A stretch of 64,000 bases of DNA, taken from a virus. The notes below the pieces were generated by a model that was not told the origin of the DNA, did not search any database, and was given only the letters and a program-made list of their open reading frames with translations. The DNA lies in IMG/VR virus record IMGVR_UViG_3300032163_000002, positions 77,028-141,027 of that record. One strand, given 5' to 3'. A program made the translations under genes and the position numbers. The first letter of the stretch is position 1; each line of letters begins with the position of its first letter. Positions 1 through 64,000 of the stretch are shown here, one piece after another.

Positions 1-671
1 TCATCCGGATCACCAAACATCACTCCAATTTTAGTCCGAGATTGATTCAGCAAAAGCAGCGTCGTTTGTGTCTTCGTGATGGTGGGATTCAATTTTCTGA
101 GTCCCGATGAAACCGCCCGTGCCTGTTCCGCCATTTGTTTATCTTCATATTCAGCGTCAAGCTGAGACTTCGTCTGCGAAGCCGCAACAGAATCTACGAC
201 AAACAAAAACGGACATGTTTCGTTCTGCTCACGCACGCCTTCGGCAAATGCTTCGATGATTCCGAAAAGATGCTCCAAAGTATCAGGCCGAGACAAGTAG
301 AAATTATTTTCCACATCCACGCCTAACGTTTTGAAATAACTCTCGTGCGCTGTCTGCTCCATGTCACCATAAACCACGCACCCACCCATTTTCTGACATT
401 CACGAGCTATGTGCGCAGCAATCGACGTTTTTCCTTCAGATTCATTTCGACTGAAAAGTTCGATGATACGCCCACCAGCTATTCCACCACCAAGCACCGC
501 ATCAAAATTTAAGGCTCCTGTAGAAATCCAATAAGGTATATTCGTCACTCCACCGACTGCCCCTGAAAGACGAATCGCCGCCTCCGGCCCGTATCTTTTC
601 TGAATGCCTTTCACTACCCCCTTGAAAAGATCAAGAGGCGCTTTTACGCCCCCCTCATCTCTTTCTGCCAT
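1..671 (-). CDS. recA: RecA/UvsX-like recombinase (runs off the window's left edge)
   Basis: Not in the ORF track. Manual translation from ATG 671: MAEKDEGG...ISTGALNFDAVLGGGIAGGRIIELFSRNESEGKTS...VVDSVAA...MAEQARAVSSGLRKL...LLNQSRTKIGVMFGDP, which are RecA hallmark motifs. Confidence 0.93.
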   Translation of the reverse strand, partial: MAERDEGGVKAPLDLFKGVVKGIQKRYGPEAAIRLSGAVGGVTNIPYWISTGALNFDAVLGGGIAGGRIIELFSRNESEGKTSIAAHIARECQKMGGCVVYGDMEQTAHESYFKTLGVDVENNFYLSRPDTLEHLFGIIEAFAEGVREQNETCPFLFVVDSVAASQTKSQLDAEYEDKQMAEQARAVSSGLRKLNPTITKTQTTLLLLNQSRTKIGVMFGDPD

Positions 672-672
672 T

Positions 673-1731
673 TTAACTAACCGCCTTCCCCATCCGCGCA
701 GTAACCCGAGCCCTAAGCGCCTTCAGATCCATGCCTGTGAGAACAGAAGGAGCGGTAGGAGCGGTAGGAGCGGTAGGAGCGGTAGGAGCGGTAGGAGCGG
801 TAGGAGCGGTAGGAGCGGTAGGAACGACGGGGGACACTGGAATGACCGGCACCGGGGCACCAAAGGCCGCAGAACCCCCTGAAACCACCGGAGGAACAAC
901 AAGAACAGGCGAGATAACCGGAATTGTAGAAGCCTCCACAGGAACAGCCGCAGAAAACATTCCAAAAGCACCGGGAACAGTTTCAGGAATACCCACCTCA
1001 ACAGGTATATCTACTCCACCAGTGACAGGCAGAACGCCAGCCGAAGTCATAGGCAAAACTTTCTGACTTCCAAAGTAAGCCTCATCAACTCCAAGAAAAC
1101 GCGCGATGACTTTTTGAAGCTTCTCCTTTGATTCAACCTTGATCTCTTCCGTAAGATCCTTGGCGGTACTGAAAAGCGCAAGAGTCTCAGCATCCGTCCG
1201 AAAAACCGGGCAGCGATTTTGAAGTAGCTGCACCGTGTATGTGACAAGTTTTCCAACACCCTGCCTTTTCAAGAGCATGTCGATTCCAGTCTTCAAATTG
1301 AGTACGTCTGGAAAATGCTCCATGTCCATGATGTAGGCAAGAAATTGCTCTTGCACTTTCCTCCCGCATTTGTAAACCTTGACTCCTTCTTTCTCTTTAT
1401 TCCGCACGATGAGATTCCAGAGAAAGACTTTCTTTGGTTGAATAGAAGCGCCGACTTCCTGCTCGACCGGATCAGGGCTTTTCTTCAACCTGCGCGACTC
1501 GTGACAAATCGGACATGCTTCTTCGAGACCGGGCATGCCGAGACAATAAAAGCTTTGATTCACATCGCCCCCGACAAAATGATCCACAGCCTCTACCCAA
1601 GGAACCTGTGCGTCCGGCCAACCGGGAAGCAGCCGAATATGATTTTGTCCGGACTCGGGACGGAAAAAGCCACCAGCAGATTTTGTGAAATGTTCGTACA
1701 ACGCGCGCATTTTAGCAATGTCGAGTGTCAT
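673..1731 (-). CDS. Single-stranded DNA-binding protein, T4 gp32-like, with Pro/Thr/Ala-rich C-terminal tail
   Basis: FFRP...IRLLP, H..C...CPIC Zn motif, GVKVYKCG, DVLNLKTGIDM (gp32-like pattern); located beside recA and a uvsY-like gene. Confidence 0.75.
   Translation of the reverse strand: MTLDIAKMRALYEHFTKSAGGFFRPESGQNHIRLLPGWPDAQVPWVEAVDHFVGGDVNQSFYCLGMPGLEEACPICHESRRLKKSPDPVEQEVGASIQPKKVFLWNLIVRNKEKEGVKVYKCGRKVQEQFLAYIMDMEHFPDVLNLKTGIDMLLKRQGVGKLVTYTVQLLQNRCPVFRTDAETLALFSTAKDLTEEIKVESKEKLQKVIARFLGVDEAYFGSQKVLPMTSAGVLPVTGGVDIPVEVGIPETVPGAFGMFSAAVPVEASTIPVISPVLVVPPVVSGGSAAFGAPVPVIPVSPVVPTAPTAPTAPTAPTAPTAPTAPTAPSVLTGMDLKALRARVTARMGKAVS
748..823. repeat. Perfect 9-bp tandem repeat (AGGAGCGGT)x8 encoding (PTA)n in the SSB tail
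   Basis: Read directly in the sequence. Confidence 0.97.
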
Positions 1732-1798
1732 GAAAATTTATCCTTTCAGATTGTGGTTAGTTTTCTTTTTTAATTCGCGCGTAATACAAATCCATATT

Positions 1799-2299
1799 TC
1801 AGACACCTCCTCTGTGCCTGATGTACTCTCTACCCATTTGTTCGATCTCAGAACGGATATGCGCACCAAGAGAAATTAAAACGGAGCCTTTTTCACGAAT
1901 CGCCTCAAAAGCACGGCGGGTCAATTCAGCCTGTGCTTTAAGTGCGTCTACTCGTTGCCGCCGAGAAATGTATTCCTCATCAGCCATTACGAGTTGCTTG
2001 ATGAAAGTTTCAGTCACTTTAACTTTTTCTTCCACACATTGTCGAGCTTCGTTACAAGCTTTTGCTTCAAAAATTTCGAGTTCTGTTTTCGCGGTCTCGT
2101 AACTATTATTTGCTTGCTGGTATATTACACCAAACCACGCGAGAAGTGCAGGTTGCTTTGAAAATTCAGCAGTGATATTTTCTGAGTCAATATAGCTGTC
2201 AGCAACTAAGTCGATGTGATAAGTTTTTCCTTGAACGATGACAGGAAAACGAAGAATTGATTGATCGTGTGAAAAAGGATGAGATGCCGGAAGCGACAT
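1799..2299 (-). CDS. UvsY-like recombination mediator (putative)
   Basis: Helical 166-aa protein with ETFIKQLVMADEEY resembling the UvsY helix motif; adjacent to SSB and RecA. Confidence 0.55.
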   Translation of the reverse strand: MSLPASHPFSHDQSILRFPVIVQGKTYHIDLVADSYIDSENITAEFSKQPALLAWFGVIYQQANNSYETAKTELEIFEAKACNEARQCVEEKVKVTETFIKQLVMADEEYISRRQRVDALKAQAELTRRAFEAIREKGSVLISLGAHIRSEIEQMGREYIRHRGGV

Positions 2300-2302
2300 A
2301 TA

Positions 2303-4897
2303 TTACTCCCACTCGAATTCCCTTACCGCACCCCAATCAGGACCTTCCGAACCAGAGACTCTAAGAGGCACTCCGGGAGATTCAGGGCCGTCGATAAACG
2401 GGAGTCCGAGGTGTTCAAAAATTTCCTTGATCTTGTAGGCAACCTCAAGAAGCTCATCGTTAGGGACCGAAAGAACCACGGAGTCATGGACCGTGGCTAG
2501 AATATGCGCCCGACTCTTACCGTTGTCAAGCCATTCCATCAGCCGAATGAGGCTCCATAGGCAGATATCTGAGGCATCTGCTTGGATTGGCGAGTTCACT
2601 CCTCTACGAAGAGCCGCATTGATCCGACCTACATTGGCAGGCACATTCGGCAAAAGGGCATCAGAGAGTATCCGGCGCCTACCGAAACGGGATTCGGAGT
2701 AACCCATCTTCTTGACTTGACGCTGAACTTTCTCGATCCATTCGTTCAGGATAGGATAACGAGCCTTATAAGACTGGATAAATAATTCTGCCTCCGTCTC
2801 TGTCACTCCAAGCTGTTCGGCAATTTTTCTAGCTCCCGCCCCGTACAGAATTGCGAAATTCAAAGTTTTTGCTTTCTGACGCAACGGCTTGTTAGCTTCA
2901 GTTTTCATCTCCTTCGGATCTTTCCCGAAAATTTCTGCACCAACTGCTGAGTGAATATCATAACCTGCTTTGAAGGCCGCAACCAGCTTGGGGTCTTCGC
3001 TATGGATAGCAGTTACAACATATTCCAGTGTCGTGAAGTCGATATCAAGAATGACAGAATTCTCATCATCTGGAACAAAGACGTGTCGTAAATCAGGATC
3101 TTTTGGGATCTGCTGACAATTTCCAGCAGGACCAGAACTCGACAGTCTTCCAGTTATTGCCCCCGAACTATCATCTTCCGTTTCATTGAAAAAAGAAACG
3201 AGATTATACCGAAAATGAAGGCGTCCATCCTGTGCCATGCCCCGCTTCCAACGATCATAAAAGGTCGTGTAAAGCTTTTCGACCTTACGATGCTCCAACA
3301 TGAGTGGAATGGACGGGTGTTGATCTTTCAATTTCGTAAGCGCGGCTTTTGCCGTTGAAGGCATACCCTTCGGAGTCACAAAAGTTTGTGGGAGATGAAG
3401 CACCTGATAAAGCAACGTACGCAGATGCGGGTTGCTCGTCATAATAAATTCTTGTTCCGTAATTTCCTTGAAAGTATCAAGTGCCGATCCAAGCGTTTTC
3501 ACAATCTCCGTTTCAATACGAGCCTGTTCTTTCAAAAGACTTTGCCCATATTCTTCTAATCGTTTAGAATCCAGCTTCCAACCATATGTCTCAATACGAG
3601 ATAACGCATTCGATGCCTTTGCAAGAAACTCCGAAAGAAAACCCAACCGTGTTTGTTTCTTCGAAAAGAGTTCAGGAAGAAAATGCTCTGCCAACCGATA
3701 GGTCACATCCGCATCAAGACAACCGTACCAGAACAGTATTTCAAGCGGATAATGGTAAGAATCATTTTCCTGATCCACATTTTCATTACCTATCGCCACA
3801 TCCACAAGGCGTTTCTCCTGCTCATATCCTCCGTAAGGTGTAACCTCCCACGCAATTTTCTTCAACGACCGAGCGGGTAAACCACGACGCAGATGATCAT
3901 AAATCATGCCATCAAAGAAAATTTGAGGAGCAACTCCAAGAGCGGCCAAGACAGCAACCTGATCGAATTTCGCATTAAACGCAACCAGCTTTCCTTTATA
4001 GTTTGAAAAAAATCGGTGCATCTGCTCGCAAACGACTTCATACCATTGCGCTTGATCCCCAACCAATGTAGGCACCTCTTTATGCACGACAGGAAGAAAA
4101 AAAGCTTCACCTACCTTGTCACTAAATTGAATCGAAGAAATAAAGCACTCTGGTGATGAACCATCAATAATATGCCAAGGGTCCAAGCCCCGCGTCTCCG
4201 TATCGAATGCAACAAGCGGAGCCCTCAAAAGACGTGTCACCATTGCCTTGAGAGCAACAAGCTTCGTTACCAGTCTGTAAGTCTTCGCATGTGTGCGCTT
4301 ATGTTCGTCCAGAGAAAATGGCTTCCAACCGGGCGTCGCAAAATTCTTGGCAAGGACAAGATCGAAAGCAAGGGCTTCACAGTCCGAAGCCGAGATGAGC
4401 GCTTGATAAGAATGTACGGTCGGGATTACTTTAACAATACGCTTATCAAAAAAAATATCGTGAATCTGTCCACGTAACATACCAGATTTTGTTAACGGAA
4501 TTACCAGAGTAGCCGCCGTCGCCAATTTCCCAAGAGAGACAATGACCTGCACCTCCGGATGTTTATCAATCTCTTCTCGCAACCACGGACGACACGCATT
4601 CAATTCCGTTTTTCCAAGCTTATACCCGTTAAATGGAATCGAACATCGAGTCGCATAGGTAAATGCTATTGAAGCTGCGTCTATTCCAACATTCTGAAGG
4701 ATAGAACGAAGAAGTACATGCTTATCTTCGCCCGTGAAGAGCTTTCCAGAATCGGTTTCAATGACTCCCGGATTATCCCCAGCAATTAAAAGACGAGCAT
4801 TCGCGGGGCCATCCCAACGCACGGGTATTAAATTGCGATTAACTCGCCCCTCAAAAAGAGGGCACTTTTCACAAACATCCAGAGGATTTATAGACAT
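2303..4897 (-). CDS. polA: Family A DNA polymerase with N-terminal uracil-DNA-glycosylase-like domain and 3'-5' exonuclease (SPO1-type architecture)
   Basis: UDG-like CEKCPL, GDNPG, CRPWL, VIPTVH; exonuclease FDTET, FNAKFD, YGCLDA; polymerase TGRLSS, DFTTLE, RQKAKTLNFAILYG, NSPIQ, TVHDS. Confidence 0.93.
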   Translation of the reverse strand: MSINPLDVCEKCPLFEGRVNRNLIPVRWDGPANARLLIAGDNPGVIETDSGKLFTGEDKHVLLRSILQNVGIDAASIAFTYATRCSIPFNGYKLGKTELNACRPWLREEIDKHPEVQVIVSLGKLATAATLVIPLTKSGMLRGQIHDIFFDKRIVKVIPTVHSYQALISASDCEALAFDLVLAKNFATPGWKPFSLDEHKRTHAKTYRLVTKLVALKAMVTRLLRAPLVAFDTETRGLDPWHIIDGSSPECFISSIQFSDKVGEAFFLPVVHKEVPTLVGDQAQWYEVVCEQMHRFFSNYKGKLVAFNAKFDQVAVLAALGVAPQIFFDGMIYDHLRRGLPARSLKKIAWEVTPYGGYEQEKRLVDVAIGNENVDQENDSYHYPLEILFWYGCLDADVTYRLAEHFLPELFSKKQTRLGFLSEFLAKASNALSRIETYGWKLDSKRLEEYGQSLLKEQARIETEIVKTLGSALDTFKEITEQEFIMTSNPHLRTLLYQVLHLPQTFVTPKGMPSTAKAALTKLKDQHPSIPLMLEHRKVEKLYTTFYDRWKRGMAQDGRLHFRYNLVSFFNETEDDSSGAITGRLSSSGPAGNCQQIPKDPDLRHVFVPDDENSVILDIDFTTLEYVVTAIHSEDPKLVAAFKAGYDIHSAVGAEIFGKDPKEMKTEANKPLRQKAKTLNFAILYGAGARKIAEQLGVTETEAELFIQSYKARYPILNEWIEKVQRQVKKMGYSESRFGRRRILSDALLPNVPANVGRINAALRRGVNSPIQADASDICLWSLIRLMEWLDNGKSRAHILATVHDSVVLSVPNDELLEVAYKIKEIFEHLGLPFIDGPESPGVPLRVSGSEGPDWGAVREFEWE

Positions 4898-7113
4898 TAA
4901 GCCGCTAATTTCCTCTTCCCGTTTAGAAAAAGACGCATGAGCAACTCCGGAAGTTGAGTAAAATCTTTGAGAACTACGTAATTCCTGTAAAAATCCTCCA
5001 CCGCGCTGTCGTCTCCCTCCTTGGGTGAAGAAAGCCCCACAGCGTAGACCTCCAGCCCCGGTATTCTTTCAAGCTTTTTGACTACAGCCTTCAGATGATT
5101 CGAAAGCCCTTGTTGGTCAGTCGCACCAGCCGGATACCCGTCTGACAGCACAATGAGAATTTTCCGTTTTTCAGACCGGAGAAGCAAGTGCTGTGAAAGC
5201 GTAGCGATAGATTCTCCGTCAATGTTATTACACTTAGGAACAGCATCTCCATTAGCAAACGAAGGAAACGCCAACTTGAAAGACATGCCAAACGGTTTGA
5301 AGATTGGAAGATTTAAGGCTTCAACACGAAAATACGGATCAGGCTTTTCTGTGTAATGACATGGTGTACCCGCTCTTAAATTTCCTCCCGTAGTAAACCC
5401 ATATACCGAAAACGGAATGGTCAGCTTATCGAGAAGAAAACTGAGGGCACCCGCAGCCAACATGGCATTTTGAAATTTCATTCCTGACATTGAGCCGCTG
5501 CAATCGACAATCAATTCGACGGCAATATTTTTTCTCATCCGCTTTTCAGCTCGTGTCAAGAAAGCCACGTCAAGAGCCGGAAATGGAGTTGAAAACGTCG
5601 CAAGCTGGCGCTGATTCAACCGAGGACCTTCCGAAGCCGGAACATACCGCCGAGAAAACTCCCCGAGAAGATGTCTGCCAAGATGCCCTAACGAAATAGC
5701 TGTAGCGTTCTTGCGGAAGATTTCTGTTCCTGACGCAGATGCGGGGGGAACCTGCTCAGACCTGTCCTTTTCCGTAGTAAGTACATGCCAATTACGAAGA
5801 GGGTCTCCCTCAAGATTCGGAGGAACCCTTTTCATCTTCAGGGCTTCCACAATTTTTGCAAACTTCGATGACGTGGACAGCGCCTCTTCTACCAGATTCA
5901 GAAGCTCAATAAGCACCTTAGCATCGAGCTTCTGCTCTTCGCCAGAAATGGAGTCATCTCCAAGCTCCTCTTTCTCTTCGCTACTTTTTCCAGCATTTCC
6001 AGTAGCATCACCAAAGGAGGTTTTGATTTTTCCTGTGGCATTACTCTCTCCGTCACCTTCTTCATCACCCTCTTCGTCACCTTCTTCATCACCCTCTTCG
6101 TCACCCTCCTCGTCATCCTTTTCATCAGGAGAGATCCTCTTATCCGTCTTCTCTTTTTTCTCAACCTTTTCTTTTTTCTCTTTCTTGCTCTTGGATGAAT
6201 CAGAACTAGAATTACCAGCGTTCTCGTCATGCGCTTCGTCAACCTCAACGTCATCACTAGCCTTCGACTCTGACGCCCTCTCGCTCCCTTTCTTCGGCTC
6301 CTGCTTCTCACAAGGCTGCGAGGATTTCGATTTTTCCTTCTGCGTCTTGAAGGCATCCTTTAGGAATTCAATCGTCGGGGACACAGCATATGTAATAACT
6401 GCATTTGCCGAATCGAGAGCCACAAGAGCTTCATAATTAACGAGGTTGAGAATCTCCTCTTCACGCGAAGTTGCAGCAGACACGTTATCTTTCCGCTCTG
6501 CTATGGCTTCTGTCATCCACGGAGCGCCCCGCCTAGCAAAGATCAAAGACACTAATCTAAAAAATTTCTCTGCAAATGTCTTTTCACCAACCGCTTCTTT
6601 ATTACGTGACAAAACGGGATGTGTAACCTCGTCAATATAAGTTGCGTAAAAAAACCCCCGGCTTCCCTTGAACCGCTCCACCCAGCGGCTTTCGCAACGA
6701 ATATCTTCAAAGACATTGAACAGGATGAAAAGAACTTTTTCAACAATCAAACGATGCTCCGGCTTGACACCATAAGGTGCTAACGTAGACAAAATCGTAG
6801 AAGCTTCACGCTGCGTCACAAATTTTAAGGTCTCCGTCCCTGCTTTCTGATTAAAAGTAAAAACAGTATGCGCCGCCTCGTGGTCGAGCAATCCATTAAC
6901 AATATCAAGGCCAGAAATTCCCTTTGCCGCATAAACCTTTGTTACTTCCTCAAGCTGAGCGTCACTCAACGCCGGAAGAACGATGCACTTACCGTCCGTC
7001 TTCGGAATAGCGTTCTCCCGAAGAATAACCTGAAGCCCACTTCGCGCCGCCAGAACACGCGCCAGCCTGCCCAAGTAGTTTTCAGTATTAACCGGTACGT
7101 TCACGCCATCCAC
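4897..7113 (-). CDS. CobT-like protein: HExxH N-domain, acidic linker and C-terminal vWA (MIDAS) domain
   Basis: DHEAAH, FNVFEDIR, DCSGSMSG, NIDGESI, LIVLSDGYP; paired with the upstream AAA ATPase. The start may be GTG 7104. Confidence 0.85.
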   Translation of the reverse strand: MDGVNVPVNTENYLGRLARVLAARSGLQVILRENAIPKTDGKCIVLPALSDAQLEEVTKVYAAKGISGLDIVNGLLDHEAAHTVFTFNQKAGTETLKFVTQREASTILSTLAPYGVKPEHRLIVEKVLFILFNVFEDIRCESRWVERFKGSRGFFYATYIDEVTHPVLSRNKEAVGEKTFAEKFFRLVSLIFARRGAPWMTEAIAERKDNVSAATSREEEILNLVNYEALVALDSANAVITYAVSPTIEFLKDAFKTQKEKSKSSQPCEKQEPKKGSERASESKASDDVEVDEAHDENAGNSSSDSSKSKKEKKEKVEKKEKTDKRISPDEKDDEEGDEEGDEEGDEEGDEEGDGESNATGKIKTSFGDATGNAGKSSEEKEELGDDSISGEEQKLDAKVLIELLNLVEEALSTSSKFAKIVEALKMKRVPPNLEGDPLRNWHVLTTEKDRSEQVPPASASGTEIFRKNATAISLGHLGRHLLGEFSRRYVPASEGPRLNQRQLATFSTPFPALDVAFLTRAEKRMRKNIAVELIVDCSGSMSGMKFQNAMLAAGALSFLLDKLTIPFSVYGFTTGGNLRAGTPCHYTEKPDPYFRVEALNLPIFKPFGMSFKLAFPSFANGDAVPKCNNIDGESIATLSQHLLLRSEKRKILIVLSDGYPAGATDQQGLSNHLKAVVKKLERIPGLEVYAVGLSSPKEGDDSAVEDFYRNYVVLKDFTQLPELLMRLFLNGKRKLAA
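6054..6116. repeat. Degenerate 12-bp tandem repeat encoding (DEEG)x5
   Basis: tcacc[t/c]tcttc[a/g] units on the plus strand; protein DDEEGDEEGDEEGDEEGDEEGD. Confidence 0.85.
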
Positions 7114-8082
7114 CTACAAATTGATCTCATTCCGCTTCGCCAGATCGCAGACAATATTCCGCTCGTTCTGCGGCACGGCAGCGAGGAAGGAAAGCTTCAC
7201 AGCACGCGAAAGCGAACCAAGAAAAATAGTGGCTTCGATTATGTTGTGAAGCATCCGCGTACTGAATGGAATGGTGAGTTCCATGCTACCGTCAAATGCC
7301 TTCCGATATTGCTGAAGGAAAGAAAAGATAGGCTCGATAGCTTTGAGCGGCAGGTCAAGATATTTTTTCGTGATGATCTCACGCTCACGACTGATCTCGT
7401 TGTAGCCAACCTCGACGCGGTACGCGAAGCGGTTGAGTGAAGCGAAATTCTGTTGCTGCGTGCCAGCGTACAGGCCACGCGGGTCCGGGTTCACACCATC
7501 CGTGTTCCCCGTCGCCACACAGCGCCACTCTTTATTCGGACGAACGAATTCACTCGTCTCCGGAATATGGAGTGCGGGTGCATCCGACTCAAGAATCGGG
7601 TTAAGGAGCACGGTCGCGGCAGGCGAGCCCGTATCAAATTCGTCCAACAGATAGGTTGCCGGGCGCAAGACACTCAGAGCGAGCGATCCGCGCCTGAACT
7701 GGAAAATGAGATGCTGCTTGCTTTCATCGGCGACAGCCGTATACGACCCGACGAGTTCGCTTCTAGCAATATGCTCGTCGAGATTCTGTCTCACGAGTTC
7801 TTTCGATCGTCTCGCACAAAACTGCACGACATGCGCCGTCTTGCCAGTGCCCGTATGCCCGTAGAGATACGTGTGCTTTCCCAGCACCTCTCCGAGAATG
7901 AGCGCCTCAAGAACCTGCGGCTGAAACATGAAAGCCGGGTCTACCTTCGGAACAAGTACCCGGTGGGGCTCGTCTTCGGAATGAGTGTAAACCCACAGCG
8001 AGAGATTACGAACCGACGAACTTAGCTCCGTAACCTCCGGAAAGAGTTCCGAGACTTTACGTGCGGTTTTCGTAATCGCCAT
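7114..8082 (-). CDS. CobS/MoxR-like AAA+ ATPase
   Basis: VPKVDPAFMF, Walker A GHTGTGKT, Walker B LLDEFD, ATGNT, NFASLNRF, FSTRML; SD AGGAGG upstream. Confidence 0.9.
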   Translation of the reverse strand: MAITKTARKVSELFPEVTELSSSVRNLSLWVYTHSEDEPHRVLVPKVDPAFMFQPQVLEALILGEVLGKHTYLYGHTGTGKTAHVVQFCARRSKELVRQNLDEHIARSELVGSYTAVADESKQHLIFQFRRGSLALSVLRPATYLLDEFDTGSPAATVLLNPILESDAPALHIPETSEFVRPNKEWRCVATGNTDGVNPDPRGLYAGTQQQNFASLNRFAYRVEVGYNEISREREIITKKYLDLPLKAIEPIFSFLQQYRKAFDGSMELTIPFSTRMLHNIIEATIFLGSLSRAVKLSFLAAVPQNERNIVCDLAKRNEINL

Positions 8083-8107
8083 TTCCCGTTAGCCTCCTGA
8101 CCCTTAT

Positions 8108-8136
8108 AACTTACACCTGTAAGTTAAAAAAGTCAA
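8108..8136 (-). promoter_or_regulatory. Early promoter TTGACT-17-TAAGTT with overlapping palindrome AACTTACA-CC-TGTAAGTT
   Basis: Intergenic; one of five near-identical copies. Confidence 0.85.
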
Positions 8137-8145
8137 GGGGTATTT

Positions 8146-9099
8146 TCAGATACGGTATCTATTAGCGTTTTCAATGACTTCCGTAATCTCTTCATCAGGG
8201 GCCTCACCCGGATCTTTCGACCGAAGAAGGGTCGCAACGTAAACCTCCGGTATATGCGCAACGAGCCGCCCAGCCAGAAATTTAGCCGCCAGAGACGCAT
8301 CAGCATCGAGCAGCACTGTCATTTTCGTGATGCCTTTCGCTCTCATCGTGAGCAGCACAGCGATCTGCTGAGCCGTCGGATTTTTCCCGAGCAGCGCTAC
8401 GAAATTAGGACCGTGTCGCATGGCATCAAAGACACCTTCGACGACAACGATCTCCGAAAAATACTGCGCCTTGTCGAGCCCGAAGATATGATTTTTAATG
8501 GATTCGACTTCGTTCGAAGAAGACAGGATCTTGAGAAACTGTTCCCCCGTCAGATCCCTTGCGACCCATCCGACAAGCCGAGAATCCACTGCGCGAACCG
8601 GAACAATCACACGCCCTCTAAGCTGCCCGATAGTAGCGAAGCCAATCTCGTAAGCGTGAGCGGTAATAACAGAGACCCCACGCGAATCAAGATACGCAAG
8701 CGCCTTTTTCCGTGCTTCTTCATAACCGGGAGCTTCAAGCCAAACTGGAAGATACCCTGCCGGAAGCGGCTGAATCTTCGGTGTCTTCGCCAGTACAGGC
8801 ATTGACAGGTGGAGGAGGCTCGCACCAGCCTCCCCTTCACCATCGAAGATCACGTAGTCATGCAGTTTCAGATCGGGTCTGCTGGCGAGTGCTTTTCGCG
8901 CAAAACGGACAAACCCGCCGTGCTCGTCGCATCGAAAGCAGATCCACATGCCAGTTTTGATGTTGATGTAAGCGTGCTTTTTCGCTTTTCGGTCATCATG
9001 GAAGGGACACGGAACATTAAACTCTTTTCCATTTCCAGATAGGCTAGACCGTCCGGGATAGACATCTCGAATGAATTCTTTTACGTGAATACTTGACAT
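8146..9099 (-). CDS. DNA primase (CHC2 Zn finger plus TOPRIM)
   Basis: CPFHDD...CFRC, GRVIVPV, VVEGVFDA, LLDADA, KDPGE. Confidence 0.92.
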   Translation of the reverse strand: MSSIHVKEFIRDVYPGRSSLSGNGKEFNVPCPFHDDRKAKKHAYINIKTGMWICFRCDEHGGFVRFARKALASRPDLKLHDYVIFDGEGEAGASLLHLSMPVLAKTPKIQPLPAGYLPVWLEAPGYEEARKKALAYLDSRGVSVITAHAYEIGFATIGQLRGRVIVPVRAVDSRLVGWVARDLTGEQFLKILSSSNEVESIKNHIFGLDKAQYFSEIVVVEGVFDAMRHGPNFVALLGKNPTAQQIAVLLTMRAKGITKMTVLLDADASLAAKFLAGRLVAHIPEVYVATLLRSKDPGEAPDEEITEVIENANRYRI

Positions 9100-9102
9100 T
9101 TT

Positions 9103-10491
9103 CTATGTTCCTGTTGAGGGTAATGTTTCAATTTCTTCTTCGAGTGTACCAATCTTGTTTAGAATTTCAGGAGCACTGACTTCACGAGTAGAAAAGATTC
9201 CGGGTTTTGCAAACACACAAATGGAGTAATCTTGATCAAAAGAAATTTCTTGATATGGTTTTCCAGAACGGTTTTTTGCGACGAAGATTCTAGCTTTATT
9301 TTGCTGGGATTCTTCAAGTGTTTGACAGATACCAAAAATGTGATCAGAAATCCAAGCTTTACTGATGTCTTCTGAAATATCTGCAAGCCCAACAATCTTT
9401 TTACCGATGGCGTCACGTTTGGCCTGAGTTGCGGTAATAACGGATATTTTATGATCTTTTGCAATTTTGTGTAGCATGGTATAGATTGAGTTTAATTCAA
9501 AACGACGGTCTTTGTAAGTATGTGAAGGTTTCATCAGATCCGCGTAATCGACTATGACGGTATCCGGAGCAAACCCCGAATCCTGCTTCAATGTGTCGAT
9601 CAGGCCAGAAAGCTGTTCAGGTGTCAAGGTCATTTCAGAATAGCCAACAATCCTGAGGGCATCTCCATATTTTGAAAATTGCGTTTGCATCCGTCGCTGC
9701 ACTTCTCCTGTCATGTCTGTGAGTCGGTCGAATGGAATACCAGAAAAAGAGGAATCGAAACGGTCAGATACGGCATCCGGTTCTAATTCAAGGGTCACAT
9801 AAAGAGCCTTAAAACCATAAAGTACAGCCTGCCGCGAGCAATGAACTAAAGCCTGCGATTTTCCTATTCCTGTTGCTCCAACAAAAACAGTCAACGTACT
9901 TGGGCTTATCCCCCCTCGGAGATAACTGTCAAGATTTCCTATCGCACAAGGTATACGCCGGTTGTAGATACTCGTTAAATCAAGACGCCGATCTGAACGC
10001 TTTTCCACAACTTCAGGAAGAAAGAAATCTACAGTACCAAAATCCCGGTCCACAGCAACCATGTTCGCTGCGGTGATCTCCTTTAGAATATCATCAAAAT
10101 TGTTTCGTTCGAGGGCTTTTTCTGACTCGGCCAATGCATCCGAAAATGCTCGATGCCGAATATAGACCCGCAAATGATCCACATAAAACGGTAAATCTAC
10201 AAGCGGAGCATCCAGAAGATCCTCGAAGGTTTTCGCATATACGTTCCGTTGTTCTTCTGTGAGCGCAGGATCGGTAGCGAAGAAATCTACCATGACTTCG
10301 AAGCTCGGTGCATGCCCGTAAGTCTTAACATATTCAGCTATGAAATTTGCAATCGCGTTATAATAAGTATCCGACCAGAAATCCGGCGTCAGAAGAGGCC
10401 AGAATTTCCGATAGAATCCTTCGTCAAAAAATACAGCCGCCAACAAGACACGAAGTGCCTGTGGGCTAAGCTCGACAAACGTAGCGGGCAT
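9103..10491 (-). CDS. Replicative DnaB/T4 gp41-like helicase
   Basis: Walker A GATGIGKS, YVTLE, VIVDYADLM, TATQAKR, VAKNRSG. Confidence 0.92.
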   Translation of the reverse strand: MPATFVELSPQALRVLLAAVFFDEGFYRKFWPLLTPDFWSDTYYNAIANFIAEYVKTYGHAPSFEVMVDFFATDPALTEEQRNVYAKTFEDLLDAPLVDLPFYVDHLRVYIRHRAFSDALAESEKALERNNFDDILKEITAANMVAVDRDFGTVDFFLPEVVEKRSDRRLDLTSIYNRRIPCAIGNLDSYLRGGISPSTLTVFVGATGIGKSQALVHCSRQAVLYGFKALYVTLELEPDAVSDRFDSSFSGIPFDRLTDMTGEVQRRMQTQFSKYGDALRIVGYSEMTLTPEQLSGLIDTLKQDSGFAPDTVIVDYADLMKPSHTYKDRRFELNSIYTMLHKIAKDHKISVITATQAKRDAIGKKIVGLADISEDISKAWISDHIFGICQTLEESQQNKARIFVAKNRSGKPYQEISFDQDYSICVFAKPGIFSTREVSAPEILNKIGTLEEEIETLPSTGT

Positions 10492-10865
10492 TAGCCGCCA
10501 AGCTCTAGTACCGGGATTCCTTTCGTTCGAGCACGTTCCACCATATCCGCTGTACCTCTACCCCCCGGAAAAGCCAGCAAAACATCTGGATGCCAGTGTT
10601 CGAGAAGTCGCTCATTACGAAGTGGTCCAGCCGCTTTTCCTTCAGTTTTCCAGTCTGCATTTTCAACCGCTACGCTAAACCCAAAAAATCGTTTTGCTAA
10701 AAATTCAGCTAATGCGTCCGCTCCTTGCGCTCCACCAGTTACAACTGTCACCTTGGGGACGTAAGAATAACGGTCCAATGCATTGAAAACACCGTCTTCA
10801 TTGTTGTAATTACGCCCACCACAAACAGCGACAACCAAACCACGGCCATTCAAGCGTCCGTCCAT
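10491..10865 (-). CDS. SLOG-family (YspA/DUF2493-like) protein
   Basis: VCGGRNY, GGAQGAD, GKAAGPLRN, AFPGGRGTADM. Confidence 0.85.
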   Translation of the reverse strand: MDGRLNGRGLVVAVCGGRNYNNEDGVFNALDRYSYVPKVTVVTGGAQGADALAEFLAKRFFGFSVAVENADWKTEGKAAGPLRNERLLEHWHPDVLLAFPGGRGTADMVERARTKGIPVLELGG

Positions 10866-10881
10866 TTTATTCCTCTTTCAG

Positions 10882-11529
10882 TTATTGAAGGTAATCGGCT
10901 AAGACGGCAGACATTGCCGGATCACTGCTAAGCGTCGGGGCTAACTGCCTGAACTCCGGAAGAGACCAGACATAGTCACGAGGAAGAAGCCTGACTAAGA
11001 ACGGATCTAAAAGAACATCCGATATCGTCTTCATATCTACACGCGATACCATGATGTTTTTGAGCGTAGCCTCACCAGATTTCAAAATATTCTCCGGACA
11101 CCGCGCGCCCTGAGACATTTGCACCCGACGGAGCCACGCTTTATACCGAGATACGCACCCAGCGTTGACACCTAAATACCGCCACGTCGGATAAGTCGTG
11201 GCGTAAGGTGTTGGCTTAACCCACTCGACAAATTGTGCTTGTAGAAAATGAAAAACGCTAATGTGCTTTTCCCCGCAGAACCGAAGAATAGCACAAATCG
11301 GTTTCCAAAGCTTTAGATTTTCAGCATGAATTCCATTACGCAACACACCCCGGTAATAAGTCGTAACAGAATGTTGTTGCACAAGTTTTTCATAAAATTG
11401 AAGGGCTTGAATAACCTGCATCCGGTTGAGACCTTCCGGATTTCGTAAATGAACCGAGGTCTCATACGCTAGTTTTCTCCGCTTTATTGTTGGGCCAGAG
11501 GAATTCTTGGTCTTCCCCGTCGTCATCAT
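10882..11529 (-). CDS. Hypothetical protein in the replication cluster
   Basis: Fills the gap between the helicase and SLOG genes; GGAG SD precedes ATG 11529 (track start 11574). Confidence 0.65.
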   Translation of the reverse strand: MMTTGKTKNSSGPTIKRRKLAYETSVHLRNPEGLNRMQVIQALQFYEKLVQQHSVTTYYRGVLRNGIHAENLKLWKPICAILRFCGEKHISVFHFLQAQFVEWVKPTPYATTYPTWRYLGVNAGCVSRYKAWLRRVQMSQGARCPENILKSGEATLKNIMVSRVDMKTISDVLLDPFLVRLLPRDYVWSLPEFRQLAPTLSSDPAMSAVLADYLQ

Positions 11530-13066
11530 CGTATTGCTCCAACGATGCCGTAACAGGTTGCTGCTGTGCGACACCGCTCTCGTACACGGAAATGGTTGAG
11601 AAAATCTTCTCGTCTTCGTAAACCTTCAATCGCGCCTTGAAATGTTTGAGCAAATAAGGATTCGTCAAATCAAGAAAATCTATGACCTCAAGCGAATGCC
11701 CTCCTTCCTTGATACGAAGTCCGCGCCCGATCCGCTGCATCACCCGCACAAAGCTTTTTGTTGGAGCCGCAAGAATGACCACATCAAGATCAGGAACATC
11801 GGTGCCTTCATCAAAAATAACCGTGGAGACAAGAATTGAAAGCGCCCCGCTTCGAAGATCAGCTACGGCCTTGTTGACAATACTCCGGTAAGACACGGAA
11901 GCCATATCTTTTCGTGCAATGAAAATGGCAGGGGGGAGAGTCGGATCACCTTTTTTCAAAGCTACATATTCAGCTTCAAGATTCCGAACCAATTTAACGC
12001 TAAAGCCCCCGACGACCAGAACCCGCTTTCCAGTCTTCGCCCGCTCCACAGCAAGCTCCATGATCCTTCGGGACCGGCCTTCATTGCCAATGATCAGGTA
12101 GTTCAGGGCCTCCCGCCAGTTGTAATGACTGCACCCTGCGGGCTCTGAGACCTCGTAGACGATCAACCCAGCCTGTGCCAGCTTACCTTGCCTCTGAAGC
12201 CGTTCAGGCGGAACATCGACCAACAGGGGGCCTGTGCAGCCCATCAGGACCAGATCCGTCTCCTCATCCTTCGTGAAGGGGGTGCCGGACATGCCGACTC
12301 TAACCTGAGCCGGACAAGCGTCGAGAATCGCCCTGAAGGTGCGATCACCCTTTCCAACCCGATGGGCTTCGTCAGCTATCACAACGCGACTCTCCCGTAG
12401 AAGAGACAAAACGTAGGGGTCTCTAACGTAGAGCCGGGAAGCCAGCGTGTCAATGCTCCCGATGAGAAACTTCCCCGGTTTGTTGGTCTCGGCCATGATG
12501 ATGCCAACACGCTCAGATCCGAGAAACTCGCAGAATCGTTCGTAGGTTTGGTCCACAAGCTGTTGTCCATGAACGAGTACAAGGGTCGGGACATCGAAAG
12601 CATGAGCTATCATCGCTCCCACAAGGGTCTTACCGCCCCCGGTCGCAATCCGAAGAACGCCACGCTGATCACCGGGGTAGTTGGCCCGGAGAACCCTCTT
12701 GACAGCGTCTACCTGATAGTCCCACGGAGTCAGTGACCCGAACGGCCCGGTAATGGGGTTGACGACGGGTAAGAACTCAAAACCTTCCGGCATGAAAAGT
12801 TCGACCGGAAATCCTGCTTTCGTGAGAGCTTCCGTAACTAAAGACAAAACACCTGAAGGAAATGCCCCTCCTGTACTTAACAGATGAAGCTTTCCATCCC
12901 AACGTTTCTGCTTATAAGCTGTTGTCCAGAAATAACCTTTCTTGTAGCAGGAGGTTACTTCGTCAACAATATTACGGGGATATCGGCTTAGAAACCTCGC
13001 GCGCTGCGCCCCAACCAGAATGTTCATTTTTGTTCCAAGCGGAAGAGGAAGCTGCACAGCAGGCAT
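11462..13066 (-). CDS. Superfamily 2 DNA helicase (UvsW-like)
   Basis: YQ Q-motif, ATGGGKT, DEAH, SGTP, EGTDVPDL, QRIGRGLR. Confidence 0.92.
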   Translation of the reverse strand: MPAVQLPLPLGTKMNILVGAQRARFLSRYPRNIVDEVTSCYKKGYFWTTAYKQKRWDGKLHLLSTGGAFPSGVLSLVTEALTKAGFPVELFMPEGFEFLPVVNPITGPFGSLTPWDYQVDAVKRVLRANYPGDQRGVLRIATGGGKTLVGAMIAHAFDVPTLVLVHGQQLVDQTYERFCEFLGSERVGIIMAETNKPGKFLIGSIDTLASRLYVRDPYVLSLLRESRVVIADEAHRVGKGDRTFRAILDACPAQVRVGMSGTPFTKDEETDLVLMGCTGPLLVDVPPERLQRQGKLAQAGLIVYEVSEPAGCSHYNWREALNYLIIGNEGRSRRIMELAVERAKTGKRVLVVGGFSVKLVRNLEAEYVALKKGDPTLPPAIFIARKDMASVSYRSIVNKAVADLRSGALSILVSTVIFDEGTDVPDLDVVILAAPTKSFVRVMQRIGRGLRIKEGGHSLEVIDFLDLTNPYLLKHFKARLKVYEDEKIFSTISVYESGVAQQQPVTASLEQYDDDDGEDQEFLWPNNKAEKTSV

Positions 13067-13072
13067 GGTTAA

Positions 13073-13101
13073 AACTTACACCCGTAAGAGAAAAAAGTCA
13101 A
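13073..13101 (-). promoter_or_regulatory. Early promoter TTGACT-17-TAAGTT with CTTAC-N4-GTAAG palindrome; leaderless start at 13066
   Basis: The -10 element ends 7 nt before the ATG; no SD. Confidence 0.85.
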
Positions 13102-13110
13102 GAGATACCC

Positions 13111-13139
13111 TTGACAGTCAAACGTATTGAACCTAAGTT
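13111..13139 (+). promoter_or_regulatory. Divergent promoter TTGACA-17-TAAGTT without the palindrome
   Basis: ttgaca gtcaaacgtattgaacc taagtt; same -10 hexamer as the other early promoters. Confidence 0.75.
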
Positions 13140-13144
13140 ACAGG

Positions 13145-13220
13145 CTGCTGCTGTGCTCGCTGGGCCGAACACCCTGCGCGTACGTTTCGCCCCCGGTGTC
13201 CACCGGGGGCGTTCTTTTCT
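13145..13220 (+). ncRNA. Candidate ~75-nt small RNA
   Basis: Bounded by the plus-strand promoter and a plus-oriented intrinsic terminator; no credible ORF. Confidence 0.55.
13188..13220 (+). terminator. Rho-independent terminator
   Basis: CGCCCCCGGT-GTCC-ACCGGGGGCG followed by TTCTTTTCT. Confidence 0.8.
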
Positions 13221-13222
13221 CC

Positions 13223-13783
13223 TCATGCCGTCTCCGACGACGAAACCACAGCTTCATCCAGAATCACTTCAATTCCATAAACCTTACGAAAAAATTTCTC
13301 TATGTAAATCGAGTAAGGTAATCCAGATTCAAGAACGGCTCCAGCAGCATCCTGTGTCAGTAAAAGCTTTCCATCATCACGCTGAAGAAGCTCGAAAAGG
13401 TTCAAGTCTTCGATATAAACAAGAAAGCTGGGGTGCTTTCCCTGTGTATGGACGATCCCTTCATTCATTTCCTTTGCAGCTTCTACCCGTTCCTCCACTG
13501 TTTTCATTTTTCGAATCTCAGCTAATGCTTTGTCATGTTCAGCATAACCGTCAGCATATACGGAATGCATTTCCCGACTAAGGACATTCGTTGCGTAAAG
13601 TGCTCCGAACATGCCTTCACTTCGATGCGACAGAACTTTTACGAGTCCAAGCACTTTTTCCATCTGCTCTACAATGAGTTTCTGGTTAGCCTCAACTCTG
13701 GCAAGCCGTTTTTCAAATTCCTCTTTACGCTTTTCAGATTCCTCTTTTTCATCAGTAATAAGTTCGCGCTTACGAATCGGCAC
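13223..13783 (-). CDS. Hypothetical protein (N-terminal coiled coil)
   Basis: GGAGG SD, start coupled to the upstream stop. Confidence 0.7.
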   Translation of the reverse strand: MPIRKRELITDEKEESEKRKEEFEKRLARVEANQKLIVEQMEKVLGLVKVLSHRSEGMFGALYATNVLSREMHSVYADGYAEHDKALAEIRKMKTVEERVEAAKEMNEGIVHTQGKHPSFLVYIEDLNLFELLQRDDGKLLLTQDAAGAVLESGLPYSIYIEKFFRKVYGIEVILDEAVVSSSETA

Positions 13784-14211
13784 TAAGCACCTCCATAAAT
13801 AATTCCAACTTCACGTTCAGCCAATGTTCGCCATTTTCGAGCATCATTAGAATCAAAAGAGTTCAAACACTTAATACGATTATGTTCCAACCCATAATTA
13901 TACCAGTCAGACACCCTTTCCTCTTGTTTACACAAAATAACCCACGGTAGAGAATGAGAATAAGGTAATGCAGAAGACGCAAATCGAGTCAAGAACTGCT
14001 TCCGACTTTGCTTAAAAAACTTTCCCCCCTCTGGAAATACAACAGGCGGGCTACCCTCAACCGTAATAACAAATTGATCATCCACATAAACCACAAACAA
14101 CCAAAATGAATACATCTCGTGAAAACTATCACCGACTTTCGGGTTTTGCAGCGCATCAAGCGTCAACGTGATAAGTTCGTTCCAAGATATTTCTTTACCC
14201 TCTAATTCCAT
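13783..14211 (-). CDS. Hypothetical protein
   Basis: GGAGG SD; tiles with neighbouring genes. Confidence 0.65.
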   Translation of the reverse strand: MELEGKEISWNELITLTLDALQNPKVGDSFHEMYSFWLFVVYVDDQFVITVEGSPPVVFPEGGKFFKQSRKQFLTRFASSALPYSHSLPWVILCKQEERVSDWYNYGLEHNRIKCLNSFDSNDARKWRTLAEREVGIIYGGA

Positions 14212-14256
14212 GACGTTATCATTCCTCCCACACTAAACCTGTAAGAGATAATCCTT

Positions 14257-14745
14257 TCACGAGCTATCTTTGTTAAGCGCCTTGAATCGTGTCAGCGTCT
14301 TTAATTTATGCTGTATCGGGCGTAACCCCTCACGAAGACGACGCCGATTGATCGCAGCACAAATTGACAAGTAATTTGCTGTGTGACAAGACTCACACCG
14401 ACAACCTCGTTGATACCGCGCGCAAGTCCCATGCTGAGACAGTGCCCGTTTTATTCCAGCTTCTGTTACACGCAACCGACTAACATGAGCAATACGTCTG
14501 ACTGCTACTCCAGTTATAGGCTCATTTTTTTCACGCAACAATTTCATGGCATTTTCAAAGCGCTTGTTTCGAGCATATTGAGAAGCATGAAAGCGAGCAA
14601 GAACAGCCTGCTCCTCCTGTCCAGCCCGTGTAACGATTTGTCGAACCCGCTCACGACTTATTTCAAATTGACGGCCTATCGCAGAAAGCGGTGCGCCTTT
14701 CAAAGCCAATTCAATAATCAGCATTTCACGAGTCTTGTTAACCAT
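14257..14745 (-). CDS. Sigma-70 region-4-type HTH protein with HGT..Y..GCRCxxC Zn motif
   Basis: LSAIGRQFEISRERVRQIV; HGTCARYQRGCRCESC. Confidence 0.75.
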   Translation of the reverse strand: MVNKTREMLIIELALKGAPLSAIGRQFEISRERVRQIVTRAGQEEQAVLARFHASQYARNKRFENAMKLLREKNEPITGVAVRRIAHVSRLRVTEAGIKRALSQHGTCARYQRGCRCESCHTANYLSICAAINRRRLREGLRPIQHKLKTLTRFKALNKDSS

Positions 14746-14752
14746 ACTTCAT

Positions 14753-15535
14753 TTAACGAAGTTTGAGCGTGGACACTGGAATGAACCATGCAATCAAAAA
14801 ATCAAAATTTCGAGACAGATATTTAATCCTCCCAACAACGACCGGATCTTTTTTCCTAAACGTACGCGCCGGACTAACCCCAATCTCATCGAAGATTTTC
14901 AGTGCCATTGCCCGCTCAGTCGCTGTGAGAATATGAGGCTTCGAAAGAGCAAAGGGAAACGTGATCTCTTCGCGGAATTTTTCAGCCCATCGGTTAACCA
15001 GCATAACAGGAGAAACCGTTCCATCAGCCGCCTTTTTATCAATAGTATAAGTTTTCTCCGCTGTTATTGCCTCCTCAGAGACATATCGCCCTTCTCCAAG
15101 AGCCGGAGCTTCTGATTCCTGAGCACGAACAGTTGGACCATTCCAACGGTTTTCACCACTTCTAAAATTCTTCGTCGGCTTCTTCCGTGTCGTCCTGACA
15201 GCAAAAATATCAATGGTAAAATCCGGAACGAGAATATACCCTGCCTCAAAAGCTGCACGCAACTTATGATAAGTCTCTGCTTTTTGAGACAACCTATGTA
15301 AATCCTGTTTGATCCGAACGAGATTCCAATGGTTTTTCTTGGCAATCTCGAAGTTTTCAGTCCGCTCTTTTAGCTCTACCTCCGTTTTTCTGATCAACTG
15401 AGATATCCAAGCAATAAGAGTTGTCTGTGAGGATGTAGCATCTACTTCAGACCCCACAACGACAGACACTTCATCAGGAACCAACTCAGCCATTACTGGC
15501 GTTTCCAGTGCAGCAAGTTCCAGCGTCGCGCTCAT
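14753..15535 (-). CDS. Hypothetical protein
   Basis: GGAGGGAG SD; 260-aa ORF. Confidence 0.7.
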   Translation of the reverse strand: MSATLELAALETPVMAELVPDEVSVVVGSEVDATSSQTTLIAWISQLIRKTEVELKERTENFEIAKKNHWNLVRIKQDLHRLSQKAETYHKLRAAFEAGYILVPDFTIDIFAVRTTRKKPTKNFRSGENRWNGPTVRAQESEAPALGEGRYVSEEAITAEKTYTIDKKAADGTVSPVMLVNRWAEKFREEITFPFALSKPHILTATERAMALKIFDEIGVSPARTFRKKDPVVVGRIKYLSRNFDFLIAWFIPVSTLKLR

Positions 15536-15941
15536 TTTTCACTCCCTCCTCTTTACCAAGCAAAACTTTCACCATAGCATTAATTTCAGCACAGATCGGG
15601 GCGTCAATATAAATTAAATCCCCTTCATCCGCCTCAATGTCTTCCCCGTGAATCTTCGGATCGTAAGCCACTTGAAAAAGAAGTCCAACTTCATGCGCCC
15701 ATTCCTGAAACACCGGATCATTATAACCGGGATCAAAAAGATCCTCACGGATTTTTCCCCAAAACAACGCAAGAGGAAGCAACATTTCCATTATGGCAGC
15801 GGCATGAGTGAACATCTCTGAACGAATCTTGTTGAAATCAGGCGGTTTTTGCTCGGTTTCTCCGTGACCAGTGATACACCCTGCAAGAAAAATGTCGTTG
15901 AGATTCTTGTCTATTTCTTCAGGCGTTAGGATTTTTTTCAT
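15486..15941 (-). CDS. Hypothetical protein
   Basis: AGGAGG SD before ATG 15941 (track start 15995). Confidence 0.65.
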   Translation of the reverse strand: MKKILTPEEIDKNLNDIFLAGCITGHGETEQKPPDFNKIRSEMFTHAAAIMEMLLPLALFWGKIREDLFDPGYNDPVFQEWAHEVGLLFQVAYDPKIHGEDIEADEGDLIYIDAPICAEINAMVKVLLGKEEGVKNERDAGTCCTGNASNG

Positions 15942-16189
15942 ACCCGTTGTGCCTCCTTTTTTGCCGCTTGAAGTTCCCGCCGTTTCTTTTCCCACTCCCG
16001 CTTCGCCTGCATGTCTGCGAAAGCGGTCTTACCCCGTTGCGCAGCATCATCGCGGAACTACTGCCACGGCCCAACACGCAGATAAGCACGCACGTAGACA
16101 CGTCGCTGAAGCTTTATCATAGCCCGATACTTGATAAGCTCGGCGGCTTCCCGTGGATCTTTGTCATTAACGAAAAATTTCAATTTCAT
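15938..16189 (-). pseudogene. 83-codon small gene interrupted by an in-frame TAG at 16058-16060 (nonsense mutation or read-through)
   Basis: MKLKFF...VGPWQ*FRDDAAQRG...KKEAQRV; GGAG SD upstream and final TGA overlaps the next ATG (ATGA). Confidence 0.55.
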
Positions 16190-16191
16190 AA

Positions 16192-16353
16192 TTACATCTC
16201 CCTAGCGCTTTTTTCAGCATTTGCAACCCACACGAAACAAAATACTCCAACTGCCACCATCCAATTACTCCCCAACCAAATCAATAACAGGCTTACAATA
16301 TAAAGCACCCACGAAAAAATCAGCACAAACCAGTATGCCCATTTATTTTTCAT
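16192..16353 (-). CDS. Small membrane protein (53 aa, two hydrophobic segments)
   Basis: Below the track cutoff; MKNKWAYWFVLIFSWVLYIVSLLLIWLGSNWMVAVGVFCFVWVANAEKSAREM with GGAGG SD and ATGA coupling. Confidence 0.65.
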   Translation of the reverse strand: MKNKWAYWFVLIFSWVLYIVSLLLIWLGSNWMVAVGVFCFVWVANAEKSAREM

Positions 16354-16553
16354 TTTCCTCCTTCAGCTATAGCATTTCGTTTATTTAACCAATATTGCTG
16401 AAACCACCCAAGACGATGTACTGGCCTGCAATACCCGCATCCCGGAAGAAGACACCGATCTACGAGAATCGACCAGTTATACCAAAACATCCAACGAGGC
16501 GTCGCGGGCGCTATACGTTGTTGGCTACCATAACCATGCGTGTGAGGTCTCAA
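16350..16553 (-). CDS. Hypothetical protein
   Basis: TTG start overlapping the upstream stop (TTGA), GAGGA SD. Confidence 0.5.
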   Translation of the reverse strand: MRPHTHGYGSQQRIAPATPRWMFWYNWSILVDRCLLPGCGYCRPVHRLGWFQQYWLNKRNAIAEGGK

Positions 16554-16972
16554 ATTTTCTTCCTCGCAACACGAATATAGTGAAGAGGAGGCCAACGCGG
16601 CGGAATATTCTTGTATTGATCAGTACAGGCCATATCCAATGCTTTCCGTAATACCTTCACCAATTTTTTTGTTTCAGCAAGATCGCTCCGAAGAGATGCA
16701 TCTGTAAAAAGAAACTCTTCAATATAAGGATGGTCTGAATCATCTGGCAACGCCTTGAACATGAACTCTATCGCTTCTCGTGTCAATCTGGTCAATTTAC
16801 TGACACAAGTTATATCTGGAATTTTAACTCGTGATTTTGTCGTTTGTAGAGCCAAGATATTCACTGTTCTCAACAACTTACTTCGCTGTTCATTCAAATC
16901 TGTAACAGCAACGCAAGTACCTTCATGCTTCAATTCAAAACACCGAAAACATATTGTTGGGCGCTGATTCAT
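16550..16972 (-). CDS. Hypothetical protein (N-terminal CxxC..H...C)
   Basis: ATGA coupling. Confidence 0.6.
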   Translation of the reverse strand: MNQRPTICFRCFELKHEGTCVAVTDLNEQRSKLLRTVNILALQTTKSRVKIPDITCVSKLTRLTREAIEFMFKALPDDSDHPYIEEFLFTDASLRSDLAETKKLVKVLRKALDMACTDQYKNIPPRWPPLHYIRVARKKI

Positions 16973-17448
16973 ACTTTTTTCTTCTCACCAAGAATAATCT
17001 TTTCAACTTGGTCGTCACTCAACCCTCGCCAACGACACCACCGAATAACACAACCCACTTTGAAATTGAGCCACACATTTTCACAGGCATGTTTCACAAG
17101 CTCAAAAGCTGCCCGCCAGTAACTACCGTACCACGCACGAACTAAACACCACAGATTAAGCTGCCATATAGGTTCTACTTTTATTCCCCGATCCTGAAAT
17201 ACACGAAGCCCCCGCAAGGCATTCTCCCACGGAACAGAGTAAACAGGATATCGACGGTTCACTTCAATACTCCGCGTTTTCATGCTGCATATCTTGCACA
17301 CTACACGCCGCTTGTGACCTGCAAAAACGCCATGACAAGAACAGCACTCATTCCAATAATTGCCGTTCTCGTGCTTAAAATCTTCAGGCCAATCCCGTTC
17401 CGTTGCTTTCCAGTCCCGTTCATTTACTTTGTAAGAAGAATCAGCCAT
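16969..17448 (-). CDS. Hypothetical Zn-ribbon protein
   Basis: CCSC...CKIC; GAGG SD. Confidence 0.65.
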   Translation of the reverse strand: MADSSYKVNERDWKATERDWPEDFKHENGNYWNECCSCHGVFAGHKRRVVCKICSMKTRSIEVNRRYPVYSVPWENALRGLRVFQDRGIKVEPIWQLNLWCLVRAWYGSYWRAAFELVKHACENVWLNFKVGCVIRWCRWRGLSDDQVEKIILGEKKKV

Positions 17449-18058
17449 TTTTCGTTACCTCAAATAATTTGTTCTTTTCATAAATCGCCTGTACCCAACT
17501 GGCAGAAAGACCAAAGCGCTTTCCAATCAAACCGTATGCTTCTCCCTTATTGCGAGCTTTAACGATTTCGTGATCCCTTTCTTTTCTTGCCGGAGCACCA
17601 AGTGCCCGAACAGAAAGTACCGGAATCACACGACGCTTCGGAAATCTGGTATTAAGCATGCACTCTCTATTATGAAAATATTGACTCTCATGCTTCGGAT
17701 TGAACGAAACCCCACAGCCTTCACACTGTCGCAAACGTGCCCCGCAAGTAGGACACACCGAACCACCCTCCGCAGAGGGCTTCTTGTATCGTTTTTCCAG
17801 CCCCGTTTCATATCCTGTAACAATCGGTAATTGAACACCATACCTCTTCAATATACAACACAGTAACTGATGCGAATTCTCCCCAAAATTACGAAGGAGA
17901 AACATTGCCCTCCATTGCAAACCATCTCGGTAAAGAAGACACCCCGTAGATGTACGCGCAAGGTCTAAAGTCGTTTTCAAATTGGCACTACGCAAACAAT
18001 TTTTTAAGCGCTCCGTCAAATCGAGTTCTTCCAAAACGATAGATTTCTGCTCAACCAT
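17441..18058 (-). CDS. RNA polymerase alpha-CTD-like domain plus Zn fingers plus C-terminal HTH (putative transcription regulator)
   Basis: LEELDLTERLKNCLRSANL...LRNFGENS (alpha-CTD pattern); CPTC, CEGC; ERDHEIVKARNKGEAYGLIGKRFGLSASWVQAI. Confidence 0.72.
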   Translation of the reverse strand: MVEQKSIVLEELDLTERLKNCLRSANLKTTLDLARTSTGCLLYRDGLQWRAMFLLRNFGENSHQLLCCILKRYGVQLPIVTGYETGLEKRYKKPSAEGGSVCPTCGARLRQCEGCGVSFNPKHESQYFHNRECMLNTRFPKRRVIPVLSVRALGAPARKERDHEIVKARNKGEAYGLIGKRFGLSASWVQAIYEKNKLFEVTKNG

Positions 18059-19007
18059 GAAATTCTCCCGGAATTTCTTTATAGATTTTTCCGATCACGC
18101 CTGTCTTCATATCTCCAACAAGACTCGGGGGCCAATAAAAAGTTCCGATTGCATGCCCGAGCAATGGGCGTTCGGACAAATATGTTTTGAAGTGTCCCCG
18201 CCGCAAATGCACCCCGATTAAAACTTTTTGCTGTGTCGCGCGGCGGATCTCGTCTTCAGAAAGAATTCGCTGTGTGCCGGGCACTCTAATTCGCAAAGTG
18301 TGATAACGAAGATACAGAAGACCACCACGGCGCACATGTTTCTTCGACAACTTCTCCGGAGGATTGATCTCCTCCGGCAAAACATTTCGACAGGATAAAA
18401 GCCCCTGAAAAAATAAAGCGACGTGACAAGAAGCGGGCACAGAGATATCCCCGAGACGTATATCCGTATCCGGCACGGTTAAATCATCGAGCTGAGAAAC
18501 GAATTCTCCTCGATAAGTGTAAGCTGTACGTAAAACCCGTCCATCCTTTTCAAGCACAGCAATCATTGTCACAGTCGGCTGAATGACAATATTCCCCGCT
18601 TCAATAAACGGAACTAGTACCTGAATCCACCGTGCCCCGGCTATAAAATGCTGCCATAAAACGACACCTGCCGGGTCAAGGAACTCAGGACACATAAAGT
18701 GGTCAGGTGTAATTTGCTGCTGGTCAAACGTCACAATAGCCACAGCAGAGCATGCACCTTTCTCGTGCCATTCATACCACACATTTTGATACGGCGGAGC
18801 AGCAGGTGGAATATCATAGATAGAAGTTTGAGCGATAACGGGAAACGTCTGTAACCCGTGGGCATGCTGAAAATGTTCAAGCGCAAGTGGAAATACGGAC
18901 GTACATTCGAAACTCTGGAATAACCCTCTCGGTGCAGACGGAAAAGTGCCAAACGGTATGACAACTTCAGTCATCCGGTCAAGAAGGAGCGTTCGGTAGC
19001 TGCTCAC
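18051..19007 (-). CDS. Hypothetical phage protein with C-terminal HLRRGH motif
   Basis: GTGA-coupled start at 19007 (track start 19166). Confidence 0.65.
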   Translation of the reverse strand: MSSYRTLLLDRMTEVVIPFGTFPSAPRGLFQSFECTSVFPLALEHFQHAHGLQTFPVIAQTSIYDIPPAAPPYQNVWYEWHEKGACSAVAIVTFDQQQITPDHFMCPEFLDPAGVVLWQHFIAGARWIQVLVPFIEAGNIVIQPTVTMIAVLEKDGRVLRTAYTYRGEFVSQLDDLTVPDTDIRLGDISVPASCHVALFFQGLLSCRNVLPEEINPPEKLSKKHVRRGGLLYLRYHTLRIRVPGTQRILSEDEIRRATQQKVLIGVHLRRGHFKTYLSERPLLGHAIGTFYWPPSLVGDMKTGVIGKIYKEIPGEFHG

Positions 19008-19591
19008 CGAAAATCTTCCTTCCACGCGCTTATCCAACCACCGCAAGCAAGGAAAGGACGAAACACGCGCTTTAGCTTCCGAATTTCCACGAGGTTGTCC
19101 ACACAGATGCTCGACCAAATATCGAAGTAGATCGTGTCGTAGCGCGTGCCTCGCTTTGGACGCCACTTAAAAATGTCGGCCACGACAACACGCATACCCA
19201 GCGGAAGCGAGGGGTTCACGAGCGTCACAACATCAGGATATTTCTCGACAACTGTGATCTCGGTGACGTTCTTTTTCTTGGCGAGCGCATGCAAGACAAG
19301 CCCGATACCGAGCCTGGCGACCAGAACTCGACCATGCGCCTCTTCCACGATTTCACGGTTCGTCCGCTTCTCCATCTGTGTGTCGCTCATCACAAGCTCA
19401 CCATTCACCTTGAGCATGACGTAGCGACCCAGCGACACTAAAGCATCGCGCCTCCCGTGGATCATGGTGTGCAGATTAGCGAACCGCACGTCCTGCTCCG
19501 AAAGAGTGAAATGCGTCACCTCAGCGACCCCAGCCTTGCCCGGAGGCAGGAGTGTCGTCATGGTCTTCGGGAAACCTGCGGAAGCGTCCAT
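19004..19591 (-). CDS. Class I SAM-dependent methyltransferase-fold protein (spermidine-synthase-like)
   Basis: VMSDT..E, VLVARLGIG, ITVVE, VVADIF, YDTIYFDIW; leaderless ATG 19591. Confidence 0.75.
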   Translation of the reverse strand: MDASAGFPKTMTTLLPPGKAGVAEVTHFTLSEQDVRFANLHTMIHGRRDALVSLGRYVMLKVNGELVMSDTQMEKRTNREIVEEAHGRVLVARLGIGLVLHALAKKKNVTEITVVEKYPDVVTLVNPSLPLGMRVVVADIFKWRPKRGTRYDTIYFDIWSSICVDNLVEIRKLKRVFRPFLACGGWISAWKEDFR

Positions 19592-19598
19592 AAGGGAT

Positions 19599-19627
19599 AA
19601 CTTACACCCGTAAGAGAAGAATGTCAA
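19599..19627 (-). promoter_or_regulatory. Early promoter TTGACA-17-TAAGTT with CTTAC-N4-GTAAG palindrome
   Basis: Conserved copy; ATG 8 nt after the -10 element. Confidence 0.85.
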
Positions 19628-19630
19628 GAG

Positions 19631-20203
19631 CTATTTCGCTATACCCCTGTCATCTTTTATCGACCCCTCTGGCGGAAACTCCACCGCTCGTGCCCGACGA
19701 GCCTCGATTAACAGTGCCCTCACATCGGCCCGTGCCTGTGCAGGATAGGCAACGAAACGCCTCTCAATCTCCAAGAGGATTTCCTCGCTCATCCTCCCGC
19801 TCGCGGGTAAAGGCGGGACGGAAGAAACGCAGGGATACCCAGCAAGCCGCTCTCCGACACGAGGCTCCAGTGGGGAGGCAGATTCGCGCCACTCCATCAA
19901 AGCTTTATTGTCGTCCGACACCACCCGCCATGCTCCACGCGGTTTTACAGGCGAGGATGAGGAGGAAGGAGCTGGCTTATTCATTTTGAAAACAAGTTCT
20001 GCCATGTTGCATAAAGCGTTCAGCTCTGGCAGCCCAATCGTAGTGCAGTTGTTTTTTTCGTCACGTCCTATTTTTCTGATGCAGTCAATTTGCTCCTGTG
20101 TTAAAACTGCCTTGAAAATAGGACGGGTACATATACAACCCGGCTCCAAGCAACCAAGTCCAGTATGAGTGGTATGAATACAGTAAGAACACAATTCGAT
20201 CAT
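19631..20203 (-). CDS. Hypothetical protein (N-terminal Cys/His cluster)
   Basis: GGAG SD; tiles with neighbouring genes. Confidence 0.6.
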   Translation of the reverse strand: MIELCSYCIHTTHTGLGCLEPGCICTRPIFKAVLTQEQIDCIRKIGRDEKNNCTTIGLPELNALCNMAELVFKMNKPAPSSSSSPVKPRGAWRVVSDDNKALMEWRESASPLEPRVGERLAGYPCVSSVPPLPASGRMSEEILLEIERRFVAYPAQARADVRALLIEARRARAVEFPPEGSIKDDRGIAK

Positions 20204-20206
20204 TTT

Positions 20207-20461
20207 TCACTCCAAGAATTTCTCGAATGCCTTTTCGAGTTTTGCAAAGCCTGTATGGTCATACAACCGCTGCATCATTACCGACTGGCACGGCATTTCC
20301 ATGTGCGCCAAATAAAACCAGTGCTGACGTTGAGCGGTATCCTCGGGAGCATTCGAAAAGAAAAACATCCAAGAATCGTTCTTTTCCTTGTTGGAAATCA
20401 AATTCTTTGCTGTGTGCAGAATGATTGCAGCGGCCATACGGCGATAAGGAAGATCGTTCAT
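20207..20461 (-). CDS. Hypothetical protein
   Basis: GAGGA SD, ATGA coupling. Confidence 0.6.
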   Translation of the reverse strand: MNDLPYRRMAAAIILHTAKNLISNKEKNDSWMFFFSNAPEDTAQRQHWFYLAHMEMPCQSVMMQRLYDHTGFAKLEKAFEKFLE

Positions 20462-20778
20462 GGTTTTTCCTCAACATAAGGCCAAACAGGAGGAGCAGGC
20501 AAAGGCATCCACGCACGTACTTTCCGACCTGTGTTTCCGAAAAGAGAACCTTCTGAGCGCCAGTAACCGGAATAAAACACAGTCTTACCATCTTTCTTTT
20601 GATTTTTTGGGGGTTTTTCAAAAGTGTCAATGAAAATGGAATGCTCATCCCACACTAAAAAGCAACCGCCGTAATGTTGATAACTTCCTTTTTCAAATGT
20701 CACTTTCAAATCTGGCAAATCTGGCTGCCGTACAGAAGCATCAATCCAACCAAGATCCGATTCTCGGTCAACCATCAT
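20458..20778 (-). CDS. DUF551/Eaa-like phage protein
   Basis: WIDASVRQPD ... VRAWMPLPAPP signature. Confidence 0.65.
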   Translation of the reverse strand: MMVDRESDLGWIDASVRQPDLPDLKVTFEKGSYQHYGGCFLVWDEHSIFIDTFEKPPKNQKKDGKTVFYSGYWRSEGSLFGNTGRKVRAWMPLPAPPVWPYVEEKP

Positions 20779-21095
20779 TGAGAAACGACCTCCTCACCAA
20801 GCTCATCATCGAAAATCAGTTCTCCAAGCCCTTCAATTTTTCCATACCACACCGGACTACGAAGATTCAAGGATGCCTCCGATACAGTCTGCCGCAAGGC
20901 AAACATGATACACGCAGGGTTTCTTACTTGTGCTCCCCAAGATCCACCGAAAACTTTGGTATCCCGATCTTCGATCTCAATGGCAATAGGCATGAAGGGA
21001 GTGGGAACACCCATTCGATATTTGCTGGTGAAATAAGGGTTCACAGGAGACTTCAAATAGAATGTCTTACCACAACGGTCAATCTTTCGTCGCAT
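20775..21095 (-). CDS. Hypothetical protein
   Basis: GGAGG SD; coupled to neighbouring genes. Confidence 0.6.
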   Translation of the reverse strand: MRRKIDRCGKTFYLKSPVNPYFTSKYRMGVPTPFMPIAIEIEDRDTKVFGGSWGAQVRNPACIMFALRQTVSEASLNLRSPVWYGKIEGLGELIFDDELGEEVVSQ

Positions 21096-21342
21096 CGGGG
21101 GCCTCCGTCTTCACGGCAGCCGCCTCCAGTTGGGCGGCCTGTTTCAAGAGTCGTCGCCTCCGGATCGGATGCCACCACGGTACGCCGAGCGCCATCGCGC
21201 GACAAACTGCCGCGATTTGGATGCCAAACTCTTTAACAGTGATTGGATAAAGGCCCCCTTCAGCATCTTCTTCTAGAACACGGTCGATGTGATCTGCCAG
21301 CCCTTCAATTCGGCGCTTAGTCATCTCGTCAATTTCGCTCAT
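21079..21342 (-). CDS. Hypothetical protein
   Basis: Likely start MSEIDE at 21342 (track start 21444). Confidence 0.55.
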   Translation of the reverse strand: MSEIDEMTKRRIEGLADHIDRVLEEDAEGGLYPITVKEFGIQIAAVCRAMALGVPWWHPIRRRRLLKQAAQLEAAAVKTEAPDATKD

Positions 21343-21625
21343 CTCTTCTCTTTTTTTGCAACTCTCGTCGCGTCGCGCGAGATAGCGGTTGGGCGGGCGC
21401 TTCCCCCGCCGAGGGCTCAACCACCCTACTTTCATTCCGGTCATCGGTGTTGCTCAACAATGACTCTCCGGGCGTCTCTATTCGGAGCTTACGGCGTCGC
21501 TGGACCCTCTTGTTGATGTCTTCTCGGGAATCCCTGTGCGGCGAGTCTGTCGCCACTCGCAACCGCATAATCATTTCGTCGCCCGGCGCGTCATGTTTTT
21601 CTCGGACTTCCTCTTCGTTTTTCAT
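21329..21625 (-). CDS. Hypothetical charged protein
   Basis: TAATG coupling with the upstream gene. Confidence 0.5.
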   Translation of the reverse strand: MKNEEEVREKHDAPGDEMIMRLRVATDSPHRDSREDINKRVQRRRKLRIETPGESLLSNTDDRNESRVVEPSAGEAPAQPLSRATRRELQKKRRDERN

Positions 21626-21855
21626 TAGCAGTCCAGCACGATGTGAACGAAACCCTTACGTAACCGTGACTGCCCACAACGTATGCGCTGTCGGAGTCTC
21701 ATGTCTTCAGACACCCTCCAGCCCATCGAAGTGCCAGAAGGCTGAATGGAGTCAGCGAAAGCCTTCACCTGTTCGTTCGTCCAGTCAGAAGGGACGCAGA
21801 CCTGTATGGCCAGAGGACGAGCTTGAATCAGCGTAGGCTTCGGCTTCGAGTCCAT
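21625..21855 (-). CDS. Hypothetical protein (leaderless)
   Basis: ATG 21855, 8 nt downstream of the promoter -10 element. Confidence 0.6.
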   Translation of the reverse strand: MDSKPKPTLIQARPLAIQVCVPSDWTNEQVKAFADSIQPSGTSMGWRVSEDMRLRQRIRCGQSRLRKGFVHIVLDC

Positions 21856-21862
21856 GCCCGAT

Positions 21863-21891
21863 AACTTACATCCGTAAGAAGCGAATGTCAA
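21863..21891 (-). promoter_or_regulatory. Early promoter TTGACA-17-TAAGTT with CTTAC-N4-GTAAG palindrome
   Basis: Conserved copy. Confidence 0.85.
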
Positions 21892-21963
21892 GGACTTTTT
21901 CGCTATGCTTTGAAAAAAATAGAACCGAAGTTGAAATTTACACCTAGCAGAGTTTCATATTTT

Positions 21964-22014
21964 TTTACACTTCACTTTTCTTTACACTTCACTTTTCTTT
22001 ACACTTCACTTTTT
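21964..22014. repeat. Three tandem 17-bp direct repeats TTTACACTTCACTTTTC (iteron-like)
   Basis: Read directly; lies in an AT-rich non-coding region. Confidence 0.92.
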
Positions 22015-22350
22015 CTATTCTTCAAAAAGATAGAATTTGTTGACCGACAGTGATTTATGCGGAGCGAAGCGAAGCCTAACCACGTAAGGGGGGAGATTCC
22101 CAAGTGCGAAGCACGAAGGGATTCGGGGGGAATACGCCTGCCAGAATGGCGTGTCAAGTACTATCTTTCGACAGCATCTAAGTAGTATAAAACACAATGA
22201 TTTAGACGTGTATCGAAAAGTTACACATTGATCACACCCCCTGTTTTCTTACGGCAAAAACGCTTCTTTGCAGCCCCCGACCGCATGTAATGCATGATGG
22301 CTAAGTGCTTGTTTGCCGTACCATCGCTTTTAAGCCGATTCGCTCTCCAA

Positions 22351-22384
22351 AGGCCCTAACTGCAAAGCTTTACAGTCAGGGCCT
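22351..22384 (-). terminator. Long hairpin, putative terminator of the 22402-22776 gene
   Basis: Minus strand AGGCCCTGACTGTAAAGCTTTGCAGTTAGGGCCT followed by a short T run. Confidence 0.5.
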
Positions 22385-22401
22385 CTCAACCTTTCATGGC
22401 C

Positions 22402-22776
22402 TCAGTCCGCCGGGGAAGCGCCGCGCACCTCCAACTTGGCGAACTCGATGATCTTGGAGTACTTTGCGATCTGTTCCGGGGTCAGAAGACTCTTGTCGAT
22501 GTCCGTCCGCTTCGACGGAATGGCCTGCACAACACCTTCCGGGGTCGTGAAGCTGGACACATCCGCCTCGATGAGAGCAGTCCCCAGCCGGGCAACGAGG
22601 GCCTTCTCCTTGTCTTCGAGCTGATGTTTGAGACTCCGGACCTCGACCAGCTCCTTGATGTTTTCGGTCACATCCTTTCGGACAGTCTGCTTGAAGCCGC
22701 CTTTCTTCGCAGCTTCCAGTAGTGCAGCCTTATCCAGCGTAGGGGTGGCCTCGGTAACGTGTTTCTGGCTCGACAT
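22402..22776 (-). CDS. Hypothetical early protein
   Basis: AGGAGG SD, own promoter and downstream hairpin. Confidence 0.75.
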   Translation of the reverse strand: MSSQKHVTEATPTLDKAALLEAAKKGGFKQTVRKDVTENIKELVEVRSLKHQLEDKEKALVARLGTALIEADVSSFTTPEGVVQAIPSKRTDIDKSLLTPEQIAKYSKIIEFAKLEVRGASPAD

Positions 22777-22807
22777 AGTCTGGTTCCTCCTTTTCCTTTC
22801 AATCTAT

Positions 22808-22836
22808 AACTTACATCTGTAAGATCGAAAAGTCAA
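22808..22836 (-). promoter_or_regulatory. Early promoter TTGACT-17-TAAGTT with CTTACA-GA-TGTAAG palindrome
   Basis: Conserved copy. Confidence 0.85.
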
Positions 22837-22863
22837 GGGAAATCTTATGCCAGAAACAACCTC

Positions 22864-22893
22864 TTGACATCGGAGGAGTTAACCAGATAAGGT
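22864..22893 (+). promoter_or_regulatory. Divergent promoter TTGACA-18-TAAGGT for the packaging genes; leaderless GTG at 22900
   Basis: The -10 element ends 7 nt before the GTG start. Confidence 0.6.
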
Positions 22894-22899
22894 ATTACC

Positions 22900-23559
22900 G
22901 TGGCATCCTTCCTGCCTCCGGACGAAGACGAAGAGGAGCTGCTTGAGGCCGACATCGACTTAGAAGAATTTCGTGTCAACACCCAGCATACGATTTATGA
23001 CCTGATTCTTCGGTGGGTGCAGGAGGCGAGCGCATCCGTTAGAAGTCTGGCGGAAGCCCGAGAGACTCTCATGGACGCCACGGTATACGGAGACTACCGT
23101 TCAATCAAACTCGCAGCAGATAGCCTCGGAAAAACTTTGGAAGCAGCTATTGAGCAGCTTCTTGCCATTGCCGGACAATTTGATTCTCCGCTTCAAATTA
23201 AATCTGCTCTCGCCGAACGTGAAAGTGGTGAGAAAAAATCGAGCCCCATTGTGGATGCTTTGTTCAAGCTCGATGGAACGGCACGAGAACATCTACGTGT
23301 TGCTTTTCTGACCCTTCTGCGTGACGCTCAAAAATTACAAGATCCTGTCACCGTAACAGTGCTACCAGAACCGGAGAAACTTGGTGAACAAAGTACATCC
23401 GTCACTGACAGCGCTACCGCTGCTCCTGACAAAAAGGTTAACCGACGCACAAGCCGAAGCGTTAGAAACAGGCTGCGAATCCTACGCAAAAAGTCCTCAG
23501 TTAAACGTAGTACTCCATTATATTTACGGACTCTTCGTAAACTGTCAAAGCGACGCTGA
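22900..23559 (+). CDS. Putative terminase small subunit (positional call)
   Basis: Helical protein directly upstream of and overlapping TerL; basic C-terminus. Confidence 0.5.
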   Translation: MASFLPPDEDEEELLEADIDLEEFRVNTQHTIYDLILRWVQEASASVRSLAEARETLMDATVYGDYRSIKLAADSLGKTLEAAIEQLLAIAGQFDSPLQIKSALAERESGEKKSSPIVDALFKLDGTAREHLRVAFLTLLRDAQKLQDPVTVTVLPEPEKLGEQSTSVTDSATAAPDKKVNRRTSRSVRNRLRILRKKSSVKRSTPLYLRTLRKLSKRR

Positions 23560-26500
23560 ATTTCTACTTTTACAACAAGTTCTCATGGAATTTGTGGTTC
23601 ACCACAACATTGAAGGACTAGTACGACTTTGGAAAGATGAATTCATTGACGGTGTTCCACCTGTAGACGCTAGTAAATTTCTCGAAGATCCTTACTTTCT
23701 AGGTGAATTTGGAAAATCCCTTTATCCTGTATGGAAAAAAGACCTTCTTTACGTTCTCAATCCAATCAATAACATTGAAGAGTGGGCTCTTGTAGGCGCG
23801 CAAGGTTCTGGAAAATCGACCGCGGCCCTCGTTGGGCAGACCTATAAACTCTATTGGCTGTCTCGGCTGAAAAACCCGCAAAAATACTTCTTTCTCGACC
23901 CGACCACAAACATCTATTTCGGGTTCTTTACGTTGAATAGGGAAAAAGCCGAAGATATCCTTTACAGTAAATTTCATGCCATCTTGGAACAATCCAGCTA
24001 TTTCAAGGATCGGTTCCCGATGCGCAAACGCCGTGTTGGCGGAATCAAGGTCTCGAAGAATATACAAGATCAGACAACGGAAGGCTCTGACTGGAATTAC
24101 GAATTGCTTTTTCCAAAAGGTGTACACATCGTTTCAGGATCGCAAACCTCCCACGCCCTTTCCATTGATCTGATGAGCGTCGTACTTGACGAAATGAACT
24201 GGCGGCGAAAAAAAACTCTTCGCCCTGAAGAAGACATAAACTCTGCTCTCACACTTTATGAGCAAGTTCGTACACGTATCTCCTCGCGCTTCATGACACA
24301 AGGTGTAAAACCGGGACTCTTGACTGTCATCTCTTCAAAACGCGCCACGACAGACTTCATGGATTCACTTGTGGCTCGAATGAAAAAGGAGCCATATCGT
24401 TGTTATATTTCAGATTATGCTCTATGGGAAGCCAAACCAGACAGAATTTATTCAGGGAAAAAATTCTACGTCTTCGTCGGGGGCTCTCAAACCAAGAGCC
24501 ATATCATCGACGACACACATCTCCATGAGTACGATGTATCCCTGAAAAATGTTTACGCTATTCCCGTCGAATACCGTGCTGAATTTGACATGAGCTTGAC
24601 CACAGCTCTACACGACATCGCAGGTATTTCAACTGTACCTCATGAACTTCTTTTTGATAAAGAAGAACATTTAACGCAATGCATTGACCTAACCCGAACT
24701 TCTCCTTTTACACAAGATGTCATTGAACTTGGCCTTTCCTCTCCTTACTCCCTCAACAAATTTTTCAAGCAAGCCGAATTCACTCACCACGACGGTTTCA
24801 AACTCAAGCCGAAATACTGGCCGGAGTCAGAAAGGTACATTCATATAGACCTTTCAAAGACAAAAAACGCCACAGGAATAACAATGCTATGTCCGTACAA
24901 AGTCGGACGAATGGTTATACCCGTTCCCGGAGGATCACCGGTCGTTACTCTTGTTCCGCTTGTCTGGATTGATCTCATGATGCGTCTCGTGGCTCCAAAG
25001 GAAGATCAAATTGATTATGACAAAATCAGAGAGTTCGTTCAATATCTTCGGAATTGCGGATTCCGTATCGTAAATGTTTCCTACGATACTTACCAATGCT
25101 TAGCCGCTGGAACACTCGTGAACACATCCAGAGGACTTATTCCCATTGAAAAAGCAAAAATTGGAGACCTCGTCGCCTCTAGAATAGGTCCGCGTCCAGT
25201 ACAGAAAACATGGTCATTCGGTGAACACAGCACAATTAAAATCACCATGAAAGATGGAGACACTCTCGAAGGTACAGAAAAGCATTGTATTGAAGTTCGT
25301 ACAGCATGGGCGCAGGGGAAAGATAGGCGCGTAGTCTCTAAATGGAAATGGAAACGTCTGGATGAAATCAAATTAGGAGATGTGGTTCATCTCGTGGAAG
25401 AAGCCGTACCATTAAACACAAGAAAAAATACAATACTGTGCGGCAGTAAACTCAACTTCGGATGGAGACGCGGTGCTGGTAGAAAAAGCAAAGCGGACAC
25501 TTGGGAATTTCCAAAACGAATGACGCCTGAACTAGCAGAAGTACTAGGGCTTTTGTGGGGGGATGGAAATATCTCTGAAGACAGCTTGCGCCTTACAGTT
25601 ACTCCAAATGAAGCTCCTAATGCCCGTCGTGTATTCCGTGCATTATTCGGGTTCTCTCCAAAATACAGAGCGCGTAAATCTACCCACGGTGTCATATCCG
25701 TTTCTGGTAGATGGATAACAAGATGGATGAAAAAGAACGGGTTACTGAAGCCTCTGATTCCGGAAGCCATTCTCACAAGCAGTCGAGAAGTTCAGGCCGC
25801 ATTTATTCAAGGTTTATTCGCAACCGATGGCTCTGTTAATAAAAACACAGGGCAGGTGAGTTTTTCCACCAAGCATCTCAAGCTGGCCGAGCAAGTAATG
25901 ATCCTTCTCCGCACAGAATTCGGCCTCGCCTGTCATCTAACAAAAATACAGCGCGGGCATAAAGGGGATTACCTACAAGAAGGCATTCAGTATGTTGTTT
26001 TAGTTCGAGGAAGTCGCAACGCATTCATCAGTCAGATCGGGTTCAGTTACACTAAAAAAACCCGCGATCTAGCTCTGCACAACAACAGACCGGGACGTAG
26101 AATTTTTTCTCGCATCGCTAAAATTGAATCTTCCAGAGCAAGAGTATTCGACCTTCAGGTAGAAGGCGATCCGTCTTATACGGCTAATGGCTTCGTGTCA
26201 CATAACAGTGCTGATAGTATTCAGTTGCTCTCAAAAATGGGCTTCAACACATCAAATATTTCTGTAGAAGCCGACCTTCCTTATCTCAATCTACGCACAG
26301 CATTTGCACAAAAGCGCATTAACTGGTATCGGTACGATCCGGCTATCGAAGAATTAAAAGCCCTGATTCACGATCTTGAAAAAGACAATGTTGATCATCC
26401 AGACATGGACCCTTTCGGAGGTCCGGGAAGAAAAGACATAGCTGATTCCATTTGTGGTGCCTATACAGCGTTAGCACGAGCTATCGCAACGAAAAAAGTC

Positions 26501-26746
26501 AGCACTGCCAGTCCAACAGCCATTAATCTCGGACAGATCCGCCCGAAAGAACCGGCTGTTGTAGACGCAAGTGTGGTTGAATTTTTCAGGGGAGTTATAC
26601 CTGTAGTTCCAGATTCCGTAACTGGTCATCGAACAGACCGCTTTATCACGGAAGACTATCAGGAATACCCAAAGAATGCCACGATAGAAGAAGTGTTGAA
26701 GGAGGAAAAAGAAGATGAGAAAAAAGAAATACTTAAGCCCGGATGA
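23384..26746 (+). CDS. terL: Terminase large subunit, intein-containing
   Basis: Walker A GAQGSGKS, Walker B VVLDE, ISS motif, nuclease HIDLS, YDTYQ/S, VDHP, KDIADS; GGAG SD before GTG 23384. Confidence 0.9.
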   Translation: MNKVHPSLTALPLLLTKRLTDAQAEALETGCESYAKSPQLNVVLHYIYGLFVNCQSDAEFLLLQQVLMEFVVHHNIEGLVRLWKDEFIDGVPPVDASKFLEDPYFLGEFGKSLYPVWKKDLLYVLNPINNIEEWALVGAQGSGKSTAALVGQTYKLYWLSRLKNPQKYFFLDPTTNIYFGFFTLNREKAEDILYSKFHAILEQSSYFKDRFPMRKRRVGGIKVSKNIQDQTTEGSDWNYELLFPKGVHIVSGSQTSHALSIDLMSVVLDEMNWRRKKTLRPEEDINSALTLYEQVRTRISSRFMTQGVKPGLLTVISSKRATTDFMDSLVARMKKEPYRCYISDYALWEAKPDRIYSGKKFYVFVGGSQTKSHIIDDTHLHEYDVSLKNVYAIPVEYRAEFDMSLTTALHDIAGISTVPHELLFDKEEHLTQCIDLTRTSPFTQDVIELGLSSPYSLNKFFKQAEFTHHDGFKLKPKYWPESERYIHIDLSKTKNATGITMLCPYKVGRMVIPVPGGSPVVTLVPLVWIDLMMRLVAPKEDQIDYDKIREFVQYLRNCGFRIVNVSYDTYQCLAAGTLVNTSRGLIPIEKAKIGDLVASRIGPRPVQKTWSFGEHSTIKITMKDGDTLEGTEKHCIEVRTAWAQGKDRRVVSKWKWKRLDEIKLGDVVHLVEEAVPLNTRKNTILCGSKLNFGWRRGAGRKSKADTWEFPKRMTPELAEVLGLLWGDGNISEDSLRLTVTPNEAPNARRVFRALFGFSPKYRARKSTHGVISVSGRWITRWMKKNGLLKPLIPEAILTSSREVQAAFIQGLFATDGSVNKNTGQVSFSTKHLKLAEQVMILLRTEFGLACHLTKIQRGHKGDYLQEGIQYVVLVRGSRNAFISQIGFSYTKKTRDLALHNNRPGRRIFSRIAKIESSRARVFDLQVEGDPSYTANGFVSHNSADSIQLLSKMGFNTSNISVEADLPYLNLRTAFAQKRINWYRYDPAIEELKALIHDLEKDNVDHPDMDPFGGPGRKDIADSICGAYTALARAIATKKVSTASPTAINLGQIRPKEPAVVDASVVEFFRGVIPVVPDSVTGHRTDRFITEDYQEYPKNATIEEVLKEEKEDEKKEILKPG
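25097..26206 (+). mobile_element. Intein (370 aa) with LAGLIDADG endonuclease in the TerL nuclease domain
   Basis: YQ|CLAAGTLV...LEGTEKH...LGLLWGDG...FIQGLFATDG...VFDLQV...ANGFVSHN|S. Confidence 0.93.
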
Positions 26747-26753
26747 AAAAAGG

Positions 26754-26759
26754 ACTATC
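26754..26759 (+). promoter_or_regulatory. ACTATC putative late-promoter element upstream of portal
   Basis: The same hexamer precedes six late-gene RBSs. Confidence 0.55.
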
Positions 26760-26781
26760 CTATTGAGGAGAACTTCATCAC

Positions 26782-29721
26782 ATGGCTAGAATTGCTGAAG
26801 ACAGAATTATTCCTTTGAGTCAGCTTAATCGGGTGCAAAAAGCCCTCATTAGAATCTTCGGCATTGACAGGTGGATTTTCGGGCGCAAAGCCATCACCAA
26901 GACGGGCGGCGGAGATCCAGAAGCAGTACGCCAAGAACAGATGTCCCTTCTCATGGGGGAATTCTCAGCCTATACGCAGTTAAGCAATGACAGACACGTA
27001 AAATACGCAGACTATGACGCGATGGACGAAGGTAGCCCTGAAGTTGCTTCTGTCCTCTCTCTCTACGCACAAGAAGCTTCTCCGGAAGACTTGCACACGC
27101 GTAAGGTGATATGGGTGACGGCAAAAGAAAAGGATCTTGAAAAAACCCTGAACCGACTGATACGAGAACTGAATCTCGAAGAGCGCGCGTGGGGCACAAT
27201 TCGAAATCTGGCAAAATATGGTGATTGCTTTTTGCTCAATTTATTTGCCGAAGGAAAAGGGGAAGGTACAGCACACGAAAAGAACAAGACATATCTACGT
27301 TCTTTACAATATATTTATCCCGGTCGTGTTAAACGTATTGAAGCTGATACATTGCTTGGGTATGTTTCAGAAGACCTTGCCACAATTATTCCTCCTGATG
27401 ACGACGAACATAATATGTATGCTCCGTGGGTTTTCTGTTACGATGCTGAGACGGAAGTTCTTACATCTCGTGGCTGGCTACATTTCAAGGATCTTGAAAA
27501 AACCGACATGATAGCTACTCGAAACCTTCGAACAAAGCAATTCGAATGGCAAAAACCTACAGAATACGTCAATCACCCGTATTCTGGTCCTATGGTTAAA
27601 TTCAGTTCTAATACGGTGGATCTTCTCGTTACACCTAATCATAGAATGCTGGTTTGGATTCCCACCAACAATAAAATTGGAACTGAACGAATCATCAAGG
27701 CCGAAGATATCATAACAGACAAACACAACCGCTCTCATTTTTCAATTCCGATGACATCTTCTTGGGCGGGTAACGAAATCAAAAATGTTACATTTAATCC
27801 GATAACTTCTCAGGTAACACGTCAAGAGCGTAACGGAAAAATAGCTACGCGCAATCAATGTAACCAGCAGCCTCTAAGTCTATCTGGAGATGATTATTGC
27901 GCGCTCATGGGAGCATGCCTTTCCGAAGGTAGCGTTGATCGTAAAAAAGGACTGCAAATTGCACAGCGCACCACATCAAAAGGATACACTAAATATAAAG
28001 AACTGTTCGAACGCATTAACGGGGGAAATGCTAGGCACAACGGTAAAGTGTTTTGGATTTATCGTCGTTGTTTAGTGCCTTTCTTCAATGCATTCGGATA
28101 TTCTCACGAAAAGTTCATTCCTGACAACATCATGAACGCTATCCCTAGACAACTTAAAATCTTTTGGGAGTATTACGTACTAGGTGACGGCTGGTTCACA
28201 CGAGATAGAAAAACACGAAACGGAATAGACCCGGTTATGATTGCAACCAGTAGCTTCCAGATGGCAGGACAACTTCAAGAAATCGCACAAAAATTAGGTT
28301 TTTGCGCCACCATGCGAACATTTCCAGCCAAAGACAAGATAATCAAAGGCCAGCGCACTCATATGCGCAAAAATTACCGTATTACGCTTCGAAATACTAA
28401 AGCTGTAACTTTTAAGTCTGAAATGACTGAATACACCGGTACAATTCACTGCGCGACAGTCCCTAACGGAGTCATGTATGTTAGGCGAAACGGTAAGCCT
28501 GCATGGTGTGGAAATACTCATGGACGACTGATGGCATACGATCAAGAAAGTATTTACGGGAGATCAATGTGCGAGGAAGTTCGAAAAATTTGGAAAATGC
28601 TGAGTATCCTTGAAACGATGGTGGCACTCGCACATGTCCAAAGGGCCATTGACCGAAATGTGTTCATGATAGATGTGGGGACCGCATCCGAAGAGGAAGC
28701 TCTTGCTCTCGTAAAAAAATACAAACAGTGGCTTCGTCGAAAGGAATTTTTCGATCCTCAGACGAATCAATTCAAAAATGACTTCAACCCTACCACGATC
28801 CAAGAAGATATTTTCTGGCCGACTCGTCCCAATTCCAATTCACGAGTTGATACACTTCAAGGAAAAACAGTACCACAAGGACTCGTAGATGATCTGAATT
28901 ACTTTCGCAATAAGCTCTGTGGAGGGCTAGGTGTTCCGCGTGAATACCTCGACGGTACAACACAAGGTTCAGTCTTCGACTCAAAAGCTGCTCTCGTTCT
29001 ACAAGATATTCATTTCGCCCGAAAAATCGAACGGCTTCAACGAAGCTTTCGCCAGATGATTCATCGTATCTGTCAAGTTCATCTTGCTCTTGATGGTGTA
29101 ATAACAAACGAATTTGAAATACGCATGGCTCCACTTTCTCTTATTAGCGATAGGCTCAATGAAGACTTGTGGCAACGACGTGCAGAAGTTCTTGGAGTGT
29201 TGACTCTGCTTGCTACACAAATGGGTTGGCCGCAAGATGTTTGGAATATTTATCTCACAAAAAATTTCATTCGAGACATTCCAAGTGACATATTGGAAAA
29301 ACTAATCGAAGGTATCAAAAAAATGGTGCCGCCAGAAGGACTCCCACAAGATGTGAGCACATCGGGAGAAACCGGAAACGGCGAGAAAGGGGGAAAATCC
29401 AGCGGACCCCCAATGACTCACAACCCAAAGAATCCACTCTCACCTGATGTTCCGAAAAAAATACCTCATGCTGATTTCCCTCTTACCCCGAAAAACCTTT
29501 TCAAAGATGCATTCGGAAAGATAGCAGCAGATAGCTTGGAAGAATCTCTTTATGAAAGCTACGGCGAAACAGAAACACTCGAACGGCTAAAAAGAGACCT
29601 CTCAAAAATGAAGCGGGGCATCATTGAAAAATATCCAGAACTTGAAAATATGGCAAAAGCTGCGGAAAAAGAACTAGATGAAGACGAGAAGAAAGAGTCG
29701 AATGAAGATGAGGAGGAGTAA
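26782..29721 (+). CDS. Portal protein (T4 gp20-like), intein-containing
   Basis: DYDAMD..PEVASVL, YGRSM, RNVFMIDVG, EDIFWP, DDLNYFRNKL, DIHFARKIERLQ; follows TerL. Confidence 0.88.
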   Translation: MARIAEDRIIPLSQLNRVQKALIRIFGIDRWIFGRKAITKTGGGDPEAVRQEQMSLLMGEFSAYTQLSNDRHVKYADYDAMDEGSPEVASVLSLYAQEASPEDLHTRKVIWVTAKEKDLEKTLNRLIRELNLEERAWGTIRNLAKYGDCFLLNLFAEGKGEGTAHEKNKTYLRSLQYIYPGRVKRIEADTLLGYVSEDLATIIPPDDDEHNMYAPWVFCYDAETEVLTSRGWLHFKDLEKTDMIATRNLRTKQFEWQKPTEYVNHPYSGPMVKFSSNTVDLLVTPNHRMLVWIPTNNKIGTERIIKAEDIITDKHNRSHFSIPMTSSWAGNEIKNVTFNPITSQVTRQERNGKIATRNQCNQQPLSLSGDDYCALMGACLSEGSVDRKKGLQIAQRTTSKGYTKYKELFERINGGNARHNGKVFWIYRRCLVPFFNAFGYSHEKFIPDNIMNAIPRQLKIFWEYYVLGDGWFTRDRKTRNGIDPVMIATSSFQMAGQLQEIAQKLGFCATMRTFPAKDKIIKGQRTHMRKNYRITLRNTKAVTFKSEMTEYTGTIHCATVPNGVMYVRRNGKPAWCGNTHGRLMAYDQESIYGRSMCEEVRKIWKMLSILETMVALAHVQRAIDRNVFMIDVGTASEEEALALVKKYKQWLRRKEFFDPQTNQFKNDFNPTTIQEDIFWPTRPNSNSRVDTLQGKTVPQGLVDDLNYFRNKLCGGLGVPREYLDGTTQGSVFDSKAALVLQDIHFARKIERLQRSFRQMIHRICQVHLALDGVITNEFEIRMAPLSLISDRLNEDLWQRRAEVLGVLTLLATQMGWPQDVWNIYLTKNFIRDIPSDILEKLIEGIKKMVPPEGLPQDVSTSGETGNGEKGGKSSGPPMTHNPKNPLSPDVPKKIPHADFPLTPKNLFKDAFGKIAADSLEESLYESYGETETLERLKRDLSKMKRGIIEKYPELENMAKAAEKELDEDEKKESNEDEEE
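27436..28515 (+). mobile_element. Intein (360 aa) with LAGLIDADG-like endonuclease in portal
   Basis: WVF|CYDAETEVLTSRGW...VTPNHRM...MGACLSEG...YVLGDG...VRRNGKPAWCGN|T. Confidence 0.92.
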
Positions 29722-30095
29722 TGACCGGAATACCTTCTCCTCAAACTCTTCTCGCCAAACGCACTGTTGAAAAATTACGAAATACCTTGCTTCCGAGTGC
29801 TGCACCTTACGAACCTGACTGGAATATGGCAATGATCCAGCGAGTTCTCGGTGCCCTTGGAGAAGTTATTCTCGATGCCGTTTCTCACGGAGAAGAAGTT
29901 CAGCTTGGGCGACTCGGTTCTTTTTTTCCGAAAGTTTTTGATGAACGAATTGTTGCTTCCAATTTACAAGGTGGCGAGAAAAAAGTAATCCCAAAGCGTA
30001 TACATCTCGGCTTCGATGCTACTACAAGCGCAGAAACACGCGTGCAAGAGTTCAGCAAATTTCTCAATGAATTCGATAAGCGGAAAACAAGTTGA
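29721..30095 (+). CDS. HU/IHF-like DNA-binding protein
   Basis: GEEVQLGRLGSF...ERIVASNLQGGEKKVIPKRIHLGF. Confidence 0.8.
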   Translation: MTGIPSPQTLLAKRTVEKLRNTLLPSAAPYEPDWNMAMIQRVLGALGEVILDAVSHGEEVQLGRLGSFFPKVFDERIVASNLQGGEKKVIPKRIHLGFDATTSAETRVQEFSKFLNEFDKRKTS

Positions 30096-32149
30096 TGAAA
30101 ACTCCTGTGGATCTCTTCGCCGAAGCCACACTGTATGAAGCACTGGTGGGCGCCATGATTTACGAATCCAAATATTTTCCGACACACGGACACGTTAGAC
30201 ACGCGCCTTCTTCCAGAAATAGAATACGAACGCAACTTCATACGTATGACGCGCTGGCAAACTACGATCAATGGAAAAATGCCAAACGTTATCAGGCAGG
30301 TGTAGTGAAAGCTGCCTTCGACCGAGTAAAATCAGATTTCAAAAGAGCACTACTTGACGCTACGCAGGGTTACAGAGCAAAAAAATACAATGCCAACGAA
30401 ATGAAGGTGCTATCAAAAGTTGCTTTCGATAATGCTTATACGAGTGCTTACGCTCTTGGTCTACGCGCAGCAGGGCTAACCCGTCTAAGCATGGGGCAAA
30501 AAACAGCCACCTCTGGCCCGACAATGGACCCACACGACAAAGAATGGCTGAAAAGCTCAGTAGCGCATGAACGCCGGTACTGGAATGAATTCGTAAGCTC
30601 CATCATTTCGGGAAGCATTGACGCTAAATGGCGTGCTTTCACGATGGAACAGCGTGTAGAATTTTATGTGCGTACACTCGACCACGTATATGAAACTGCC
30701 CGAGTCGTAGGACATCCTGTTCACACAATTTTTTACTGGACCCTGCACCCAGCAGAACACTGTATCGCTGAATCAGCATGGCTCGTGACCGATCAAGGGC
30801 TTCTTACCATGAAAGAAGCAGCTAAAACAATGCAATGCCGCGTTGCCACTGGAATGACAAACGGGCTCGGCAATATTAGAAAAGTAATTTCAAAAGGTCA
30901 TCAGCCAGTCCTGTGTATCACGACACATCTTGGCTATCACCTCGAAGGTACGAATGAGCACCGTATTGTGATTTATGATGTAGCAACAAAAAATCTTGCG
31001 TGGAAAACACTCGGTCAAATTAAACGTGGGGATCTACTTGTCATGACACGCGGACAATTCGACCGTTACGGAGCAGGCCGCCACATTGATCCGGAAATTG
31101 CAGAGCTTCTTGGGTTTATCGAAGGAAACGGTTACTACTGGCACGAAAAACACGCCACACGAAAAACTCCAAGGCAAATACTTGGATACCTTTTAGATCG
31201 TCGAGACATGGATCTTTGGACTCGTTACAACGACGCTCTTTTACGAAACGGTATGGAAACCTTCAGAGCCAACAACTATTCTGGTTCTAATCATGTCTTA
31301 AATATTCGGACAGGAAAACTCAGCACAATAAAGACCCTTCGTTTACTCGGAGCCAAATCAGGATTTTCCGAAGTCATCAGGGCATTCTCCCCCGATTCAT
31401 TAGCTGCGTATCTACGTGGACTTTTTGAAGCTGATGGTTCGTGTGGTAGGAGAAAAACCGACACAAAACTAATTTCGATTAGCGTCTGTTTTTCCTCTGC
31501 AAAGGAAACATTCATTCGAGACATTCAGATGGCCCTCTTCTCCCTTGGCATTTTAAGTCGTATTTACAAACAAACAGGAAACACAAACTTCAAGCAAAAC
31601 CGAACTCTGTGGACCCTGAAGATTCTCGGAGGAGCTAATCTCGTTCGATTCATCGAACGTATCAATTTCGCCAGTCGAAGAAAGCGTCTTCAACTCAGAG
31701 AAGTCCACGAAAAAGAGACCAGAGGTGATACATTCCCGGTTCATGAAAAGAAACGTGCATCAGTTGGTCAGCTTATTGAAATGAACGTCAAAAACCACAA
31801 AATTCAAGAGTGGCTGACATCCGACATTCATTTTGCTAGAGCCGTAACACTGAAAAAGCTTAAGCCACGCGAAGTCTATGACGTACTTGACAGCTCAACA
31901 CATACTTTTTCGGCCAATGGTTTTCTCGTGCATAATTGCGATGGCTGTATCATGTTAGCAGATAATTCTCCTTACACACGCGAAACACTTCCTGCCGTAC
32001 CACGTTCAGGAGCTACACAGTGCCTTGCAAACTGTAAATGTGAACTTCGTGTCGTGACCCCTTCCAATACAAATCAATGGGATCAAATCAGGAAACAAGG
32101 AAATCGAAATATCCTTCTTGCAAAATTAAAGTCCCTCAAACGTAGATGA
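30092..32149 (+). CDS. Head morphogenesis (Mu gpF/SPP1 gp7-like) protein, intein-containing
   Basis: Spliced extein W.L.PAEHCDGC...SPY...LPAVPRSGATQCLANCKC; position after portal. Confidence 0.7.
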   Translation: MMKTPVDLFAEATLYEALVGAMIYESKYFPTHGHVRHAPSSRNRIRTQLHTYDALANYDQWKNAKRYQAGVVKAAFDRVKSDFKRALLDATQGYRAKKYNANEMKVLSKVAFDNAYTSAYALGLRAAGLTRLSMGQKTATSGPTMDPHDKEWLKSSVAHERRYWNEFVSSIISGSIDAKWRAFTMEQRVEFYVRTLDHVYETARVVGHPVHTIFYWTLHPAEHCIAESAWLVTDQGLLTMKEAAKTMQCRVATGMTNGLGNIRKVISKGHQPVLCITTHLGYHLEGTNEHRIVIYDVATKNLAWKTLGQIKRGDLLVMTRGQFDRYGAGRHIDPEIAELLGFIEGNGYYWHEKHATRKTPRQILGYLLDRRDMDLWTRYNDALLRNGMETFRANNYSGSNHVLNIRTGKLSTIKTLRLLGAKSGFSEVIRAFSPDSLAAYLRGLFEADGSCGRRKTDTKLISISVCFSSAKETFIRDIQMALFSLGILSRIYKQTGNTNFKQNRTLWTLKILGGANLVRFIERINFASRRKRLQLREVHEKETRGDTFPVHEKKRASVGQLIEMNVKNHKIQEWLTSDIHFARAVTLKKLKPREVYDVLDSSTHTFSANGFLVHNCDGCIMLADNSPYTRETLPAVPRSGATQCLANCKCELRVVTPSNTNQWDQIRKQGNRNILLAKLKSLKRR
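30761..31936 (+). mobile_element. Intein (392 aa) with LAGLIDADG endonuclease
   Basis: EH|CIAESAWLVTDQG...GTNEHRI...LGFIEGNG...YLRGLFEADG...VYDV...ANGFLVHN|C. Confidence 0.92.
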
Positions 32150-32169
32150 ACTATCTTCATGAGGATCTC

Positions 32170-32880
32170 ATGAAGAAACCACTGAACGAAACATTACTTC
32201 CTCCCGCCGTAGAAATAATCACGATAATCCCCCTAAAAACCACCGACAAATTCCTCGGCGGAAAACCTGAATATGACGCAGACATAAAATGGAGTCCTGT
32301 AACCGCAGAAGCTTTTAGGAATTCCTTCCATGAATACAGCCCCGAATACCCTCTCATCGCGCAATTCATTGATGCCGCGATGCAGCAACCTGAAGCTGTC
32401 TTCGGTTTTCGAGCTGGAGACGTGGATCTTCCTATCCTGCTTTCCTTCCGTCCCGCCAAAGGTGGGCTATGCATAGGAACCGCAAGTCCAGACTGGTTCT
32501 CCTCGGCAGGCCCGGACGCCGACGAAGACGAGGATGACCCCGGCTTCATCAGTCCCGGAACCGTTGAAAGCACCGTTTTCCGTCTTCTCTTACCCGGTAA
32601 GAGCCCTGTTCCTGTCAAGGAGGGCTTAGGCTGGAAGATCTGTGTTCCTCGCCATAGACGGGCACAGGGCATGGCTGAGTCTATCTCTACGGCAGCCGCA
32701 GCCTACCTCGTCAGTCTCTCTCAGCGGAGCCTCACCATTCGAGAAGGAAAAGAAACCTACAGTGCCATCTTCAAATTCGAAGAAGACGCGAAAGAGTTCG
32801 CACGGATACTCGGTGCTCCTGAGCCTCTTATCGAAGATCAAGCCGAAAAAATCGCTCTTCGGCTTCTGCGAGAGGAGTGA
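32170..32880 (+). CDS. Hypothetical late protein
   Basis: ACTATC at 32150-32155 and GAGGA SD before ATG 32170 (track start 32146). Confidence 0.7.
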   Translation: MKKPLNETLLPPAVEIITIIPLKTTDKFLGGKPEYDADIKWSPVTAEAFRNSFHEYSPEYPLIAQFIDAAMQQPEAVFGFRAGDVDLPILLSFRPAKGGLCIGTASPDWFSSAGPDADEDEDDPGFISPGTVESTVFRLLLPGKSPVPVKEGLGWKICVPRHRRAQGMAESISTAAAAYLVSLSQRSLTIREGKETYSAIFKFEEDAKEFARILGAPEPLIEDQAEKIALRLLREE

Positions 32881-32883
32881 ACC

Positions 32884-33294
32884 TTGAGTTTGACTTTGAC
32901 CCTTAATGGAAATATCGGGCGCTCTACTTCTTCATACCAACGTGAAGTTCTGAGAGATTTAGCACTTGCTTCAGAAGAATGCACCCTAGAGACGGGTATC
33001 AAAAGATTCCTGCTTCGGTATGGCACAGGCTCGAACCCAGCGCCTACAATACTTCCGATTGTTGTTGCTTTCGATCAAATCGTTGTGGTGAAATTTCTTT
33101 ACGTCCATGTCACAAATGACGCTGTAATTCGGATAGAAAACAGCGCGGGGGCTACCAACAACAAATCCTGTGACATTACGCTTGGCGGGCCAGAAGGCAC
33201 ACTCATTCTGTTCCCTGTATCCGTCACGAAGCTGTCAATTATTTCCACGACGACAGATTCAACAGAAGTTGAAATTTATATGGCTGGAAATTAA
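32884..33294 (+). CDS. Hypothetical beta-rich, possibly virion, protein
   Basis: GAGGAG SD, TTG start. Confidence 0.65.
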   Translation: MSLTLTLNGNIGRSTSSYQREVLRDLALASEECTLETGIKRFLLRYGTGSNPAPTILPIVVAFDQIVVVKFLYVHVTNDAVIRIENSAGATNNKSCDITLGGPEGTLILFPVSVTKLSIISTTTDSTEVEIYMAGN

Positions 33295-33297
33295 GTC

Positions 33298-33537
33298 GTG
33301 AGTGAAAATCTTCAAGAAACTATGGGTGGCGAAAAGCAATACAGTTACTTCGACTTCATGCTGGCATTAAAAACACTGCCAGATTCGGTAGCTACTCTCG
33401 CATTTACAGAATGGCTGACTGCCTTTGCTCTTGATAAAGACCGACAAGCAATCTTTCAAAAATACATAGAATGGTCAAAGACACCAAGCTGGAAAAGAAA
33501 ACCGTGGGAAAACCCTCCAATGTGGCAAGACGGGTAA
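33298..33537 (+). CDS. Hypothetical protein
   Basis: Last gene of the plus-strand operon. Confidence 0.55.
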   Translation: MSENLQETMGGEKQYSYFDFMLALKTLPDSVATLAFTEWLTAFALDKDRQAIFQKYIEWSKTPSWKRKPWENPPMWQDG

Positions 33538-33564
33538 TAATTTCCAACCTCATCATTCAAATAC

Positions 33565-33597
33565 AAAAAAATAAGGGGGTCGAAAGATCCCCTTATT
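33565..33597 (-). terminator. Intrinsic terminator at the convergence of the head and tail operons (possibly bidirectional)
   Basis: AATAAGGGGGTC-GAAA-GATCCCCTTATT with an A-run on the left (U-tract on the minus strand). Confidence 0.85.
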
Positions 33598-33615
33598 CAT
33601 TAAAACCACTCTTGT

Positions 33616-34074
33616 TCAAATAACCAACGCTTCCGGATTTATGACGCCAAACAGCTTCAAAAGATTAGGAATCGTATCTGCTGAAATAGTGATGACTCGT
33701 CCGGGGCCAAGGTTGATCGTTGCTGACGCAGGAACACTTGATGCGGGTACACCCGGCGCAGCACCCGGAGCCGTACCTGCCACCGCAGATGCGAAAGCAT
33801 TTGAATAACCGGGAACATTCGGGAACGATCCCCCTAAGCTGTTCAAATCCGCCTGCATAGCTTTCAAATCAGACAGTGTGTATTTCTGGCCATTAATTGC
33901 TCCGATAATGTAAGGAATCAAACGCTTCAGCGCTGTATCTGCAAGCCCAATGATTGGGCCTGCTGCCGGAAAGATCATGGTAAGCCCGACCGTGAGAACC
34001 TCCTCGACAGATTGAATGACTTCAGGGCTGATAGTGGATGCAACAGCCGGAGTAATGGAAGGATTAGCACTCAT
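33616..34074 (-). CDS. Hypothetical protein with hydrophobic segment
   Basis: AAGGA SD. Confidence 0.65.
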   Translation of the reverse strand: MSANPSITPAVASTISPEVIQSVEEVLTVGLTMIFPAAGPIIGLADTALKRLIPYIIGAINGQKYTLSDLKAMQADLNSLGGSFPNVPGYSNAFASAVAGTAPGAAPGVPASSVPASATINLGPGRVITISADTIPNLLKLFGVINPEALVI

Positions 34075-34083
34075 GGTAATTCC

Positions 34084-34581
34084 TTACTTGACCGCAAGCG
34101 CACCGCTGGGCGGTGCGGCAGGAAGTGCAGGAGGAGTAGATGAAATAAAATAAGCCGGATCGTAAGCAACAGTGTTTTTTCCACCCGGAAGATTGTACGT
34201 GACCGTAGTGTTCAGAAAATTAGAGTCAAATGCACGAACAGTTGTAATTATCTGAAATGCGGCACCCCAAGCGTTTGCTGCACAAGGAGAAAAGTCTGAC
34301 AGATTCACGTTTACAGCTTGCCCCTCTGGAATTCCCGTTGCAGCTTTTACGTAAGCATTATACATGCAATTCCACGCTGTATCGTAAGAACCTTCAAGTG
34401 CGTTGATCTTGGTTTGCGTTGCTATGTCTGTAATTTTGGCTTGAATTTGAGGAGAGGTCATCATATCGTGTTCTGCGCGTCGAAAGGCGTAGGATACTGT
34501 TAGTACGGTAGGAGCTAACGTACACCCACACAAGACTACCGTAAGGATAAATGCCAGCCCGAGCTTGAACGCTTGTTTCAT
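34084..34581 (-). CDS. Putative lipoprotein
   Basis: MKQAFKLGLAFILTVVLCGC: signal peptide with lipobox; AAGGAG SD before ATG 34581. Confidence 0.7.
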   Translation of the reverse strand: MKQAFKLGLAFILTVVLCGCTLAPTVLTVSYAFRRAEHDMMTSPQIQAKITDIATQTKINALEGSYDTAWNCMYNAYVKAATGIPEGQAVNVNLSDFSPCAANAWGAAFQIITTVRAFDSNFLNTTVTYNLPGGKNTVAYDPAYFISSTPPALPAAPPSGALAVK

Positions 34582-34594
34582 CTCTTCTCCTTTT

Positions 34595-34981
34595 TCAGCC
34601 GTGTTTAACGGCTGCCTCTTCGTTCTGGAAATTTTGAACACTGATAAGATAAGACTCTAATTCCTCGATTGTCAAGCATTCTTTTGACGAAAACATTTCC
34701 AAAGGTAAGTTAAGAGCGTGCAGGGAGTGCTCGACAAAAGGATAGAATTTGTTTTCTTTTACTATCCCGGCAGAAACGTCATAGAGCAACATTCCAACCA
34801 TCAAGAATTCTCGTGCCGTAATGGCTTGTACACCGTAACCGTTTTTGAAAAACCAATGGCGAATCTCCGGGTCCGGAATGTCTTTCCCTGTACCACGAAA
34901 ATGCAGAAGAGCACTCGTAAGTTGAAAATCCCATACCGGGTCCAACCGCTCAATAAATGTTGGATTCATGTATATCCGCAT
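34595..34981 (-). CDS. Hypothetical protein
   Basis: ORF tiles the operon. Confidence 0.6.
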   Translation of the reverse strand: MRIYMNPTFIERLDPVWDFQLTSALLHFRGTGKDIPDPEIRHWFFKNGYGVQAITAREFLMVGMLLYDVSAGIVKENKFYPFVEHSLHALNLPLEMFSSKECLTIEELESYLISVQNFQNEEAAVKHG

Positions 34982-34989
34982 AATCTAAA

Positions 34990-35096
34990 TGCCAAACTTT
35001 CTTTTGAATTTGGCTACGAAGGGGTGAGATGTGTCGGAACTCATGTGCGGAAAGGAGAGAAGGAGAGAACGCTCAGGAGATGACACACCTCACCCA
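34990..35096 (-). ncRNA. Structured intergenic RNA with an anti-Shine-Dalgarno loop
   Basis: 14-bp stem GGGUGAGGUGUGUC/GACACAUCUCACCC enclosing GCG-UUCUCUCCUUCUCUCCUUUC-CGC; second hairpin GCCAAA..UUUGGC downstream. Confidence 0.55.
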
Positions 35097-35105
35097 CAGG
35101 ATTTT

Positions 35106-35603
35106 TTAAGACACTGTCTGCATCTGTTTGTTAGAAAAAGAATGTTGTAACGCAAGTAGAAGGCAAGCACGTAAGAGCGCAATTTCAGGAGTCGGTCCAT
35201 ACGCGATTGCCTTCATTTTTGCTTCCGTTTCCCACCAGAGAGCTTCATCGTTTAGATTGCCTCCATGAGGGCCACATTCAATTTCATAGGCATGAAGGCC
35301 AAATCCAGCTACATAAGCTCGATCTTTTGTTACCGTTTTCAAGTTTTCTGTAATGGACAACGGCCATGTATAGGAAACAGAAATACCAGTTCGCAGTAAT
35401 GATGCTACTTCCATGATTTTTTCGAAACTAGTATAATGAGGAATAGTACAAAGCTTTTTGGCATCCGTAATACCATAAATGATTCGTCCAACAAGAGCAT
35501 TTAAGAATGTGGGAGAACCAACGAGAATAGAATCTCTTAGCTCCTGATAATTTTCAGGAAGTTCTTCTATCCGTTTTTGTGTTGCCATACTCACAATCTC
35601 CAC
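35106..35603 (-). CDS. Hypothetical protein
   Basis: C-terminal AYGPTPEIALLRACLLA motif, seen in small phage proteins. Confidence 0.6.
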   Translation of the reverse strand: MEIVSMATQKRIEELPENYQELRDSILVGSPTFLNALVGRIIYGITDAKKLCTIPHYTSFEKIMEVASLLRTGISVSYTWPLSITENLKTVTKDRAYVAGFGLHAYEIECGPHGGNLNDEALWWETEAKMKAIAYGPTPEIALLRACLLLALQHSFSNKQMQTVS

Positions 35604-35605
35604 CG

Positions 35606-35923
35606 TTAAACATTTCCAATTTCATCAAAAAGTAGTTGTTTCAGTTCTCGGTAAGCACTTAATTTTCCCTCAAAATAAAGATCCATGTACGAAGAGCTAC
35701 CTTCGTGAAGTTTAACGTGTTCTTTGATGATTTCTTCTACAATGCTTTTGAAAAGAATAAGACCTTCGCGGCGGCTATCCATTGTAAGAATTTCAACTAT
35801 ACGAATTAGTTTTTCACGTTCTGGAAACCGATCAAGTTCATATTGCATCAACTGACGGACACGGTCCCGAACTTGTCGGGCCGTATCCGCCAAAGGACGC
35901 TGCTGCGTCGCTACGACACTCAT
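35606..35923 (-). CDS. Hypothetical protein
   Basis: TAATG coupling to the tail fibre gene. Confidence 0.6.
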   Translation of the reverse strand: MSVVATQQRPLADTARQVRDRVRQLMQYELDRFPEREKLIRIVEILTMDSRREGLILFKSIVEEIIKEHVKLHEGSSSYMDLYFEGKLSAYRELKQLLFDEIGNV

Positions 35924-38900
35924 TATACCGTCAGGAGAAAGTCGTCCATGTCTCCGTGATGCCTAAGCATTGGATGTCCTATAGGGCGATAAAGCTCAAC
36001 AACATCGCTGATATTTTCTCCAAGCTCATTCGTCAAGGTAGTCGTGTAACACTGTACACGAACCGCCAGAAGAATTTCACCTTCCACCGTCACAAGATAA
36101 GGTGTTGCCACATATCGGTAGCTCGGCGCCGATGCACACGAAAATGAAGCCACTGTCGGTCCAGCAGCATTATAGGGCATAATGAGCCCCATCGGGCCGG
36201 GTACATATACAATACTACGAAAGCCCCCTCTAACTCCCGCGTCTGCTACAGCCCGAGATACATAAGAAAGTAGTGAACTATCCTGCCAAAACGATGCATT
36301 TTCCTGCTTAAGTGTTCCACGGAAATTAGACACAGTGTTTAGAATCAGAGTGTAATAATGTGCCCGAGAAGTCATCAGGTTTCCGCTTAAAGCAAATTCC
36401 ACAGGTCTAACTGCGCGCTCATCAAATCCAGAAAGAGGAATAGGAAGCCGCTGAATACAATTCGCGTAACTGATGACACCCGGATCATTGAACAAATTTT
36501 CACTTGTTCCCTGCCCCAACGTTGTGATAAGCATTTTTTGGGGGGCCATCAATATATTTTTTCCGGCCAACCGAGGATAAAGCGTTTTCGCGTCCGAGAA
36601 ATTCATTGTAGTTGTTGGCTTTCCTCGTTGATAAACGCCTTGATAGGGCGTAAATCGGAAATGACCATACCACATCGAGCTTACTTCGGGAGGCACAAGA
36701 AATTCTGTTCGACTTACATTTGGTTCGACATAAGCACAATGCTGATCTAAAATAAGAATACGCCCGTTATTGTGATCACAGATGAAAATATATCGAGTAT
36801 CTACTGCGATACCTGTCGGACGCATCCACGAAGCCTTATCGTTGCTTCCTGTACCTGCAACACCCGCTTTACCTGTGAAGTAATAATCTGCTGCACTGAC
36901 ACAGGCAAGCTGATTCGTGCTAGCATCAGACCAGAAAATATTACCACCAACAACTTTAGTAACACTGAAAAAGTCATTTCCTCCAAACTCCGGGGCATAT
37001 CCGGCCAAAGTAAGCGGAACATAAACAGTCGCATAAGAACTAGCATTTGCGTCTACATAAACCGGCGTATCACGATTTGACCCAGCAACGTTTACTTCAA
37101 ATGGTCCGTTGTTATCCTGACACCAAAGCTTGCCTGTACCAGTTGTAAGGGCATAACTGCGCCCGGAAAGCATGGTAGGAAAAACTTGAATACGAGCGTG
37201 GGTCCACTGCGCAGAATAACATCCGGACGAACCACTCGTATTGAAATTTCCATTATCCTTGAGAATCATCATACGTTGGTTGGCAGTATCTCCAACATAA
37301 ATTCGTCCACTGGCATCTGTAGCCGTAGCAACCATGACTCTAAGTTGTCCGGTCAGTGTTTTTCCACCAGCATTAACAAAATTCAAATGGTACGTATCAT
37401 TACCGGGTGTCGAAGTATACCCGAACCTACCTACATAGGTCATCGTCGCACCAGTCGTGTTCAACTTGATGACAGTATTATTGTCGGTAATGTAAAGCCC
37501 GGAACCATCATCAGCCAAACCCATCCCCTGACCATAAGGAGTAATGTGCAAAAGTCGAGTGTTATCGTAACTTGATGAAAGCCACGCTACCCAAATATTT
37601 CGTCCCTTTGTACCAGAATATTGAATCCATTGATCGCCAAAGCTGTCTGCGAACGTCCACGTATCCGGGTCAGTATTTGTAGCTGACCATTTTTCAACAC
37701 GCTGGCGTTCACCCGCCTCATAATCCGAATCTATGTATCCACTACATCCAACGTAAAGATAATGATTTATAGAATCAAATTCCACACTCGCAGGACGAAG
37801 CCCCGGATAAGAAATTCCCCACGGGGCTAAATCCTTAAACATAGTTGAGTCTTTTGTCCGCCAAGATTGAATCGGTCCATAAGGAGTCATCGCTCCCGAA
37901 CCCGGTGCCGGGCTACTATACCTTACTTGATACAGCGACAAGTCACTCATCTTGATGGAAACAATTCGATTTTGACGCGCACCGAGTACGACGAGACCTG
38001 ATTGCGTCATATCCAGAGCGTCGTGTCCTTCATTTGATTCGAAAATATGAACTGCATCATTCGGTTCATCTAATGCAAAGTCCACTGCAAATGTTAATCC
38101 ATTTTTCGTTCCCGCGTTTATTCCACCCCAACGACCACCCGTATCCCATGCGGCTCCGTACCGCGCAAGATACCCCCAAGTGCTATCATATTTTGTAAAA
38201 ACATAACCACCATGCCCACCGGGCAAATCCGCATTTCCGTTACTCGTGAGCGTATATTTATTTCCAGATGAATCTTCACGATATCTTGGACTGGTTTTCC
38301 ACGGATCAACGGCTTGAACTGATGCTGTCTTTGCCGCCGGAATCGAATAGCCGTTTTGAAGAAATACTGTTGGCAACATTGACGTTACATTCATGACTAT
38401 GATACGGCTGCGGTCAGCCACGTACAAGTAACTATCATCCCCAAAGAATGAGTGACGCGGAAAGACACAGTGCCCATTATCCGGCATCGACACCCCTACA
38501 ACTCCGAAAGCAGAGGTATAGCTAAATCCGGACGAAACTTTCATAATTCGGTAATTCAAAGTGTCAGAAATATAAATGTTGCCAGAGCCATCCACTGCTA
38601 CACCTTGAGGTGTATTCAAGTGACTAGTATCCGTACCCGGTGTACCGGTTGTTCCAAACTGCCCTTGATAGACCATCGACGAGTTCAATTTAACTATCCG
38701 GTGATTACTGGCATCCGCTATGTAGACGTTTCCTGATCCATCAAGAAAAATTGCCGCAGGAGCATTGAGGTGAGTATTATCGGCTCCAGAAGTGGCATAA
38801 ACACCAAATGACGCTGAAATAGCCAGCGTTGAACGGTTGACTTTCCATGCTTTATGTGCAAGACGATCACACACATAAAAATAAGTAGCGTCTACTGCAA

Positions 38901-40848
38901 TACCAGTAGGTGCAAGAAATTGATCTGTTCCTATGTAAATTACGCTTTGTACTGAAGCCGCAGACGCCGATGGATTCGTGTAAGTTTGTCCGACGATTGA
39001 TTTGTTGGCTTTATTAAACCCCACAACAGGCGGGAAAGAAACTTTTATCAACCCGACAATGGTGCCCGTGGCTGAATAGTTGGCATCTCCTGTGTTTAAT
39101 GTTGCAGTAAGAGTAGACGCACCAAGAGTCGCCCAAGCCACAGAAAGTGCCACCGGCTTTTTAGATCCGCTCCACCAAAGAAGCGGAGCTTCAAACATGG
39201 CCGTTCCAGCATTTCCCACTGTTTGTCCGGATGATTTCAAGGTAATAACTGCGTCAGCAACAGACGCAAAATTCGTGGGCGTTCCCGTGGTAGATTGAAG
39301 ATTGATTGTAAACCCGACAACTTGTATTTCTGCCTGCGCACTATAAAGCCGCTGAAAGGCATTCGGAATCATTCGATTCGCGCCAGTGTCCACCAACTGC
39401 CACGTTTTTGACTGTGCAGACGCTGCAAGTGAATACGCACCAACAATTCCCGATCCGCCAACCGCTTCGTTTGTTCCAGCAATCGTATCCTCAACATAAT
39501 ACTGACCATAATCCAGATACCCATGTCGAGTTTTCAATTCACCTCGCAAAAGCCGGTCAAATGATTCCTCCAAAATTCGGTTCAAATTCGTCCGTTCAGA
39601 TACGACAGACGGAGCAATAAACACGAGATCATTAGGTTCAATTTTATCATGGAAGAAACCATCAGGTCGTGCGGAATCCCCTGTAACCCATGTTCCAGTA
39701 CCTCCAGAAGTCTTTGTACCATTCTGATTCGAAATCGTCCATTGCCCGGTATTTCTACGAAAAACAAGAGCCACAGGAATCGCATATACGTAACCATCAA
39801 TGGTATTCAATTCTGTCTTCGAAGTACCATCACCACTACCAGCCATCCAAAGAGAGGGGTCTCCTTTCGTGTCCTGCGCAGCAATAAAGACGTTCCGCGC
39901 CGTCGGAGAACCGGGTACAGAGCTATTACCCCCCTGTGCGAGCACATTTGCTTGATCTGACATTCCCATCGGGTTATAGTCTGGTGAAGCCACTGGCGAA
40001 ACACGCAGCCGATGACGTACCTGAAAGTAATCTCCGTTATTGCCGCCCCAAAATCCAACATTACCTTGCAAGGTTGAATCATCAGGTGAAGTAATAACAG
40101 CAGCTTGTGAGCCCACAGCACCGTAAGCATAGAAGCTGGGGCCACTACGCGCGACATTCTGAAACCAAACCTCAATCCAAAGCAAATCTACTCTACTATT
40201 TGCAGCCGGCGCAGCAGGGAGATTCCAACAAATTTCATTGGTAATCCCAAAAGTGCTTGCCCCTCCCGCTTCATTAAACAAAGTAACGAGCACGCCCCCG
40301 ACGTTCACATAAATAGGACGGTAAGCCAGAAAATCTCTTGCGCCTGTACCGCCATTCATCCGCATGTTGTTCCCGTTCCCGAGATATACCTTATTCGTTC
40401 CTTTTGTAACATCCTCATCTCGCAAATAAATTTGTCCAAATACTGACAAAGAAGATGTACCTGCAAGAGGAACAGGAACGGTTCCAACGCCAAGCGATGC
40501 AGAAATGTCGCTCGTCTTTAATACATCCGTAATCGGAAAAAGCACCCCGGAAGCATACCGTGCTTGCCACGATTGCGCTCGTGCCATGAATTCAGCGAAG
40601 GCAATCTGCTTTTGTGGGTAGCCTGCCGCGAGTTCAAGATCATCGAGCCGTGCATCAAGTGAAGCGTAGGTCTGCTGAAGCCCTGTGCGTGCCTGTATGA
40701 CCTCCGCTGTCGTCGCTTCTAATTCAGTATTCAGCGCGATGTCATTAAGAATTAAATTCCGAAGTGGTCTGTTATCGACATCAAATCTGTAAATATCCGA
40801 TGAGGTAAAAAGCTGTACGTCTGAGTCACTTGTCAATATAGTTGCCAT
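35923..40848 (-). CDS. Tail fibre/receptor-binding protein with NHL-repeat beta-propeller(s)
   Basis: 1641 aa; N-terminal DNRPL; NHL repeats LNAPAAIFLDGSGNVYIADASNHRIVK and LNTPQGVAVDGSGNIYISDTLNYRI; located after the baseplate genes. Confidence 0.8.
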   Translation of the reverse strand: MATILTSDSDVQLFTSSDIYRFDVDNRPLRNLILNDIALNTELEATTAEVIQARTGLQQTYASLDARLDDLELAAGYPQKQIAFAEFMARAQSWQARYASGVLFPITDVLKTSDISASLGVGTVPVPLAGTSSLSVFGQIYLRDEDVTKGTNKVYLGNGNNMRMNGGTGARDFLAYRPIYVNVGGVLVTLFNEAGGASTFGITNEICWNLPAAPAANSRVDLLWIEVWFQNVARSGPSFYAYGAVGSQAAVITSPDDSTLQGNVGFWGGNNGDYFQVRHRLRVSPVASPDYNPMGMSDQANVLAQGGNSSVPGSPTARNVFIAAQDTKGDPSLWMAGSGDGTSKTELNTIDGYVYAIPVALVFRRNTGQWTISNQNGTKTSGGTGTWVTGDSARPDGFFHDKIEPNDLVFIAPSVVSERTNLNRILEESFDRLLRGELKTRHGYLDYGQYYVEDTIAGTNEAVGGSGIVGAYSLAASAQSKTWQLVDTGANRMIPNAFQRLYSAQAEIQVVGFTINLQSTTGTPTNFASVADAVITLKSSGQTVGNAGTAMFEAPLLWWSGSKKPVALSVAWATLGASTLTATLNTGDANYSATGTIVGLIKVSFPPVVGFNKANKSIVGQTYTNPSASAASVQSVIYIGTDQFLAPTGIAVDATYFYVCDRLAHKAWKVNRSTLAISASFGVYATSGADNTHLNAPAAIFLDGSGNVYIADASNHRIVKLNSSMVYQGQFGTTGTPGTDTSHLNTPQGVAVDGSGNIYISDTLNYRIMKVSSGFSYTSAFGVVGVSMPDNGHCVFPRHSFFGDDSYLYVADRSRIIVMNVTSMLPTVFLQNGYSIPAAKTASVQAVDPWKTSPRYREDSSGNKYTLTSNGNADLPGGHGGYVFTKYDSTWGYLARYGAAWDTGGRWGGINAGTKNGLTFAVDFALDEPNDAVHIFESNEGHDALDMTQSGLVVLGARQNRIVSIKMSDLSLYQVRYSSPAPGSGAMTPYGPIQSWRTKDSTMFKDLAPWGISYPGLRPASVEFDSINHYLYVGCSGYIDSDYEAGERQRVEKWSATNTDPDTWTFADSFGDQWIQYSGTKGRNIWVAWLSSSYDNTRLLHITPYGQGMGLADDGSGLYITDNNTVIKLNTTGATMTYVGRFGYTSTPGNDTYHLNFVNAGGKTLTGQLRVMVATATDASGRIYVGDTANQRMMILKDNGNFNTSGSSGCYSAQWTHARIQVFPTMLSGRSYALTTGTGKLWCQDNNGPFEVNVAGSNRDTPVYVDANASSYATVYVPLTLAGYAPEFGGNDFFSVTKVVGGNIFWSDASTNQLACVSAADYYFTGKAGVAGTGSNDKASWMRPTGIAVDTRYIFICDHNNGRILILDQHCAYVEPNVSRTEFLVPPEVSSMWYGHFRFTPYQGVYQRGKPTTTMNFSDAKTLYPRLAGKNILMAPQKMLITTLGQGTSENLFNDPGVISYANCIQRLPIPLSGFDERAVRPVEFALSGNLMTSRAHYYTLILNTVSNFRGTLKQENASFWQDSSLLSYVSRAVADAGVRGGFRSIVYVPGPMGLIMPYNAAGPTVASFSCASAPSYRYVATPYLVTVEGEILLAVRVQCYTTTLTNELGENISDVVELYRPIGHPMLRHHGDMDDFLLTV

Positions 40849-40930
40849 TTACGATCTCTCCCTATTCAGATAATGCCTTCAGAGCTAAAACTTGTTTCCA
40901 AAGTAAAGACGGAGCTGAATTTTGGTATAG

Positions 40931-41494
40931 CTAAAATATGTAGGTCCAAACAGCGGTCAGAACTACCGTGTTGTCCTTCGTGATAGCTCCTGAAACCTTA
41001 TGACTGAAAATGTCTCCATTACCTTTCACAAGACAAGCTTCGTGATAAGTCTGCGTTCCAGAACCATTACCTTCACTTGATCCAACGACCGCTGTAAACC
41101 GCACTTTCAATCCCGTAGAACCATCAGGGAAATCGTAAGACGTAGATTTCTGAATGATGAGCGAACCCGATAATCCAGTATCATCCACCGTTGGAGCCGT
41201 TGAACCGTCTCCGAATTTCATAGCAACGACTTTATGATTATCAGTGGAATCTCCGGCCAGAAGATGCGCAAGACTAATTCTTCCAAGCTTCACAACAATA
41301 TTGTGTCCAGTATCTATACCAAGGATTTCACCTGTCAACGCATGTGAACGAATAATCGTAAGGATGCCAAAGCCCGCAGGAGCCCGATCAACACCAACAC
41401 TTAACCAAATAGCTCGAAAAGCCATTTCAGCGGAATGTTCAATTTCACGCAACTTAGCTTCAAGAAGCGGATGAAGTTTTTTCGTACGAGACAT
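40931..41494 (-). CDS. Tail-collar/fibre-attachment protein
   Basis: HNIVV..GR..LA.LL, MKFGDG, EACL...G.IFS, ITKD...L...WTYIF pattern. Confidence 0.7.
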   Translation of the reverse strand: MSRTKKLHPLLEAKLREIEHSAEMAFRAIWLSVGVDRAPAGFGILTIIRSHALTGEILGIDTGHNIVVKLGRISLAHLLAGDSTDNHKVVAMKFGDGSTAPTVDDTGLSGSLIIQKSTSYDFPDGSTGLKVRFTAVVGSSEGNGSGTQTYHEACLVKGNGDIFSHKVSGAITKDNTVVLTAVWTYIF

Positions 41495-41503
41495 GACAAC
41501 CTC

Positions 41504-43363
41504 CTAAACGTGTGTTGTTATAACAAGCCGCGAAGCATATTCATAAGTCTGATCTCTTGTGGGAGGGTAATAAGGATTTCGAGACGGCCAATCATTCATG
41601 TCTACTACACCGATAGGAGACCCAACCGGATATCCTCCAACCCCCAAGCCGTCACGGTGCATGATAAAATGATAGGTTTCTTCTTCTATCGGTGATTCGT
41701 CCCAATAGAAGTCTTCTTGAGGGTGACAATAACCACGTTCAGGAAGCCTTTTCATGTTAATTGTCGGGTCCGTAGAAGAGTGAAGACCCGGCTCTTTTCG
41801 TGTAACCCCAAGTGCGAGCAACCCTTTTCCATCAAGGCGAGTTGAACGTATGGCATCTCGGTAATAAATAGGATCGTCAGGTAAACAGTATGGAAGATAC
41901 CAACCCGGTTCTTCTGGATACCAGTCTACGTCCATTTCAGTCTGCTCAGTAGGAATCGGGCCACACTCGACAAATGGAATTACGAACATGATATAGTCAA
42001 GCACCGTGTGAGCAGGACGGAAATAATCAATCCTCTCCATGAGATATTTCAAGTCTTCTGTAGAAAATGAAACAGACGTTCCACTCGATTCCATAGGACA
42101 TGCAACAGGGTCCGTATTGTACGGATATATTGGTGTCGGAACCATAATTGAAAGTGGCTGAATACGAAGGCCGAAGTAAGGTGACTTATACCAGTTCCCA
42201 CCATTCTCTAACAGGTAGGAAGAATTATCTGGAGGTGGAAGTGGATTCCCTGCATCATCCTTGTAAACATAATCAGTATAGGTGTTCGTCATCACCGTCG
42301 GATAAAACAGAGAGTAATTATCCGTCCAGAGTTCTTGAATAGAAAGGTCATAATCGAGCATGTAGAAAAGAATTTTGAAGACTTCAAAGGTTCCTTTCCA
42401 TTTCCAAAGCTCGACAGCATTTTTGAGTTGAAATCGCTGAGATTCAATGGAATCAAGCCGGTTCAATGGATACCCAAGTAAATAAGCAAGTGCATCAAAA
42501 TACTTCGAATCACAATGTTCTATGTCAAAAATATCCGTGAACTGGTCTATCAGCGATTTGACTTCATCTTGCGTCAACGCTAGGATTTGAATGAAATTCT
42601 GCAAATCCCCCGTCTGTTTGTCATCATCCTGCATTACCGCAGGTAAGTAACTAAAAAGACGTGTTTGAAAAAATCCACTAAGCACTTCTGTAGCTGGAGA
42701 CTCAACAGAAGGAGCCAGAAGTTCAGTCTTCGCCCCATCCTGTGCCACAGAATAGCGGAGTGCTCGTGCTGTAACAAGATCATTTTTAGAGAGCGGAAGC
42801 AAAGGAGAATCCGATACACCCAATAAATCAAATGTCCAGTGCCCCATCTTATTTGACTGTGTGTTAGCAAGAAAGGTACTATTAACGTAAATCGAAATCG
42901 CTACACCTTCAGCAATATTATTGGAAAGATCCGCGTTAAACGGCGTGATGCCATTTAACAAAGGCACGTCCCCGGCAATATATCTCTGACGTTCATAAAT
43001 TGGTGACGGTGCTTTCGAAAGATCATCCTGAGCATAAGGTGCGCGCGGTTGATCAATACCCCCAACAATGTAAACGATAGTCGAATCGGAAACATCTTTT
43101 CCAACAGCCCGAGCTTTTACATAAAGCTGATCACCAAATTTAACTCGTTGAATACCACCGACAAAAACAAACTCTGAAATATTAACCTGCCAACTTTTAA
43201 CAGACAAAGAATCCGCACGAGTAAAAGCTGTAGCCACACGTCGTGTGTTCAAATAAACATAAATGATCGCTCCGGCAACTTCTTCATTCAAAGTTCCACT
43301 GATTTGCGCAGTGCCACTAAAAATAGTAGCACGATCAACTTTCGGTGTAACTGTTTTAACCAT
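41504..43363 (-). CDS. Baseplate wedge protein (P2 gpI/T4 gp7-like) with N-terminal Ig-like domains
   Basis: YLPA, IFDIEHCD..YFDALAYLLG, LWKWKGT, RPAHT. Confidence 0.8.
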   Translation of the reverse strand: MVKTVTPKVDRATIFSGTAQISGTLNEEVAGAIIYVYLNTRRVATAFTRADSLSVKSWQVNISEFVFVGGIQRVKFGDQLYVKARAVGKDVSDSTIVYIVGGIDQPRAPYAQDDLSKAPSPIYERQRYIAGDVPLLNGITPFNADLSNNIAEGVAISIYVNSTFLANTQSNKMGHWTFDLLGVSDSPLLPLSKNDLVTARALRYSVAQDGAKTELLAPSVESPATEVLSGFFQTRLFSYLPAVMQDDDKQTGDLQNFIQILALTQDEVKSLIDQFTDIFDIEHCDSKYFDALAYLLGYPLNRLDSIESQRFQLKNAVELWKWKGTFEVFKILFYMLDYDLSIQELWTDNYSLFYPTVMTNTYTDYVYKDDAGNPLPPPDNSSYLLENGGNWYKSPYFGLRIQPLSIMVPTPIYPYNTDPVACPMESSGTSVSFSTEDLKYLMERIDYFRPAHTVLDYIMFVIPFVECGPIPTEQTEMDVDWYPEEPGWYLPYCLPDDPIYYRDAIRSTRLDGKGLLALGVTRKEPGLHSSTDPTINMKRLPERGYCHPQEDFYWDESPIEEETYHFIMHRDGLGVGGYPVGSPIGVVDMNDWPSRNPYYPPTRDQTYEYASRLVITTHV

Positions 43364-43369
43364 TACTAT

Positions 43370-45166
43370 TCACGGCAAAGTCAAGCAAGGATTCGGCAGT
43401 GGATCAGGAACGGGTGAATCAATATTAGCAGTCGTTGTGATTCTAACGTGCTCAATGGCACTACCATCTTTAGCATCTCCAAGAATTGCCTTATTAGACT
43501 TGTCAAAATCGTTGATACGAATAAGTTTCCAGCGAGACACCGGAATATCCGCATAATCAGGTATCGTTTCTATCCACCGATAAACGGTTTGATATATGCC
43601 TGTACCTATAATACCTCCATCATTATCATCGCTAGAACCCCCCTGCGAACCAATCGGTTGAAAATTCGTACCCCCAACAAGAATTATACCTTGTGTATAC
43701 ACAGACTGACTGAGCTTGACCGTCGCCCATGAAACTCCCGGTACACTGGAAATGAGTTTTGCTACGAGCGACTGCCGAGCATCCTGTCCAAATTCCACGT
43801 TGGCGTAAGAGAAATAATCCTGTACTGCCAGCTTTACATCTGCCGCGACAATTTCCGGGTCATACCGCATTCGATCCACGGCAACGATAGCCGATATGAT
43901 GATGTCTACCCATTCTGGCGCGCGAAAAACAAGACGAGTTGTAACCGGCTTTCGTTCTTCCAAGAGTGTTTGTACGTTGGATTTAATTGTTGTATAAGCT
44001 GTGGAGTCTGATTCGACAAGATTTCCGTTAGTGTCAAGCGCCAAAAATACTACCATGACTCGATTGATAAGCTTGACGTTTGGATGCTCTTCTTCCTGTT
44101 CACCCCACGCATTTGCTTTATCGACACCGTTGATACTACGAGTAAGAGCTATGTAATCATTCTTGGACATTGCCCGAAAAAGCGCAGACAATAACGCTGG
44201 TCCATTCTGTTTCGCATTTTCAATCGTCTCAGGATCTGCGCCTCCCGAAATTGGAAGAATATTCGTAGCAATTAGCTGTACAGGAATTCCGTTCGCGTCT
44301 GTAATAACAGAAGAAACACTGGTAATAGTGCCCGCAGCTAGATTTCCTACGGAGCCTAAAGTGAGAATCGGATAAACATAAATATTTTGGCCTAATGCTG
44401 GAATTTTCCCGAACTTTCCATCTCCAAATTGCACGTAGACATTTCCTCGTGCATCTTCACTTGACTGAAAAACTTGATCATTTGACTCGGAAGTAAGAAA
44501 CGATGAAACATTGGACCAAGAAAGCGAGGAAGCTTCCGATGAGCCAATCTTGACGATGAGCAGGTTTCGATCAATACCTTGTATGCTTAATACGTATCGT
44601 TGATTTGCCGTACCATCTGCTGAAAAAACTTCCGGAGCAGTTATTTTTTGCCCTTGAATGACTCCAACTATCACAGAACCCGGAGCACCCGGTTCTGACG
44701 CTGTTAAGTAAGCATCTTCCGTAGTATAAAAATCCACAGAGTCTACGTTGTCACTACGCCCGGAAAGTTGAGTTCCAGCCGGAATATAAATTGAATTCGC
44801 GTGTCCATTCACAGTTCCATATGTAGGACTACTAGCCGCTGGAGACACGGAGAGTGTAACTTGTCCTTTGGCTGCACCATACCCCAACAAATCATAATCT
44901 ATAAGCTTCAACAAATTTTTGACATTAGCTCGTTGTACCGCAGTTGGAAGCTGTGTCTCAGAAAATTTCTTATCAAGGTAAAAGAGCAACTGATCTTGCA
45001 TGGCAATGAGAAGCTCAAGAACCGCAATACCAAGATCAGATTCATTTAGATCCGTCCAACGCCCGACGCTTAATACCGGAATTCGCGCAAAAAGTTCATC
45101 TCGCAACGAGCGCCAATCTGCATTCGTATAAGAAATTTTAGCAGCAGGAGTAAGTTGTAAAGTCAT
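43370..45166 (-). CDS. Baseplate wedge subunit (gpJ/T4 gp6-like)
   Basis: WTDLNESDLG, QFGDGKFGKIP, GGADPETIE, RAMSKNDY. Confidence 0.9.
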   Translation of the reverse strand: MTLQLTPAAKISYTNADWRSLRDELFARIPVLSVGRWTDLNESDLGIAVLELLIAMQDQLLFYLDKKFSETQLPTAVQRANVKNLLKLIDYDLLGYGAAKGQVTLSVSPAASSPTYGTVNGHANSIYIPAGTQLSGRSDNVDSVDFYTTEDAYLTASEPGAPGSVIVGVIQGQKITAPEVFSADGTANQRYVLSIQGIDRNLLIVKIGSSEASSLSWSNVSSFLTSESNDQVFQSSEDARGNVYVQFGDGKFGKIPALGQNIYVYPILTLGSVGNLAAGTITSVSSVITDANGIPVQLIATNILPISGGADPETIENAKQNGPALLSALFRAMSKNDYIALTRSINGVDKANAWGEQEEEHPNVKLINRVMVVFLALDTNGNLVESDSTAYTTIKSNVQTLLEERKPVTTRLVFRAPEWVDIIISAIVAVDRMRYDPEIVAADVKLAVQDYFSYANVEFGQDARQSLVAKLISSVPGVSWATVKLSQSVYTQGIILVGGTNFQPIGSQGGSSDDNDGGIIGTGIYQTVYRWIETIPDYADIPVSRWKLIRINDFDKSNKAILGDAKDGSAIEHVRITTTANIDSPVPDPLPNPCLTLP

Positions 45167-46791
45167 TATGGCCTACCTTGAATAGGAAGTACCATACCCT
45201 TAGTAGAAATTCTATTTGATTCAAAACCTGTCACGCTGCTCGTCATAGACATTCCCTTGATTTCAAAAGGAAAGACGAAAGATCCCGTTTGGTGTGTCTG
45301 TACCACGTAGAAATTGATGACGATTCCAATATACTCAGGACGATTATCGTCCCTCTGGAAATAGACATTTGTGATGGTAATACGCCGTTCCCAACGCCGC
45401 AAAGACTCGACAGTGTAATAATAAAGAAGTTGATTCGTAAACCCATCACTCGGTTCAAAAACAAGATCATAAAGCCTTGAATTATGGATGAAAACCCCAG
45501 CACTTACAGCATAATTTTCAGTCGTTGAATTTGCCAAGTCAAATACTTCGAGAACCAACCCGGTTTTTTCTACAAAAAGAACTTTATGATTATGCCATTT
45601 ATTTCCCTTCAGTATTTGTGGGGCTAACAAAGCTACTGGAATTCGACGTATCAAGGTCGCGCGACTAATCTTAAAATGCGAACATACACGCTGCACAACT
45701 TCAGTTCTATTCTCAACCCGCAAAGTAGTTGAAAATTTACGAATAACCTCTGCTGATATTGGCTTTTTGCGCACTAATCCAAGCGTGCGTGCATAAGCCC
45801 GCCCTAAAAGACTGCGCGACCACACCCCACTTTGCCCTACTCTCCTACATACTTCTACACGATGCTCATGTGCAAGACGCTGTCGCTCTGGACTGTGCCT
45901 ACGCGCGTACTCTTCAAGCCGTAACATCTCTCGACGTTCCCGCATGATTTTCCAACGCTCTGCCAAAGATGCCTTCATTTTCGAAATACGCCTCTCTTCC
46001 GAATGTGCAGAGCGTCTGTAAGCAGCCAGATTTTTCAAAGCAATAGCTCGCATTTTTTCCCGGTGCTTCGGGTCTTTCCAAAGTCGTTCCAAAGGCATTC
46101 CCGGAGTAAACATATGCTTGATATGCTGAGCATGAAGCTCAATATGTTCTTTTTTCTCCAGCGCCACAAGATTATCCGGACTATTGTTTCGCTTACAAAA
46201 ATCTTTATGATGTACGATATGTCCAACTTTTACGTTTAATACTACCCTGTGGGTAGGACACCATTTGTTCAAGTGAGAAAGATATGTTTCCTCATATCCT
46301 TTTCGATTTATCTTGCGATAAAGAGGCATTAAAGACATTCCAGTAAGAAGATTTTCAGCCGAACAATACATACCCCCCCGTAACATGAAGGGGTGTCCAG
46401 CCGTCACCAAAATAGATTCCATGTTATCTAGCGTAACACGAAGCACTTCTTGAAATCCACGAGATACGGCACCGGGAGAGAACGCAGGAACCATTTTACC
46501 GTCCCTATTCCCGTAAACCCATACCGGAACACCTACAAGTTCTCTAATTAAACGCTCTGTGCCGTTCAAGAGTGGGATTTTCGTATCTCCTGACACGCAA
46601 CCGAATTCTGGTTGCATAATACGTTCACCGGGACGGGTACGTAAAATCGTCTGAATCGAAGAGATAATTTTGTCAAGCCCGTTGGCCGTTGTGACTGCAC
46701 GAACTCCTTTTCCCACAGAAAAAGAAAAAGGAGACCGCATTCCGGTTCCAATTACGTCGCGCGAGCCGAGAGGTACACCAGTAAGTGACAA
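45166..46791 (-). CDS. Baseplate wedge subunit gp25/GPW-like, intein-containing
   Basis: Spliced extein ILRTRPGERIMQPEFG/SRLYDLVFEP...LRRWERRI, the gp25 signature. Confidence 0.9.
   Translation of the reverse strand: MSLTGVPLGSRDVIGTGMRSPFSFSVGKGVRAVTTANGLDKIISSIQTILRTRPGERIMQPEFGCVSGDTKIPLLNGTERLIRELVGVPVWVYGNRDGKMVPAFSPGAVSRGFQEVLRVTLDNMESILVTAGHPFMLRGGMYCSAENLLTGMSLMPLYRKINRKGYEETYLSHLNKWCPTHRVVLNVKVGHIVHHKDFCKRNNSPDNLVALEKKEHIELHAQHIKHMFTPGMPLERLWKDPKHREKMRAIALKNLAAYRRSAHSEERRISKMKASLAERWKIMRERREMLRLEEYARRHSPERQRLAHEHRVEVCRRVGQSGVWSRSLLGRAYARTLGLVRKKPISAEVIRKFSTTLRVENRTEVVQRVCSHFKISRATLIRRIPVALLAPQILKGNKWHNHKVLFVEKTGLVLEVFDLANSTTENYAVSAGVFIHNSRLYDLVFEPSDGFTNQLLYYYTVESLRRWERRITITNVYFQRDDNRPEYIGIVINFYVVQTHQTGSFVFPFEIKGMSMTSSVTGFESNRISTKGMVLPIQGRP
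45481..46599 (-). mobile_element. Intein (373 aa) with HNH-type endonuclease in gp25
   Basis: EFG|CVSGDTKIPLLNG...VTAGHPFM...THRVV...VHHKDFCKRNNSPDNL...VFDL...GVFIHN|S. Confidence 0.92.
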
Positions 46792-46816
46792 CGAAGTTCT
46801 CTCCTACGAAGATAGT

Positions 46817-47074
46817 TCAGATTACTTGCATTTTTGTTGCGCCAGCAATAATAGTTGATCCTTCATCCGTCATACTTCCAACCATACCAACAAATTTTCC
46901 TTCAACTTTCGTTTTCGTAGAAAGTGCTGCTACTAAAGTTGCTGTGCCGTGCCCTGTCAAAATTGAACCAAGAAATGCCACAAAAAGTCCTCCTATCTTA
47001 AACTTTGTGGATACATTACTCGTAACTGTACGGCCATCGTCATCAGGAGAAGTAAGAGTGGCGATAGCTGGCAT
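46817..47074 (-). CDS. PAAR-like spike-tip protein (85 aa)
   Basis: MPAIATLTS..., KIGGLFVAFLGS, KVEGKFVGMVGS: three PAAR-like repeats; located between spike and gp25 (track start 47242 is too long). Confidence 0.65.
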   Translation of the reverse strand: MPAIATLTSPDDDGRTVTSNVSTKFKIGGLFVAFLGSILTGHGTATLVAALSTKTKVEGKFVGMVGSMTDEGSTIIAGATKMQVI

Positions 47075-47078
47075 TTTC

Positions 47079-49337
47079 TTAATTCCAATTATACAAAGAA
47101 GCAGTACCCGAAAGCGTTCCGGCAACCGAAATTGCCATTGCCGCAGATTGTTCCGTAAGAGTTCCAGAAACGTCAAGAAGCATTGTCGCAGCATATTCCG
47201 AAAGAGACGTAATGGCCGTAATGGAAATAGCAGACCCATCAAATACCATCACGTCGCCCCACATATCACGAATTTTGATGGAGGAAAGAGTAACTTCGAC
47301 ATAAGTAACACCCGGCACAGGCTCCCCTGCTCCAATACTGAGAACCGCACCTGCTCCAGCAACCGTAGCCGATCCTCCAAAAAGCCCTAAATAACCAGCC
47401 GCAAGTGCGAGAGCCCCCAACGAAATTCCTGCGGAAACAACAACTCCTCCACTTATAAATGATGAAGCCATCACTCCAAGGGCTCCAACGGTCGCTCCAC
47501 TACTTTGTGTGAAAACCCCACTGACTACGGAATTCCATTCTTCATAAATCGTATCCGTAACCGTGACATCGCCTCCGAAAATATCTGCTACACTTCGAAT
47601 ATGACTCATCGTAGCAATCATCGCGGAAGGTCCAGAATAAGTCGTTCCCCGCGATACTACGAAAGTATCCTGAACATCAAGCCCTACGGCAGCTCCTATG
47701 ATTGCACAGCGATCAAACCTGAGTCGGGTCTGCTTCACCCCTGCTCCTGCCGAAGAAACCCCATTCACCACTCCGGAAATAACCGGGCACAAAACCGCAT
47801 CCACATCAGTCTGCGTAAGATTCAACCCGTCTCCAGCTAATCCACTGATTGATTGAACCTTCCTGAGCTTGATTAGAGATTCGGTCGCTTTGATGCCGTC
47901 TCCGGCCAACCCGGAGATCGAATCCTGCCCTACCACGTTAACCGTAGAGCCCGCACCTGCCACGATACCGTCTCCGGCCTGCCCTGTGATGGCCGTACCC
48001 TTAGAGGCCGTAATTTGACAGTCTGAACCCGCGTTTACACCATCCCCAGCCATTCCGGTAACTGCCTGACACTGTGACAGGATGAGCCGGGCTGCTGCCC
48101 CCATCTTGACCCCGTCTCCTGCCATTCCAGTAACTGCTGCCGCTCCCTGTAAGGAAGCATAAGAATCATCTCCAAGCGTAACCCCGTCCCCACCCTCTCC
48201 TGTAATGTTCTCAACAAAAAAGGTAGCGAGACGAGAACCTTCAATAATTTTTGCGCCGGAACCCGCTAGTCCATTGACCTTCGCAACTTCATAAAGTTGG
48301 AGAAGAGATTTATTTGCGGCGTAAACTCCATCCAAACCCATCCCCTCAATGGTAATAACGTCGTTTACATAAAGCTCAGAAGTCTCATCAAGATGAATTC
48401 CATGCCGACCAGTTCCTATAAGTGATTGCACACTGACAACATGACCGTGGCCGCCATTTTCAAGCTGAATAGCGTCCTTCGCGTCACTCTTAATAAGTTG
48501 CCCACCAAGCATAAAAATCGAATTCAGATTTGCACCACGAATAGCAGAATTTCCTTGACCACGAATTATTTTGAACGTACGAACTTCCGCCCCAGCATGA
48601 TTATCAAGGAAAATTGCAGAGTCAGAGTTTCCGATAATTTGATCGCATTTGTTACAGAGCACAAAACCGTGTGTATCTCCGAAAATGGCCTGTATCTGTC
48701 CTTGAATCAGCGCACAGTTCAACCCTTCGATTCGGGCGTAATTTTCAGCATGAGCAGCATAAGTAGCTACGCCTTCAATTACAGCACACTCGATAGCCTG
48801 AATTACGGAACGATCAAGTGCCCATAATGCTTTCACACCTTTGATTGAAGGACATTTTGAAAGAAGCACAAAAGAAGCACCGTCAGCTTTGATTGCTGCC
48901 GTCCCATGAGCCGAATAACTACAACGAGTAATTCGCCCCTGCGAACCGCTAGAAAAATCACATCCAATATCACTTGCGGAAAAAATAGAATTATCCGCGC
49001 GAAGATAAGAGCGTGCTTTTAATTGCCACTTGCTCGTCGAAGTGATATTGTAAAGATCCGCTTTTGAACCAGTAAGCGCAACATTACCACTACCAAAACC
49101 CGTACCTCGTGACATGAGAAGCGAATCGCTTCCCACAATACTTTCGCATTTTCCACCTTCAATGAATATATTGTTGTTTCCCTGCAATATCAAATTTCCG
49201 ATGATACACGAATAAAAACGAACGTGTACATCCTTCGGAACGACAGCATCACCTTTTTCACCAATTACTGTAAACGAGTGAAGATATCGCCCTTTTTCAG
49301 TCTTGTAATTAAAGTCTATTACTGATTGGATAGACAC
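47079..49337 (-). CDS. Right-handed beta-helix protein with spike-like C-terminus
   Basis: Approximately 23-aa repeats (I/V)TG.AGDG(V/I); ends ...SGTASLYNWN. Confidence 0.7.
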   Translation of the reverse strand: MSIQSVIDFNYKTEKGRYLHSFTVIGEKGDAVVPKDVHVRFYSCIIGNLILQGNNNIFIEGGKCESIVGSDSLLMSRGTGFGSGNVALTGSKADLYNITSTSKWQLKARSYLRADNSIFSASDIGCDFSSGSQGRITRCSYSAHGTAAIKADGASFVLLSKCPSIKGVKALWALDRSVIQAIECAVIEGVATYAAHAENYARIEGLNCALIQGQIQAIFGDTHGFVLCNKCDQIIGNSDSAIFLDNHAGAEVRTFKIIRGQGNSAIRGANLNSIFMLGGQLIKSDAKDAIQLENGGHGHVVSVQSLIGTGRHGIHLDETSELYVNDVITIEGMGLDGVYAANKSLLQLYEVAKVNGLAGSGAKIIEGSRLATFFVENITGEGGDGVTLGDDSYASLQGAAAVTGMAGDGVKMGAAARLILSQCQAVTGMAGDGVNAGSDCQITASKGTAITGQAGDGIVAGAGSTVNVVGQDSISGLAGDGIKATESLIKLRKVQSISGLAGDGLNLTQTDVDAVLCPVISGVVNGVSSAGAGVKQTRLRFDRCAIIGAAVGLDVQDTFVVSRGTTYSGPSAMIATMSHIRSVADIFGGDVTVTDTIYEEWNSVVSGVFTQSSGATVGALGVMASSFISGGVVVSAGISLGALALAAGYLGLFGGSATVAGAGAVLSIGAGEPVPGVTYVEVTLSSIKIRDMWGDVMVFDGSAISITAITSLSEYAATMLLDVSGTLTEQSAAMAISVAGTLSGTASLYNWN

Positions 49338-49340
49338 GAA

Positions 49341-49898
49341 TTATTTCCTAGCTAAGAATTCAGAAATAGGATACGCCCATTTACTGCAATTACATGGCGG
49401 ACACGCCACAGTCAGATTACAGACTAAATGTTTTCCTCCTCTAGCAAGAGGAATAATATGATCTACATGCCGCCATTTCACTGTTGTGGGCTTTCTACAA
49501 TATGCACACGGAATATGTTCCGCAGTCCTAACCCACCGGTAAAAAGCTACCAACCCGGCCTTTTCTTCTTTAGGTGCGTTGTGTAAAAGCTTAGCACGAA
49601 CTCGAAAATACTCCCAACAATAATTCAGGTTTGCTTTGTACCACGCGCGCTTTCGTAAAAGAATTCGCTCTCGATGCTTTGCGTAGTGTTCCTTTAAATG
49701 TTTAATCCGCCATTTCCGTGAAGCTACCAGAATCTTCGCGCAAAATTCAGGATCATTCCTTTGTTTCTGCGCCCACAAGCGACTGCGCCTTCGCGTCTCA
49801 TCAGGAGGCTTCTTATCCCACAGGCGACTTCGCCTCTTAATCTTCGCTTTATGCTTAGCGTAATAGACTTTGAAATACGCTTTCCGGTCAAAACTCAT
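49341..49898 (-). CDS. Free-standing HNH endonuclease
   Basis: CAYC...HVDHIIPLARGGKH...NL..ACPPCN..K. Confidence 0.9.
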   Translation of the reverse strand: MSFDRKAYFKVYYAKHKAKIKRRSRLWDKKPPDETRRRSRLWAQKQRNDPEFCAKILVASRKWRIKHLKEHYAKHRERILLRKRAWYKANLNYCWEYFRVRAKLLHNAPKEEKAGLVAFYRWVRTAEHIPCAYCRKPTTVKWRHVDHIIPLARGGKHLVCNLTVACPPCNCSKWAYPISEFLARK

Positions 49899-51040
49899 TA
49901 CTTTGTCTCCCCTCCAGACAAATCTCCAATAATCAAGGCGTCTCCCCCAACAAGGAGATCCCCTTCAACGAAGGCGTCTCCTTTGATCGTTGCCCGCCCG
50001 AGAATTTCGAGGGATTGGACATTTATGCGCATGACAACCGGCCCGGTAATTTCGACATATCCAGCCGCCGCGTCGAGAATGATTCGCGCACCCGCGTCCC
50101 CACCAGACGAAGAAGAAAAAATAATCCGCTTTGAGCCTGCATCAAGTTCAACGGACATTTCATCTTTCGCTCCAGCATAATTAGTGTTGTCTTTTTCAAC
50201 TGGACGTGAAAGAATTTTGATGCGCTCAGAGCCAACGTGTGCGTGCAAAAGCAAACTCTGCCCTGCCGCATCCACGAGGAACATTCGCGTTTCGTTTGCG
50301 ACAGTATCCTCAAAAGTAACAGGGGGTTCACCTTTCGAAGCCAGCATATGCCCACGCTGACTAACATTTTGAAGATTTGGTACTTTCTGGACTTCACTTT
50401 CCATATGAAGCCCCTGCCCGGCCCGGTCTACGACTGAGATGTTCTCGCGCTCGTCCTTGTCGTCGAAGACGATAGCCGCACCCTTTACGCTCTTGGCAGG
50501 AACCATGACTTCCGGTGAAGCATGGAGCATCTGAAGAGCTTCGATAGGAACTTCTGGACCCTTCGGCCCGGTCCATTTGTCCGTGGTTCCAGCCATCGAA
50601 ATTTCAGCAAGAGGCAGCCCCATCGTACGAAGATACTCTTGTTGCTGTTTGTTGACGGCAAAAAATCCGCCCATGTAAATTGGTAATTCCGGATTTCCTG
50701 ATGCGAACATAACCCATACAGTCGAACCAACCGGAGGGATCATGAATGAACCGTAATCATTTCCTCCAGCAAAAGGAAAGCATGGCATTGCCCACGGCAA
50801 ATTTTTCGTCGGCACCTTCGTTGTAATATCTGTACCTTGTGGTCCGTGGATTTGATAAATACGTACTTTTACGCGCCCCATCTGAAGCGGATCAAGAACA
50901 TATTCAACAATACCGGGCCAAGCACCATCGAAGCGCGCGGAAGAGTGCTGTGGGCGGGAGCTGAACCCCCCAGCGATTGCAGGCGCATCCTGATAAGATT
51001 CAGCCATATTAACCGAGCGTACTCGTGGCTTTTTCGCCAC
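49898..51040 (-). CDS. Baseplate spike gp5/VgrG/gpV-like (OB-fold)
   Basis: DPLQMGRVKVRI, LPWAMP, PPVGSTVWVMFASGNPELPIYMG; alternative start at 51007. Confidence 0.85.
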   Translation of the reverse strand: MAKKPRVRSVNMAESYQDAPAIAGGFSSRPQHSSARFDGAWPGIVEYVLDPLQMGRVKVRIYQIHGPQGTDITTKVPTKNLPWAMPCFPFAGGNDYGSFMIPPVGSTVWVMFASGNPELPIYMGGFFAVNKQQQEYLRTMGLPLAEISMAGTTDKWTGPKGPEVPIEALQMLHASPEVMVPAKSVKGAAIVFDDKDERENISVVDRAGQGLHMESEVQKVPNLQNVSQRGHMLASKGEPPVTFEDTVANETRMFLVDAAGQSLLLHAHVGSERIKILSRPVEKDNTNYAGAKDEMSVELDAGSKRIIFSSSSGGDAGARIILDAAAGYVEITGPVVMRINVQSLEILGRATIKGDAFVEGDLLVGGDALIIGDLSGGETK

Positions 51041-52226
51041 TCTTTGCGGAAGTTCGCCACAATTTCAGTGTTGTTTCGTATGCTCCGTCATTGATATCAT
51101 GTGTAATTCCACATGACCAATAAAGTCCAGAAGTCCAATGAAGCCCTCCATCAGGTTTAGCTACAATGATTTCGTATTTCTTAAAAGGCTTGAGCGTCGG
51201 ATCACCTACAACTTTCAAACTTCCTGTAAACGCCGCCATCCATGCATATCTGTACCACCAGTGTTTTGCTTCGCGCTCTCCAAAATATTCATCTGGCTGT
51301 ACGCTATAAGTACGTCCCCCTTCTTGAAATTCTATTTCGCTTTGAGCTTTCTCTGTCTGTTTTTTAGCAGGGTCAGTGACATTTCCTTTACCAGTACCTT
51401 TCGTGTCACTTTTCAAATTTGCCTTCAACGCGGTATCTGTTAGATTCATTGTAGGATTTGTTGAAGACCCTCCAAACAACAAAGCAGCAAGAAGATTTCC
51501 TTGAAAATGAGGGCAGAATTCAATAACTTCTGTTTGTCTGTGCCTCCAGATAAATGTCTTAACCGGAGCTTCTTCTGTCTTTGGAGGATGAAAATGAAGT
51601 TCATTTTTTTCCGCATCAAAGTAAAGAACATACCCGGAAGCTTTGTCCTTCTTGCGTTCAGCCTGCCGTAGAAGCTTGTTCATGATGAACGCAAGATCCG
51701 TTGAAGTCTGCTGCCAGCGCTTATCTATGAGCTTTGTGTCATCTTCGTCTTCACGATATTCAACATCACTCGTGTCGTCTACCACAGCTTTGAAGCCATT
51801 ATCCTTGGCAATTTGTGTCACGATCTCGTGGACTTTCTTGTTTTCCCAACATCTCGTTTTCATTTGTCGATGAAGATTCAACGCGAGAGACATTCCCTTT
51901 AACCGAATACGAATTCCATCTACGAGAAATTGCGGAATATACTCAAGAATATATCCTTGATACATGGGAGAACGCCCACCAGTTGTGTACCCGAACTGAA
52001 ATTGACATTCTCCTTTTGATTTAGCGACAAGTGTTTCAATCGTGTCATAAGTTGGATCAAATAAAGTGAATTCGAAAGTTCCGATAGTTTCAACCGTAAA
52101 ATCACACTGAAAACTTTCAAGATGTTTTGGACGACCTGTAAAATCATCTACTGTAACTGGTGTACCTGCGATCCACAGCCAAGCAAACGCAATATGCGGG
52201 TTAGGCGTGATGGCTGGGTCTAGCAC
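51009..52226 (-). CDS. Baseplate hub protein (P2 gpD/T4 gp27-like)
   Basis: EIVTQIAKDNG, QQTSTDLAFI, LHFHPP, GDPTL, SGLY...ITHDI..G.YETTL. Confidence 0.8.
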   Translation of the reverse strand: MLDPAITPNPHIAFAWLWIAGTPVTVDDFTGRPKHLESFQCDFTVETIGTFEFTLFDPTYDTIETLVAKSKGECQFQFGYTTGGRSPMYQGYILEYIPQFLVDGIRIRLKGMSLALNLHRQMKTRCWENKKVHEIVTQIAKDNGFKAVVDDTSDVEYREDEDDTKLIDKRWQQTSTDLAFIMNKLLRQAERKKDKASGYVLYFDAEKNELHFHPPKTEEAPVKTFIWRHRQTEVIEFCPHFQGNLLAALLFGGSSTNPTMNLTDTALKANLKSDTKGTGKGNVTDPAKKQTEKAQSEIEFQEGGRTYSVQPDEYFGEREAKHWWYRYAWMAAFTGSLKVVGDPTLKPFKKYEIIVAKPDGGLHWTSGLYWSCGITHDINDGAYETTLKLWRTSAKSGEKATSTLG

Positions 52227-52234
52227 GGCACACC

Positions 52235-52579
52235 TTAACGAATAGCCCCATTACGCATCAAAGGAGAAATATCCGGAATACGAAGTACATCACCTTCGGT
52301 AAGCTCATCGCACGAAAACATGAGCCCATTAACGTGCGCCAGCACCCACCAGAGTTCCGGTGTCTGGTAATACTTGTAAGCGATCAAATCGAGTCGTCCG
52401 ACATCCGCTGAAGTGACTGTATGGTAAACATCGTTAGGAGAAAACAGAATATCCGGTGGAATCCATGTCCCCCAAAACTTTTCTCCACCCTGTTGAAAAA
52501 GAAGCTGTCCGTTAAAACGCGAGTAACCACTCACGATTTCAGAATCAGCAGGAAGCGGTTTAAGCTCCTGAGTTTGCAT
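52235..52579 (-). CDS. LysM-like baseplate protein (T4 gp53-like)
   Basis: GRLDLIAYKYYQTPELWWVLAHVN...GDVLRIP. Confidence 0.85.
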   Translation of the reverse strand: MQTQELKPLPADSEIVSGYSRFNGQLLFQQGGEKFWGTWIPPDILFSPNDVYHTVTSADVGRLDLIAYKYYQTPELWWVLAHVNGLMFSCDELTEGDVLRIPDISPLMRNGAIR

Positions 52580-53088
52580 TAGTGTGCGCCTCCCCTTCTA
52601 TCCAATGTACCCAACGGAGTATCTTGTACTTCAGCGAATTCAAGCGTTACGCGCACTCCATGAGGAAGACCGGGGCCAGCTTCCCACGGCCATGCTCCAA
52701 GATATTCCGCTTCCGCGTTCGTACAAACACACTGAAATCCTGTTACAATATCTCCAATATTTACAAGACATTTGTGAGGGGGTGCAATGCCTTTGCTGTA
52801 ATCAGGATAAGGTAAGGATAAAAGAAGATCCACATCATGTTTAATCTCTCCAGTGCTCTTAGGCGTACCATCTGCCGTAGGATCTGTAAACATATTTGCC
52901 GTAAATCGAATAATACGAGAAGGCCCCGCGCTATACCCACGAAGAGGTGAAGAACGCCCCTGAATATTATATGTAGCCCAATTCGATCCTTTTGAATCGG
53001 CAATGGTATCTGGAATAAACTGCATCGTAAACTGATCTCCAGTTTCAATATCATAAACAGTGCAGTTTGCAGGATCTAGATAACCCAT
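52579..53088 (-). CDS. Tail tube initiator/baseplate hub protein
   Basis: QFIP..I.D.K..NW....IQGRSSP, PPHKC; directly downstream of the tape measure gene. Confidence 0.7.
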   Translation of the reverse strand: MGYLDPANCTVYDIETGDQFTMQFIPDTIADSKGSNWATYNIQGRSSPLRGYSAGPSRIIRFTANMFTDPTADGTPKSTGEIKHDVDLLLSLPYPDYSKGIAPPHKCLVNIGDIVTGFQCVCTNAEAEYLGAWPWEAGPGLPHGVRVTLEFAEVQDTPLGTLDRRGGAH

Positions 53089-56000
53089 TTATCCACCCAT
53101 ACCTCCACGGTTGAGTGCTTCGCTTTCACGAGAAAATTGAGGCGCACCAGAAGTATTCTTACGGTGTTGAAGAACCGCGAGCTGTTGTGCTAAAATCGCA
53201 TTAGCTCGACGAAGTTCCGCAAGAATACTTTCATCCCCCTGAGTTTTTCCAGTATAGGGTTTTACTGCCGTGGAAGCCACTGCTGTACCAGAAAGCACCC
53301 GCTCGGCACTTGCAGCCTTCGGCGTAGTTTCTACATGCAGATGTGGTCCACTCCACTCTTCACGTCCTGTAGGCTTGCGCTCATCACCGACTTTGTACCC
53401 AGCAGTTTTGTAAGCTAAGATGAGTTCTTCAATTTCCCTTTCTGTCCTATCCTTCGTCCGAATATCAGCAGCCATTCCAGCATAATGCTTACTGCCTGAA
53501 ACGTGTTTTCCACCTGTTGTTGAAGTTGCCGTAGCACCATAAGCTGCTGCAATTTTCACAATGTCTGCAACATTTGCTTTGCCCGGTGTTTCTGATAATT
53601 TTTCGTTATAAGACATCGGTGCAACAAATTTTTTGAATTCAAAGGTAGTCGCCGCGTGATCAAGATGCTCTGCGGCACGCGATAAATCAGTAAATGTTTC
53701 TGTCTTTTTTTCTGTAACTTTTGCTACATCAGAGGTCATTTCTTCAGACGTTTTTACATGAAAATCTCTTAGTTCCTTGACGAGCTTTGCATATTCTGCC
53801 TGAAGAGGTTCCAATTCTGCATAGGTTGCACCTTTCCCCGCAGTTTTCTTATTGAATTCCTCAAATTTTTCAGCAAGATCCGGTGCTCCATATTTACGTG
53901 CTTTCGCGGCCATCTGAACGGACTGTTCAGACATTTCTTTTGCGATGTTATCCGTGATGACCTTGGATGCAAACCGCATATCAAAGAAGCCTTTTTCACC
54001 TCTTTTATCAGTACGATTCGCAATAATATCTCCAAGTTTATCTGTAAGTCTATGTAATTCTAAGTCAAGTAAAATACTCGTACCAAGCGAAGCCACACCG
54101 CCTGCAACATGCCTGCCTAAATTAGCATATTTAGCCGCCTTAAGCGCGCGTACGGCTACTCCAGCATCTTTGGTGACTTCAAGACCTGTTTTAATCGCTG
54201 AAGGCGCAGCTTTAGTTGCACCTTCGATTATTGTTGGAACAGCTTTCTCTCCTATACCAAAAAGTTTCTTGACTTGAGGCAACATCATTTTCACTACAGT
54301 TCCCCAAATCAAAGTTTGTTCCGCCACACCAAGCATTCCTTTAGTACCCTCTCCAAGAGAAAGCGCTTTACCTGCAAATTTATCCGCAGCAAGATTAAGT
54401 TTTTCTGCTGCGTGCAAAAGAGTTCCATACGCCTTCTTTTGCTGCTCAGTTATAACCCCCCACGCTTTTTCCTGAGCCTTAGCAACATTTTCTCCCGCAG
54501 TGAAATAAGGTTTCCACGCCTCTTCCATCATCTTTGTAGCTTCCGGACCACCTTTCCCCATCTGCGCAAGCTGCTTCCCAGCAACCGATTCTCCTAAATA
54601 ACCGGGACCTCCACCAGCAGCGACACGTTGATTTGCAATTTCTCCTGTCGGTGCAATCCCCATTTGAAGCATCACATCACGCGCAGCGAAACTCCCCATA
54701 GGTACATTTCCGAACATGCCTCGTACACTTGCTGCCGCTTGATTCTTGAAGGTTTGAATTCGTTCCGCAGCACCTTCAACACCATTTTCCAGATCAGCGA
54801 GCATTTGCATCGCTTCCTGTGGCGACGCTCCACCCAAAATAAGCGCTTGAAGACCTTTCTGCCCTTCAGCCATTCCCCCTTCAAGGAGACTTTTCGTGTC
54901 ATTGACGACAGCTTCAGCTTTCATCCCGTAAAGAGACATATTCGCCGCAGCCTTCAACGTGGAATCCGCAATATTCTTGGTAGCATTAGCGTTATCTGTC
55001 AAGCCAAATCTAACGTATTTCAACTGTTCGTAAAGACTAGCTTGCTCCTCAACGGTAACTCCAGAAATCTTAGCGACAAGCGCAGACTTTTTTGCTTGCT
55101 CGTCAAGAGCTTTTCCAGAAATATTGTAATATTGTTGCCATGTCGAAATAAGGGCTCCTGCTTCCTCCGTAGCCAGTCCTGTAGCATCACGAAGCTCAAG
55201 AGCTGTTTTAGCCCCCTCTTTGAAGTCCGCCAAACGAATTACAGGTCCGCGAGATAACGCAACATTAACTTTTTGAAGCTCAGCAAGAGTCGCCCCTGTT
55301 ATCGCCTGCACATTAGCGATTTCCGTGTATCGCTTTCCAAGATCCGCTTCACCCGACATTAACGTCAGGTGAGAAGCTTCCTGCGCCATTTTGTAGGTAG
55401 CTTCAGCTTTATCAAGTGTCTTTTTTCCTACAGCAATAGCTAACCCACCGAGAATAGATTCTCCAACTCCAATTCCTTTGATACGTGTTAAAAATTGCTC
55501 TACAGTGCCGAACATGGTTTTCGACGATTTACCGGCCTGTTCAACTTTTTTCTCATACTTATCAAGTGCTTTGACGGCTTGATCCAAAGACTTCGGCACT
55601 TCCTTACCAAAGAACCGATATCGCTCAACTATTTTTTCAAGCTCTTGGCGGTTAGCCTGCACAAAATTCAACCCTTCCATAGTTGATTTCTTAAAAGCAG
55701 CATCCACCGCAGCCGTTGAGACTATCGCTTTTTTCTGGTAATGCTCAAAAGGTTCAGGTTTCTCTAATTCATCATAAAATTTTGCCAACTCACTTGATTG
55801 CCCATATAAAGCACTTCCCCCTTTAGCAGCATTTTTTCTCAGACTTTCAGTAAACTTGTCACTACTAATACCAGCCTTTGCGTATTGTCCTTCCATTTTT
55901 TCTGCAAAATCTCCCATTTCAGGAGATACAGTTTTTGCCACCGGAGCGGCCATCGCAGGCGCAGGCGCTCCAGCCATCGTTGGGGCAGGAGCAGGAAGCA

Positions 56001-56910
56001 CCATTGGTGTAGGCACCCTCGCCGCAGTAGGCGTAGCCGCTGCTGCTTCAAAAACTGGATAAGGAGTTTTTACAGCCGTAGCCATAGCAGGTGCAGGAGC
56101 AGCAATCTCAGGAGGAGGAATATTTACCACACCCGGAGTAGGAAGCACCATTTCCGGAGAAGGAACATGTGCAGCCGCAGGTGAAGGAAGTTCAATTTCA
56201 GGTGGAGGAATTTTAGCAGCCGTAGCCACTGTCGAAGTAGGGGCAGGGAGCATCATTTCCGGAGAAGGAACATGTGCAGCCGCAGGTGAAGGAAGTTCAA
56301 TTTCAGGTGGAGGAATTTTAGCAGCCGTAGCCACTGTCGAAGTAGGGGCAGGGAGCATCATTTCCGGAGTCAACGCCTTCATTGCAACAGTCGCAGGAGC
56401 CGCCATTTCAGGAACAGGAATTCCTGCTGCCATAGATACAGGAGCTGCTCCCTTTGGAGCAATATACGGCGTCTTCGTAGCAGTTGCTACCGGAGCTTCC
56501 TTTCCAAGTATCGGAACTTTTGTCGGAGTAGATAACGTCCTTACACGTCCCGGTAAAGGCACTAATGTTTCTGGAAGTGGCGCAGTTTCCGGAGGAATAA
56601 ATTTTGAAACTGCCGCTAAATTTTTCGCCATGATCGGTGTAGACACCGCAGGCGCAACCTTCATACTCGGTTGGGCTTTAGCGAAGCTCTCTTGTGCTTT
56701 TAATATCGACCCAACAGCTTTTCCTTGCCGAGCCGAACTGTCTTCCCATGCCTTTGAAATCCTCGTAGCACCACGAATCTGATTTTCAACAGTGGCAGCA
56801 AGATCCCGATCAGCCTGCTGAAAAGAGCCAGAAAGCTCATTTTCCGCCGACATTTTGAAGCGGAAACCCGCTGCATCAACACTACCAATATCAGTGTCTT
56901 CGTTAGCCAC
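53089..56910 (-). CDS. Tape measure protein with Pro-rich N-region and C-terminal M15-like peptidase domain
   Basis: Long Ala-rich helical core; H..GSKHYAGMAADIR...GPHLHVE; located after the chaperone genes. Confidence 0.82.
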   Translation of the reverse strand: MANEDTDIGSVDAAGFRFKMSAENELSGSFQQADRDLAATVENQIRGATRISKAWEDSSARQGKAVGSILKAQESFAKAQPSMKVAPAVSTPIMAKNLAAVSKFIPPETAPLPETLVPLPGRVRTLSTPTKVPILGKEAPVATATKTPYIAPKGAAPVSMAAGIPVPEMAAPATVAMKALTPEMMLPAPTSTVATAAKIPPPEIELPSPAAAHVPSPEMMLPAPTSTVATAAKIPPPEIELPSPAAAHVPSPEMVLPTPGVVNIPPPEIAAPAPAMATAVKTPYPVFEAAAATPTAARVPTPMVLPAPAPTMAGAPAPAMAAPVAKTVSPEMGDFAEKMEGQYAKAGISSDKFTESLRKNAAKGGSALYGQSSELAKFYDELEKPEPFEHYQKKAIVSTAAVDAAFKKSTMEGLNFVQANRQELEKIVERYRFFGKEVPKSLDQAVKALDKYEKKVEQAGKSSKTMFGTVEQFLTRIKGIGVGESILGGLAIAVGKKTLDKAEATYKMAQEASHLTLMSGEADLGKRYTEIANVQAITGATLAELQKVNVALSRGPVIRLADFKEGAKTALELRDATGLATEEAGALISTWQQYYNISGKALDEQAKKSALVAKISGVTVEEQASLYEQLKYVRFGLTDNANATKNIADSTLKAAANMSLYGMKAEAVVNDTKSLLEGGMAEGQKGLQALILGGASPQEAMQMLADLENGVEGAAERIQTFKNQAAASVRGMFGNVPMGSFAARDVMLQMGIAPTGEIANQRVAAGGGPGYLGESVAGKQLAQMGKGGPEATKMMEEAWKPYFTAGENVAKAQEKAWGVITEQQKKAYGTLLHAAEKLNLAADKFAGKALSLGEGTKGMLGVAEQTLIWGTVVKMMLPQVKKLFGIGEKAVPTIIEGATKAAPSAIKTGLEVTKDAGVAVRALKAAKYANLGRHVAGGVASLGTSILLDLELHRLTDKLGDIIANRTDKRGEKGFFDMRFASKVITDNIAKEMSEQSVQMAAKARKYGAPDLAEKFEEFNKKTAGKGATYAELEPLQAEYAKLVKELRDFHVKTSEEMTSDVAKVTEKKTETFTDLSRAAEHLDHAATTFEFKKFVAPMSYNEKLSETPGKANVADIVKIAAAYGATATSTTGGKHVSGSKHYAGMAADIRTKDRTEREIEELILAYKTAGYKVGDERKPTGREEWSGPHLHVETTPKAASAERVLSGTAVASTAVKPYTGKTQGDESILAELRRANAILAQQLAVLQHRKNTSGAPQFSRESEALNRGGMGG
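56149..56369. repeat. Perfect 105-bp tandem duplication (35 aa, ~2.1 copies) in the tape measure gene
   Basis: catttccggag recurs at 56149, 56254 and 56359 with identical intervening sequence. Confidence 0.93.
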
Positions 56911-57089
56911 TAGGTTCTACCTTTTATTTCCCTCTGCTCAAAATCTCGTTGCTCCTGAAACTTTCTGAGAAACGCTTTTCTATCATAGGTTGGCATTGCT
57001 TCAATATCAGACCATGATTGGTGAACATGATACATGAGAGTAAAATATTCGTTATACAGATTTTCCCTTTCCACGCTTGTTAGCACGAA
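56910..57089 (-). CDS. Second tail-assembly chaperone segment (T4 gp51-like), probably reached by frameshift
   Basis: NEYFTLMYHVHQSWSDIEAMPTYDRKAFL resembles gp51/TAC-GT C-domains; no SD-supported start. Confidence 0.65.
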   Translation of the reverse strand, partial: FVLTSVERENLYNEYFTLMYHVHQSWSDIEAMPTYDRKAFLRKFQEQRDFEQREIKGRT

Positions 57090-57903
57090 AAAAGGAGGCC
57101 GAAAACGGCATGTCCGCCTTAAAATAATTTCCACATCGAGGAGCCTGACACTCCAAATCCAATGCGGTAATGACTCCGGGAGTGGTCTCTTCTACGGCTT
57201 CTTTAAGAGTGCTGATATCTTCCCCAATGAGATTCTCAATAAAACGCAAAGCCGCCGAAATTTCGTAAGGCTTACCATCAACCGACAAAACATGCTTTGC
57301 CATGCGATAAATGAAAGCTGGATCGCCTGCTTCAAGTCCATGTGCCTTTGAAGTCTCTCGACGGGTATATCTGATGATGTCCGCGTCGTCCTTACCCCGA
57401 AGAAGACGAAATTCGACGTTCACCTTCAACCGAGGAAGCATGATTGTAAACGGTTCCCTGAAATCATCTGGTGCCATCTTCAACTCAAAATCTTCAGGAA
57501 TTTCACAGGACGCATCCACCCGAGCGCCGCAATCCGGGCATTTAGTTGTGAACTCGTAATGACTACCATAACTATTCGCTCGAAGAACCAGCATCAAATA
57601 GAATTTGTCAGATGAGAGCATCTCATCCACCGAAAGCACCAGTGCTGGATTAGGGTCCGACTTCATGCACCGCTTCAAAATGATGTCAAAAATTTCTGAC
57701 ACGTTCGAAGCTGTCATCCCGGCAACGAGTGCTTCCTCACGTCCAGTAATGGGGAAAAGCTCTACGAGACCAGTAGGGCACTTGTCACTATAAAGCTTCC
57801 CCCGAGAGGGAAGCTCCACGATGCCTGTAGTGCGAAGGTGATTATCCGATGCGGAAATTGAAGCCGCAATCGGGACAGGGGCTGTCTTGAGATCCGTTGT
57901 CAT
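57052..57903 (-). CDS. Tail assembly chaperone/baseplate hub assembly protein (T4 gp26-like)
   Basis: VELPSRG, LVLRANSYG..Y, CPDCG, FRLLRGKD; AAGGAG SD. Confidence 0.8.
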   Translation of the reverse strand: MTTDLKTAPVPIAASISASDNHLRTTGIVELPSRGKLYSDKCPTGLVELFPITGREEALVAGMTASNVSEIFDIILKRCMKSDPNPALVLSVDEMLSSDKFYLMLVLRANSYGSHYEFTTKCPDCGARVDASCEIPEDFELKMAPDDFREPFTIMLPRLKVNVEFRLLRGKDDADIIRYTRRETSKAHGLEAGDPAFIYRMAKHVLSVDGKPYEISAALRFIENLIGEDISTLKEAVEETTPGVITALDLECQAPRCGNYFKADMPFSASFFRANKRGKGKSV

Positions 57904-57939
57904 AAGCGTTCTCTCCTTTTCTCTCTCTCTCCGAATAAT

Positions 57940-58530
57940 TCAACGAGGTGAAACTCTGCCACCTTCAAGATACGTAATGACCGCAGCAAGACTGGTCGAA
58001 TTGTCTCGAAAATTTCCCAAACCGATGTTACAATGATGACATAATATACCACGTACTCTTCCGGTTTTGTGGTCATGATCTATATGACTATGCGCACTCC
58101 AAAGCTCTAATTCATTACCACAAATTGCGCAACAACTATTTTGTGTCTGGAAAATAGCAGTGAACGCTTCTCGGGTTAGTCCGTATTTTTTATGTCGATA
58201 CCAAGCAATAGCATCAGGCGCTCGCGGTCGTCCACGTTTAGACGCAGATTTAATAGATGGCGCTTTTTTCTTCGGATGAGTTGCTCGATATGCTGCATTA
58301 TAGACTTTAACACGAGCTGTGTCCTTAAGATGAGTTGCTCGATATGCTGCATTATAGGCTTTAACATTAGCCGTATGCTTAATACGCCATGCCACGCATT
58401 GAGCTTTAGCATGATCCAAATGATTAGCACGCCACCTTACCGATCGTTTTGTCTGAGGGCTTTTTTCGGTCGGTAAAGTAGAATCTACTAATTCAAGGGC
58501 ATGCATTGACGCTCTCCTTATCCGAATCAA
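57940..58530 (-). CDS. Free-standing endonuclease VII-type HNH nuclease
   Basis: KKYGLT, Q...CAIC, HIDHDHKTGRVRGILCHHCNIGLG; internal YNAAYRATH duplication. Confidence 0.88.
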   Translation of the reverse strand: MIRIRRASMHALELVDSTLPTEKSPQTKRSVRWRANHLDHAKAQCVAWRIKHTANVKAYNAAYRATHLKDTARVKVYNAAYRATHPKKKAPSIKSASKRGRPRAPDAIAWYRHKKYGLTREAFTAIFQTQNSCCAICGNELELWSAHSHIDHDHKTGRVRGILCHHCNIGLGNFRDNSTSLAAVITYLEGGRVSPR

Positions 58531-58603
58531 ACTGCGTTTAACATTCGAAAATCGGAAGAAAAAGAGCGCCTTTACAGACCTCCCTATACATCAAAAATTA
58601 AGT

Positions 58604-59113
58604 CTAGAAAAGCGGGTAAGCCTTATCTACGGAGAGCTTAATGCTGATCTTATAAATCTGGTTTCCTTCAGCATAATTAAGCTGCTCAGCTTCTATCGAC
58701 TTCGGCCAAACACCGATAAGCTGGTAACGCCGCTCAATACCGTTATCCGGTCCAATTAGAACGATGTTTCCTTGCTTCTTATAGGTAGAAGCAAGCCCAT
58801 GATTTCCAGTAGCTGGATCATGAACCATCTTTTTCCACTGCATAATCGAGGAATAGGCGGGCTCATCCACATGATCCTTGATCACGAAAGTTGCCTCGCC
58901 CCACTTTGCTTGTCCTGCGACCTTTACGATTTCGTTCAGGTAAGCAAGAGGAATTTCCTCGTTTTCTACGGATGACGGCTGAAAACTTTCCGCTGAAAGT
59001 TTCAGAACATCCTGACCGGGAACACCATAAAGCTCGATTTCCCAATCGTATTTACGCTGAGGCTCGTATCCACCGCCTTGCGGAGCGAGGTGAGCTGCTG
59101 ACATTCTTGCCAC
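58604..59113 (-). CDS. Tail tube protein (T4 gp19-like)
   Basis: EPQRKYDW, YLNE.VKVAG, W...VHDPATG..G.ASTYKK, GVWP; AGGAGG SD and ACTATC upstream. Confidence 0.85.
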   Translation of the reverse strand: MARMSAAHLAPQGGGYEPQRKYDWEIELYGVPGQDVLKLSAESFQPSSVENEEIPLAYLNEIVKVAGQAKWGEATFVIKDHVDEPAYSSIMQWKKMVHDPATGNHGLASTYKKQGNIVLIGPDNGIERRYQLIGVWPKSIEAEQLNYAEGNQIYKISIKLSVDKAYPLF

Positions 59114-59170
59114 GGTTAACCCTCCTATTTAGATAGTATCAAGCCGTGTTTATGTTAGAAAAATTTATCC

Positions 59171-60577
59171 TTAATAACCAAAACACACGAAGGAAATCTT
59201 TTCGGTCGGAGTTAGGGCATTAGAGCTGATATCGACGTATCCCGTCGTCGAGAGGATGTTCAGGGGCGTCGCCGTCGTCTGAGCATTCGCCGTACAGGCC
59301 GGCGCATTCGCGAAGGCGATGTTGAACGTCAGGCGGCAGGAAGTCGCCGATGTCCCGCCGACTGTGATGATCCCGACCTGATCTTTCCCAACGACGGATG
59401 GGGCGCCGGTCACGCCGCAGGAATTCGTGGTCGTCCCGGCGACGGTCGGAGCGGTGCCGAGACTTATAAGCCGATTTGTGGCGATGCGACCGTCAGCCAT
59501 AACCGACGCCAGTGGGACATCATTAACATCCGTCCAGTCCTGAAGATTGGCCGTCTGCGACGTAGCCCCCTTTACGGTCACGGGCGGATAACTCGCGATA
59601 CCCGTGAACCGCGTACCAAGCCCCGAGAGCCATGTAACCGGAGCGCTAGTAGAAACCCGCCCGAGTTGAAGATTCAAAGTAAATGCCTCGTCCACATCGG
59701 TCGAGTAGATGAGTGTCCCACCGTTCGGCTTCGTGATCTGACCGTAAGCCGTGATCGCGAGCTGTTGCGTGTTCGAACTGTTACGCACATCGAGAACGTC
59801 CGAAGTGTCCGCAACGCCACGGTGGACGAAAATGGTCGTATTTGGCGCGATGCCCACGACCTGCGGAGTCCCTGCCGCGAGATAGAACGCCGGGGCGAAC
59901 GTCGCCTGCCCACCAATGGGTGCCCCCGAACGAAGACTGAATCCGATGGTGTCAAAATCGAAAGCGGCTGACCCGAAGCCTGAGTAGAAACCATAACGAA
60001 CTGGACGACTGTGAGTGGCGTCAGCATCGTAATTTTCAAGAAACGTCTCGTAGTAGGTGTGCCCGTCTCCCACATAATAGAAGTTGTTCTCCACCGCCCA
60101 AAACAGGCGCGGGTGATTGGTCTTCACGGGAGCGTAGTTGTAACCCCAATACGTCAGCGGGCACTTGACCCCGCTGAACTCGTTGGTCCCCGCCCAAAGG
60201 CCGACGGTCGCAACGGTCGAATCTATAGGAGGCATCGTTGCAAGGTTGTGCCCGACCATGTCGAACGGCGGCACCGCAATGAAGCCGGTGTCGGCCCTTG
60301 AAACGCCCGTAAGATTGGCGTTCCCCGTCTGCTGCGTGCCGGGGGTCGCCGTCTGGAGAGCGATTGCTCCGCCGTCATTCGTCGGCGTCACTGCGATAGA
60401 GCCCGTGAGCGCATCCGCAGCAAGACCAAGAGTAAGTGGTGCGCTACCTGTCGCAGAAGAAAGACCGCCTCCAGACGAAGCTGGTGTAAATAACGGCCCA
60501 GCTTTTTCCGTTCCTGCTTTTTGCCCGAAAACCGGAAAAGCAAAGAGAAGAAGTAATGCAAGTGCGCGCTTCATCAT
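59171..60577 (-). CDS. Signal-peptide-bearing fibre-like protein
   Basis: MMKRALALLLLFAFPVFGQ N-terminus; GATSQTANLQDW; C-terminal G.ITVG...TF..AFANAP.C fibre-tip-like domain. Confidence 0.65.
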   Translation of the reverse strand: MMKRALALLLLFAFPVFGQKAGTEKAGPLFTPASSGGGLSSATGSAPLTLGLAADALTGSIAVTPTNDGGAIALQTATPGTQQTGNANLTGVSRADTGFIAVPPFDMVGHNLATMPPIDSTVATVGLWAGTNEFSGVKCPLTYWGYNYAPVKTNHPRLFWAVENNFYYVGDGHTYYETFLENYDADATHSRPVRYGFYSGFGSAAFDFDTIGFSLRSGAPIGGQATFAPAFYLAAGTPQVVGIAPNTTIFVHRGVADTSDVLDVRNSSNTQQLAITAYGQITKPNGGTLIYSTDVDEAFTLNLQLGRVSTSAPVTWLSGLGTRFTGIASYPPVTVKGATSQTANLQDWTDVNDVPLASVMADGRIATNRLISLGTAPTVAGTTTNSCGVTGAPSVVGKDQVGIITVGGTSATSCRLTFNIAFANAPACTANAQTTATPLNILSTTGYVDISSNALTPTEKISFVCFGY

Positions 60578-60586
60578 GCTCTCCTA

Positions 60587-61249
60587 TCAGGTAGGAGTTG
60601 GGCTAGGCGTCGGTGTCATTGTTGGCGTAACCGTTGGAGTAACTGTCGGCGTAACCGTTGGAGTAACTGTCGGCGTCTCCGTAACCGTAGGCGTAATTGT
60701 CGGAGTCACGGTCGGAGTAATTGTTGGCGTCCGTGTTGGTGTAGGCGTAATTGTTGGCGTAAAAGTCGGAGTCGCCGTTGGATAAAATGCAACTGGCGTG
60801 TATGTCGGCGTTGGTCCCGGAGTTGCTACTATTCGAAACAACCCCGAATAATTCGAAGCAGCTCTGAGAATAACTGTTAAACTACCCGCAGTTCGAGTCC
60901 AAACTACTCGAAAATATGCCGGAGGAGATTCTACATATAAAAGATTCGGAAGTGTTGTGGTGCTGTAAAAAGAATACCATTCTGCTGTTCCTGCGAGAAC
61001 TTTTACTTCAGTATCTGTCGTTCCTTGAAGTGCCAGTGTTCCTGTTCCTGTTCCATAAGCCTGAACATGAATCACGTCACTACTACTGGTAGTCACGATG
61101 GCATAAGGAGTAGAAGTGGTCGTAGAACTTACCGCATCCATAAGCACGATTGGAGACACATTTATCGGATCATTTTGCGCTGAAGCGACAATAATGATTC
61201 CAAAAGCCAGTAAAATCCCAAAAATCCAATGGGTAAACGTCTTTTTCAT
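60587..61249 (-). CDS. Signal-peptide protein with beta-sandwich domain and Pro/Thr-repeat tail
   Basis: MKKTFTHWIFGILLAFGIIIVASAQ; C-terminal (TPT[VIF])n; likely start 61249. Confidence 0.7.
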   Translation of the reverse strand: MKKTFTHWIFGILLAFGIIIVASAQNDPINVSPIVLMDAVSSTTTSTPYAIVTTSSSDVIHVQAYGTGTGTLALQGTTDTEVKVLAGTAEWYSFYSTTTLPNLLYVESPPAYFRVVWTRTAGSLTVILRAASNYSGLFRIVATPGPTPTYTPVAFYPTATPTFTPTITPTPTRTPTITPTVTPTITPTVTETPTVTPTVTPTVTPTVTPTMTPTPSPTPT

Positions 61250-61289
61250 GGCCCCTCTCTTCACGGACTCATCTCCAAAGGGATAGTTA

Positions 61290-61625
61290 CTACGTTTTCG
61301 GCAAAGATGCTGGAACAGGTGATTGCCCTCCTCCATTAGATTGCGTATCTCGCCGGTCTACACCACTCTTGAGCCATTCCTGATGTGCAGCATATTGTGG
61401 CGTCAACATACCGGGAGTTATCGCCTTCATTCTGAAAAAAATCCCAAGACCGTCCGCAATGAAGGAAGCCACCGTCAGCACGTAGGTCGTAATGTCATTC
61501 ACCTGCCCGAGTGAATCTGAACCAAGAATTTGTTTTGCTACGAGAATTTTCAGAATCATCGAGACGAAAATGGCAATGACCGTTCGGTAAGTGGCGAGAT
61601 TCTTCAAAAATGCTACAAATTTCAT
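61290..61625 (-). CDS. Putative holin (two TM segments)
   Basis: Two hydrophobic helices; directly downstream of the endolysin. Confidence 0.6.
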   Translation of the reverse strand: MKFVAFLKNLATYRTVIAIFVSMILKILVAKQILGSDSLGQVNDITTYVLTVASFIADGLGIFFRMKAITPGMLTPQYAAHQEWLKSGVDRRDTQSNGGGQSPVPASLPKT

Positions 61626-62116
61626 GACTGCACTCCTGTATCAGTAACGTGTGTTGATGGTGGGGTATAAATAGGCCCCGGAACTTCCACATGGGGAAAG
61701 TCCTTGAACTTACCGAGAAAATCTGCGCCTGAACGCAATCCGTACTTGTGTGCAAGAAATTGAAGCGGAAAGTAATAACTGTCATTTGTCATATACTTTC
61801 CCCCGATAAACACTCCAAAATCCACAGCCTTCGATTTCGGCTCGATTGGATCAGGAAGATGCTTCGAAAATTTCGTGCGGCCATCAACTTTCGTCACAAT
61901 TTCATTATCATCTTCAGACAGGATGGTATAAGTGCCATCCAAATTTTCTTGAATTTCCCTACCTACTTTGAAACAAGCCCACTGCTCAGTGGAAGACCGA
62001 AGCACACAGATTACACGAAGCTCCCTATCCGGATACACTTGCTGATAATCAGCAAGAATTTTCGGTGCCACACTTTGAAGAACAGGAACGGCATCAGTCA
62101 AATTTCTAGTCGGCAT
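61622..62116 (-). CDS. Endolysin, M15-family peptidase
   Basis: LRS..EQ, SKH, AVDF, DFPHVE. Confidence 0.85.
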   Translation of the reverse strand: MPTRNLTDAVPVLQSVAPKILADYQQVYPDRELRVICVLRSSTEQWACFKVGREIQENLDGTYTILSEDDNEIVTKVDGRTKFSKHLPDPIEPKSKAVDFGVFIGGKYMTNDSYYFPLQFLAHKYGLRSGADFLGKFKDFPHVEVPGPIYTPPSTHVTDTGVQS

Positions 62117-62471
62117 TTTTAATTACCTCGTCATCTATGTCGATACCCAATTCACGCAAACGTAATATGAGTACCTGAATGACTCCGCGTAACCGAAGAA
62201 TGCTTTCTCTCAGAGTATAAACTTCATTGCGTAATTCCTTATTGTCCTTTCGCTCAGCTTGAAGATCATTACTGATTTGTTTACGAAAATTATTCTCTTC
62301 TTCAGTAAGCGTCTGCATGCGTGTAACAGAGACATCTTCCTTGTTCTTACGCTGCTTATAAATGAGTTCAAGCCCCTTGGCGATAATAGCCGTCAAAGAT
62401 GCTGCAATAATCCCTACAACTCCTGCCTGTGCTTGAGCTGAATTTAACAGACCAGTCTCAAACAGAAGCAT
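62106..62471 (-). CDS. Membrane-anchored coiled-coil protein (lysis cassette)
   Basis: N-terminal TM segment followed by a coiled coil. Confidence 0.6.
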   Translation of the reverse strand: MLLFETGLLNSAQAQAGVVGIIAASLTAIIAKGLELIYKQRKNKEDVSVTRMQTLTEEENNFRKQISNDLQAERKDNKELRNEVYTLRESILRLRGVIQVLILRLRELGIDIDDEVIKNAD

Positions 62472-62964
62472 GATTTATTTTATCCTCTACAAGAATACGT
62501 CGAAACGAAGCAAAAGCAATTCCGCACATGATACTGAAAAACCCTGTGGTAAAGGAATAAGGATTAAATGAAACCTGTGTTAAAATCAAAATAAGCCAAA
62601 GAAGCATGCTTCCAAGAAGCCAAAGCTTTCTATAAAATGAATGCGTACTGCAATAGGAAAGTATTCCGAGAATTGTCAATATCAACACAAAAAGAAAACT
62701 TAACTTTCCCGAAATCAATGTGAAATCAAATTCTTCTGTTTCTCTATGCGGATTCCCCATTAAAAAATAGTAAATCATTCCTATACAGAGCCACAAGGTT
62801 CCCCCTAACAGGAGAAGTTCTATTTGTGAAATACTAGAAAGAAAGCGTTTAGGTGTTTGCGATAACATGAAACGAATTTTCTTACGATCATCTCTACCAG
62901 TCTGCTGAGATTGTAGAAAAGAAGACTCAAAGGAATTAGATTTCATGTGATCGGTAAACATCAA
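62458..62964 (-). CDS. Four-TM membrane protein (holin/antiholin candidate)
   Basis: Four hydrophobic segments; ACTATC and AGGA upstream. Confidence 0.6.
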   Translation of the reverse strand: MMFTDHMKSNSFESSFLQSQQTGRDDRKKIRFMLSQTPKRFLSSISQIELLLLGGTLWLCIGMIYYFLMGNPHRETEEFDFTLISGKLSFLFVLILTILGILSYCSTHSFYRKLWLLGSMLLWLILILTQVSFNPYSFTTGFFSIMCGIAFASFRRILVEDKINHASV

Positions 62965-63009
62965 GTCTTCCTATAAGATAGTTCTTCATCATCATTTTCC
63001 ACAAATTTA

Positions 63010-63114
63010 TCATGCGATAACCCACCGACTAACGAGAGCAAGGAAAAGCACGACAAGGAGTGCTAAAAGAAAAACCGGACGGTGGTCGTCACGGCAGCCG
63101 AAGGCTTCGGTCAC
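63010..63114 (-). CDS. Small hydrophobic peptide (34 aa)
   Basis: GTGA-coupled start; VFLLALLVVLFLALV. Confidence 0.35.
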   Translation of the reverse strand: MTEAFGCRDDHRPVFLLALLVVLFLALVSRWVIA

Positions 63115-64000
63115 GGCGTCCCCAGCCCGTAGAGCGTGAACACGCTTCCGTTCAGGAACGAGGTCGGGACCGAGAACGTCAAGCGGGTGATCGCAGCGGT
63201 GGATTTCCACGCCGCCGTGACGATCACGCGATAGGTACTCGTCGAGGTCGTCCCGGTCAGCCCGCCGCTGTCTACGACGACGCGCTTAAAGAACGTCGTG
63301 CCGAGATAGTTGCTGATCGAAAGCCGCCCATCGAAAGCGTAATTCGCCGTCGAGGTCGCGCCAGTAGGACCGCCGATGTACATTCCGGCGGCAGTGGGCG
63401 ACGTTACCGCAGCGGTCACGGTCGTGTTGTTTGCTTGGATGAGCTGCCCGGAATCGTAGTTCCCCGAGGTCCCGTCATTGTTGATCTTGAGATACATGTT
63501 TTCGTAAGTCGCGCTCACGTTACTGCGGCATTGGTAGATCACAATGAGGTCCGTGAACGTTGTGGGGATCGAGGTAAAATCCACCGTGGCCTGCGAGCCC
63601 GCCGTCGTGATCTTGGAAATCTGGACCCAGCCGCCGGACCACGCGAGGCCGGTAGAGGCTGCCGATGACGCCGCGAGTACCTTCCCGTCCGCGTCAACGG
63701 GGAGCCGATCAGGCGTTGTCGAATAAGTCTGCACGTCTCCCTTCGTAGTAACCGATGCCGCTGCTGGAAGAGCCCACTTCAAACCGAGCGCCTGAGTCGA
63801 ATCGGCTGTGAGAACGTAAGCGTTCGTCCCGACCGGGATACGGTTCGCCGCCGTGTCGTATCCCTGAAGATCACCCTTCGTAGTAACCGATGCCGCTGCT
63901 GGAAGAGCCCACTTCAAACCGAGCGCCTGAGTCGAATCGGCTGTGAGAACGTAAGCGTTCGTCCCGACCGGGATACGGTTCGCCGCCGTGTCGTATCCCT
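63111..64000 (-). CDS. Fibre-like protein with TTKGD repeats (5' end outside the window)
   Basis: The frame stays open to the window edge; repeat TTKGDLQGYDTAANRIPVGTNAYVLTADSTQALGLKW; C-domain FTSIPTT.TDL...AIT.LT...GS.FTLYG. Confidence 0.75.
   Translation of the reverse strand, partial: GYDTAANRIPVGTNAYVLTADSTQALGLKWALPAAASVTTKGDLQGYDTAANRIPVGTNAYVLTADSTQALGLKWALPAAASVTTKGDVQTYSTTPDRLPVDADGKVLAASSAASTGLAWSGGWVQISKITTAGSQATVDFTSIPTTFTDLIVIYQCRSNVSATYENMYLKINNDGTSGNYDSGQLIQANNTTVTAAVTSPTAAGMYIGGPTGATSTANYAFDGRLSISNYLGTTFFKRVVVDSGGLTGTTSTSTYRVIVTAAWKSTAAITRLTFSVPTSFLNGSVFTLYGLGTP
63739..64000. repeat. Perfect 135-bp tandem repeat (45 aa)
   Basis: cccttcgtagtaacc at 63739 and 63874, identical to the window end. 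Confidence 0.93.

Follow-up and report, generated by a model that had tools for sequence, protein, structure and literature searches.

Can the loop of an RNA hairpin at the distal end of a phage late gene block control the translation of a gene that lies more than 20 kb away? The question is raised by a gap of 124 nt between two minus-strand ORFs (35106-35603 and 34595-34981) of an uncultured T4-like myovirus, in which a hairpin displays a pyrimidine loop complementary to the ribosome-binding site (RBS) of a distant baseplate hub gene. The gap lies in the window analysed here, a stretch of 64,000 nt at the very end of an IMG/VR virus record; the record spans 141,027 bp, has a GC content of 47% and carries terminal repeats of 109 bp.

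Genomic context of the hairpin

The kinship of this phage to GenBank sequences is distant. The closest matches to its hub protein, identified by tblastn, are found in Bacillus and Listeria phages at ~30% identity and are annotated as baseplate hub. Neither DNA nor protein searches of GenBank phages returned any match to the hairpin locus or to the 165 aa gene upstream of it. From ~64000 down to 33616, all genes of the window are carried on the minus strand and constitute the late tail/baseplate block; the plus strand carries no gene between 33616 and 64000. Three genes beyond the hairpin, plus-strand genes converge on the block. The neighbours of the hairpin are tail-fibre-like genes and small late genes without known function. 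The T4-type late promoter TATAAATA gave a single match in the window, corresponding to chance level, and the late-promoter motif proper to this clade is unknown. The features of the hairpin region are as follows.

35106-35603, minus strand: 165 aa gene on the upstream flank (160 aa if started at 35588), of unknown function
35022-35095, minus strand: stem-loop RNA in which an outer stem of 14 bp (35082-35095 with 35022-35035) leads through an imperfectly paired inner stem to a CU-rich loop at the apex
35050-35075, minus strand: anti-RBS segment, formed by the 20-nt loop (35050-35069) and the adjoining UGAGCG (35070-35075), predicted to pair with the hub RBS, spacer and start region
34991-35014, minus strand: a second hairpin, small and weakly terminator-like, that immediately precedes the start codon of the 128 aa gene
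34595-34981, minus strand: 128 aa gene on the downstream flank, of unknown function, which opens the set of three small genes that end the late operon

Homologues of the 165 aa gene were found in relatives at 41-61% identity, and homologues of the 128 aa gene at 45-54%. The 165 aa protein matched no Pfam or PHROG family, and its AlphaFold model (pLDDT 76) bore no more than a weak likeness to 1r7l, a functionally uncharacterized Bacillus cereus phage protein with an ABA-sandwich domain. An invariant motif, AYEIECGPHGG, was observed in the protein encoded at 35106-35603 on the minus strand. A plus-strand ORF at 34718-35083 was rejected as a gene, because the minus-strand genes that it overlaps encode conserved proteins. 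A 9-codon frame that follows a plus-strand Shine-Dalgarno (SD)-like tract was likewise rejected, both minus-strand neighbours being conserved.

Structure and conservation of the hairpin

Relatives were retrieved via both flanking gene families from 5.8 billion proteins, giving four lineages and two fragments; the first relative was found through the 1641 aa gene. Alignment-based scans of viral and metagenome contigs yielded nothing beyond the contig of that first relative. The lineages, of which A is the phage of the window, were represented by the following sequences.

Lineage A: hairpin in the window; hub leader in the window
Lineage B: hairpin on IMG/VR contig L002; hub leader on L012 and L015
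Lineage C: hairpin on L005 (also L006); hub leader on L010 (also L011)
Lineage D: hairpin on L007 and L008; hub leader on L041

The hairpin contig and the hub contig of lineage B overlap by 4,237 nt at 100% identity, and lineage C carries both hairpin and hub on a single 28,267-bp JGI contig. The loop and target of lineage D are located on two contigs of Logan run SRR18214521, which have not been shown to be one genome. A remoter contig, L009, encodes a 165 aa protein homologue that is 41% identical, and has neither the intergenic gap nor the hairpin. Finally, phage E (hub protein 50% identical; contigs of 96 and 144 kb) has no homologue of the 165 aa gene, and no distal anti-RBS element was found within 19 kb downstream of its hub gene.

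The gene content between the 1641 aa fibre-like gene and the 165 aa gene varies among the lineages (window 35606-35923; L007 6408-10000; L002 14903-14952). The interval holds a 105 aa ORF in lineage A and a pair of PKD-domain genes (639 and 558 aa) in D, and it is empty in B and C.

An inverted-repeat search of the minus strand defined the outer stem of the hairpin, in which 35022-35035 pairs with 35082-35095 over 14 bp including one G-U pair. The minus-strand RNA folds with a minimum free energy of -31.6 kcal/mol (z -5.9, or -5.4 in another fold), and none of 200 shuffled sequences was as stable. The unpaired 20-nt loop, UUCUCUCCUUCUCUCCUUUC, occupies 35050-35069. The initial annotation had proposed this 14-bp stem with its single G-U pair (35082-35095/35022-35035), a claim that held, and folding of both strands confirmed the hairpin (z -5.9 sense and -4.8 antisense in A).

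A long hairpin is kept in the equivalent intergenic gap in 4/4 lineages, syntenic in L002, L005/L006 and L007/L008. The z scores of the sense-strand fold were -5.9 in A, -3.1 in C, -3.3 in D and -4.2 in B, against -4.8, -1.75, -2.6 and -2.1, respectively, for the antisense strand. The free energies of the two strands are equal in A; the sense strand is lower in C, D and B because of G-U pairs, which are confined to that strand. Comparison of the 14 outer-stem pairs of A and C identified seven identical pairs, two with one-sided changes, five with two-sided compensatory changes and none broken. Stem pairs were counted by script; the MAFFT alignment of the four hairpins was not structure-aware and hence no covariance model was built. 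The CU-rich tract is unpaired in all lineages: in A, B and D it makes up the apical loop, 15-25 nt long, and in C it falls within a large internal region that is open. Lineages A and C share an unchanged loop core, GAGCGUUCUCUCCUUCUCUC, even though their flanking proteins are merely 54-60% identical. The structure of the hairpin, its conservation and its preference for the sense strand are thus demonstrated. No Rfam family matched the window at gathering score, and the matches near the hairpin at E<=10 were two chance-level hits to unrelated families.

The hairpin of A does not meet the criterion for a Rho-independent terminator, as its outer stem encloses 46 nt and is followed by CUUCGUAGCC; a terminator scan of A flagged solely the small second hairpin at 34991-35014. 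A U-rich tail follows the stem in C (UUUUU) and B (AUUUUCUUCU), with none in A and D, and some partial terminator activity of the hairpin is possible in relatives C and B. A small hairpin of differing sequence occupies the equivalent position in B (L002 15525-15545) and, as read by eye, in C and D (L007 10573-10595). It covers the SD of the 128 aa gene in B and D; in A, the 128 aa gene has no recognizable SD. The start of the 128 aa gene lies no more than 40 nt after the stem in each lineage (40 nt in A), and the proximity of this gene indicates that the hairpin belongs to a polycistronic late RNA at least part of the time.

The hub-assembly gene and its leader

The gene to which the loop is complementary lies within the tail/baseplate block. 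It and its surroundings comprise the following features.

57052-57903, minus strand: hub-assembly gene, 283 aa, gp26/gp51 family, the presumed regulated cistron
57901-57933, minus strand: target initiation region, which runs from a GA-rich tract through the SD AAGGAG and the spacer AGAACGCUU to the AUG at 57903-57901
57940-58506/58530, minus strand: endonuclease VII-family gene, inserted between the ancestral hub leader and the hub gene in A
58554-58575, minus strand: cis anti-SD of the ancestral hub leader, upstream of the endonuclease VII insert, which sequesters the endonuclease RBS (z -3.2)

The product of 57052-57903 matched PF12322 at 4.1e-12 over profile positions 9-207 of 219, and phrog_150 ('baseplate hub'). 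T4 gp26 and gp51 both match PF12322. These T4 proteins are hub-assembly chaperones, and gp51 is required for assembly yet absent from the particle (PMC3004832). A short ORF (41 aa; 31-49 aa in relatives) was observed between the hub gene and a 1273 aa tape-measure-like gene (window 56910-57100).

The hub RBS of A is open, with no cis sequestering helix in the hub leader (z +0.56). A cis anti-SD strand in the hub 5' leader closes the SD and spacer with a 12-15-bp helix in B, C, E and two AT-rich relatives. The sites of this leader helix are L015 9898-10012, L010 5598-5702, L016 9880-10012, L024 1340-1445 and L025 1345-1445, and the cis anti-SD leader is kept down to 39% hub identity in AT-rich and GC-rich genomes alike. 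From sequence alone, the helix looks like conserved cis control of the hub gene, and its closure of the hub RBS in relatives implies that hub translation is widely throttled at the RNA level.

The leader has also received mobile genes. Downstream of the endonuclease VII insert of A, the hub gene is preceded by a second RBS, which is open; the distal loop matches this hub-proximal site. The insert is absent from B and C, and E carries an endonuclease VII gene upstream of the leader. In lineage D, the matched RBS is separated from the hub gene by an HNH endonuclease gene (L041 1498-2007), and a short SD 11 nt past the HNH stop codon belongs to the hub gene itself. We infer from these arrangements, without functional evidence, that the loop addresses the hub cistron directly in three lineages and a bicistronic HNH-hub unit in D. 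Mobile nucleases appear to have landed repeatedly in a translationally gated hub leader, and to have taken the leader over.

Complementarity between the loop and the hub RBS

Positions 35060-35073 are the exact reverse complement of 57905-57918, with a loop-target distance of 22.8 kb, and each 14-mer is unique in the 141-kb genome. The exact inverted 14-mer is not significant by itself, there being 13 such pairs in the window. The duplex between the loop and 57904-57933 had a predicted energy of -45.8/-45.9 kcal/mol, compared with -27.3 kcal/mol for the next-best of 243 crudely defined gene starts. When both strands of the whole genome were searched, the hub RBS was the top non-self site, at -43.3 kcal/mol versus -33.0 kcal/mol for the next. 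Shuffling the loop while keeping its composition gave a mean best-target energy of -27.0 +/- 2.5 kcal/mol with an extreme of -37.3 kcal/mol, and 0/150 shuffles reached -45 kcal/mol. Elsewhere in the scanned IMG/VR contigs the exact 18-mer core occurred just once, within an unrelated coding sequence; the scan may have left out the window's own genome and its near relatives.

GA-rich extended SDs are common in this phage, and several other RBSs of A reach -20 to -27 kcal/mol with the loop. Cofolding of loop and target predicted a net gain of -9 to -19 kcal/mol after the cost of unfolding both partners. The cofold model opens the outer stem of the hairpin, and full pairing of a closed 20-nt loop is topologically limited.

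The RBS of a large NHL-repeat fibre-like gene (1637/1636 aa) was the second-best match to the loop in C (L005 5053-5093) and D (L007 1433-1473), with energies of -37.9 kcal/mol in C and -32.7 kcal/mol in D; the values in A and B were -18.8 and -12.9 kcal/mol. This RBS may be a lineage-specific secondary target in C and D, a possibility that we raise tentatively.

Covariation of the loop with its target

Hairpin and hub RBS are separated by 21-27 kb across the lineages, and the hub-leader RBS was the best non-self site for the loop in each of the four phages. Duplex energies of the own pairs were about -43 to -46 kcal/mol in A, -51.4 in B, -42.7 in C and about -50 to -52 in D, and the next-best sites in all available sequence reached -33.0, -34.6, -37.9 and -31.9 kcal/mol, respectively. 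The hub start of C is preceded by AAAAAGGGAGAGAAGGAGAGAACGCUC-AUG and forms a 22-bp ungapped helix with the C loop, and GCGGAGAGAAGAGAAGGAGAGAGCG-AUG of B pairs over 25 bp with the B loop CCGCUCUCUCCUUCUCUUCUCUCUGC. The corresponding GAUGAGAGAAGGAGAGGAACGCUC-GUG of D pairs with the D loop over 21 ungapped bp, or over 28 bp with one mismatch. The own-target helix of A comprises 16 ungapped bp and an imperfect extension. The complementary stretch takes in the GA tract, the SD and the spacer; in D it includes the start codon as well.

Across phages, the longest ungapped helices were mostly 8-16 bp. The 4x4 matrix of loops and targets showed clear specificity for loop B (-51 kcal/mol with its own target vs -31 to -36 with the others) and loop D (-50 vs -30 to -40), and a slight preference of loop C for its own target. 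Loop A was promiscuous, being nearly equal on the A, B and C targets, and formed a longer helix with the C target (25 bp) than with its own (16 bp). The changes specific to a lineage are mirrored in loop and target: in B, GAGAAGAGAAGG (with an extra AGAGA) and a GAGAGCG spacer; in D, an AUGAGAG extension and an extra purine before AACGC, which is paired as G-U. The complementarity of loop and target and its covariation are therefore established, and independent drift of two unrelated sites is excluded as the source of the mirrored changes. Such mirroring points to selection for complementarity or to continual copying between the sites. The covariation evidence is limited to four lineages, and A and C have an identical core.

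These results allow the remaining claims of the initial annotation to be assessed. The exact complement 35060-35073/57905-57918 held, each 14-mer being genome-unique, as did the claimed pairing at 20 of 21 positions, with one G-U and one C-A. The target had been called a tail-assembly chaperone, and this is corrected to a gp26/gp51-type hub-assembly protein (PF12322), not a gpG/GT-type protein; the label 'chaperone' is loosely right in the sense of a hub-assembly factor. The shorter matches that had been listed for other RBSs were not conserved, and the fibre-gene RBS is a strong second in C and D alone. Covariation in related phages and ranking of targets had been put forward as checks: covariation was positive in every available lineage (4/4), and the hub RBS ranked top against the GA-rich background. 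The reading of the element as an anti-RBS RNA is supported by this covariation; its transcription, the sign of its effect and the proposed 'feedback' remain inferences.

Proposed mechanism

We favour, with moderate confidence, a model in which the loop pairs with the hub RBS and represses hub translation. Production of the RNA, pairing in vivo, repression and a function in hub supply are each inferred, and no expression data are available. The hairpin RNA would be a sense-strand product of the late tail/baseplate operon, with a CU-rich loop of 15-25 nt displayed on its outer stem as an extended antisense copy of the hub initiation region. The acting form may be part of a long late mRNA, or a hairpin fragment left by termination or processing. 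The U-rich tails in C and B are suggestive of partial termination, after which a stable 3' hairpin fragment would remain. Base pairing of the loop with the hub RBS would block 30S binding, and the loop/RBS duplex may in addition become a substrate of RNase III, as is expected of a duplex of at least 20 bp by analogy with icaR (PMC3868564). The predicted outcome is limited synthesis of a protein that is needed in small, chaperone-like amounts. Regulator and target would derive from one operon in equal amounts, the regulator appearing once the polymerase reaches the operon end. An attractive, untested consequence would be that the supply of a catalytic, low-copy assembly factor is shut off after a delay.

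A need for hub control is plausible because relatives sequester the hub RBS in cis and because T4 gp51 is absent from the particle (PMC3004832). Several observations speak against the model. The hub RBS of B and C is already closed in cis, so that an added trans repressor seems partly redundant; the matched RBS of D drives an HNH insert, indicating that hub regulation is not strictly conserved; and the helix of the A loop with its own target is shorter than that with the C target (16 vs 25 bp).

A bolder reading, which we infer and regard as unlikely, is that the hairpin serves as an operon-length timer within one giant late mRNA. The hub cistron at the operon head would then be translatable solely while the polymerase travels the 21-27 kb to the distal hairpin, whereupon the transcribed anti-RBS loop would close the first cistron, in cis or in trans and in equal amounts. 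The nucleating chaperone would be made in a short early pulse, and fibres and wedges would keep accumulating. If true, this would represent long-range 5'-3' communication over ~20 genes in a DNA phage, a mode undescribed for T4-like phages.

Alternative explanations

The anti-RBS model has to be weighed against other readings of the same data. It is conceivable, though unlikely, that the pairing is real and that control runs in the opposite direction, the GA tract of the hub leader acting on the hairpin side to control read-through, translation of the 128 aa gene, or stability and processing of the late mRNA 3' end. In A, the gene right after the hairpin has a poor SD or none, another small hairpin is present downstream in A, B and, by eye, C and D, the U-rich tracts after the hairpin in C and B resemble an intrinsic terminator, and the hub RBS of B and C is already shut in cis, all of which would suit this explanation. 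We nevertheless favour the anti-RBS reading because a long stem displaying a long pyrimidine loop at its apex is the usual format of an antisense regulator and not of a target, and because the complementarity always spans the SD, spacer and start region, as a translation block would need. Moreover, A and D lack the U tract, and no alternative structure was found that links occupancy of the loop to the downstream start. Similarly improbable is that the hairpin is mainly a terminator or mRNA stabilizer with a generic anti-SD or ribosomal-protein-S1-binding tract in its loop, so that the match merely reflects low complexity and common descent. GA-rich SDs are indeed common, several RBSs reach -20 to -27 kcal/mol, loop A is nearly as good on the A, B and C targets, U tracts follow the stem in C and B, and the window contains exact inverted 14-mers about as often as chance predicts. 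Against this stand the lineage-specific changes mirrored in loop and target of B and D, and the lead of the hub RBS over the next site by 10-20 kcal/mol in A, B and D and ~5 kcal/mol in C. Composition-keeping shuffles never approached the real value, and the 18-mer core was found elsewhere only once in the scanned IMG/VR contigs, in an unrelated coding region.

We consider it least credible, and very unlikely, that both sites act at the DNA level, as inverted repeats in dsDNA for a DNA-binding protein or recombinase, or are kept alike by recombination. Such repeats would serve inversion or rearrangement of the 21-27-kb tail module, or would be endonuclease-related sites. The two sites are indeed inverted repeats of 16-25 bp that flank the baseplate/fibre module, and mobile endonuclease genes are present at the hub leader (endonuclease VII in A and E; HNH in D). 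However, one site alone lies in a hairpin, with a compensatory stem and G-U pairs specific to one strand, and inversion would separate hub gene and RBS, leaving a frame of 9 codons. Furthermore, the similarity ends at the edges of the RBS, and no recombinase was found among the neighbours searched.

Comparison with known systems

The c4 antisense RNA of the P1/P7 immI operon offers the closest phage parallel to the proposed anti-RBS hairpin. It too is a phage RNA that lies in the operon of its target and not opposite the target, and complementary bases in the loops of the folded RNA pair around the RBS to block translation (PMC12197685). The c4 loop and its target differ together between related phages, as in the heteroimmunity of P1 and P7. 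Loop-presented complementarity to an RBS that covaries between related phages is found here as well, and the resemblance to c4 is functional only. Unlike the present element, c4 is encoded a few hundred nucleotides upstream of its target and pairs through two short loops; RNase P excises it, and the gene under its control is an antirepressor of a temperate phage. The hairpin described here has a single loop with 16-25 bp of complementarity, is situated 21-27 kb downstream in a virulent-type T4-like late operon, and has a morphogenetic target. Membership of the c4 family is not supported, with no Rfam match and no icd/ant antirepressor cassette nearby.

The icaR mRNA of Staphylococcus aureus provides a second parallel, in which a distal C/U-rich anti-SD motif pairs with the SD at the head of the mRNA (PMC3868564). 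The pairing blocks initiation and creates a substrate for RNase III, and regulator and target are equimolar in one transcription unit (PMC3868564). The icaR-type feature of complementarity over the SD of the regulated cistron is met here. In contrast, icaR is monocistronic and uses a 7-nt motif located a few hundred nucleotides away, whereas the present partners are separated by ~20 genes, share a far longer complementarity and place the motif in the loop of a conserved hairpin; whether they belong to one RNA is unknown. We infer from sequence alone that the hairpin resembles c4 RNA and icaR pairing in its action, and is a member of neither family.

T4-type phages are a textbook case of protein-based translational control combined with local hairpins. 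In the cis RBS hairpins of T4-like phages (e, soc, 49, I-TevI and mobE), a late or endonuclease gene has its SD and start paired to an anti-SD strand (PMC3014915). Helices of this type are present in the hub leaders of the relatives and in the endonuclease VII leader of A, as an element separate from the distal hairpin. The T4 hairpins are local within one leader, in contrast to the distal hairpin, which represents a second anti-RBS copy tens of kilobases away. Among bacterial regulators, Firmicutes sRNAs with C-rich loops (the RNAIII hairpins and RsaE/RoxS) bind G-rich SDs by unpaired C/U loops and repress translation. These sRNAs are host-encoded, with short seeds and many targets, whereas the present hairpin is phage-encoded and has one dominant target, with a match that extends past the SD.

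A review published in 2010 stated that no trans-acting regulatory RNA had been characterized in T4 (PMC3014915), and in the literature that we searched we met no account of an element of this kind acting on a late morphogenetic gene in a lytic myovirus. Set beside c4, icaR and the T4 leader hairpins, the hairpin represents a covariation-backed candidate for an RNA that regulates the phage's own morphogenetic, chaperone-like gene from more than 20 kb away in one operon. The four natural loop/target pairs constitute a ready specificity matrix, which makes the hypothesis directly testable with reporters.
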